This document shows, piece after piece, positions 1 to 31,879 of a stretch of DNA of 31,879 bases. Within the stretch, counting starts at the first letter, position 1; each line of letters opens with the position of its first letter. A model generated the notes under the pieces. The model was not told where the DNA came from and did no database searches. It saw only the letters and a program-made list of their open reading frames with translations. The stretch comes from Candidatus Heimdallarchaeota archaeon (GTDB taxonomy: Archaea; Asgardarchaeota; Heimdallarchaeia; Heimdallarchaeales; Heimdallarchaeaceae), in NCBI GenBank assembly GCA_016840095.1, contig JAEOSZ010000060.1, forward strand, positions 1 through 31,879. Reading direction: 5' to 3'. The position numbers and the translations under genes are program-made.

Positions 1-862
1 CAATAATAGTTGGGGTTTCCTTTTCTATATCATTAATAAAAATCGAGATTGATTTCCTCTCAGGTTGAAATTCAAGCACTTGATAATTTCTTTCTTGGAA
101 GAAATTCTTAATAACATCATCCCAAACTGCAAATCTGAATACTGTCACCGTCTCATCTTTTCTAAGATCTCTGAGTTGCTCTGGAGAACCTTCAGCAATG
201 AGTTTTCCATGATTTATTATTCCAACTCTTGAAGATAATCTTTCTGCTTCAAAGAGATTATGTGTACAGATAAAGAAAGTTCTCTCCTCTAGCTTAGACA
301 ATTTTGAAATTTGATCTCTAACAACCTTCGCAGATTCTGGTGCTAAAGATGCAGTAGGTTCGTCTAGAAAAATTACTGGAGGGTCATGAATCATTGCTCT
401 TGCAATAGCTACTTTTTGTCTCATACCTTTACTTAAAGAACCTGAAGGTAAATCTATTTTGTCAGATAGGTCAAAAAGATCGATAAGCTCTTCAATTCTA
501 GGTTTTATTTCCTCTTTTGGAAGACTGTATAAGTTAGCAATAAATTCCAAATTTTGTCTAACAGTTAGTCTTTCATAAAGAGCTGGTGTTTCAGTAAGAA
601 GACCTACTTGACTTCTCACCGTAGAAGCATCATCTACTATATCATAACCTAGAATTTTTGCACCACCTATAGAAGGCTGCAAAATCCCCGTTAGAAGGCG
701 TGTAGTTGTTGTTTTTCCTGCCCCATTGGGGCCAAGTAGACTGTAAATCTCTGCTTTTTCTATTGCAATATCAAGAGTATCAACTGCTCTTAGATGAGCT
801 CTTTGACCATCTTTCTTTATGTCATAATCTTTGGTTAAACCTTTAGTTTCTACAGCTAACAT
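1..862 (-). CDS. ABC transporter ATP-binding protein (ABC-2/drug-exporter type), 3' end truncated by the window edge
   Basis: Not in the ORF track because it runs off the edge. Translated by hand from the ATG at 862: MLAVETKGLTKDY... It has Walker A GPNGAGKTT, signature LSKGMRQKV, Walker B IFLDEPT and H-loop CTHNL. Confidence 0.93.
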   Translation of the reverse strand, partial: MLAVETKGLTKDYDIKKDGQRAHLRAVDTLDIAIEKAEIYSLLGPNGAGKTTTTRLLTGILQPSIGGAKILGYDIVDDASTVRSQVGLLTETPALYERLTVRQNLEFIANLYSLPKEEIKPRIEELIDLFDLSDKIDLPSGSLSKGMRQKVAIARAMIHDPPVIFLDEPTASLAPESAKVVRDQISKLSKLEERTFFICTHNLFEAERLSSRVGIINHGKLIAEGSPEQLRDLRKDETVTVFRFAVWDDVIKNFFQERNYQVLEFQPERKSISIFINDIEKETPTII

Positions 863-914
863 TCAAGCTCAAAAAGAACTATGATTTTAATAAATCTTTA
901 GAAAGAAAAAAACA

Positions 915-2171
915 TCATGCATTTTTTTCATCAATGATTTTTCTAAGTGTGTCAACTAATCTCCAGACATCCTCATAGCTATTGCTTAATGGAGATGGAG
1001 TAAATCTCAGAAAGTTTGGTGGTCTAAAATCATGTATGATGTTAAACTCTAAGAGTTGTTCATGAATAGATGTTGCATCATCGTGCTCCAAGGCAATATG
1101 TCCTCCACGTTGATTTGGTAATCTAGGAGTTGCGAGTTTGAAGCTATAGGGTTCATCTGTTAGAATGTTATCAATTAGATATATTAGGTAGGAAGTCATT
1201 TTCAACGATTTATCACGAATGTTCTCAATTCCAGCTTGAGTAATAAGATCTAATGAACCTTCCAAAGCTGCTGAACCTAAAATTGCTGGTGATGATATTT
1301 GCCAACCACCTGCGCTTCTAGCTTGTTCAAAATGAATATTCATCTCAAATTGCTTTTCTTTAACATATCCAAACCACCCAGTTAAAGCTGCATCTTTATC
1401 AAAATGCTTCTCGTTTACGTAAATGAATGCACTGGCACCTGGACCAGCATTGAGATATTTATATGAACACCAAAAAGCGAAGTCAACATTCCACTCATCA
1501 AATTTGTGAGGAACAACACCAACTGAGTGAGAGCAATCCCATCCTATGAGGACATCTTTGCTGTGAGCATTCTCTGTTATCCCTTCAATATCTAGAAGCT
1601 GTCCACTTCTGAAAAGAACTGAAGGAAGGATTACTAAAGCTACGTCCTTAGTTATCATTCGCTTTATCTTAGATTCATCAAGAAATTTGCCATCATCACT
1701 CTTTACCAATTTGAGGGATTTAGCTGGATCTAAAGCTTTTAACTTGACTTGACTCTGAAGAGCATATATATCTGTAGGAAAATTTAGTTCATCAGCTAAT
1801 ATCTTGTTTTTCTCCTCTGTAGGCTGGTAGAATGTGCTAACAAGAGAATGAAGATTTACAGTAGTAGTTCCAGTAGCTACAACTTCTTCAGGTTTGGCAC
1901 CTACTAATGGTGCGGCTTTCTCACCAAGTTTTTCTGCTTGGTAAAACCATGGTTTATCTCCTACTCCCCATCCTTGAACTCCTAAAGTTTTCCATTCATC
2001 AAGAACTCTCAATAATGTTGTAGCTGCATCTTTTGATAATAACCCTAAGGAATTACCATTGAGATAGATGCTATCTGTGGGTGTAAAGAATCTCTCTTTG
2101 AAGTGACGAAGAGGGTCAGTTGAATCCATCTTTTTAGCTAAGTTTATACTTAATTCTTCAGAATCACTCAT
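915..2171 (-). CDS. kynU: Kynureninase (PLP-dependent, fold type I)
   Basis: Motifs DPLRHFKERF, IYLNGNSLGL, TTTVNLH, FPTDIY, WDCSHSVG, WCSYKYLNAGPG (PLP lysine), GWFG and QISSP are typical of KynU. The start is probably the ATG at 2171 (MSDSEEL), not the TTG at 2189. Confidence 0.95.
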   Translation of the reverse strand: MSDSEELSINLAKKMDSTDPLRHFKERFFTPTDSIYLNGNSLGLLSKDAATTLLRVLDEWKTLGVQGWGVGDKPWFYQAEKLGEKAAPLVGAKPEEVVATGTTTVNLHSLVSTFYQPTEEKNKILADELNFPTDIYALQSQVKLKALDPAKSLKLVKSDDGKFLDESKIKRMITKDVALVILPSVLFRSGQLLDIEGITENAHSKDVLIGWDCSHSVGVVPHKFDEWNVDFAFWCSYKYLNAGPGASAFIYVNEKHFDKDAALTGWFGYVKEKQFEMNIHFEQARSAGGWQISSPAILGSAALEGSLDLITQAGIENIRDKSLKMTSYLIYLIDNILTDEPYSFKLATPRLPNQRGGHIALEHDDATSIHEQLLEFNIIHDFRPPNFLRFTPSPLSNSYEDVWRLVDTLRKIIDEKNA

Positions 2172-2259
2172 TACTCTCAATAAAAACAAAATTCGGAAAG
2201 ATATATACTTTATGGATTAAAAATGATTGATTTTCTAAAAATTTGGTTTTATGGTTTTT

Positions 2260-2415
2260 TTAATCTTTGAAGATAAGAGTTGCGATAGGTCCTTGTGAGT
2301 TTGTTTCAAAGCAGTTTGCATAATTCAAAATTAACACTAACAATAGAATGAAACAAACCATTTTTCTCTTCTCTTAATTAAAAAATAAAGTGTAAAAGCA
2401 CCAATAAAAGTTTAG
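2260..2415 (-). pseudogene. Degenerate duplicate of the promoter and first ~40 codons of the adjacent SBP gene
   Basis: Minus-strand aaacttttattggtgcttttacac...aAGagaagagaaaaatggtttgttt...ttagtgttaa...caaactcacaaggacctatcgc aligns with the SBP gene's aaacttttattagtgtttctgcac...aTGagaagagaaaagtggtttgctt...ttagtgttaa...caaactcacaagagcctatagc. ATG has become AAG at 2375-2373, followed by a frameshift and a stop at 2262-2260. Confidence 0.8.
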
Positions 2416-2443
2416 GGAACTCAAAAGAGGTCATTTAAAAGCT

Positions 2444-4390
2444 TTAGACTATTCCAATTTTTCGTTTTCTAATTCTAGTTATAAGTTTTGAAATCCCTAA
2501 AATTAGAACAAGAGTTAATATCATAGCTCCTGTATCTATGTTTGTTTCAAGTGAATAGTAGTATCCAGCTGCTTCTAACCATTCAATAGCAGTATCTAGA
2601 TCATAATTGTATTTGATGATATCATTGTAATAGTAGAATGGTTGAGATGGATAGATTACACTGTGAGATACAAAAGATTCTCCATCATAAAAAACCTGAT
2701 TTATTTCATCTCTGTCAATAGCATAGTTTATTGCTTTTCTTACTGCGCATGCTTTTGTGTAATTTTCTTTTCCTTCTTGTTCTAGATATCTAAAGTTATC
2801 ATCACCTCCAATGAAGGGTCTTCTGAGATTATAAGCCATAAATAACATTGAGGTGTCATTGAATGAATTTACTAAGTATTGTTGATCTGCTTGCATCATC
2901 TTTCTCTCTCCTGTGAAAGTTGTTATATCAGCAATATCTAATCTTCCAGCTTCGAATTCTGCTAGTTCAGCTGAGAGATCAGGAATAATACGAACGGTAA
3001 TTGTATCAATAAACGGAGATAACCCAGTTTCGCCAGTTATTGCACCTCTACCATGCCATCCATCCCATCTTTTTAACACTGTTTGGTAGTTTTTGATACG
3101 ATAATCTAAGCTGTATGGTCCACAACCAAATGCTGAGGTACTGTAAGCTATCCATTCTGGGGTGTTGATCATGTCTGCATAGAGCCCTGTACATTCAACT
3201 CCACCTTCTGTGTAAGTAACAGTTGGATCTGTTGAGTTTAAGAAGAATTCTGGTAAGACCTCCCATGTTAGTTTTGCCCACATATCTGCATAAGGTTCAA
3301 TTTCAACAGTTTCTGGATTTCCATCAATATGAATGTGGAATGATAATTCATCTACTGGATCGACATAACAGTCTGAAATCCAATCATGATGATGAGTGGT
3401 ATCACTAATCTCTGAATTAGCCCAGGTCAAATAGGTAAATACTGCGTCTTTTGCAGTTACTTGATGACTGGTACCAGTACTTGGTAAACCGTCTTTCAAA
3501 CCAACCATATATTCTCCAGCAGGAATGTCTCCTAGTGGTATAGAGTCATCATCTCTTGCTGTAGAGTTGTAGGAGGGGTTCCAGTAAACATCGTCCATCA
3601 TCCAAAATTGGAAATGTGTTTCGTCAATTTGATCCCAATCAGATACAAGTCCTGTCTTTACAGGAGCAAAGTCTGGATTCATCTGGAGAATTGGTTCAAA
3701 CAGATAACTTGCAATTGTTGAACTAGAACTATCAGCTGAAAACAATGGGTTCAAATCTACCCAGTTTGCATCTGCAAAGTTAAATTCTGTTAAATTGTCT
3801 TGACCACTGTGATAACCATCATAGCTCATGTATGGAAGAGAATCCCTTAATCCCCATCGCACGTCATACCCAAGAGTGTTAGCCCAAACAACGTTGTACC
3901 CCTTCTCGGTGAACAAAGGGAGAATTGGGATGATTTTGTCCATAACAAGATTCTGCCATTCATATAGATATGTCTGTCTTGCACTTGGGTCAACCATAGT
4001 TTCTTGAATCATTTGCATTTCTTCTGATTCATTTTGATAAGGTATATCTGGTCCAAGTCCAAATATGTTTAGAGAACCGTCAGACATCCAAATAGCTTTA
4101 GCACCTGGATATGCTCCACCACCACCTAAACGAAAAATTCCTATATCATAATCGTGTGTTATTGGTATTACCGGAAAATAAGACCATTCCTCTACTTTGA
4201 CTACTACTTCAATACCTATGTCTTTCAAGTCGTATGCGATGAATAGAGCAATATCAGGTCTAATTCCTCCTCCAACATGGTTGAAGACTAATCTCGCTAT
4301 AGGCTCTTGTGAGTTTGCTCCATACTTGCTACCAATACTGAATGTTAACACTAATAATGTGATTAAAGCAAACCACTTTTCTCTTCTCAT
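2444..4390 (-). CDS. ABC transporter substrate-binding protein, family 5 (OppA/DppA-like), circularly permuted, with N-terminal signal and C-terminal membrane anchor
   Basis: SBP5 motifs LNP, VTAKDAVFTY, GCGPY, VRKAINYAIDR, YNYDLDTAIEWLEAAGY and DLKDIGIEV are present. It has a hydrophobic N-terminus and a C-terminal TM helix followed by RIRKRK. Confidence 0.88.
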   Translation of the reverse strand: MRREKWFALITLLVLTFSIGSKYGANSQEPIARLVFNHVGGGIRPDIALFIAYDLKDIGIEVVVKVEEWSYFPVIPITHDYDIGIFRLGGGGAYPGAKAIWMSDGSLNIFGLGPDIPYQNESEEMQMIQETMVDPSARQTYLYEWQNLVMDKIIPILPLFTEKGYNVVWANTLGYDVRWGLRDSLPYMSYDGYHSGQDNLTEFNFADANWVDLNPLFSADSSSSTIASYLFEPILQMNPDFAPVKTGLVSDWDQIDETHFQFWMMDDVYWNPSYNSTARDDDSIPLGDIPAGEYMVGLKDGLPSTGTSHQVTAKDAVFTYLTWANSEISDTTHHHDWISDCYVDPVDELSFHIHIDGNPETVEIEPYADMWAKLTWEVLPEFFLNSTDPTVTYTEGGVECTGLYADMINTPEWIAYSTSAFGCGPYSLDYRIKNYQTVLKRWDGWHGRGAITGETGLSPFIDTITVRIIPDLSAELAEFEAGRLDIADITTFTGERKMMQADQQYLVNSFNDTSMLFMAYNLRRPFIGGDDNFRYLEQEGKENYTKACAVRKAINYAIDRDEINQVFYDGESFVSHSVIYPSQPFYYYNDIIKYNYDLDTAIEWLEAAGYYYSLETNIDTGAMILTLVLILGISKLITRIRKRKIGIV

Positions 4391-4439
4391 AGTTAGTAAA
4401 TTATGTGCAGAAACACTAATAAAAGTTTAGAGAATAAGT

Positions 4440-5717
4440 TCAAAATCTATATTGAAAAGGTTGAATCTCTAGATCTTGCTTTTTTCTGATTTTTTTCACT
4501 TCTTTACTTATGAATCTTTTACCTTTTCCTTTTGGCATATACTTCTTAGAGATTTCATAATAATTGAGTGCATCGTTCAAATTGACATCAGATTTTCTTT
4601 TCATTCTTGCTAAGTTAAGATTTGCTACTACATTAGATGGATCTATTCTTAAACTGTGTTTCAGCAACTTCTCTGCTTCTTCATAGTTCCCTTTGTAAAA
4701 TTCTTTTATTCCTTGATTTCCTATCCTTTGTGACATCAGATTAACTGCATCAAAGCTAAAGAAGTTAGTAGATTCTTTATCTAATGTTAACACATAAGCA
4801 AACATCTTCTCATAGTTTTCTTCCTTGGTTAAGCAAATTTGTATTTTGTTCACCCAATGAGAGTAAAATGAGGATATTGAATGTATTAGTTTCAAAGGAT
4901 TCTTTCTTCTTTTAAGCCAAATTGTCATCAAAATTCTATGTAATTCAATATCCTTGAAGAAATCAATAGCTTTTGCATTAATTTTCTTAATAATTTCATC
5001 TGGAAACATACTCAAGAAGATATGTCCTAGTATTGGATTGATTGTAATAAAACTTGCACAATAGAAAACAATATTTTCGAAAGAGAAAAATTTCTCCAAA
5101 CTGTCAGGTAAGTTGTGCAAATTGTTAATGCAATTATTTTCAATAGTATCAAGAAATTGAGGATCAGGATTTTCTAGTTGAGAAAAGATTCTTGTTCTTA
5201 GAGTTGAAATGAAATGTCTTTTTTCAAAGAATTCAACATAAGCTGGCTTTTGAGCTAAAACTCTTAATCCTTTTTCACTCAAGTAACTTCTTTGTCTTTT
5301 TTTTCTGATTTTGATGTAACCTGTCCTTGTTAATGTTCTTCTAAGAAATAGATATGTAAAACCTATTTTATGTATATTTTGAAAATAATCAACTCCAAAA
5401 AGATATTTCATAGTAATTAATTGTTTTCGATAATTCTTGAATCTCAGTTTTTTTACAGATTTTGCTAAATTGGGTGTTTCAATATACAGTTTCCCTTCTG
5501 GTTTTAGTACTCTGTACCATTCTGCTAGGATATATGGGATGTGAATAATGTCAAAATGCTCTATGATATGTGATGCTTCTATAACATCCACACTGTTATC
5601 TTCATAGGGAAGTGAAGAAACATCTAGAATTTTATCAGCTATTTCTTTTTCTTCTAAATCTATGTTCACATAACCAGGTTTGTAAAAAATTCCACATCCT
5701 AGATTGAGTTTCAGCAT
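4440..5717 (-). CDS. Class I SAM-dependent methyltransferase (Methyltransf_11-like) with a C-terminal TPR repeat
   Basis: Motifs LNLGCG (motif I), VNID, LPYEDNSVD, SHIIEH and EWYRVLKPEG. The C-terminus GIKEFYKGNYEEAEKLLKHSLRIDPSNVVANLNLA is TPR-like. The start is likely the ATG at 5717 (AGAGGA upstream), just after the rSAM stop. Confidence 0.85.
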   Translation of the reverse strand: MLKLNLGCGIFYKPGYVNIDLEEKEIADKILDVSSLPYEDNSVDVIEASHIIEHFDIIHIPYILAEWYRVLKPEGKLYIETPNLAKSVKKLRFKNYRKQLITMKYLFGVDYFQNIHKIGFTYLFLRRTLTRTGYIKIRKKRQRSYLSEKGLRVLAQKPAYVEFFEKRHFISTLRTRIFSQLENPDPQFLDTIENNCINNLHNLPDSLEKFFSFENIVFYCASFITINPILGHIFLSMFPDEIIKKINAKAIDFFKDIELHRILMTIWLKRRKNPLKLIHSISSFYSHWVNKIQICLTKEENYEKMFAYVLTLDKESTNFFSFDAVNLMSQRIGNQGIKEFYKGNYEEAEKLLKHSLRIDPSNVVANLNLARMKRKSDVNLNDALNYYEISKKYMPKGKGKRFISKEVKKIRKKQDLEIQPFQYRF

Positions 5718-5727
5718 GTTATCCTCT

Positions 5728-6777
5728 CTAATTCTTTCTTTGTCTTTCTCTTCTTGGCACTTTAACTTGAAATAATTGCTCTTCAATTCTTCTTAAGCAG
5801 AAAGGTGAGTTGTGCATTTTTCCTGTTAGATGTAATGAAGTTGAATTACATCCTCCTTCACAGCTTGAACCATAAAAACAATTAATGCAATTTTCTCCTA
5901 GTTGTGATTTGGAGAAATTTCTATTATAGGAAAAGGAATTTGGATCGTTCCAGATTTGAACTAAACTCCTCTTTCTAACATTATCTTCAATTAGTTGGTT
6001 GCTTCCAAAAGTCAAGCATCCAGAAACTCCTCCATCAGAGGTTATTCCAATAGAATTTATTCCTGCAGTACATCCTTTCCATGTTTTGTTATTAGGTAAC
6101 AAATGTGAATGGTAACCATAACAATGAGCTCCTACAACTGAAATTCTCTCTGAATGTTTTGAACTCCATTCTTTAACAATAAACATAGCTGAAGCATAAT
6201 ATTCCTCCTTACTTATGACAAGTGAAGGATCGAAATTTCCAAACGGCATTCCAATTTGTAATTGCCAATTTACTTTTTTTCCTGCAAGAGTGTCTTTAAT
6301 ATCCAATAGTTCCTTGAAGTTTGTTTTACTTAGTGTAGTAATTATAGTAGTTTGAATACCTTCTGCTAAAAGCAAATCAATTGCTTCTAGTGCTACTTCA
6401 AAAGAACCTTCTCTTCTTATATAATCATGAGTTTTTTTTGTTCCATCCAGAGAAACACCAACAACATTTGGTTCTAAGATAGATAGGTCTTTGATAACAT
6501 TAGGGACTAAAATTCCATTGGTTACAAATGCTAAGTTCATTCCTAAATCCTTTATACACCAGGCTATATCATACCAATCCTCTCTTACAAATGGTTCCCC
6601 TCCCATTAAGCAAACATTTGTACAATTAAGTTCAGCTAAATCTTCACAAACTGTAAACCATTCATCTGATGACAGTTCATTTTCCCTTGCCATACCAGCA
6701 CTTGATCCACAATGTTTACATTTCATATTACAAGCTAAAGTGATCTCAAGAATAACACCATGTAAGTCGTACTTCAA
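5728..6777 (-). CDS. Radical SAM/SPASM maturase, splicease (PlpX / Y_X(10)_GDL-associated)-like
   Basis: CxxxCxxC in EITLACNMKCKHCGSSAG, plus GGEPF. SPASM cysteines: WKGCTAG-...-SGC, CINCFYGSSCEGGC (Cx2Cx5Cx3C) and NSPFC. TTG start preceded by GGTGA. The rSAM/SPASM call is firm. The subfamily call comes from remembered motif resemblance. Confidence 0.9.
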   Translation of the reverse strand: MKYDLHGVILEITLACNMKCKHCGSSAGMARENELSSDEWFTVCEDLAELNCTNVCLMGGEPFVREDWYDIAWCIKDLGMNLAFVTNGILVPNVIKDLSILEPNVVGVSLDGTKKTHDYIRREGSFEVALEAIDLLLAEGIQTTIITTLSKTNFKELLDIKDTLAGKKVNWQLQIGMPFGNFDPSLVISKEEYYASAMFIVKEWSSKHSERISVVGAHCYGYHSHLLPNNKTWKGCTAGINSIGITSDGGVSGCLTFGSNQLIEDNVRKRSLVQIWNDPNSFSYNRNFSKSQLGENCINCFYGSSCEGGCNSTSLHLTGKMHNSPFCLRRIEEQLFQVKVPRRERQRKN

Positions 6778-6783
6778 GACATC

Positions 6784-7221
6784 TCACCCATCGCAATTAT
6801 CTTTTTCAAAGACGTTGTATAATATAACTGCACTTAATGGTGTGTATACATCTTTGAATATTAGAAAGAAACTAACTATTGACAAAGTAAGATTTAGTAA
6901 TACAATAAAAGTCATTAGAATCCTATCTTTCATTAATCGCTTCCCTGTAGCAAATGATAAAGCTAAATTAGCCGAACCTATACCAAATAGAGTTAAAGTA
7001 CCCCAAGTGTAAGTTATTTGTACACCACTATGAGGATAAGTTGAATGTGCACTCTCCCAACGTCCAAATACAACACCAAGAAGTGAAGAGAGAAGATAAA
7101 AACCTGCTTGAATTATAGAAAAGATCAATCTTCTATAGAATATTTGCCTTCTTGAATATATGACTTCAGAAGAATCTATTTCTAATATCTTTGATACTTC
7201 ATCCAGCTTTTCTCTATCCAT
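6784..7221 (-). CDS. 3-TM membrane protein, paralog C; putative rSAM substrate (C-terminal ILYNV)
   Basis: Shares EKL[DE]E, RxxF, IQxG, SxLGxxFGxWE, YP and a terminal xxY[GN]V with the two upstream paralogs. Three hydrophobic segments. Confidence 0.8.
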   Translation of the reverse strand: MDREKLDEVSKILEIDSSEVIYSRRQIFYRRLIFSIIQAGFYLLSSLLGVVFGRWESAHSTYPHSGVQITYTWGTLTLFGIGSANLALSFATGKRLMKDRILMTFIVLLNLTLSIVSFFLIFKDVYTPLSAVILYNVFEKDNCDG

Positions 7222-7334
7222 TTCTTACACTTACTCATTAACACTTTCAATAGCTTGCTTTATTCACCTTGATATATGCACATTCACTATTAAAACTTTG
7301 TTAGAAATACTAATTTTGGGTTTGGTTGATTAAA

Positions 7335-7787
7335 TCATTCTTCTCTTTCATGAACATTGTACATTGGAACCATTGTCATTGTTCCTTGCTGATCTCCTAA
7401 AACAGAATGGTAGATAAGAAAGAATGAGAGGAATGATATTCCAAGATTGATTAAAGGAATAATGACTCCAAGAAGCTTATCTATTCCAAGTTTATTCTTT
7501 GTTGTAATTGTTAAGGTTAAATTCCCCCCACCTAAACCAACTAAAGTAATTGAACCCCAAAAATTGGCTCTTGATATTCCACCAAAAATACCATAAGGAT
7601 ATTCTGTTGAGCTAACCTTTTCCCAATAACCAAATGCTAGACCGAGAAGTGACGAAGAAATAAAGAATCCAGCTTGAATGAGAGGAAAGACCATTCTTCT
7701 AAGTGTTCTTTTTGTCTTTGAACCAACTATACTTGAAGATTGCATTTCAAGCAACCCTGAGACTTCTTCAAGTTTTTCTTCGTTCAT
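7335..7787 (-). CDS. 3-TM membrane protein, paralog B; putative rSAM substrate (C-terminal VPMYNV; loop YPYG)
   Basis: Same conserved blocks as its neighbours, with an ATG start. Confidence 0.82.
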   Translation of the reverse strand: MNEEKLEEVSGLLEMQSSSIVGSKTKRTLRRMVFPLIQAGFFISSSLLGLAFGYWEKVSSTEYPYGIFGGISRANFWGSITLVGLGGGNLTLTITTKNKLGIDKLLGVIIPLINLGISFLSFFLIYHSVLGDQQGTMTMVPMYNVHEREE

Positions 7788-7932
7788 TTATAACACGTCT
7801 TTGGTTTGAGATTAGAAATTTTGATTAATCATGTAAATTACTTTTTTCTTCCCATAGATACTATATTAGTTGAAATGACGTTAATAAAGATTATTGAAAA
7901 ACCTAGCAGATAATTCAATGAGAATTGGATTT

Positions 7933-8379
7933 CTACTTCATTTCTTGATTATATACTCCGTATTTAGGTACTACGCCTATCATTGATTCAGTAACTGTTT
8001 CAATATGAAAGTAAATTAAATAGAATGATATGATAGAAAAGACAGTAGTTAACAAACTAATAATTAAAATTTGTAGTTTTTCTAAAGCTATTCTTCTTTG
8101 ATTTCTTATTGAAATTATAGTATTACCAGCTCCAATTCCTAATAAAACTATAGGTGCCAAATAATAAGCTCTAGGAATAACTCCCCAAGGATAAATTGAT
8201 GGATCCTGGTTTTCCCATTTTCCAAATGCAAATCCTAAAATTGAATTTATACCAAGAATACCAATTTGAATAAAAGGAAAAATCAATCTTTTCAGAAATT
8301 TTTTCATTTTTGGTTCTATTATTTGAGAAGACTCTAATCCAACTAATTTAGCTGTTTCATCGAGTTTTTCTCTTCTCAT
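7933..8379 (-). CDS. 3-TM membrane protein, paralog A; putative rSAM substrate (C-terminal VPKYGV)
   Basis: Same conserved blocks. It carries a canonical XYG motif near the C-terminus, and a TATA-like TTTTATAAA lies about 25-30 nt upstream of the ATG. Confidence 0.82.
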   Translation of the reverse strand: MRREKLDETAKLVGLESSQIIEPKMKKFLKRLIFPFIQIGILGINSILGFAFGKWENQDPSIYPWGVIPRAYYLAPIVLLGIGAGNTIISIRNQRRIALEKLQILIISLLTTVFSIISFYLIYFHIETVTESMIGVVPKYGVYNQEMK

Positions 8380-8429
8380 AATTACTATTATGATAGTTTA
8401 AGGATTTATAAAACTTATTCATTCTAAAG

Positions 8430-11400
8430 TCACAATGCTGCTTTAAGATATTCCCATGTATATCCTTTCTTTGAGGATACAATTTCTGAAACGTCTCCTT
8501 CAACAACTAAATATCCACCGTTTCTTGAACCTCCTTCAGGTCCAAGATCAATTATTCTATCTGCTTGTTTAATTATATCCATGTTATGATCAATTATAAC
8601 AACAGTGTTTTCTTCATCTGCTAATCTATGTATAACTTTGATTAGTTTATCTATATCATAGAAGTGAAGTCCCTGAGAAGGTTCATCGAGTAAGTAGATA
8701 CTCTTATCTTGTGTTCGTCTAGATAATTCTCGACTTATCTTCAAACGTTCTGCTTCTCCTCCAGAAATGGTTGTAGTTGGTTGTCCCATTTTTAGATATC
8801 CTAAACCTACATCTACAGCTAGTTGCAGCGGTTTGCGGATTTTCTCAATATTAGAAAACAGCTCAGTTGCTTCTTCAATGGTCATTTCTAGAATGTCGGA
8901 TATTGTCTTCTTTCTATACCTTGCTGAAAGAACATTTTTCTTGTATCGCTTTCCTTTACATAGTGGACACTGTATCCAAACATCCGACAAAAATAAGAGC
9001 TCTATTCTTCTCTCTCCAAGACCTCTGCATTCCGTACATTGTCCTTTTGATGTGTTGAAACTGAAGTGACCTGAAGATAATCCTTTTGCTTTAGCTTCAG
9101 GTAAATTTCCATAAAACTGTCTAATTTCATCAAATACTGCTAAGTAAGTTGCTGGATTAGATCTTCTTGATTTACTAAGAGATGATTGATCTACAATGAT
9201 CACTTTATCTAAATTTTCAAACCCTGATATTGATTTATGTTTTCCAACTTCAGTCTTCTTACCATGAATCTGTTTCTCTAAACTCTTTTGTAGAGTGTCT
9301 ATTACTAAGGAAGACTTACCTGCGCCAGATACTCCAGTTACTGCGTTAATTACACCTTTGCCAAATTTAACATCTATGTTTTTCAGATTATTCTGTGTTG
9401 CTCCTTTGATTTCTATAGATGACTCTATTTTTCTATTCTTCTTTGGAGTCTTAATTTTCTTTGTTCCTTGAATGTAACCTGCTGTTAAGATGTCGTCTCT
9501 TTCAAGTAACTCCTCTGTCGGTCCAATAGCTACTACTTCTCCTCCTTGATCTCCTCCCAAGGGACCGAGTTCAATTAGAATATCAGAATTCTTGATTATG
9601 ATATCATCATGTTCAACAATGATAACATGATTTGCATTATCTCGTAATTTTTTCAAAGTTGTTAGAAGCTTATCAATATCCCGAGGATGGAGTCCGATTG
9701 TTGGTTCGTCAAGCACGTATGTTACACCAATCAATCCACTGCCAATCTGTGATGCAAGACGAATTCTTTGAGCTTCTCCATTAGATAGAGTACTGGAACG
9801 TCTGTTTAGCGTAAGATAACTCAATCCTACATCAACAAGATATTCAGCTCTTTTCTTAAGCTCTACAAGAATTCTTTCTGCTATCTTAGTTCTTCTTTTG
9901 TCAAGCTTCAAATTAGTTAAGAAATCTTGGAAATCATCAACAGCGTATCTTGATAAATCATTAATTGATTTATTTCCTACTGTAATAGAAAGGACTTCTG
10001 GTTTGAGTTTTTTCCCTGAGCAATCTGGACAGCTATACTCACTGTAGTATTGATTCATTTTCTCTTTGCTTTTCCTTGACCAAGATGAATCTGTTTCTCT
10101 TTCCATCCAATTATCCCAGCGTTTAATTAACCCTTCCCATTCTCCTTTTCGTGTATATTCTGCAGATCCTCTTGATCTTTCTTGAGTAACTTTGATAGGA
10201 ACTTCTACACCTTTTGATCCATAGAAAAGCCCGTCCATCTGTTGAGGTGTAAAATCTTTCATAGGTGTATCTAATGTGAAACCAAAGTGCTTCCCTACAG
10301 ATTCTAACATGGATCTTCTCCACGATCGTGGATTAGTCATTCTCTGCGCTGAGTATGGACCTATAGCTCCTTCACTAATTGACTTATCCCAATCCTTTAC
10401 TATTTTTCTAATATCAAATTGTCTAATAACTCCCAATCCAGTACATGTTTGACATGCTCCTGAGTAATGATTAAAGCTAAATAATCTGGGGTGCATTTCT
10501 TCTGCTGCTTCAAAATCGTGATTTATACATTCAGCATAAATTGAGTAGGTGTGTTTGTTACCATTAAAATAAACCTCTGTTCTTCCCTTCCCTAATCCAA
10601 CAGCTGTTTCTACTGCTTCTGCTATTCTTGAAATGTTTTCATTCTTTATGCTAATTCTATCTAATACTACTGAAAGTGAACTTGATTTCTTTGCTTTGAT
10701 CTCTTCGTCAATCTGATAGTCTTTTCCGTCAATAACTACTCTATTATATCCTTGTTTTCTCAGCTCATTAATTGTCTTCTTGATATCCCTCTCTTCACCA
10801 TTTGACACAGAAGCTGCAACTATGATATTCTTATCTTTGTAGTCTTTTAAAATCAATTTAGCTATTTCATCTACTGTTCTGGACCTCAAAACAATATTAC
10901 ACTCAGGACAGTGAGGTATGCCTATTTTTGCGTATAGTAATCGTAAATAATCATAAATTTCTGTCGTAGTTGCTACTGTTGATCTTGGATTCTTTGAAAT
11001 CGAATGCTGATCAATCGCAATTGATGGAGTTAATCCAATAATATCATCAACATCAGCTCTTTCTGCTTTTGAAAGAAACTGTCTTGCATAACTACTAAGT
11101 GATTCAACAAATCTTCTTTGTCCTTCTGCAAATAGAGTATCAATTGCTAAAGAACTCTTTCCTGAACCGCTTGGACCTGTTATAACTACAAGCTTCTCTT
11201 TTGGAATATCTAGATCAATATTCTTTAGATTGTTCTTTGAAGCACCTCTAACATAGAGATAATTTGCTGGATCTAAATCATCCTCGTGAATGCTTCTCTT
11301 TCCTTTCTCGAAAGTTTTCACTTCATTGAATAATACTTTTCTAAGAGCTTGACCTGTATAAGACAATTCATTTTCTGCTATCTCTTCTGGAGTACCAAAA

Positions 11401-14180
11401 TCAACAACATAACCACCTTGTTCAGCTCCTCCTTCTGGACCCAAATCTAGCACATAATCACATGACTTGATTACATCTAAGTTGTGTTCAATTATTAGAC
11501 AAGTATTACCATTTGAAACTAATCTTTGAAGGACTGCTAACAGCTTCTTAATGTCTGCAAAACTTAATCCTGTTGTGGCTTCATCAAGTATATACAGTGT
11601 TTGTCCAGTAGCTCTCTTAGACAGCTCTCGACTTAGTTTTATCCTCTGTCCTTCTCCCCCTGAGATTGTTGTGCTTGGTTGTCCTAATTGTATATAATCT
11701 AACCCTACATCAACAAGTGTCTGGAGTATATTCCTAATTTTTGGAATGTTCTCAAAAACTTTGATTGCTTTACTAACAGTCATGTTTAAAATATCTGCAA
11801 TGGAATACCCAGAGTACTTGATCTTTAAAGTTTCATCATCGTATCTGTTCCCTTTGCATATCTCGCATTCAACATCTACATTAGGCAGAAGTGACATTTC
11901 TATTGTATTATAACCGTGTCCTTTACAAGCTTCACATTGACCTATCTTTGTGTTGAAGCTAAACCTTGTTTTTGTATAACCTCTTATTTTAGCTGTAGGT
12001 AGTGATGCAAACAGATCTCTTATGTGATCCATCACTTTGGTATAAGTTGCAGGATTTGATCTTGTTGTTCTTCCTATAGGTGACTGATCAATTACTACAA
12101 CTTTATCGATATTTTTTACTCCTTCGATCGCTTCATACTTCCCTTCTTTTCTATTACCATTATGCAACTTGTTTACTAAGATTGGGTACAATGTATCTGC
12201 GACTAAAGAAGATTTTCCACTTCCTGATACTCCTGTTACAGCTGTAAAGGCTCCTATAGGGATATTAGCAGTGATATTTTTCAGATTGTTATGCGATGCT
12301 CCTTTCAATGTGATGAAGGTTTCACTTTCTCTTCGTACTTTAGGTATTTCTATCTCATCTAAACCAAGTAAATATCTTGCTGTTATTGATTTCTTACCAT
12401 CTTCAGCTATTAGCTTCTCTGGTTCCTTTAAGAATAGAAATTCTCCTCCTTCATCACCAGCATATGGACCTAAATCTAGGAGTAGATCAGCTGTTCTCAT
12501 TGTATCTTCATCATGTTCTACAACTAGTAAGCTATTCCCCCCATCTCTTAGAGTTTGTAACGAGTGCAGAAGTTTCTCATTATCCCTATTTGCAAGTCCG
12601 ATACTAGGTTCGTCGAGGATATAAGTTACTCCTTGAAGTTTAGCTCCAATCTGTGTGGCTAATCTGGTTCGTTGACTTTCTCCTCCACTAAGTTCGTGTG
12701 CTCCTCTATCGAGTGTGAGGTAATGTAATCCAACTTCTATTAGAAATGATAATCTATTTCTTATTTCTTTGAGTAAGGGTTTAGCTATGATATTTTCTTC
12801 TTCATTCAGCTTAACATTGTCAAAGAATTCTAGACATTTATCTATCTCAAGTTTGTTTAGTTCGGAGATATTCTTGCCTTTAAATAGAACTGCTAGACTT
12901 TCTGGTTTCAACCTTTGACCATTACAATCAGGACATGTAGATTGATCCATTAGGCTCTCTAACATCTTTCTTCTGCTTTCAGCTGAAACTCTGTGATAAG
13001 CTTCAGATGTTAATGGAATCATTCCTCTCCATCTTGCTGTCCACTCTCCCTTTCCGCTCCAATTACTAGTTTGTGTATCCCAGCTCCATTCAAAGTGATA
13101 TTCTTGTCCCCCTGTTCCCCAAAGCATGATGTCTTGTTGTTCTTTAGTAAGTTTATTCCAGGGAATATTAATATCAAATCCATGTTCCTTAGCTATAGTA
13201 TTTAGATTTCTTAGTCCTAAAGAGATGTATGTGATATGTTTCTTAGTACTGGTCATTGTAGCAATTGCACCATCAGCAATCGATAGCTCTGGATGAGCTA
13301 CATATTTCTCTGGAACAATTTGAGAAATCTTTCCAATACCTCTACACCTCTTGCATGCTCCAACAGCTGTATTGTGAGAGAAATCTCTGGGATTAAATTC
13401 ATTAACTGCTAAACCACAAGTAGGGCATACAAGTTTAGTTGAGAAGATTCTTTGATCTTTTTCACCAATTATCTTGAGTCTACCAGTTGCTAATTCTAAA
13501 GCTAAGTTTACGCTATCAAGAATGGAAGGTTCATTCTTTCGTTCACATTTATTCCTGTCAACTATAATATCAATATCATGGGCTACATATCTTTCTAAGG
13601 AAACTTCTTCATCATCTAAATTTACTTCTTTGCCATCAATGATTAATCGAACATATCCTTCTTCTTTCCATTGAGCAAGTTCTTTCCTATACTCCCCTTT
13701 TCTTTGCTCAAACATAGGAGCAACTATCTTGATTCTCTGTCCATCAAAAGAAGCAAAAATCTGTTCGATAACTTGATCTGTGGGTTGTGCTTCAATCTTA
13801 ATTTTACAAGCTGGACAATGAGGAATACCTACTCTTGCATATAGAACACGCATATAATCATAAATCTCTGTAAGAGTTCCAACAGTACTTCTAGGGTTGC
13901 GAGATATAGTCTTCTGATCAATAGAAATAGTGGGTCGTAATCCATCTATGTGTTCAACATCTGGCCTATCAAAATTTCCTATAAACTGTCTTGCATAAGC
14001 AGAAAGTGTTTCCATGTATCTTCTCTGTGCTTCTAAGTAGATTGTGTCGAAAGCTAGAGAACTCTTACCACTTCCTGAGATACCCGTTATAACCACTAGT
14101 TTATCATGCGGAATATCCACTGAAACATTGCGTAAATTATTCTCTTGTGCACCCACAACTCTAATTGAATCCTTCACCAC
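8430..14180 (-). CDS. uvrA: Excinuclease ABC subunit A, double-length (two UvrA units fused in tandem)
   Basis: Four Walker A motifs ([32 protein letters not shown]) and four signatures ([32 protein letters not shown]). It has duplicated QRRx[MV]ExLSxYARQF and NPRSTV motifs and multiple CxxC zinc modules. The start is likely the GTG at 14180 or 14177 after AGGTG. The 14318 start would overlap the divergent MFS gene. Confidence 0.95.
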
Positions 14181-14283
14181 AGCAGACACCTGAACTTGTT
14201 TCAGAAACCTATTTTCAACTCTTGATTTTAGTATATAAAGGTGGAGTTTTGCTAAAAAACTTATAAAGAAGTATGTGTTTTCA

Positions 14284-15552
14284 ATGGTTATGAATTCTGT
14301 AGGAACAACTGAATACAAAGTCTATGGATATCGTTGGATTGTTTTGCTTTTGTTTGGATTTGCTACACTGATTAACCAGATTATCTGGATAACTTTTGCT
14401 GCTATCACTCCAAAAGCTATGGACTTCTATGGAAAAACAAAAACAACTCCAATATTCATGCTCTCGTTGGTATTCATGTTAGTATACATTATTATGAATA
14501 TCCCTGCTGCATTTGCAATAGATAAATTTGGTTTAAAATGGGGTACAGGAATAGGTGTTATATTAACTGGTGTTTTTGGAATCCTAAGAGCAGTTTCAGA
14601 TCAATACCATTGGGTTTTGATTTTCCAGATTGGATGTGCTATTGGACAACCATTTCTCCTAAACTCTTTCACCAAAGTATCTGCAAATTGGTTTGGTGCT
14701 GAAGAAAAAGCTCTTGCAACAAGTTTAGGTACTGCATTTGTTCTACTAGGTGTTTTACTTGGTATGTTCATTACTCCATTTCTCGTACCAGGCACTGATT
14801 TAACTCTTATGCTTTACATCTATGGTGGTATTGCCCTCGCTATGATGGTGATTTATTTGATTTTTGTTAGAGATAAACCTCCAACACCTGCTAATGCTTA
14901 CAGTGATGTCGTAAAAACTTTCGATTTAAGAGGAACCTTCGATCTGTTCAAGAACAAAGATTTCAACATTTTACTCGTATTATTCCTATTTGGTGCAGGA
15001 ACCTTCAATGCAGTGTCAACAGTTATGGCAGATCTTTTCCATTCAATCTTTGATAAAACTCTAGGACCTTTAGTTGCAGATGATCTTTATGGTATTTTAG
15101 GAGGAATTATGATAGTTGGTGGTATTGCGGGTGCAATAATCCTCTCAACGATTTCAGATAAAATCCAGAAGAGAAAAAGGTTTCTTATAATCAATGCAAT
15201 CTCAGGAACAGTTCTGACACTAGCATTCTTCATTGTGGAGAAGTATGTAGCTAACTTTGTTATTCAATATGCGCTTCATTGCGTTATTGGTTTCGTCTTC
15301 GGTTTTCTGCTTATTTCTGCGCTACCTGTTGGACTGACTTTCGCTGCTGAAATAACTCACCCAATGCCAGAAGAAACGTCTAATGGATGGTTGATGTGGG
15401 TAGGTCAAGTTGGAGGAGTAATTTTAATAATGATCGCTATGTTTGGTATACAAAGTGATGTATTCAACTTTATAATTTATGCAGCAATTATGTTCATAAC
15501 TATAATTTTCTCATTCTTTATGAACGACTTAGATGCTTATAAGTTAAAATAA
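14284..15552 (+). CDS. MFS transporter (FLVCR/SLC49-like subfamily)
   Basis: About 12 TM segments. Motifs YKVYGYRWIVL, DKFGLKW, GQPFLLNSFTKVSANWF, PPTP, SDKIQKRK and AAEITHP. The start is the ATG at 14284 or 14290. Confidence 0.88.
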   Translation: MVMNSVGTTEYKVYGYRWIVLLLFGFATLINQIIWITFAAITPKAMDFYGKTKTTPIFMLSLVFMLVYIIMNIPAAFAIDKFGLKWGTGIGVILTGVFGILRAVSDQYHWVLIFQIGCAIGQPFLLNSFTKVSANWFGAEEKALATSLGTAFVLLGVLLGMFITPFLVPGTDLTLMLYIYGGIALAMMVIYLIFVRDKPPTPANAYSDVVKTFDLRGTFDLFKNKDFNILLVLFLFGAGTFNAVSTVMADLFHSIFDKTLGPLVADDLYGILGGIMIVGGIAGAIILSTISDKIQKRKRFLIINAISGTVLTLAFFIVEKYVANFVIQYALHCVIGFVFGFLLISALPVGLTFAAEITHPMPEETSNGWLMWVGQVGGVILIMIAMFGIQSDVFNFIIYAAIMFITIIFSFFMNDLDAYKLK

Positions 15553-15555
15553 GCA

Positions 15556-15582
15556 TTTTTCTTTTCTCTTCTTTTTTTTTTG
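15556..15582 (+). terminator. Oligo-T/pyrimidine-rich archaeal-type terminator
   Basis: tttttcttttctcttctttttttttt immediately follows the MFS stop codon. Confidence 0.55.
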
Positions 15583-15642
15583 GTAAAACTGAATAAATTT
15601 ATAGTCATTTAGGAGAATCTTATCTAGTATGCTAGTGATATT

Positions 15643-16506
15643 ATGAGTCATATAAGAGATATACATCATGTTCAGAAAAGTAGAGTTACAATGGAAGGAG
15701 CTGGAGTCAGACTCAAAAGAGCATTTGGAGAAGTACATCCAAAACTAGATCCATTTCTGTTACTTGATGCTTTTGGTTCAGATAATCCAGAAGATTACCT
15801 AGCTGGTTTTCCATGGCATCCTCATCGAGGAATTGAGACTATTACCTATATGCTAAAAGGACGAGTAAAACACGAGGACAGCTTAGGTAATGCAGGTGTA
15901 ATTGAAACAGGTGATGTTCAGTGGATGACTGCTGGAAGTGGAATAGTTCATCAAGAAATGCCTGAAAAAGCTAAAGGAATGATGGTTGGATTTCAGCTTT
16001 GGGCTAATCTACCTTCTTCGCATAAGATGATGGGTCCAAGATATCGTGATGTTAAAAAAGATGATATTCCTACTGTCATTATAAACAAAAATGTAGAAGT
16101 CAAAATAGTATGTGGTGAAATTGATGGTGTGAAAGGTCCTGTTCAAGATATTATAACGGATCCTGAATATCTAGATGTATCTATGAAACCCAACTCAAAG
16201 TTTACCCATTCAATCACATATGGAAAAAACGCTTTTGCTTACATATTTGAGGGTGAGGGTATGTTTTCTCCAAAAACAACTAAGATTTTTAGCAAAGATG
16301 ATCTTGTAGTCTATGAAGATGGAGATGAAGTTGAGATTCTGACTTCTGATAATCCAGTACGTTTTCTACTCGTTTCTGGAAAACCAATAGGAGAATCTGT
16401 AGCTTGGGGAGGACCTATTGTTATGAACACTGATGAAGAAATTAGAACAGCATTTGCAGAATATAGAAATGGAACATTTTTGAAACATGAACAAAAAGAA
16501 GATTAA
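15643..16506 (+). CDS. Pirin family protein (bicupin)
   Basis: EGAGVRLKR, DPFLLLD, GFPWHPHRGIETITY, WMTAGSGIVHQE, FQLWANLP, GPIVMNT. Confidence 0.95.
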   Translation: MSHIRDIHHVQKSRVTMEGAGVRLKRAFGEVHPKLDPFLLLDAFGSDNPEDYLAGFPWHPHRGIETITYMLKGRVKHEDSLGNAGVIETGDVQWMTAGSGIVHQEMPEKAKGMMVGFQLWANLPSSHKMMGPRYRDVKKDDIPTVIINKNVEVKIVCGEIDGVKGPVQDIITDPEYLDVSMKPNSKFTHSITYGKNAFAYIFEGEGMFSPKTTKIFSKDDLVVYEDGDEVEILTSDNPVRFLLVSGKPIGESVAWGGPIVMNTDEEIRTAFAEYRNGTFLKHEQKED

Positions 16507-17075
16507 ATTGGATTCAATTCTCTATACTCTTCCACTAGAATGTCCATAACTAAATCATCAACATATTTTCCTGCCACAAAGGAAGCTTTTCTCCTGACAC
16601 CAGTTTCTTTGAAACCAAGCTTCTTGTAAATGTGTCTTCCTGATACTAGAAAATCGTAAACGTGTAGCTCAAGTCTATGCAAATTCAGAACATCAAAACC
16701 TATTTTCATGATGCATTCAACAGCATCTGTACCATAACCTTTACCTTGATTTTCGGGATTATAAATTGCTACACTCATGAAAGCTGTTCTACTAACATAA
16801 TTTACTCTCTTCAAGGCTACAATACCTAAGAATTTGCCAGTTTCCTTTTCCAGAATTACAAGATTATAAGCTTCCCCCTTTTGCATTTCTTTGTCTACTC
16901 TTTTAATCCACTCTTCTCTCTGTTGTCTTGATTCTGGAATATATTTGCCTAATCCAATTCTCATCTCATAAGTATTCCAATGCTCCATGATGTCATCTAA
17001 ATCATCCATTTCAACCGCTCTGAGCTTAACTTTTTTACCAATAAATGGAGACTTGAATTCTATTTCTGAAGACAT
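16503..17075 (-). CDS. GNAT N-acetyltransferase (RimJ/RimL/SpeG-like)
   Basis: GKKVKLRAVE, QGKGYGT acetyl-CoA motif, LNLHRLEL, YKKLGFKETG. Confidence 0.9.
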   Translation of the reverse strand: MSSEIEFKSPFIGKKVKLRAVEMDDLDDIMEHWNTYEMRIGLGKYIPESRQQREEWIKRVDKEMQKGEAYNLVILEKETGKFLGIVALKRVNYVSRTAFMSVAIYNPENQGKGYGTDAVECIMKIGFDVLNLHRLELHVYDFLVSGRHIYKKLGFKETGVRRKASFVAGKYVDDLVMDILVEEYRELNPI

Positions 17076-17147
17076 AATGCAAAATAAAACTACATATTAA
17101 TATGAATTTTCATGAGTAATATGAAAAAAAAAGAAAGAATGAGTAAA

Positions 17148-18170
17148 TTATTTTCTTCTTCTTAAGAGAACTAACCCAAGAACCATTAGTGCTCCAGTTC
17201 CAATAACAACTAGTTCTAAAGATCCAGTTCTGAAAACAGAATCATCAGTTCCTAAGGAAGGATCATAAACTACATCATCTTCAAACTGTTCGAAGCTGAG
17301 ATATGTTTGCAAAGTTCCATCTCCCAAAGATGCATGAGATGCATTTACTGTTCTATATTGATAGGTATTAGAAACATTGTACTTCGCTTGTTTAGCATAA
17401 GCAAAATGTCCTTCGACACCTTCACCTGAAATCTTGTACATTTGTTTAATATCACCAGTACTCTCTACTCTATATTCTTCACCAGTTGTGTTAGATTTTG
17501 TTTCACAAATTAATCCATTGGTATCGTTTAACATATAGGTATGCTTTAGAGGAGTAATATCGAATCTTAGTGCCAAATATGTATCATTTCTTTGGAAAGG
17601 ATAGTTGTTCATAGCAACATCGAATTTGAGTTCAGTTTTACCTAATACTTGGTACCCATCAACAATAGTATCATCTAAGTACATATGGACTCTTAATTCA
17701 ATTTCAAAGTCACTGAAAAATGGATCCATTATAGTATCTGAAGTAAAATTGAAATGAACTGCTGAAACTGTGTCTGTGTCTGCTAAGTATTCTACCTCAA
17801 ATCCACTAAAAACCCATCTAACACTTGATAAAGCTAGACTGTTTGGCTGTGGAGGCATTGGGGGCATAGGGTCATCTTTCCATATACTTGTTTCATTATA
17901 TTGGAAGACACCATCCTCATTGAAATCTAAATACTCAATAACGGATTTGAACATAACATTGAATTCAAAATCACTTTTATCTTCAACATATTGAAACTTT
18001 GGAACCATTCCGCCAGCATTAACTTTGATAGTTACACTATCATAAGTGAGTGTTACTAATTTATTCTGTTCTTGATAATTTAGCACCTTTGCGTCTGCTG
18101 AAACCTGAGTAAGGGTTACGAGCATTAGAAGCATCATGCTTAGTCCAATTATTTTTGCTTTGTGATTCAT
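17148..18170 (-). CDS. Secreted/surface protein with N-terminal signal peptide and C-terminal TM anchor (LLRRRK)
   Basis: Signal-like MNHKAKIIGLSMMLLMLVTLTQVSA, a beta-rich body with several NxS/T sequons, and VYDPSLG followed by a TM helix and basic tail. The start is the ATG at 18170 or the TTG at 18179. Confidence 0.8.
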   Translation of the reverse strand: MNHKAKIIGLSMMLLMLVTLTQVSADAKVLNYQEQNKLVTLTYDSVTIKVNAGGMVPKFQYVEDKSDFEFNVMFKSVIEYLDFNEDGVFQYNETSIWKDDPMPPMPPQPNSLALSSVRWVFSGFEVEYLADTDTVSAVHFNFTSDTIMDPFFSDFEIELRVHMYLDDTIVDGYQVLGKTELKFDVAMNNYPFQRNDTYLALRFDITPLKHTYMLNDTNGLICETKSNTTGEEYRVESTGDIKQMYKISGEGVEGHFAYAKQAKYNVSNTYQYRTVNASHASLGDGTLQTYLSFEQFEDDVVYDPSLGTDDSVFRTGSLELVVIGTGALMVLGLVLLRRRK

Positions 18171-18298
18171 TTTCACCAAGCAATAATTCTCATCATTTTT
18201 TGAATAGGTTCTTATTTAGATGTCTAAAGGTAGTCTACTTTAGAAAAATAAAGTAAAATTGAAGTAGAACAAATATTAATAAGTAGTATACTTTTGAT

Positions 18299-19135
18299 AT
18301 GCTAACGATGGAATCAGAAGACACACCATTTATGGAACTCAAAATATTCTCTAACACTATTCGAAGAGAACTAGTTAGAGTAATTGGTGATTCTGGTTCT
18401 ATCTCATTCAGTATGCTAAAAGATGAATTAGAACTCACAGATGGTCGTCTTTACTTCCATTTGAAGAAGATTGATAATTATATAGAAAAAGATCAACAAA
18501 ATTATTACAGACTGAACGAAGAAGGGAAGAGAATTTTATTTCAGCTATTTCATGAAAAAGACTCACTAATTAAAGATAAAGAATTAGAAACTGAGGAAGA
18601 TAAATCAATTAATTTCCTCAAATTTATTGCTCCTTCAGGAATGTTCTATTATTTGCTAGGAACCAAGGTTCGTAGCTTCATTGAATTGCATGTTCTGCTA
18701 TTAGTAATCTGTTGGCTATTTGGTGTAACAAATAGTAGATTCAGTCCTATTGAATCAATTTTCGGTGGAGGAGCTATTGTAAATTCCTTAATCTCAATAG
18801 CTCATTGGTATGTCTATCTTGGGATTATTGCTTTAATACTCTGGATACGTAAAACGAAGTTCAACTACTTTGAAATCACAATAAGCGTTCTAACCGGTCT
18901 ATTTCCCTATATACTCTATCTCATTCCTGTAGGAATCCTTTCCTTAGCAGGTGTAGTTATTCCTCAATGGGGAACTATCTTACTAACTATCTTATTCATT
19001 ATATGTAAACTCTGGTCAACACTACTGATAGCTCAAGGAATAACAATAACAACAAAACGTCAGAATTATGAAACAATTCTTATTGCAGCTTCACTGCTAT
19101 TATTGGATTATGTATACCTACTAATAACACTGTAG
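18299..19135 (+). CDS. Winged-HTH (ArsR-like) domain fused to a multi-pass membrane domain
   Basis: FSNTIRRELVRVIG...ISFSMLKDELELTDGRLYFHLKKI...YYRLNEEGK, followed by about 5 TM helices. Confidence 0.8.
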   Translation: MLTMESEDTPFMELKIFSNTIRRELVRVIGDSGSISFSMLKDELELTDGRLYFHLKKIDNYIEKDQQNYYRLNEEGKRILFQLFHEKDSLIKDKELETEEDKSINFLKFIAPSGMFYYLLGTKVRSFIELHVLLLVICWLFGVTNSRFSPIESIFGGGAIVNSLISIAHWYVYLGIIALILWIRKTKFNYFEITISVLTGLFPYILYLIPVGILSLAGVVIPQWGTILLTILFIICKLWSTLLIAQGITITTKRQNYETILIAASLLLLDYVYLLITL

Positions 19136-19208
19136 TACAACTTTAGTAAACTGAATAAAAATCATAATAAAAAAGGAAAGACAATAATAATATGGAAAAA
19201 GTGAGACC

Positions 19209-19856
19209 ATGGATAAAAGAAATCAACTAACCATCGCAATTATAAGTATCATTATCATAGGCGGATCTATAGCAACCCCCTTGACAGTCCGTGATCATGC
19301 TTTAATATTAGATGATTTCTTGAATTCACCACTATTTCCAACACTTGCGAATGAAGGAACTCTGAAGCTATACTATACTAGTGATTACACCGAGCAAAAT
19401 GAAACTCTTCCACTTTCTGTAAACTATATGACTTTAGCTACAAATGAAACTTATAACATTCAACGTATTTGGATAAATATTACAGAAATACAACTTCTAG
19501 GGAGACGAGCTGGAAATTCTGTTTTCTTCACAAATGATGATGTATTTGATGTTTTAGATGGATTAAATGAAACTGAACTATTGAAAGTAGGAAACTTAAC
19601 TGCTGCTGAATATTCAGGTATTCAGTTATACTTTGATTCTTCAATACTAGTTCAAACTGAGGAAGATTTCTACATGTTTGAGTTACAAAGTAAGAATTTC
19701 GTTACAATTCCATTTAACTTGTTTGGGAATGAAAGCGGAAATGTTGATTTAAGTATTGTTGAAAATTCTATTACTGAGGTTTTACTTGATTTCAATCTTG
19801 AAATTCTTTGGCAGAATAGTACAGTCAGAGTTACAACCAGCGCACTGATTTTGTAA
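19209..19856 (+). CDS. DUF4382-like membrane-anchored extracellular protein
   Basis: N-terminal TM. IWINITEIQL, GNLTAAEYSGIQL and EVLLDFNLE resemble DUF4382 blocks. Many sequons. Confidence 0.6.
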   Translation: MDKRNQLTIAIISIIIIGGSIATPLTVRDHALILDDFLNSPLFPTLANEGTLKLYYTSDYTEQNETLPLSVNYMTLATNETYNIQRIWINITEIQLLGRRAGNSVFFTNDDVFDVLDGLNETELLKVGNLTAAEYSGIQLYFDSSILVQTEEDFYMFELQSKNFVTIPFNLFGNESGNVDLSIVENSITEVLLDFNLEILWQNSTVRVTTSALIL

Positions 19857-19911
19857 TGATCTTTCTATTTACTTGAGAAAACTTAATGAACATTATTTCT
19901 TTTGAGATTTC

Positions 19912-20748
19912 ATGACAATCCAGTATTCCGCAATTCTTCCGCATGGTTTCAATCTAATAGAGGATATATATCCTAATCCAGACAAAGAATGGAAAGAGCT
20001 TATTGATTCTATGAAAAGGGTTGCAAAAAGCATTTACGATGCTAATCCTCAAGTTTTATTGATTGCATCTCCTCACAATCTAAGAATTGATGGACTAATT
20101 GGTCTAATTACCTCAGAGTGGATAGAGGGAATTTGGTGGAATGATGATAAAACAAAGAAGGCTGAGCTCAAAGTAAAAACAGATAGAAAAACTTCTGAAA
20201 TCATCTATCAAAGGGCAAAAGAATTGAATTTACCAATTGTTGCTGTGAATTATGGAGCAGCAGGAGGTGAATATTCAATTATGAAAATGGATTGGGGAAC
20301 AATGATTCCACTTTGGTATGTTAATAATGTTTACAAGGAAAACAACAAAGAAATTCCCCCTATTGTTTTGATAACTCCCTCAAGAGAGATTCCTTGGGAA
20401 AAACTGGTTGAACTTGGAAAGATGATTAATGGAGTTTGTGTAAACAAGGGAATAAATGCAGTATATATTGCAAGTTGTGACCATGGACATGCACATGATC
20501 CTGATGGACCCTATGGGTATCATCCCGCATCAAAAGTTTTTGATGATCAGATAATCAAATGGATTAAGAATTCAGAACTCGAAAAGATATTAACATTGTC
20601 ACCTGAATTTATCGATCAAGCAAAACCTGACAGTTTCTGGCAGATGCTAATTTTAATCGGAATTTTAGAAGTAACGGATTTAACCAACAAAATGTGTATT
20701 TATGGATGTCCTGAATATTATGGTATGATTGTTGCGTCATTTGAATAG
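19912..20748 (+). CDS. LigB/MEMO1-fold (class III extradiol dioxygenase-like) protein
   Basis: LPHG, ASPHN, MDWGTMIPL, ASCDHGHAH and GPYGYHP metal-binding motifs. Confidence 0.8.
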   Translation: MTIQYSAILPHGFNLIEDIYPNPDKEWKELIDSMKRVAKSIYDANPQVLLIASPHNLRIDGLIGLITSEWIEGIWWNDDKTKKAELKVKTDRKTSEIIYQRAKELNLPIVAVNYGAAGGEYSIMKMDWGTMIPLWYVNNVYKENNKEIPPIVLITPSREIPWEKLVELGKMINGVCVNKGINAVYIASCDHGHAHDPDGPYGYHPASKVFDDQIIKWIKNSELEKILTLSPEFIDQAKPDSFWQMLILIGILEVTDLTNKMCIYGCPEYYGMIVASFE

Positions 20749-20813
20749 GGAATCTTCCTCCCATATATTTAAGAAATTGTTATTTTTTTTTCATTTAAGA
20801 AGGAGTTAAGAAA

Positions 20814-21560
20814 ATGGATCATATTGGTAAAGAATTCATGAAAAAAACAGAATACAAATTCGTTTCTGAATCCGATCAAAGACAACAACTTCCTCAACCT
20901 CCTCTAGAAATGGAGTATGCACACAAAATGAGAAGCTTTGATCTCCCTAAACCTGATGAGATAAAGGTTAAGGATCTATCTTTAAGAAAAGCTATTGAAA
21001 ATAGAAAAAGTGTAAGAAAGTATTCGAACGAACCTCTAACCTTAATGGAATTGTCTTGGCTGTTATGGACTACACAAGGTGTTAAAGAGGTAATGGGAGA
21101 TAACTATGCTACACTTAGAAATGTACCATCTGCCGGAGCAAGACATGCATTTGAAACTTTCTTACTTGTTAATAAAGTCAAAGATCTTGAACCAGGAATA
21201 TACAGATATATTGCTTTGGAACACAAACTTGTTGAATATATTATTGAAGAAGGAATTGATGACAAAGTAGCTGAAGCAGCCTATGGGCAAAAGATGGTTA
21301 AAAACGATGCTGTCACTTTCATTTGGGTTGCTGATATTTACAGAATGTTTTGGAGATATGTTGAAAGAGGGTATAGGTATATTCATCTAGATGCGGGACA
21401 TGTTTGTCAAAATCTGTATCTAGCAGCAGAGAATATCGATTATGGTGTATGTGCAATAGCTGCATTCCATGACGAGTTATTTAATGAATTACTTAGACTT
21501 GAAAAAGATGAGCAATTTGTAGTCTATTTAGCGTCTGTTGGAGGAAAATTATCTGATTGA
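20814..21560 (+). CDS. SagB/ThcOx-family FMN-dependent dehydrogenase (nitroreductase fold)
   Basis: RKSVRKYS, LSWLLWTTQG, RNVPSAGARH, YRYIHLDAGHVCQNLYLAAE. Confidence 0.9.
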   Translation: MDHIGKEFMKKTEYKFVSESDQRQQLPQPPLEMEYAHKMRSFDLPKPDEIKVKDLSLRKAIENRKSVRKYSNEPLTLMELSWLLWTTQGVKEVMGDNYATLRNVPSAGARHAFETFLLVNKVKDLEPGIYRYIALEHKLVEYIIEEGIDDKVAEAAYGQKMVKNDAVTFIWVADIYRMFWRYVERGYRYIHLDAGHVCQNLYLAAENIDYGVCAIAAFHDELFNELLRLEKDEQFVVYLASVGGKLSD

Positions 21561-22575
21561 AAATAAGAAGAAATTCTACATTACATTCGCTTCGATACTA
21601 CTAGTTTCAGTATTACTTTCTACATTAATTGCTATAGTTGAACCTCAGCTTCTTATTGGACAAAGTGTAATCTTCAGTATTTTCGTCTTTATTTTTCTAG
21701 TAGTAATTTTTTGCCTGCTAATTCCTCCTGTAAACAGATTTGTGATCGATATATTAAGACAAAAATACTTGTTCTACGTCCTTTCTTTGAGCTTTGTTTT
21801 ATTCCTCCCTTTGCTAAATTGGATTTATGCTATTGAATTCAAAGAATCGGTTAGCAGCTACTTCATTTGGTATTTCCTACCTACAATACTTTTCTTTATT
21901 CCTATCTTTTTTAAAAATTTCAAGTTTGATTTTCTGTTTCACATAGCTGCTGTAATATTGTTTGCTGTTGGTTTTGACGGAAGATTCACTTCTGATACTC
22001 TCTCAGGTTTTAGTTCTTCAGAATATAATTTTAACGCACTATGGGTAAGTTCTCTAATTCTCATACTCTATTCCATTCAGCTTTATGATTTTGAAGAAAA
22101 AACAAACTGGAAACCTACAAAAAAAGGAATTCTATATGCTCTAAACTTGAGTGCAGTTCTTGCAATTATATCAATTCCTATAGGTCTTTTTACAAATTTT
22201 CTAGAATGGGCACCAAATTTCTCTGATGTACCTATGATTTTCATTTCTTTTATTGGTATTTGGATGACAATAGCCTTACCAGAGGAGATTATAGCAAGAG
22301 GAGTTATTCAACACCAACTTACTCAAAATGTTGTTAATAAAGAAGGAAAGTATTTTAGATACTGGAAATGGAGTATCCTAATTCTAACCTCAATTATATT
22401 TGGGATTAGCCATTGGAATAATACTTCTCAAGAGTTTATTTGGGTATATATCTTACTTGCATCTATCGCAGGAATTGCATACGGTATATGTTGGTGGAAA
22501 GGAGGTCTATTTTCTGCTATATTTATTCATACTCTAGTTGATTGGGTATGGCAATTATTCTTTAAATCAGCCTAA
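21538..22575 (+). CDS. CPBP family intramembrane glutamic endopeptidase (CAAX/Abi-like)
   Basis: Polytopic protein with PEEIIARG (EExxxR), FGISH (FxxxH) and IHTLVD (HxxxD). The TTG start overlapping the upstream gene is uncertain. Confidence 0.88.
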   Translation: MEENYLIENKKKFYITFASILLVSVLLSTLIAIVEPQLLIGQSVIFSIFVFIFLVVIFCLLIPPVNRFVIDILRQKYLFYVLSLSFVLFLPLLNWIYAIEFKESVSSYFIWYFLPTILFFIPIFFKNFKFDFLFHIAAVILFAVGFDGRFTSDTLSGFSSSEYNFNALWVSSLILILYSIQLYDFEEKTNWKPTKKGILYALNLSAVLAIISIPIGLFTNFLEWAPNFSDVPMIFISFIGIWMTIALPEEIIARGVIQHQLTQNVVNKEGKYFRYWKWSILILTSIIFGISHWNNTSQEFIWVYILLASIAGIAYGICWWKGGLFSAIFIHTLVDWVWQLFFKSA

Positions 22576-22629
22576 TTATCTATCCCATATTCTTTTAAAT
22601 AAGTTTATTTTCTTACTTTTGGTAATGAT

Positions 22630-23505
22630 ATGGTGAAGAAATATCCTGTTTTCGTACTATGTGGAAGAGATGAGACCAAAAGAGAGATTTTGCAGAAATT
22701 AGATCCTAATGACGAATACGAAGTAAAGTGTCTTCTTCCCTTTTTAGGAAAAAGAATAATAGACTGGCAGCTTGAAGAGTTAAGAAAGTCTCCTTATTGT
22801 GGTGAACTACTTCTTCTGGGTCTTTCAGAAGAACTTGCTACATTCGACTATCCTGTTCATTATGTACCTATACCTTTAACTGCAACTTTTGGTCAGAAAC
22901 TACTTGCGGGTTTGGAATATGCTAGATCAATTGGAATAGAGGACAAGATATTTGTAACTTCGTCATCAGATACTCCTGGAATAACCGTTGGGCCTATTAA
23001 CGAATTTTTTGAATTCGTGGAAAATCATATTGAGTATGATTTCATACAAAGTGTTGTTACTGATGATGTAACAAAAGAGGTTTTTGGTGAACATCAACGA
23101 GTTGTTGCCAAATTCAAGGATATTCATATCTACCCTGGAGAAATGTTTTCTATGAGTGAGAAGGGAATTAGAACAGGTCAAGCAATTATTGATGAAACTG
23201 GAAGAGGAAGAAGGAGAATCAAAAAACAAAACCGAAAAAAGAAGAATAGTGCTTTAACTCCAATTCTACGTATAATTCTACGAAAACCTAGAACTTGGCC
23301 TTTAATAATCAGTTTCCTCATTGGACGTATGCCAATACATAAAGGAGAAAGACTGCTAGAAATAATTAGTGGATGTACAGTAAAAAGTGTAGTAATTAAT
23401 GACGCAGGATTTGGAATGGATATAGATGTATCTGAAGACTATGATCAACTCAAGAAATATGTAAGTGAAATAAAAAATATTCCTTATACTGAAGGAATAG
23501 GTTAA
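22630..23505 (+). CDS. MobA-like NTP transferase (NTP_transf_3), paralog 1
   Basis: VLCGRD, KCLLPFLGKRIIDW, SSDTP, GFGMDID. Confidence 0.8.
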   Translation: MVKKYPVFVLCGRDETKREILQKLDPNDEYEVKCLLPFLGKRIIDWQLEELRKSPYCGELLLLGLSEELATFDYPVHYVPIPLTATFGQKLLAGLEYARSIGIEDKIFVTSSSDTPGITVGPINEFFEFVENHIEYDFIQSVVTDDVTKEVFGEHQRVVAKFKDIHIYPGEMFSMSEKGIRTGQAIIDETGRGRRRIKKQNRKKKNSALTPILRIILRKPRTWPLIISFLIGRMPIHKGERLLEIISGCTVKSVVINDAGFGMDIDVSEDYDQLKKYVSEIKNIPYTEGIG

Positions 23506-23566
23506 AATTTTTTAATGTTTCACTGAAAGAGTAAAAAACTAGTAACTCAATCGTATTTGGGATAAG

Positions 23567-24385
23567 ATGAAATTACCTATTCTAATTTTCGCTGGAAGAG
23601 ACGAGGAAAAAAGAGAATTTCTTAAAGAAATCGACCCTGATGGGAAGTATAAGGCAAAAATGTTACTGCCTATGCATGGTAAAACTGTAATTGAATGGGT
23701 TGTTGAAGAATTTCTAAAATCTTCTTTGGTAGATGGGGTTTACATTCTAGGACTTTCCAGAGAAGATATAGATATTGAAGGTGATGTGCATTATGTTCCA
23801 AGTGAACTCTTTTCAACCCTTGCCCAGAAATTTAATGCTGCTCTAGATTATCTTGAACAACAAGGCAAATTCAATGATTATCTAGTTTTTTGTAGTAGTG
23901 ACTGTCCAGGATTGAAAGTAGAGACTATTGATTCTTTTATTAGATTTACTCAGGAACATAGTGATCTTGGTTTTATTTTGTCAATGGTAAAGGAAGAAAC
24001 TCTTGAGAAAGTTTTTCCGAATTCGGGTAGAGGAATGGCTATTTTCAAAGATGAAAATCTAATACAAGGTGAACTGATGATGATTAGTTCAAAAGCCGTC
24101 AAAAAGTATGGTAAGGTTATTGATAGTTTTATGGTTATAAGGAAGAAGAGAGCTATGGGGCCTCTTCTTTGGTATGTAGCTAGAAGACCTTTAGCTTGGA
24201 CAAAGCTCATTAAGATCGGAAGAGGTAAAGGAACTTTAAATGATGCAATCATTGGATTTAAAAGAGCCTTTCGATTAAAAGCTGCTGCACCGATTTATGA
24301 TGATCCAGGTTTGGGACTTGACATGGACTTACCTGAAGATTATGAAAGATTGAAGGATTATATCAAAAAGACTAAAATGCAATAA
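23567..24385 (+). CDS. MobA-like NTP transferase, paralog 2
   Basis: IFAGRD, KMLLPMHGKTVIEW, SSDCP, GLGLDMDLPEDY. Confidence 0.82.
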   Translation: MKLPILIFAGRDEEKREFLKEIDPDGKYKAKMLLPMHGKTVIEWVVEEFLKSSLVDGVYILGLSREDIDIEGDVHYVPSELFSTLAQKFNAALDYLEQQGKFNDYLVFCSSDCPGLKVETIDSFIRFTQEHSDLGFILSMVKEETLEKVFPNSGRGMAIFKDENLIQGELMMISSKAVKKYGKVIDSFMVIRKKRAMGPLLWYVARRPLAWTKLIKIGRGKGTLNDAIIGFKRAFRLKAAAPIYDDPGLGLDMDLPEDYERLKDYIKKTKMQ

Positions 24386-24403
24386 AAAAGAGGTTTGTTT
24401 GAA

Positions 24404-25234
24404 ATGAAAAAATATCCAGTTTTCCTAATGGCAGGAAGAGATCCAGAAAGAAGAGAGATAATGCAGGTATTAGATCCTGAAGAAAAATATAAATCCAAAT
24501 GTCAATTGGATCTTCATGGGAAACCTATAATCCAATGGGTAATTGATGAGCTTGAGAAATCTGAATATGTAGATCAAATATATGTTCTTGGTCTCTCTGA
24601 AGATGATCTTTCTTTAAAAGGGAATTTGGAATATATTCCTGTTGAAACTACAGCTGAGGTTTATGATAAGTATATAGTAGGGTTTGATTACTTAATTGAA
24701 AAAGGTAAATATCACGATATAGCAGTTATGTGTGGTTCGGATATTCCAGCCGTAGAGTTAGAAAGTATTGAAAAGTTCATGAAAGCTGTATCAGAAAAAG
24801 AAGACCATGACTTCATTTGGGGTGTAGTTCCAGAAGAAGTAGCAGCTGCTGAATTCCCAGAGCATGATAGAACTGTTGGACACTTTACAGATCATAGTCT
24901 CTTCCCAGGAGATATTTTTGCATTAAGCTATAGAGGTATAGTAAATGGTGAAAAAACCATTAGAAGTCTTTCTGATAATAGGAAGAAAAGATCTTTTTGG
25001 TCGGTTGTTTGGTTAATTGCCACTAAACCTAGAACTTGGGGAAAAATAATAAAAGTATTCAGAAAAAAAGCGAGTACAAAAGATGCTAAGAAGATTTTTG
25101 AGATAGCATTCAAGTGTAAAGCTGAAATAGTAATTATTGAAGACCTTGGCTTTGGATATGATATGGATCTTCATAAGGATTACAAAAGATTGGAAAAATA
25201 TATGCTAAAAACGAAATTGAAGGATAAGAAATAG
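24404..25234 (+). CDS. MobA-like NTP transferase, paralog 3
   Basis: LMAGRD, KCQLDLHGKPIIQW, GSDIP, GFGYDMD. The ATG at 24404 has GAGGT upstream. Confidence 0.82.
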   Translation: MKKYPVFLMAGRDPERREIMQVLDPEEKYKSKCQLDLHGKPIIQWVIDELEKSEYVDQIYVLGLSEDDLSLKGNLEYIPVETTAEVYDKYIVGFDYLIEKGKYHDIAVMCGSDIPAVELESIEKFMKAVSEKEDHDFIWGVVPEEVAAAEFPEHDRTVGHFTDHSLFPGDIFALSYRGIVNGEKTIRSLSDNRKKRSFWSVVWLIATKPRTWGKIIKVFRKKASTKDAKKIFEIAFKCKAEIVIIEDLGFGYDMDLHKDYKRLEKYMLKTKLKDKK

Positions 25235-25236
25235 TC

Positions 25237-25917
25237 TTATTCTTTGGCTTTGTTTCCTAGTTTCAATTCAATCGTTTTAGGTTTAATGAAAGAAAATATT
25301 CCAAGGGTTACTGCTAGTAAAAGAGCATATTTACACATTATACTTGTTACAGTTGATGCAAAATAACTATTCACCCATATCATGATATACATTGGTATAA
25401 GGAATGACAAATACCCAATTAATAGAATGACACTAGATTTTCTATCAACTTTTTCCCTTCGGAAGATAAGATGAACAACAAGAAATGTTATACTATAAAC
25501 TAAGATACCCATATAGTATATACTATACAAAAGAGTATGATTCCATGAATAAACTGCATAGAAAGGGTTGCAGTTTACAAGATCTACAGATCCGGGTGTT
25601 GCTAAGTAGTAAATTGAGAATGCAGTAGCTGCTGCAAAACCCAACCAGTAATCAGGGAACTTCCAACCTACAATTTTTGTGCTTAGGAAATATCCTAAGG
25701 GAGGAAGAAAAGTTATTATTGTATATGCTATTCTTCCTGTGATATTCTCATTTACTCCAATACATATGAGAAATTCGGCTAGCTGATACAGTTGTAAGAG
25801 AGCTAGTAATGAAACAATTGACCAGAAGAACGGATGCTTTCTATTAAAGATAATAACTACTATTAATATTAGAAATTCTATACCAAAGAAGATTAGTGAA
25901 AGAGTTCCATCAAGCAT
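25237..25917 (-). CDS. Uncharacterised 7-TM membrane protein
   Basis: Seven hydrophobic segments by eye. GGGTGA RBS upstream of the ATG. Motifs QLYQLAEFLIC, FLPPLG and SIMCKYA. Confidence 0.75.
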   Translation of the reverse strand: MLDGTLSLIFFGIEFLILIVVIIFNRKHPFFWSIVSLLALLQLYQLAEFLICIGVNENITGRIAYTIITFLPPLGYFLSTKIVGWKFPDYWLGFAAATAFSIYYLATPGSVDLVNCNPFYAVYSWNHTLLYSIYYMGILVYSITFLVVHLIFRREKVDRKSSVILLIGYLSFLIPMYIMIWVNSYFASTVTSIMCKYALLLAVTLGIFSFIKPKTIELKLGNKAKE

Positions 25918-26041
25918 TACTCACCCTTTTACTCTCATCTCTTATAAGTCATTCTCAAACATCTGTGGGAAGTTAAACACATTCGTTACTTTGGACAATT
26001 CTTAAAAATCGACATTCCATTATTATTGGTGGATTAGTAGC

Positions 26042-26896
26042 ATGAAAAAAAAATTCCCTATTTTACTAATGTCTGGTAGAGATAAGAACATCAGAAGAGA
26101 AATAATGCAGGTGTTAGATCCTGAAGAACAATACAAGGGAAAATGCCTTCTCCCATTCTTTGGAAAACCAGTTATATCATGGGTAGTTGAGGAATTGGTA
26201 AAATCAGAATACGTAGAAGGCATATACTCTCTAGGAGTTTCTAGAGAAGATATCGATTTTGGTGATCAAGTCGAATATGTTCCAGTTGATTTTTTTGCTG
26301 ATTTACAAGAGAAATACCTTGCTGGTTATGAATATCTTAAAGCTCAAGGAAAGGAATTCGATGAATACATTGTATGCATGGCAGATACACCTGCAATGAC
26401 AGTAGAAGTAATAGATGAATTTCTTAGTCAAGTAGCTGAGATGGAAGGATATGACTTCATACTCCCTTTGGTACCTTACGAACTATCTCTGAAATGGTTT
26501 CCTGATGCTGGAAGAGTAACTGGGAATTTTCGAGATTATCAGATTTTTCCTGGAGAAATGATGTCATTCAGCCCAAGGGCTATTGTTGAAGGACAAGAAA
26601 TCATTGAAGAAATTAGTGTTTTAAGAAGAAAAAGATCATTTTGGGCTGTTGCTTGGTATGTGTTTAAACGTCCAAGAACTTGGGGTAAACTCTTCAAAAT
26701 TGGTTTGAAAATTGCTAAGCTGAAAGATGCTATAAGAGCACTCGAATTAGCTTTTAAAATGAAGATGGGTTGGATAATAATAGAAGATTTAGGCTTTGGT
26801 TTAGATATGGATGTATCGCAAAATTATGAACAATTGGAAAAATATATGCTTGAAACAAAGCTAAAAGGGAAAGATGTTGAGAGGAGTGAAATCTGA
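26042..26896 (+). CDS. MobA-like NTP transferase, paralog 4
   Basis: LMSGRD, KCLLPFFGKPVISW, MADTP, GFGLDMD. Shares RREIMQVLDPEE and RKxRSFW with paralog 3. Confidence 0.82.
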   Translation: MKKKFPILLMSGRDKNIRREIMQVLDPEEQYKGKCLLPFFGKPVISWVVEELVKSEYVEGIYSLGVSREDIDFGDQVEYVPVDFFADLQEKYLAGYEYLKAQGKEFDEYIVCMADTPAMTVEVIDEFLSQVAEMEGYDFILPLVPYELSLKWFPDAGRVTGNFRDYQIFPGEMMSFSPRAIVEGQEIIEEISVLRRKRSFWAVAWYVFKRPRTWGKLFKIGLKIAKLKDAIRALELAFKMKMGWIIIEDLGFGLDMDVSQNYEQLEKYMLETKLKGKDVERSEI

Positions 26897-26945
26897 GAAA
26901 CAGACATAAACTTCATTTACTAAGAAATCTATAGATTTTATCACA

Positions 26946-27902
26946 ATGAAGAAAAAAACAATTTTATCTTTCCTTATTCTGGGATTTTTGGTAATATCTA
27001 TTTTTACTTCTGATCTTTCTAAAGGTGCACTAGCTTCAGATCAGCTAGAAATCAACAAAGGGAGTTATGTAAAAGGAAATTATCTTATTACTAACAATAC
27101 ACATACAAACGAGTTTATTTGGAATGTTGATATAGAAATTGAGAAATCTGTTAAACCTAAAGGTTCCAAAAATAAGTTAAATCAAATAAAGATCTCTCAA
27201 TATAATTTTACTAATGATGAGATGTCTCCTGTAGAAGGTATGGATAGGTTTGAGAGAACACAATTAGTTTTTGATCATAACAGAACTACTCTACTTCTTG
27301 CAGCTCGTATATTTGTTTCTAACTCAACTTATAGTGTTGAAATATCTACTTTGCATCATTCAAATATTGTTGATATATTGAATGAAACTAAAGCAAGAAT
27401 AACATATGGTAATGGAACAGTATTTGATTTTGAGGATGTGTCTCTAATTGATCCTGAATACTCTGAATTATCTTCTTTAGTCTCATTTTGGATATATTAC
27501 AATACATTCATGTTATCTGAAAGACCTTGGACAATTCATGCAATTTCACCAAAAGCACAGATTGGAGATACAATAACATTCGATGAAGCTTTTGGTAATG
27601 TGGTTGATACTCCAGAATTATTATTCTTAAATCTTGGAACTTATAATACACTCCATGTAGAATATGTTAATACTACATGTTTTTTTGCAGAGCTTTTCTT
27701 AGAAGTTGAGGTTTATTATGAATCTAAAACAGGATTAATGATAAGGTCTGTTGAAGACTATCCTCCAGCTAATACTTCGTTATTGTTTATTCCAACAGAG
27801 ATAAAGATTACCTCAAATATCTTACCTTTGGTTCTTGGAATTTCGATAAGTGTAGTTGTTGTTGCTGGTGTCCTTGTGGTTTACATCAAAAAGAGGAAAT
27901 AA
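26946..27902 (+). CDS. Surface protein family, copy 1 (signal peptide plus C-terminal TM/basic tail), 318 aa
   Basis: SDLSKG..SDQLEI..GSY.KG, NRT, WT..AISP.A.IGD, YYESKTG, then TM and KKRK. Confidence 0.85.
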   Translation: MKKKTILSFLILGFLVISIFTSDLSKGALASDQLEINKGSYVKGNYLITNNTHTNEFIWNVDIEIEKSVKPKGSKNKLNQIKISQYNFTNDEMSPVEGMDRFERTQLVFDHNRTTLLLAARIFVSNSTYSVEISTLHHSNIVDILNETKARITYGNGTVFDFEDVSLIDPEYSELSSLVSFWIYYNTFMLSERPWTIHAISPKAQIGDTITFDEAFGNVVDTPELLFLNLGTYNTLHVEYVNTTCFFAELFLEVEVYYESKTGLMIRSVEDYPPANTSLLFIPTEIKITSNILPLVLGISISVVVVAGVLVVYIKKRK

Positions 27903-27990
27903 CCTCTTTTTCTTTCTTTTATTTTGTAATGCATATCTGATTTTGCTTTCGCAAAGTTCTTAATGTTATAATCAAATATGTTTATTTACA

Positions 27991-28947
27991 ATGAAAAGAA
28001 AAAATATTATTTTAGCTTTAGCTGTTTTGGGATTGTTTATAACTTCAATATATGTTGCGGACGTAACTAAAGCAGTTTTAGCAACTGATCAACTAGATCT
28101 AATCGTTGGTACTTATACTAAAGGAAAATTATTGTACACGAATAGTACAGTTACTGACTATCTGGTAAGCAATATAGACGTAACAGTTGAAGATACTTTT
28201 GTTACCTCTGACACAGCTGATAGCATATTTTTAGTTAGAGTAGCTTATGAAAGAGTAGCCTTTGATACTGCTCTTGTTGATTTTGGAGAATATACGAAAC
28301 TTGAAAGCCTACATACAATAGCCAAAGTTAACAGAACCGATCTTCCATGTGGTGAACTATACATTGGTAATTCTACATTTGGAGCAAGAATGAGTACTTT
28401 ACATAATACTACAGCCTACGGATTATATCAAACTGATAATGTGAAAGTAACCTTTGATAATGGAACAGAGTATATCTTTGGTGATATTGTTTCTCCGGCC
28501 CTTGAAGCTGAAGTAGGACAATATGTTTTAGCATGGCTCTTGTTTAATGCTTTAGCAGATATAACTTGGCAATGGACTTTCTTAGCAATAACTAATACAG
28601 CAAATGTAGCTGATGATATAAGCTATGATCCAGCATATGGTACAGTTATTGATAAACCAGCATTGATTACTTCTGCAGGTAAGTCATATGATACAATACA
28701 TGTTGAATATGCTGTTCCAACTTATGGATTCGGGCTTTATACAACAACTTCATTAGATGTGTTTTATGATGCAAGAACAGGATTAATACTAAAATCAATA
28801 GAGACTTTTGGTTCAGAAAAAGCTGAATTCATACCTGTTGAAGTTAAAAATGTGAAAGGAATTCCATTCTCAACAACAGCTATTGTTGCAGCCTTAACTG
28901 TACTAAGTACACTGGCTCTGATTGTTAGAAAAAGAAAGACTAAGTAG
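27991..28947 (+). CDS. Surface protein family, copy 2, 318 aa
   Basis: TDQLDL..GTYTKGK, NRT, GKSYDTIHV, FYDARTG, then GIPFS, TM and RKRKTK. Confidence 0.85.
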   Translation: MKRKNIILALAVLGLFITSIYVADVTKAVLATDQLDLIVGTYTKGKLLYTNSTVTDYLVSNIDVTVEDTFVTSDTADSIFLVRVAYERVAFDTALVDFGEYTKLESLHTIAKVNRTDLPCGELYIGNSTFGARMSTLHNTTAYGLYQTDNVKVTFDNGTEYIFGDIVSPALEAEVGQYVLAWLLFNALADITWQWTFLAITNTANVADDISYDPAYGTVIDKPALITSAGKSYDTIHVEYAVPTYGFGLYTTTSLDVFYDARTGLILKSIETFGSEKAEFIPVEVKNVKGIPFSTTAIVAALTVLSTLALIVRKRKTK

Positions 28948-29008
28948 TCTTCTTCTTATTTTTTTTTACGAAACACTCTTTAAATTGAAAACCATATATT
29001 ATTTTACT

Positions 29009-29965
29009 ATGAATAGAAAAACAGTTTTTTTTTCCTTTGTTTTGATGAGTGTTTTAATGACTTCTATTATAACTTCAGACCTCACAAAGGGAATTATTGT
29101 TTCTGACCAATTAGAAATTTCAGCTGGAGCTTATACAGAAGGTAAAGTTCTTTATACAAACTCAACATTAACCGATTATCTTATCTCTTATGCTACAATC
29201 ATAGCTGACAGAATTTTTACTCCTACTGACATTTCAGATAAAATAATACAATTCACTCTAGATCTCTATGATAAAGACAAAATATATACTATGATAGGAT
29301 ATTTCGAAAATGAAAATCATGTTAAATTCTCTACATATGTATTTTATGACAACAGAACCACTTTGATGATGCCTAGATTCTTCATGGGTAATGATACATA
29401 TTCAGTTGAGATATCAGTACTTGATCAAACAGCTTTTGCTGAAATGCAAAATGTGAACAATACAAAAATTACCTACAACAATGGAACATCTTACATCTTT
29501 GGAAATGTACTTCAAACAGATGCTATCTATCCAGAAATTAGTTACTATATAGGTCTAATGTCAGATTATAGTGGCTACTATGCATCAGTAATCTATCAAT
29601 GGACATTATTCGGAATATCTCCAACAGCAAACATAGGTGATAATGTAAACGCTTACAATACTTTGGGAGATGTAATAAGTAAACCTTCAGTAACAACTAC
29701 AAATGATAAATCCTATGATTCCATTTTAGTGAGATATTACGATAACTTCATGTTTGGTTTTGGTTCTGCTGATGTAGACATTTACTATGAAGCAGCTTCA
29801 GGTTTTCCACTTAGAGTTGTAGAAACATTTCCAAGTTCTGAGGTTGTTGAATTTGTACCTGGTGAATTTAAGTCAAGTTCTGGAATACCCTTCTCTTCTA
29901 TTGGAGTAGTTTTAGGATTAGGAACAATTGGTTTAGTTGTATACATTTTACGTAGAAGGAAATAA
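29009..29965 (+). CDS. Surface protein family, copy 3, 318 aa
   Basis: The true start is the ATG at 29009 (MNRKTVFF), judged by alignment with paralogs. VFYDNRTT, YYEAASG, then GIPFS, TM and RRRK. Confidence 0.85.
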   Translation: MNRKTVFFSFVLMSVLMTSIITSDLTKGIIVSDQLEISAGAYTEGKVLYTNSTLTDYLISYATIIADRIFTPTDISDKIIQFTLDLYDKDKIYTMIGYFENENHVKFSTYVFYDNRTTLMMPRFFMGNDTYSVEISVLDQTAFAEMQNVNNTKITYNNGTSYIFGNVLQTDAIYPEISYYIGLMSDYSGYYASVIYQWTLFGISPTANIGDNVNAYNTLGDVISKPSVTTTNDKSYDSILVRYYDNFMFGFGSADVDIYYEAASGFPLRVVETFPSSEVVEFVPGEFKSSSGIPFSSIGVVLGLGTIGLVVYILRRRK

Positions 29966-30013
29966 TCCTTCTTCTTTTTTATTTTTTAGCCTAAGTCCAA
30001 GGGTACATGCAAA

Positions 30014-30060
30014 ACATTCTTTTATAGGAAATTCATTATATTCTATTACAATGAATAGAA
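30014..30060 (+). promoter_or_regulatory. Duplicated promoter (TATA-like) upstream of surface protein copy 4
   Basis: acattcttttataggaaattcattatattctattacaATGAATAGAA is nearly identical to 31059-31105. TTTTATA sits about 25-30 nt before the ATG and there is no RBS, so the transcript is probably leaderless. Confidence 0.65.
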
Positions 30061-31004
30061 AAAAAACTGTTTTCTCATTCCTTCTTGTGGGGTTCATGGT
30101 TATTTCTCTTTTAACAGCTAATCTAACAAGTGGGATAATAGTTACTGATCAGTTAGAAATTCCTAATGGAACATATACCGAAGGAAAGCTTCTCTATACT
30201 GATGGAGTAAGTACATTTGACCTCTTATTGGGTTATGCAACAATTAAAGTTGATAGAATTTTCACTTTCACAGATATTCCTGACAAAGTAATGCAAGTAA
30301 CATTGGCAATTGAAAGAGTAGATCCAATCTATGAACACATAGATTACCTAATAAACGAGACCAATGATGAAATGACTTTTTATGTCTTCTACGATAACAG
30401 AACAACATTTCATATGCCTAGATTATATTTTGCTAATGATACTGAATCAATAGAATATTCACTTCTTGCTGAGACAACTTATGAAGGTTTGATGAATTTC
30501 AATAATACTATAATTTCTTGGAAAAATGGCACATCTTATGAATTAGGAGATCCTTCCAATCCAATTCAAGTTTACTTTACTTTGGGTTGTATGATAGGTG
30601 CATTTACATCTTATGGAAGTTACTTCTTATCATTGTTTTCTTGGACAATTTTTGGTATCTCTCCAGCAGCTAATATTGGTGATGATATCAATTATGAAGG
30701 TACCTACGGTGAAGTAATTGGGAAGCCAGCAGTAATAGCTACTAATGGTAAGTCATATGACTCTATACAAGTAAGATACTATTTTACAGCTGTAATGGGA
30801 TTCTGGGTAGCTGAAGTAGACGTATATTATGAAGCAGCAACTGGATTTCCATTAAGAATAATGGAAAAAGTTAGTTCAGAACATGTAGAATTTGTTCCAG
30901 GAGAATTCAAAAGTGGATCAGGTATACCATTCTCAACTACAGGAGTAATACTAGGTCTAGTATCTTTTGGTTTGATAACCATTCTACGCAAAAAGAAGAA
31001 ATAA
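30051..31004 (+). CDS. Surface protein family, copy 4, 317 aa
   Basis: The true start is the ATG at 30051 (MNRKKTVF). VFYDNRTT, YYEAATG, then GIPFS, TM and RKKKK. Confidence 0.85.
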   Translation: MNRKKTVFSFLLVGFMVISLLTANLTSGIIVTDQLEIPNGTYTEGKLLYTDGVSTFDLLLGYATIKVDRIFTFTDIPDKVMQVTLAIERVDPIYEHIDYLINETNDEMTFYVFYDNRTTFHMPRLYFANDTESIEYSLLAETTYEGLMNFNNTIISWKNGTSYELGDPSNPIQVYFTLGCMIGAFTSYGSYFLSLFSWTIFGISPAANIGDDINYEGTYGEVIGKPAVIATNGKSYDSIQVRYYFTAVMGFWVAEVDVYYEAATGFPLRIMEKVSSEHVEFVPGEFKSGSGIPFSTTGVILGLVSFGLITILRKKKK

Positions 31005-31058
31005 TCTTCTTCTCTTTTTCTTTTGTATATCAACTCTAAGCTCTGTATTACTTTCAAT

Positions 31059-31105
31059 ACATTCTTTTATATGAAATTCATTATATCTTATTACAATGAA
31101 TAGAA
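31059..31105 (+). promoter_or_regulatory. Duplicated promoter (TATA-like) upstream of surface protein copy 5
   Basis: acattcttttatatgaaattcattatatcttattacaATGAATAGAA matches 30014-30060, with a weaker match upstream of 29009. Confidence 0.65.
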
Positions 31106-31879
31106 TAACAAAATTTTCAATAGTATTATTGAGCATTTTGATGAGCTCGATAATAATTGCAGACCTTTCGAAAGGGGTCTTGATTTCTGATCAACTTGAA
31201 ATCAATAATGGAAGTTATGTTGAAGGAAAAATCTTCTATAGTGATGCTATGGTAACTGATGATCTTTTTTCTTATGCAACCATTAAAGTAGATGATATTT
31301 TTACAACCACAGATACTTCTGAGAAACTAATTCAAATCAACATACTTCATGAAGTACAACCTGACTACATGGGTTTCTATTTTGGCTATTTGATTAACAG
31401 TTCTAAGGTTGAGATGACACATCTGGTTTTTTATGATAACCGAACAACATTTCTAGCATTTGGTAGATTATATGTAGAAAATGGAACAGATAGTCTAGAA
31501 ATAACAAATTTAGGTTATACAAAGATTTCAGAGTTCTCAGATATCAATAATACTAAAGTTACAGTTACAAATGGTACTTCATACACTTTGGGAAGTATGA
31601 CTATAGATCAGTACGTGTATTTTTTGCCTTACTTAAATGACTACTTTGGCTGGCAAAGCTTTTTAGCTGTAGAATATGAATGGACTCTTCTTGGTATCTC
31701 ACCAATTGCTAATGTTGGAGATACTGTGAATTACAATAAATTTAAAGGAGATGTTGTTGGGAAGCCTGCGGTTACAACATCTACAGGAGAATCTTATGAT
31801 ACAATCCATGTAAAATACACTGATACAAGCTTGCTTGGTTGGAACGATTTCATTGATGTTGATGCTTATTATGAGATAG
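31096..31879 (+). CDS. Surface protein family, copy 5, truncated by the window edge
   Basis: Hand-translated from the ATG at 31096: MNRITKFSIVLLSILMSSIIIADLSKGVLISDQLEINNGSYVEGK...VFYDNRTT...WTLLGISPIANVGD...GESYDTIHV...DAYYE. The frame is open to the window end. Confidence 0.88.
   Translation, partial: MNRITKFSIVLLSILMSSIIIADLSKGVLISDQLEINNGSYVEGKIFYSDAMVTDDLFSYATIKVDDIFTTTDTSEKLIQINILHEVQPDYMGFYFGYLINSSKVEMTHLVFYDNRTTFLAFGRLYVENGTDSLEITNLGYTKISEFSDINNTKVTVTNGTSYTLGSMTIDQYVYFLPYLNDYFGWQSFLAVEYEWTLLGISPIANVGDTVNYNKFKGDVVGKPAVTTSTGESYDTIHVKYTDTSLLGWNDFIDVDAYYEI

Follow-up and report, generated by a model that had tools for sequence, protein, structure and literature searches.

A splicease-related radical SAM/SPASM enzyme, a methyltransferase and small tyrosine-tailed proteins form a candidate RiPP-like maturation cassette in Asgard archaea and other lineages

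Results and discussion

Five minus-strand genes of a marine-sediment Asgard archaeon, encoding three small proteins, a radical SAM (rSAM)/SPASM enzyme and a methyltransferase, occupy positions 4440-8379 of the window, by which we mean the whole stretch of 31,879 nucleotides that was analysed. We propose, with about even confidence, that they constitute a three-component RiPP-like maturation cassette in which the rSAM enzyme edits a tyrosine in the tails of the small proteins, most likely as characterised spliceases do. Both the site and the chemistry are what we infer here, the tail Tyr being the most likely target and tyramine excision a plausible way of editing it. A preliminary description, made from the sequence alone, had presented the locus as a splicease-type RiPP-like system acting on membrane proteins; its enzyme kinship, co-occurrence and Tyr conservation are borne out by our study, while membership of the enzyme in a splicease family and a membrane tether as the rule are not.

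Gene layout and distribution of the cassette

The rSAM and methyltransferase genes are tightly packed on the same strand downstream of the small genes, as had been described, with 6 nt between precursor C and the rSAM gene and about 10 nt between the latter and the methyltransferase gene (Table 1). The three tandem small genes are indeed paralogous, with pairwise identities of 34-37% between their products, for which no Pfam or NCBIfam family was matched. The methyltransferase reading frame (4440-5786) extends upstream as far as a TTG at 5786; its most likely start is the ATG at 5717 (MLKLNLGCG), because the resulting length agrees with that of homologues of 425-431 aa.

Table 1. Coordinates of the cassette genes and of the precursor motifs within the window.
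Feature	Position	Strand	Description and evidence
Precursor A	7933..8379	-	148 aa; leader-like N-terminal helix, three predicted helices, flexible tail ending ...VVPKYGVYNQEMK; ORF, paralogue alignment, AF2
Tyr63-Pro64, precursor A	8188..8193	-	Loop after helix 1; invariant in 72 sequences
Tail of precursor A, residues 131-148	7936..7989	-	Sole precursor part in the predicted rSAM interface (131-147); co-fold
K-Y-G-V-Y motif, precursor A	7951-7965	-	Invariant Y140, codon 7960-7962
Precursor B	7335..7787	-	150 aa; tail ...MVPMYNVHEREE; ORF, paralogue alignment
Tyr-Pro equivalent, precursor B	7596-7601	-	
M-Y-N-V-H motif, precursor B	7350..7364	-	Y143; ORF, paralogue alignment
Precursor C	6784..7221	-	145 aa; tail ...AVILYNVFEKDNCDG; ORF, paralogue alignment
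Tyr-Pro equivalent, precursor C	7033-7038	-	
L-Y-N-V-F motif, precursor C	6808..6822	-	Y135; ORF, paralogue alignment
Radical SAM/SPASM enzyme	5728..6777	-	349 aa; Pfam, NCBIfam ranking, invariant columns, trees
Class I SAM methyltransferase + helical domain	4440..5717	-	425 aa from ATG; Pfam, alignment, AF2

In nearly all of the 80 GTDB loci fetched by the rSAM enzyme, this enzyme adjoins a methyltransferase homologue, and one to five precursor homologues are present at most of the archaeal loci with at least 49% identity; a search from the precursor side yields a matching picture of co-occurrence. The three parts are kept together across Asgard lineages (including the cultured Promethearchaeum syntrophicum MK-D1), Thermoplasmatota, DPANN and Elusimicrobia, in varied gene orders and on both strands, and the enzyme family retains 50-87% identity across phyla. 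Within the Asgard archaea the cassette is patchy and accessory: the enzyme was identified in 50 of the 251 sampled genomes, in 20 of the 89 high-quality ones and in 7 of the 20 belonging to the same genus. The literature that we searched contained no paper on this cassette. It is conceivable that the adjacency carries no enzymatic meaning, the Tyr motif serving an ordinary small membrane protein for sorting, anchoring or binding while the enzymes act elsewhere, and the modelled topology, in which the tail of the mature protein is probably extracellular, would agree with this; we consider it very improbable, however, given that the three parts travel together across phyla despite their varied order and strand, and that the precursors of the source genome are found solely beside the rSAM enzyme.

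Conserved motifs and topology of the precursors

The convergent tails pointed out in the preliminary description, VPKYGV, VPMYNV and VILYNV, end 6, 5 and 8 residues short of the stop codon, respectively, and V137, Y140 and V142 are the same in all three proteins in the paralogue alignment. Among 72 aligned precursors, whose mean column identity is 17%, invariance is confined to the columns Y63, P64 and Y140, and the Val at +2 of the tail Tyr (V142) exceeds 90%, with about 70-80% in family tallies. When the 146 best representatives from an exhaustive profile search were examined, 144 had the tail motif and 134 the Tyr-Pro motif; conservation of the tail motif across the 72 diverged relatives and these representatives indicates that it is not due to chance. 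The residue ahead of the tail Tyr varies across the family (K, L, R, M, D, Y, A), and the +1 position is Gly in 53-65% and Asn in about 14-15%, with S, D, E, Y and A also occurring. Co-occurrence with the rSAM enzyme and the Tyr motif, on whose conservation the earlier proposal had been staked, are thus both kept. Three features go beyond that description: the Tyr-Pro loop motif, a conserved leader-like N-terminal helix and the methyltransferase as an obligate conserved partner.

The AF2 model of precursor A (pLDDT 86) predicts long helices at residues 24-58, 70-92 and 101-134 and an unstructured tail at 135-148, whereas a crude hydropathy scan of the family gives two spans in 87 members and three in 67, a split caused by a weakly hydrophobic middle segment; the three transmembrane segments previously assigned to each protein should be regarded as a model. 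Membrane tethering as a defining feature did not survive the wider sampling, which revealed soluble precursors of 46-80 aa in Helarchaeota and some Thermoplasmatales and a lipobox-type signal on the precursors of Elusimicrobia. The soluble variants of 46-65 aa retain just the two motifs (tail Tyr and Tyr-Pro), and in compact relatives from Elusimicrobia and Thorarchaeota both Tyr motifs stand side by side, as GYPxGxxY[GY]T.

Kinship of the rSAM enzyme and predicted binding of the tail

Pfam recognises Radical_SAM and SPASM domains in the enzyme, whose CX3CX2C motif consists of C16, C20 and C23 and is accompanied by seven more invariant Cys. The HMM scoring that had been suggested placed two splicease families first, TIGR03913 (181 bits) and TIGR04103 (168 bits), above TIGR04133 (135 bits) and NirJ/AhbD (121 bits), and this splicease-first ranking is identical in all 16 aligned relatives. 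Since these scores are far under the curated cut-offs of 592 and 725 bits, respectively, the enzyme is a relative of both families and not a member of either, and function is not transferable by membership. In our trees, which were built without NirJ, PqqE, MftC, TIGR04133 or TIGR04053 representatives, the enzyme family is sister to bona fide cyanobacterial TIGR04103 spliceases (SH-aLRT 91; FastTree support 0.96) and apart from AhbD-like and other archaeal rSAM/SPASM proteins, which argues against a grouping with housekeeping SPASM enzymes as far as the AhbD-like ones are concerned. The earlier assignment to the splicease group therefore holds as kinship only. Furthermore, W171-Q172-x-Q174 is conserved at 96-100% in the enzyme family, in a YG-repeat sister clade and in TIGR04103-type enzymes, and occurs in none of 11 outgroup rSAM/SPASM proteins; G221-Y222 is likewise conserved in these three groups and is rare in the outgroup.

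When precursor A was co-folded with the rSAM enzyme, as had also been suggested, the tail was predicted to enter the barrel with a median ipSAE of 0.79 over three runs, against 0.00 for the best of three controls. The runs have at least 81% of their contacts in common, with a partner pLDDT of at least 73. The predicted interface sets the tail against barrel residues including 56, 58-59 and 83-85 around the invariant GGE, and it contains Q172, Q174, G221 and Y222; the N-terminal helix of the precursor lies outside it. In calibration, 58 of 80 solved complexes reached the mark used, as did 2 of 110 mismatched pairs; these figures are only roughly applicable because our own alignments and ligands were used, and the prediction may borrow from solved rSAM/SPASM-peptide complexes such as SuiB (5v1t). 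For known spliceases, too, AlphaFold2 seats the XYG motif in the active site (PMC11414181); in the archaeal cassette, binding of the tail in the barrel is a model prediction.

These results bear on the idea that the rSAM enzyme and the methyltransferase act on a small molecule or cofactor (an AhbD/NirJ-type tetrapyrrole or a lipid), with the small proteins as partners, carriers or users. Such a role would suit the AhbD, NirJ and AhbC scores of 100-121 bits, an identity across phyla that is high for a RiPP maturase and the rarity of membrane-protein substrates among RiPP systems. We judge it improbable, since the enzyme family sits on a long branch apart from AhbD-like proteins, its distribution is patchy (found in 20% of the Asgard genomes sampled and in a minority of those of the same genus), the precursors are multi-copy and fast-diverging yet invariant in the tail Tyr, the shortest soluble forms preserve only the two motifs, and the co-fold seats the tail in the barrel with controls at zero.

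The methyltransferase

The last gene matches Methyltransf_11 and, weakly, TPR in Pfam. Its AF2 model (pLDDT 92) has a class I SAM fold at residues 1-160 fused to an all-helical domain of ~250 aa with a TPR-like end, and G7, G9, D20, E53 and H54 are invariant in 28 aligned methyltransferases.

Comparison with known systems

Type I spliceotides comprise the PlpX/PlpY/PlpA and PcpXYA systems of Pleurocapsa (TIGR04103 = IPR026482), according to Morinaka 2018 as relayed in PMC11002830. The splice tag derived from PlpA2 reads ...GYGVVFP (PMC10533398), and in the Nif11 precursors that we found beside true TIGR04103 enzymes X-Y-G-V lies near the C-terminus, their endings being ...PLYGVIWPP, ...PLYGVVISTDE and ...LLYGVVFLKDQM. 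The archaeal cassette resembles these systems in its sister-clade rSAM/SPASM enzyme, in the several paralogous precursors adjoining it, in an X-Y-G-V with variable X a few residues from the C-terminus and in the W-Q-x-Q and G-Y signature. It differs in the low TIGR04103 score of an enzyme ~70 aa shorter (349 vs about 420 aa), in that neither a PqqD-like Y protein nor a Nif11/NHLP leader was seen, and in its membrane-protein precursors, its Gly replaceable by N/S/D, its obligate methyltransferase and its archaeal hosts. Also related are the binary, Y-protein-free spliceotides RhaX/RhaA, RcsX and RasX of Rheinheimera (PMC11414181, PMC11626197), which likewise have no separate RRE protein, an N-terminal precursor helix and a Tyr motif seated by AlphaFold in the active site. 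The leader helix of RhaA is, however, predicted to bind the splicease (RhaX was compared by its published description), in contrast to the archaeal helix, which may serve the methyltransferase domain instead. The nearest bacterial sister clade consists of uncharacterised rSAM/SPASM enzymes from small low-GC genomes of Cyanobacteriota, probably Melainabacteria-like (loci L242-L253; 190-266 bits to our enzyme), in whose neighbours K-Y-G or K-Y-M-P-P is repeated 3-4 times; unlike the archaeal cassette, these loci have neither a methyltransferase nor a homologue of the archaeal precursors, their putative precursors being soluble repeat proteins.

Not all of our observations favour splicing. Asn occupies +1 in two of the three local tails, whereas Gly does so in all canonical splicease cores examined; a methyltransferase of this kind is absent from the known splicease clusters inspected, and as tyramine excision alone requires no methylation, its obligate presence hints at a different or additional chemistry. 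The invariant Tyr-Pro motif has no part in the splicing model. A tentative alternative, to which we give appreciable weight though clearly less than even, keeps the same cassette and site but invokes another radical chemistry, a crosslink or other alteration of the invariant Tyr whose product the methyltransferase caps. It could be a triceptide-like three-residue cyclophane at Tyr-x-Val, a bond to the second motif (Tyr-Tyr or Tyr-Val) or an MftC-like oxidation on G-V-Y. Triceptides, RiPPs in which rSAM/SPASM 3-CyFE enzymes install three-residue cyclophanes, share with the cassette an aromatic-X-X motif, multi-copy precursors and a SPASM enzyme. The Y-x-V with its near-invariant Val is formally such a motif, but genuine splicease substrates also have Y-G-V, so the triplet is no argument for a cyclophane; the 25 top NCBIfam matches include no cyclophane maturase model, and the crosslinkers WgkB (118 bits) and DynA (80 bits) fall clearly under both splicease models. 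The adjoining Tyr motifs of the compact relatives would suit an inter-motif link, and the free +1 position, like the methyltransferase, sits poorly with splicing; spliceases nevertheless have the W-Q-x-Q signature of the predicted interface in common with the archaeal enzyme. As for oxidation, mycofactocin precursors (MftA) carry the G-V-Y that is also contained in the tail Y-G-V-Y, and the mycofactocin system (MftC/MftB/MftA) likewise has an rSAM/SPASM enzyme acting on a small precursor, at its end Val-Tyr, and a methyltransferase in the pathway (MftM). Against this, the TIGR03962 score is 118 bits vs a cut-off of 265, the archaeal Tyr lies 5-20 residues from the C-terminus and is not C-terminal as in MftA, there is no MftB-like RRE, and MftM methylates a sugar, its model reaching the archaeal methyltransferase at E 1e-3 only.

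Proposed maturation pathway

In the splicease-like reading that we prefer, the substrates would be the three small proteins with their leader-like helix, membrane helices, Tyr-Pro loop and flexible tail of consensus X-Tyr-[Gly/Asn]-Val-[Tyr/Phe/His]. The barrel of the rSAM/SPASM enzyme would take in the tail and act on the invariant Tyr, most likely by the tyramine excision of its nearest characterised relatives, the spliceases; the ketoamide product put forward in the preliminary description is hypothetical. The methyltransferase may add a second modification, hold the leader helix by its helical/TPR domain, or do both. The modification step would have to be cytoplasmic: in a three-span protein whose N-terminus is inside, the tail would lie outside, beyond the reach of a cytoplasmic Fe-S enzyme unless modified before insertion. 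A membrane or lipid anchor would then display the modified tail on the cell exterior, as is suggested by relatives that have a lipobox or in which a positively charged N-terminus is followed by one or three spans. The cassette is a widespread, unstudied gene set that would most likely rewrite one invariant Tyr in the tails of its small proteins.

Gene content and genomic setting of the cassette

The five genes that the preliminary description had reported at 4440-8379 of the window are all present as open reading frames on the minus strand: three paralogous small membrane proteins (precursors A, B and C), a radical SAM (rSAM)/SPASM enzyme and a methyltransferase (see the table). The precursors have pairwise identities of 34-37%, and V137, Y140 and V142 (precursor A numbering) are common to their otherwise divergent tails; no curated family in Pfam, NCBIfam or PADLOC matched these small proteins at E ≤ 0.001. 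Pfam recognized Radical_SAM (2e-22) and SPASM (2.9e-07) domains in the enzyme, and Methyltransf_11 together with a weak TPR match in the methyltransferase, whose likely start is ATG 5717, giving 425 aa, a length in line with its homologues. The genome from which the window derives (3.44-Mb assembly, 89% complete) has a single such rSAM and only these three precursors, and the nearest relatives of the enzyme carry the labels Asgard or Heimdallarchaeota. The window DNA was found in four sequencing runs (marine sediment and soil metagenomes), with no RNA sequencing runs among them. There is no clear common element in the upstream regions of the three precursors, and the sigma-70 and intrinsic-terminator scan of the window was uninformative, its models not being suited to archaea. 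A defence system was considered and rejected: in PADLOC the generic rSAM core matched viperin only weakly (62 bits), and the remaining genes had no match.

Directly upstream of the cassette lies a gene made of two complete UvrA units, and a double UvrA (1916-1919 aa) also adjoins the cassette in two related contigs. The family-5 solute-binding protein of the window (SBP_bac_5 in relatives), which has a hydrophobic stretch at its N-terminus and, at its C-terminus, another together with a basic tail, is likewise syntenic beside the cassette in relatives.

Coordinates of the cassette genes and of other features discussed in the text (L numbers denote fetched related loci in other genomes)
Feature	Location	Strand	Remarks
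Precursor A	window 7933-8379	-	148-aa ORF
Precursor B	window 7335-7787	-	150-aa ORF
Precursor C	window 6784-7221	-	145-aa ORF
Radical SAM/SPASM enzyme	window 5728-6777	-	349 aa; Pfam Radical_SAM and SPASM
Methyltransferase ORF	window 4440-5786	-	likely start ATG 5717 (MLKLNLGCG), 425 aa
Double UvrA	window 8430-14318	-	1962-aa ORF
Family-5 solute-binding protein	window 2444-4390	-	648 aa
Elusimicrobia precursors	L059:6533-6844, L073:6484-6795, L087:6528-6842, L049:3627-3953, L054:6166-6600		archaeal-type leader helix and lipobox
Thermoplasmatota precursor	L004:5488-5994		last helix and tail in tandem
FtsH homologue	L004:9039-12236		1065 aa, with intein
Small GTPase gene	L007:4717-5238		Arf/Ras/Roc type
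Thermoplasmatales tandem rSAM loci	L038, L039, L040, L042-L044, L046 (~2500-6100)		two or three rSAM paralogues
K-Y-G (or K-Y-M-P-P) repeat proteins	L243:2296-2919(-), L247:4160-4477(+), L248:2038-2874(-), L245:2483-2800(-)		low-GC Cyanobacteriota
Zinc-ribbon/lipobox-like small proteins	L238:2559-2873(+), L241:4222-4509(-)		Y-G-[VT]-P-P right after lipobox-like Cys

Conservation and distribution of the cassette

The enzyme belongs to a large family, with at least 458 word-index matches at 50-87% identity, and in the six contexts that were opened, one to three small proteins, the rSAM and a methyltransferase of 414-437 aa recur in varying order and orientation. A scan of the GTDB species genomes with the rSAM returned 80 loci, whose hosts include Asgard archaea (Heimdall-, Hod-, Hel-, Hermod- and Thorarchaeota, and Promethearchaeum syntrophicum MK-D1), Thermoplasmata and Elusimicrobia, along with one MAG each labelled Undinarchaeota, Nanohalarchaeota and Chloroflexia. 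Tabulation of these loci by ORFs and HMMs placed a methyltransferase homologue next to the rSAM in nearly all 80 and from one to five precursor homologues in most archaeal loci with at least 49% identity. The search from the precursor side agrees: one contig carries the methyltransferase, six small genes and the rSAM, and in a second, four or five small genes come after a 431-aa gene. The co-occurrence of precursors and rSAM, which the preliminary description had put forward as a check, is therefore observed from both sides, and the sequence comparisons support a conserved maturation cassette.

At E ≤ 1e-60, 50 of 251 sampled Asgard genomes encode the rSAM; among the 89 with a completeness of at least 90% the count is 20, and 7 of the 20 other genomes from the same genus as the window have it. 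This distribution is accessory and not that of a housekeeping gene. The Elusimicrobia enzymes nest inside the archaeal family in both of our trees (IQ-TREE and FastTree), which suggests transfer between domains. On another Asgard contig, a small Arf/Ras/Roc-type GTPase gene stands two genes from the cassette, and one Thermoplasmatota locus encodes an FtsH homologue in which precomputed annotation places an intein, with Pfam Intein_splicing and LAGLIDADG matches between the AAA and lid domains.

Two tyrosine motifs in the precursor family

An exhaustive profile search of 1.84 billion representatives gave 420 representative clusters of precursor homologues at E ≤ 1e-3 and 259 at E ≤ 1e-10. Across 72 aligned precursors, with a mean column identity of 17%, the only invariant columns are Y63, P64 and Y140, and V142 is conserved in more than 90%; the homologues keep the tail tyrosine motif, a point that the preliminary description had put forward as a check. 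The position before the tail Tyr is unconstrained (K, L, M, R, A, E, D, Y), the next one after it is G in 53-65% of sequences, and the second and third are, in about 70-80% each, V and Y or F, respectively. Concerning the XY[G/N]V tails proposed in the preliminary description, the invariant Tyr and the variable X hold, but the third position extends beyond Gly and Asn to S, D, E, Y and A in the family. A conserved helix with the consensus K-L-x-x-x-G-x-x-L-x-V-x-x-x-D-I forms the N-terminus.

In Helarchaeota (locus L031), three soluble peptides of 46-65 aa retain only GYP[FY] and P-x-Y-G-V-Y; some Thermoplasmatales have soluble peptides of 60-80 aa, next to two or three tandem rSAM paralogues, that consist of a leader helix and W/Y-P-G-G-R-Y-G-T-I-S-I-K-[DE]-F; the Thorarchaeota precursors have a single span followed by Y-x-P-G-x-x-Y-G-S-I-S-x-x-D-F. 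In those of Elusimicrobia, the leader helix is combined with a hydrophobic segment that has a lipobox-like L-[AT]-A-C at its end (in all five sequences read), a linker and G-Y-P-C-G-T-R-Y-Y-T-V-S-x-x-D-F, and the leader may also serve as n-region of a lipoprotein signal peptide. Since soluble, single-span and lipobox relatives exist, the membrane part of the precursors is, judging from these sequences, dispensable. In the compact forms the two tyrosine motifs are contiguous; in the window proteins two helices lie between them.

In the tandem Thermoplasmatales loci listed in the table, there are several soluble precursors that end in Y-G-T-I-S-I-K-D-F, and the methyltransferase is sometimes outside the fetched flank. 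One Thermoplasmatota precursor has its last helix and tail duplicated, the two ...FGQAIKYNVY... copies amounting to two target sites in one protein.

Predicted membrane topology

In the AlphaFold2 model of precursor A (pLDDT 86), a short helix at the N-terminus precedes three long ones, and the tail is unstructured. Lys and Arg cluster ahead of helix 1 and between helices 2 and 3, so that by the positive-inside rule the N-terminus is predicted to be cytoplasmic, with the Tyr-Pro loop and the tail both on the outer side of the membrane. The two helices between the motifs would likewise leave both on the same side, and the single-span and lipobox relatives point to the same topology, with the tail outside. 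It is important to consider that the middle segment of the precursors is weak, with two or three spans in a crude hydropathy scan, which makes this topology tentative. With the tail outside the cell, a cytoplasmic Fe-S enzyme would need to act before insertion or export, which is plausible for proteins of 100-170 aa.

Relationship of the enzyme to tyramine spliceases

The window rSAM has a CX3CX2C motif (C16, C20, C23; rSAM numbering) and seven further Cys that are invariant in 16 relatives. Its best NCBIfam models are those of the spliceases, TIGR03913 (181.1 bits) and TIGR04103 (168.3 bits), followed by TIGR04133 (135 bits), and the same two rank first for all 16 aligned relatives (best E 2e-69 and 1.6e-65; next model 1e-47). 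These scores are far below the curated cut-offs of 591.75 and 725 bits, respectively, and the window enzyme is not a member of either curated family. For comparison, we reached real spliceases in cyanobacterial genomes via a psbA pattern and searched 401 genomes of the phylum with TIGR04103: members over the cut-off occur in 22 of them, those fetched scoring 770-860 bits, and graded relatives appear at about 630, 440 and 160-235 bits.

In an IQ-TREE phylogeny (LG+G4, quick) of 122 sequences, with other archaeal rSAM/SPASM paralogues as the root, the TIGR04103-type enzymes form the sister of a clade made of the archaeal family, the Elusimicrobia enzymes and a group from small genomes of low GC content (SH-aLRT 91). 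A FastTree phylogeny with six AhbD-like Thermoplasmatota proteins added (300-340 bits, below the cut-off) kept the grouping of spliceases with the archaeal family (support 0.96, branch 0.67) and united the methyltransferase-associated enzymes (support 0.93). The outgroup set of both trees is limited, being without NirJ, PqqE, MftC, TIGR04133 or TIGR04053 representatives; there was no protein above the AhbD cut-off in five cassette-bearing archaeal genomes or 101 Thermoplasmatota genomes, and the three proteobacterial genomes searched yielded no PqqE. Fifteen alignment columns are at least 85% conserved in the archaeal family and in TIGR04103-type enzymes and present in at most 30% of the outgroup, including W10-E11, G24-S25, W171-Q172-x-Q174, G221-Y222, G239 and G253. 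These comparisons support tyramine spliceases as the nearest characterized kin of the window enzyme, and the resemblance that the preliminary description had drawn from motifs is borne out by both model ranking and tree position. A sequence search of the PDB found no splicease structure, the nearest solved relatives being SkfB, PqqE and SuiB-type enzymes at E 1e-16 or worse.

Other identities were weighed by the same means. The haem and haem d1 enzymes AhbD (TIGR04545), AhbC (TIGR04546) and NirJ (TIGR04051) were rejected: the score of 121 bits for NirJ and AhbD compares with cut-offs of 500-515, the six AhbD-like proteins stand apart from the family in the FastTree phylogeny, within the limits of its outgroup, and the enzyme occurs in just 20% of sampled Asgard genomes. 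The mycofactocin maturase MftC (TIGR03962) was also rejected, with 118 bits against a cut-off of 265, a Tyr that is not C-terminal and no RRE gene in the cassette. As for triceptide or cyclophane formation, Y-x-V formally fits an aromatic-X-X motif; the best 25 matches include no such maturase model, and the scores of WgkB (118 bits) and DynA (80 bits) are lower than those of the splicease models, triceptide maturases having been compared by models only.

As a positive control, the neighbours of true TIGR04103 spliceases proved to be Nif11-type precursors, whose cores end in ...PLYGVIWPP, ...PLYGVVISTDE, ...VPLYGVIISPE and ...LLYGVVFLKDQM; published splice tags read alike (...GYGVVFP; PMC10533398). 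The window tails (KYGVY, MYNVH, LYNVF) resemble them in having X-Y-G/N-V close to the C-terminus and can be described as splicease-like, whereas all canonical cores inspected have Y-G-V and the window tails have Gly after Tyr in one case and Asn in the other two.

Two further groups of proteins were seen beside cyanobacterial enzymes. In low-GC Cyanobacteriota, sister-clade enzymes adjoin proteins with three or four repeats of M-K-Y-G-A, T-K-Y-G-I, [TE]-K-Y-G-[YF]-P or T-K-Y-M-P-P, which look like unstudied multi-core splicease-type precursors without a methyltransferase. Relatives of TIGR04103 scoring about 440 bits, below the cut-off, adjoin proteins of about 100 aa in which a CxxC...CPxC zinc ribbon is combined with a hydrophobic stretch and L-S-A-C-Y-G-[VT]-P-P; these are possible lipoprotein substrates of a splicease, so that anchoring of Y-G substrates by membrane or lipid may not be restricted to archaea.

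Predicted binding of the precursor tail

We co-folded the rSAM (16-row alignment) with full-length precursor A (72-row alignment), SAM and three 4Fe-4S clusters. The ipSAE values were 0.81, 0.79 and 0.78, against 0.00 for three controls, the runs have at least 81% of contacts in common and partner pLDDT is at least 73. In calibration, 58 of 80 solved complexes and 2 of 110 mismatched pairs came up to this mark, a yardstick that applies only roughly here because neither custom alignments nor riding ligands were used for it. Only residues 131-147 of precursor A touch the enzyme. The most certain contacts are those of G141 with positions 9, 56, 83, 85 and 217, of V142 with 56, 83, 85, 105, 144, 146 and 172, and of Y143 with 105, 144, 170, 172 and 215-217; these are barrel-lining positions on either side of the invariant G59-G60-E61, and the splicease-common residues Q172, Q174, G221 and Y222 sit in the predicted interface. 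The co-fold that the preliminary description had called for supports binding of the tail, alone, in the barrel, without demonstrating it, and solved rSAM/SPASM-peptide complexes exist that may have informed the model. AlphaFold2 likewise puts XYG in the active site of known spliceases, in which an activating helix from the Y protein or leader is bound to the enzyme (PMC11414181). The cassette has no PqqD-like gene; the conserved N-terminal helix of the precursors is present, outside the predicted interface, and neither this helix nor the Tyr-Pro loop of precursor A made a confident contact with the rSAM.

The methyltransferase and the nature of the reaction

In the AlphaFold2 model of the methyltransferase (METHYLTRANSFERASE; pLDDT 92), residues 1-160 adopt a class I fold and residues 166-411 form 12-13 helices. 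Across 28 homologues neither motif I (G7, G9) nor the acidic D20 varies, which makes it probable that the enzyme is active. Foldseek matches in the PDB were only generic class I methyltransferases (about 190-230 columns), with none for the helical C-terminal domain, and the RiPP methyltransferase LahSB did not stand out among them. No homologue occurs in the canonical or low-GC splicease loci examined, and the methyltransferase thus marks the clade of archaeal and Elusimicrobia systems. Its target, and docking of the leader helix by it, are guesses.

We consider it very probable that the rSAM modifies the tail tyrosine. The odds that the reaction is tyramine excision are, overall, about even: the kinship of the enzyme and the likeness of the tails support it, and some other tyrosine chemistry is a serious rival because the Gly position is variable, the methyltransferase is obligate and Tyr-Pro forms a second invariant motif. 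A more specific proposal, which we regard as rather unlikely, is that the rSAM and the methyltransferase use both Tyr motifs in an undescribed chemistry that would leave a methylated, crosslinked or quinone-like group on the outer side of the membrane, anchored by the precursor helices in archaea or by lipid in Elusimicrobia; if true, this would amount to a novel type of surface warhead or cofactor derived from a protein.

Significance

A review counts YG-rich PlpX-like enzymes in 189 bacterial genera, with 27 confirmed pairs (PMC10849128). Genome mining (Scott et al. 2022, Chem) predicted 939 splicease systems, as quoted in PMC10533398, and a passage in a PNAS paper cites the splicease mining work, together with studies of graspetides, when it speaks of clusters "in bacterial and archaeal genomes". 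Among the literature matches listed, none linked spliceases or spliceotides to Asgard archaea or Thermoplasmatota, and nothing relevant was found on RiPP rSAM enzymes in Asgard archaea; the mining set of Scott et al. may include archaeal candidates. The system is open to direct test: the enzyme is compact (about 340 aa) with no separate helper gene seen, natural soluble substrates of 46-65 aa exist in Helarchaeota (L031), and the cassette is found in the cultured Promethearchaeum syntrophicum MK-D1 (L012). A leader-independent, tail-recognizing splicease would also be of use in protein engineering.

Asgard archaea are the archaeal lineage closest to eukaryotes and, to our knowledge, tyramine splicing has so far been shown experimentally only in bacteria. 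If the reaction differs from splicing, the family would represent a radical-SAM/methyltransferase modification that is new and whose substrate signature is very clean. Should these archaeal enzymes splice, backbone beta-amino-acid and ketoamide chemistry would reach Archaea and extend to integral membrane and lipoprotein substrates, placing a reactive group of the protease-inhibitor type on the surface of Asgard archaea, Thermoplasmatota and DPANN.

Follow-up and report, generated by a model that had tools for sequence, protein, structure and literature searches.

The window, meaning the whole 31,879-nucleotide stretch of archaeal DNA that was analysed, carries on its minus strand three paralogous small membrane proteins (A, B and C), a radical SAM (rSAM)/SPASM enzyme and a methyltransferase (Table 1). 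The rSAM gene starts 6 nucleotides after the stop codon of C, and its product is the presumed maturase of all three proteins. A CX3CX2C cluster motif together with a Cys-rich SPASM domain identifies it as a general rSAM/SPASM enzyme, and its Pfam matches to PF04055 (Radical_SAM, 80.6 bits) and PF13186 (SPASM, 31.1 bits) both lie above the cut-off. Cysteines 20, 23, 219, 236, 254, 297, 300, 306, 310 and 327 of the enzyme are invariant and C16 is nearly so (at least 90%). A search of PDB sequences returned generic SPASM enzymes only (SkfB, PqqE and others). The listed open reading frame of the methyltransferase opens with TTG and extends to 5786, whereas the gene likely starts at the ATG at 5717; the protein would then begin MLKLNLGCG, and its homologues begin MKLNxGCG. 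No extra small open reading frame lies between the cassette genes of the window, and no protease or exporter gene is conserved in the cassette among the loci compared. A gene for a double-length UvrA lies upstream of the cassette.

Table 1 Features of the rSAM cassette in the window
Feature	Position	Strand	Basis or remark
Class I SAM methyltransferase with helical region and C-terminal TPR	4440..5717	-	Pfam Methyltransf_11, TPR
Radical SAM/SPASM enzyme, 349 aa, CNMKCKHC cluster motif and Cys-rich SPASM domain	5728..6777	-	Pfam, NCBIfam, tree
Precursor paralog C, 145 aa	6784..7221	-	ORF and translation
ILYNV of paralog C (L-Y-N-V-F)	6811-6825	-	Counted back from stop
YP loop of paralog C	7033-7038	-	
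Precursor paralog B, 150 aa	7335..7787	-	ORF and translation
PMYNV of paralog B (M-Y-N-V-H)	7353-7367	-	Counted back from stop
Extra P-Y-G-I-F of paralog B, residues 64-68, first loop	7584-7598	-	Directly after invariant YP
YP loop of paralog B	7596-7601	-	
Precursor paralog A, 148 aa	7933..8379	-	ORF and translation
PKYGV of paralog A (K-Y-G-V-Y)	7954-7968	-	Counted back from stop
YP loop of paralog A	8188-8193		Paralog A also has an N-terminal leader-like helix, three TM helices and a floppy tail

The translated minus-strand reading frames end in the tails ...VVPKYGVYNQEMK for A, ...MVPMYNVHEREE for B and ...AVILYNVFEKDNCDG for C. A sequence-only reading had placed PKYGV, PMYNV and ILYNV in these tails, and translation with counting back from the stop codons reproduces its motifs and coordinates exactly. 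It had also observed that Gly follows the Tyr in A alone and that the Tyr and the Val two residues later (+2) do not vary; indeed, Xaa-Tyr-Gly is present in A (KYG) and absent from B (MYN) and C (LYN), and both Tyr and +2 Val are invariant in the three paralogs. Another four to seven residues lie beyond the motif after Tyr in these copies. B and C are 34–37% identical to A, and the source genome carries these three copies only. None of the three matches a Pfam or NCBIfam family, and an ESM Atlas query with paralog B returned no named relative. The additional P-Y-G-I-F of paralog B is common to few homologues only, and is thus probably not the conserved site.

The nearest relative of B outside the window (P0005, 46% identity) has LYGVH at the same site. 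This suggests that the change to Tyr-Asn is fairly recent in this lineage and that Gly and Asn interchange within a sublineage. The Asn codon of B is AAT (the plus strand reads att at 7356-7358), from which any Gly codon is two base changes away. A sequencing error was rejected as the source of Tyr-Asn, because two base changes separate Asn from Gly and many genomes carry the variant. An N-glycosylation sequon was likewise rejected, since N-V-[HFY] is not N-x-S/T.

The AF2 prediction for A, based on a 50-sequence alignment, has a mean pLDDT of 88; it comprises an N-terminal helix, three long helices with values above 90, and the motif-bearing tail with a value of 59. In the 50-member precursor alignment the only invariant columns are Y63 and P64 in loop 1 and the tail Tyr, Y140, a pattern far beyond chance. 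Loop charges, averaged over family copies in which all three TM segments were detected, are +2.8 at the N-terminus, -0.1 in loop 1, +4.1 in loop 2 and +0.6 in the tail. These charges fit a predicted N-in, C-out topology that would leave both the YP loop and the Tyr-bearing tail facing outward. The last TM helix ends roughly 22 residues before the C-terminus. An outward-facing tail would need to be modified before membrane insertion.

A word-based protein search with paralog A recovered one homologue only, and a profile search of 1.8 billion representatives recovered 61 precursor members. For the enzyme, 414 relatives were recovered at E below 1e-20, from MAGs of Asgard archaea and Thermoplasmatota. 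Tandem precursor arrays occur in 10 of 24 same-genus genomes, with one to seven copies each, and the same rSAM and methyltransferase follow wherever the contig is long enough. Scanning named genomes by enzyme alignment gave 80 loci, whose hosts include Heimdall-, Loki-, Hod-, Hel-, Hermod- and Thorarchaeota, Thermoplasmatota, a few DPANN-labelled bins, Elusimicrobia and one Chloroflexia. Precursors, rSAM and methyltransferase adjoin in all complete same-genus loci and in most of these 80, and the methyltransferase accompanies the rSAM in nearly every locus examined. The gene order is precursors-rSAM-methyltransferase or rSAM-methyltransferase-precursors in Asgard archaea and methyltransferase-precursors-rSAM in Thermoplasmatota. 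The conserved cassette itself spans Heimdall-, Loki-, Hod-, Hel- and Hermod-type Asgard archaea as well as Thermoplasmatota; among the Loki members, the cultured archaeon Promethearchaeum syntrophicum MK-D1 carries it with LYNVY, DYDVY and KYGVY copies. Our literature search found no paper on this archaeal family or on an Asgard system of such kind.

Enzymes at 42–49% identity, found in Thor, Elusimicrobia and some Thermoplasmata, Hermod and Loki genomes, remain paired with the methyltransferase. The precursors of this sister clade have the same leader-like N-terminus and a different core, Y-x-x-G-x-x-Y-[G/Y/F/A/H/S]-[S/T]-[I/V]-x-x-x-D-F. Those from Thor have a single TM helix, those from Elusimicrobia carry a lipoprotein-type signal (L-T-A-C), and some from Thermoplasmata are short and soluble with up to three core repeats (three in locus L096). 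One Helarchaeota locus encodes three soluble peptides of 46–65 amino acids in which only GYP[FY] and PPxYGVY are kept. Judging from these sequences, the Tyr is constant throughout the superfamily, the residue after it (+1) is loosely constrained, a second Tyr is always present and the membrane anchor is optional.

The motif was tallied over 128 precursor reading frames from 84 loci. Its Tyr is found in 126, both exceptions being mis-picked reading frames. The +1 residue is Gly in 90 copies (70%), Asn in 20, Asp in 8, Ser in 8, Ala in 1 and Glu in 1, so that Asn, Asp or Ser account for 28%. Position +2 is mainly Val (111, with Thr and Ala 7 each), and position +3 is Tyr (73) or Phe (45) in 118. 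The residue preceding Tyr (X), for which K, M and L had been taken as typical, is the most variable position and includes all three among its common residues (L 24, K 19, D 19, R 18, M 16, A 9 and E 9). The sequence-only reading would have been refuted by a lack of Tyr-Asn conservation among homologues, but the variant is conserved: it is the second commonest form of the site (20 of 128 copies), occurring in both Asgard archaea and Thermoplasmatota, with the window, MK-D1, another Loki genome and, widely, Thermoplasmatota among its hosts. Furthermore, nine complete arrays, with the methyltransferase and rSAM at either end, have no Tyr-Gly copy and carry Asn or Asp only (L042, L063, L065, L066, L068, L069, L070, L071 and L074). 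Across 49 cassettes, 26 have Gly only, 12 combine Gly and non-Gly copies beside a single enzyme, and 11 lack Gly, a state that requires at least 5 changes on the enzyme tree.

Non-Gly residues at +1 are Asn, Asp or Ser in 36 of 38 cases. The single-step neighbours of Gly are rare or missing, with Arg, Cys, Trp and Val never seen and Ala and Glu seen once each, and Asn (AAY) lies two base steps from Gly (GGN). Ser codons at +1 are AGY in three of six cases compared with a 27% background, numbers that are too few to speak for a Gly-Ser-Asn codon path. We read the restriction to Asn, Asp and Ser as selection, not decay, because these residues are nearly exclusive and the mutational neighbours of Gly are absent or single. 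The nine complete arrays that lack Tyr-Gly also argue that Tyr-Asn is a selected variant rather than a decoy. Tyr-Asn is thus very probably a genuine, selected variant of the site, and there is good reason to expect that the copies carrying it are real substrates; its recurrence across archaea suggests that the candidate enzyme probably accepts it. By standard Ramachandran propensities, Gly, Asn and Asp, and Ser less so, are the residues that most readily adopt left-handed or turn backbone conformations. This shared propensity suggests that the role of the +1 residue is probably conformational, not chemical.

For all four family members scanned (from the Heimdall window, Loki, Thor and Elusimicrobia), two XYG-associated families head the NCBIfam matches at 168–206 bits, namely TIGR03913 (GDL-motif peptide-associated rSAM/SPASM maturases, known from Burkholderia and Azospirillum) and TIGR04103 (PlpX-type tyramine spliceases, IPR026482), and the third-best match reaches 132–157 bits, a gap of 26–67 bits. 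These scores fall well short of the family cut-offs: the window enzyme scores 181 bits against 591.75 for TIGR03913 and 168 bits against 725 for TIGR04103, and its Loki, Thor and Elusimicrobia relatives score 182–205 bits against the latter. MftC and the cross-linker WgkB are matched at 118 bits each by the window enzyme and at 111–148 bits by the other three. In an IQ-TREE phylogeny whose few outgroups sit on long branches, the archaeal and Elusimicrobia enzymes form their own clade (94/98), and the Nostoc TIGR04103, Tropicibacter, Aureibacter and TIGR03913 enzymes form another (97/90). Both clades fall within one group (100/99) whose inner order is not fixed, with MftC and TIGR04053 outside. 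The window enzyme accordingly lies outside the clade of XYG-associated rSAMs, and the wider enzyme group that holds the archaeal family also takes in the Elusimicrobia and Thor sister clade.

In the reference cassettes, which were drawn from plasmids, the Nostoc TIGR04103 enzyme adjoins a Nif11 precursor ending ...ALYGLPPELF, and the Burkholderia pseudomallei TIGR03913 enzyme adjoins DUF1843 and DUF1842 proteins in which PYGVA, MYGVA and MYGVG closely precede a GDL motif. In Aureibacter, an rSAM and a class I methyltransferase accompany three DUF1843 peptides (LYAAG, MYAAS and PYGAG). Its LYAAG and MYAAS peptides indicate that non-Gly copies also occur inside the splicease clade. No similarity was detectable between the archaeal and Aureibacter methyltransferases.

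Tyramine splicing is taken to need Xaa-Tyr-Gly, and PlpX reportedly needs the Gly. Published spliceases are defined by this motif (PMC11002830, PMC9811515). Known spliceotide systems, namely PlpX/PcpX (with PlpY) and the binary RhaX, RcsX and RasX, act on it (PMC11002830, PMC11414181, PMC11626197), and PlpX belongs to the nif11-class family IPR026482 (PMC11002830). Reviews confine confirmed spliceases to bacteria, with 189 genera and 27 confirmed enzyme-substrate pairs (PMC10849128); MYGVVF serves as a PlpA-type splice tag (PMC10533398), and protease inhibition has been demonstrated for spliceotides (PMC11626197). Like these systems, the archaeal cassette sets an rSAM/SPASM enzyme beside at least one precursor in which X varies and the Tyr is followed by a small residue, and the natural spliceotide cores MYGVVF and LYGL resemble the xYGV[YF] of the archaeal family. 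Searches of Pfam, NCBIfam and the small reading frames in the cassette found neither a Nif11/NHLP-type leader nor a PqqD-like Y protein. Binary spliceases also act without a Y protein and bind the leader helix (PMC11414181), and thus a Y protein is not strictly defining; as in those systems, there is no separate RRE protein, and the conserved N-terminal helix stands here where the leader helix stands there. In contrast to spliceases, the archaeal enzyme has 349 rather than about 420 residues and forms a separate clade, and its cassettes differ from spliceotide systems in having presumed substrates that span the membrane three times and lack a Nif11 or NHLP leader, a linked methyltransferase-TPR protein and archaeal hosts. 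The archaeal system would work like a binary spliceotide system, but its enzyme scores below both curated-family cut-offs and branches outside the splicease clade.

TIGR03913 systems also have tandem paralogous substrates, which carry P/M-Y-G-V just upstream of GDL, and the Aureibacter relative resembles the archaeal cassettes both in its class I methyltransferase and in its mixture of Y-A and Y-G copies. The substrates there differ from the archaeal proteins, however, in being DUF1843 proteins, soluble and helical, whose Tyr lies close to the domain N-terminus; a Pfam scan and the translations revealed no DUF1843 match and no GDL motif in A, B or C. DUF1843 is treated as being of unknown function (PMC10994174). 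Our literature search found no paper tying DUF1843 to splicing or treating TIGR03913, TIGR04103 or GDL peptides in this sense.

The mycofactocin maturase MftC acts on the C-terminal ...GVY of MftA. It resembles the archaeal enzyme in being an rSAM/SPASM protein directed at a Tyr next to a Val, and G-V-Y lies inside the archaeal motif. Yet the window enzyme reaches 118 bits against the MftC cut-off of 265, MftC falls in the outgroup of the tree, and the archaeal Tyr, unlike that of MftA, is not C-terminal (1–35 residues lie beyond the motif across the family). No MftB-like chaperone gene is present in the cassette. Triceptide (three-residue cyclophane) rSAM/SPASM systems act on aromatic-X-X motifs, and this pattern would accommodate Y-x-V, in which a variable residue separates an aromatic one from a conserved residue that has a beta-carbon. 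The 25 best NCBIfam matches of the scanned enzymes include no triceptide family.

We propose that A, B and C are co-encoded substrates whose Tyr is targeted, with Tyr-Asn accepted and splicease-like tyramine excision the most likely outcome, a combined reading that we judge to be an even bet. For the chemistry by itself, tyramine splicing is a leading guess that we hold with somewhat less than even confidence. If this model is correct, each protein would begin with an N-terminal helix that resembles a leader and lies in the cytoplasm, cross the membrane with three helices and end in a disordered tail with the core x-Y-[G/N/D/S]-V-[Y/F]. The rSAM would bind the N-terminal helix, as binary spliceases bind the leader helix (PMC11414181), and would modify the invariant tail Tyr in the cytoplasm; the +1 residue would be chemically non-essential, with selection limiting it to Gly, Asn, Asp or Ser. 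The tail would then be inserted post-translationally and exposed outside the membrane. Given the short distance from the last TM helix to the C-terminus, tail insertion could occur only after translation ends, which would give a cytoplasmic enzyme access first. The paralogs of one array (with K, M and L here) would yield warheads of different specificity, which would agree with the protease inhibition by spliceotides (PMC11626197), and the product probably stays membrane-anchored because the cassette has no conserved protease or exporter. Simple splicing leaves the second invariant Tyr and the linked methyltransferase unexplained. These two features fit two-Tyr or cross-linking chemistry at least as well.

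Possible, although we are inclined to doubt it, is that the enzyme modifies all three tails at their invariant Tyr but through some other radical chemistry. The Tyr could be cross-linked to the +2 Val by a C-C or C-O bond, giving a three-residue cyclophane of Y-x-V type; it could be joined to the other invariant Tyr, that of the YP loop; or it could undergo mycofactocin-like Val-Tyr chemistry. The +1 residue would then be merely a spacer, which would explain its tolerance, and conservation is indeed higher at the +2 Val (111 of 128) and at the +3 aromatic (118 of 128) than at +1. The second Tyr is invariant, as YP in the window clade and as GYP in the Helarchaeota peptides that lack TM segments, and a Tyr at -6 is invariant in the Thor/Elusimicrobia clade, where +1 can be Tyr, Phe, His, Ala or Ser, unlike in the XYG rule. 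The position of the enzyme outside the splicease clade points the same way. MftC and WgkB are among its matches, but the best curated matches are two xYG-associated families and not cross-linking enzymes, and X-Y-G-V is common to PlpA-type (MYGVVF, PMC10533398) and DUF1843-type substrates. The diversity of X within one array (K, M and L in the window; L, L, A, L, D, R and M in L048) also speaks for splicing, which turns X into the warhead and would thus select for such diversity, whereas a cross-link leaves it unexplained.

It is improbable that only A is processed and that B and C are unmodified paralogs serving as decoys or structural partners, or simply decaying. Published spliceases are defined on X-Y-G (PMC11002830), the nearest outside relative of B has Tyr-Gly, and one YG site (DYG) of a Rheinheimera precursor is left unmodified (PMC11626197), which demonstrates that unprocessed motif copies exist. 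The sequence-only reading had kept this option for B and C, but it is disfavoured by the 20 Tyr-Asn copies found among 128 members across phyla and by the nine complete arrays with Asn or Asp only. Moreover, B and C have intact reading frames and every other invariant residue, and the non-Gly residues are limited to Asn, Asp and Ser instead of drifting to the mutational neighbours of Gly.

Least probable by our estimate is that none of the small membrane proteins is a substrate and that they are instead partners of the enzyme pair (membrane anchors, transport or immunity proteins) that use the Tyr motif for binding: they are unusually large and hydrophobic for RiPP precursors and no protease or exporter is conserved beside them, but the tandem arrays of one to eight copies, the hypervariable X, the leader-like N-terminal helix common to short soluble sister-clade peptides with repeated cores (three in L096) and the 46–65-amino-acid Helarchaeota peptides that keep only GYP and xYGVY form the pattern of precursor peptides.

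Tyramine splicing is, to our knowledge, the only ribosomal route to alpha-keto-beta-amino acids, which are protease-blocking, bio-orthogonal handles. We consider it conceivable, but still doubtful, that a large, undescribed, splicease-related family of archaeal rSAM enzymes excises backbone tyramine from membrane-anchored tails, accepting Tyr-Asn, Tyr-Asp, Tyr-Ser and Tyr-Gly, and that its arrays display panels of K/M/L-type ketoamide warheads outside the membrane. If so, splicing chemistry would be new both to archaea and to integral membrane proteins, and would for the first time depart from the XYG rule. Tyr-Asn, Tyr-Asp and Tyr-Ser would be natural sites that widen the sequence space for splice tags, and the chemistry would operate in archaea near the ancestor of eukaryotes, the cultured MK-D1 included, decorating membrane proteins and not secreted peptides. 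If the reaction is not splicing, the family would represent a widespread Tyr-directed radical modification of another kind, and would still offer soluble test substrates and natural Gly, Asn, Asp and Ser variants that map the tolerance of the enzyme.

The DUF1843 peptides of the Aureibacter tunicatorum pAT1 cassette carry LYAAG, MYAAS and PYGAG, and the radical SAM/SPASM enzyme (rSAM) of the same cassette is placed in the TIGR03913-related clade. This cassette shows that the splicease clade contains natural Tyr-Ala copies. Paralog B of the window is not entirely devoid of Tyr-Gly, because P-Y-G-I-F is present in loop 1, where it is common only to close relatives such as P0005, the nearest relative of B outside the window.

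Features of the window and of related loci (L-numbers)
Feature	Location	Strand	Source or description
Double UvrA, 1962 aa	window 8430-14318	-	two complete UvrA units within one ORF
P-Y-G-I-F in paralog B	window 7584-7598	-	directly after invariant YP of loop 1
Bacterial cassette	L130:2150-4920		Aureibacter tunicatorum plasmid pAT1; three DUF1843 peptides, rSAM, class I methyltransferase
Sister-clade precursors, lipoprotein-like	L104:7329-7661, L108:3345-3647, L112:7045-7353		Elusimicrobia and related bacteria
Soluble precursors, 84-85 aa	L096:7206-7460, L097:7397-7651, L101:4591-4848		Thermoplasmatales
Short soluble peptides (three: 46, 54 and 65 aa)	L086:4475-4988		Helarchaeota MAG JAHPZH010000003; immediately upstream of rSAM
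Split cassette rSAM	L035:8535-9619		G017; two ORFs, 253 and 108 aa
Fragmented cassette rSAM	L117		Chloroflexia MAG; three fragments

In the L104, L108 and L112 precursors of the sister clade, the target Tyr is followed by Y, F, H or A. These precursors look like lipoproteins: their extended, leader-like N-region leads into a lipobox (L-T-A-C or V-S-S-C), and their C-terminal sequence is CGPxPGYPCGT[KR]YYTVSxxDF. Each Thermoplasmatales precursor carries AGT-x-Y-G-T-[VI]-S-x-K-D-[VLF] in three tandem repeats and is adjoined by two or three paralogous rSAM genes.

Five cassettes (L065, L068, L071, L072 and L093) come from bins labelled Patescibacteria, Undinarchaeota, Nanohalarchaeota or Aenigmatarchaeota; in the enzyme tree they fall within the Thermoplasmatota clade, which points to mis-binning or gene transfer. 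The split rSAMs of genome G017 and the Chloroflexia MAG are frameshifts or decayed copies.

The double UvrA lies directly upstream of the window cassette; this neighbour also occurs in genomes G004 and G014 and in the syntenic JGI contig, and is not seen in other lineages.

The Helarchaeota peptides lack both a leader helix and a TM segment, and their conserved remnants are GYP[FY] and PP[KRS]YGVY only. At this locus a separate TPR protein (346 aa) is encoded upstream of the methyltransferase gene. The three peptides would be handy as minimal substrates.
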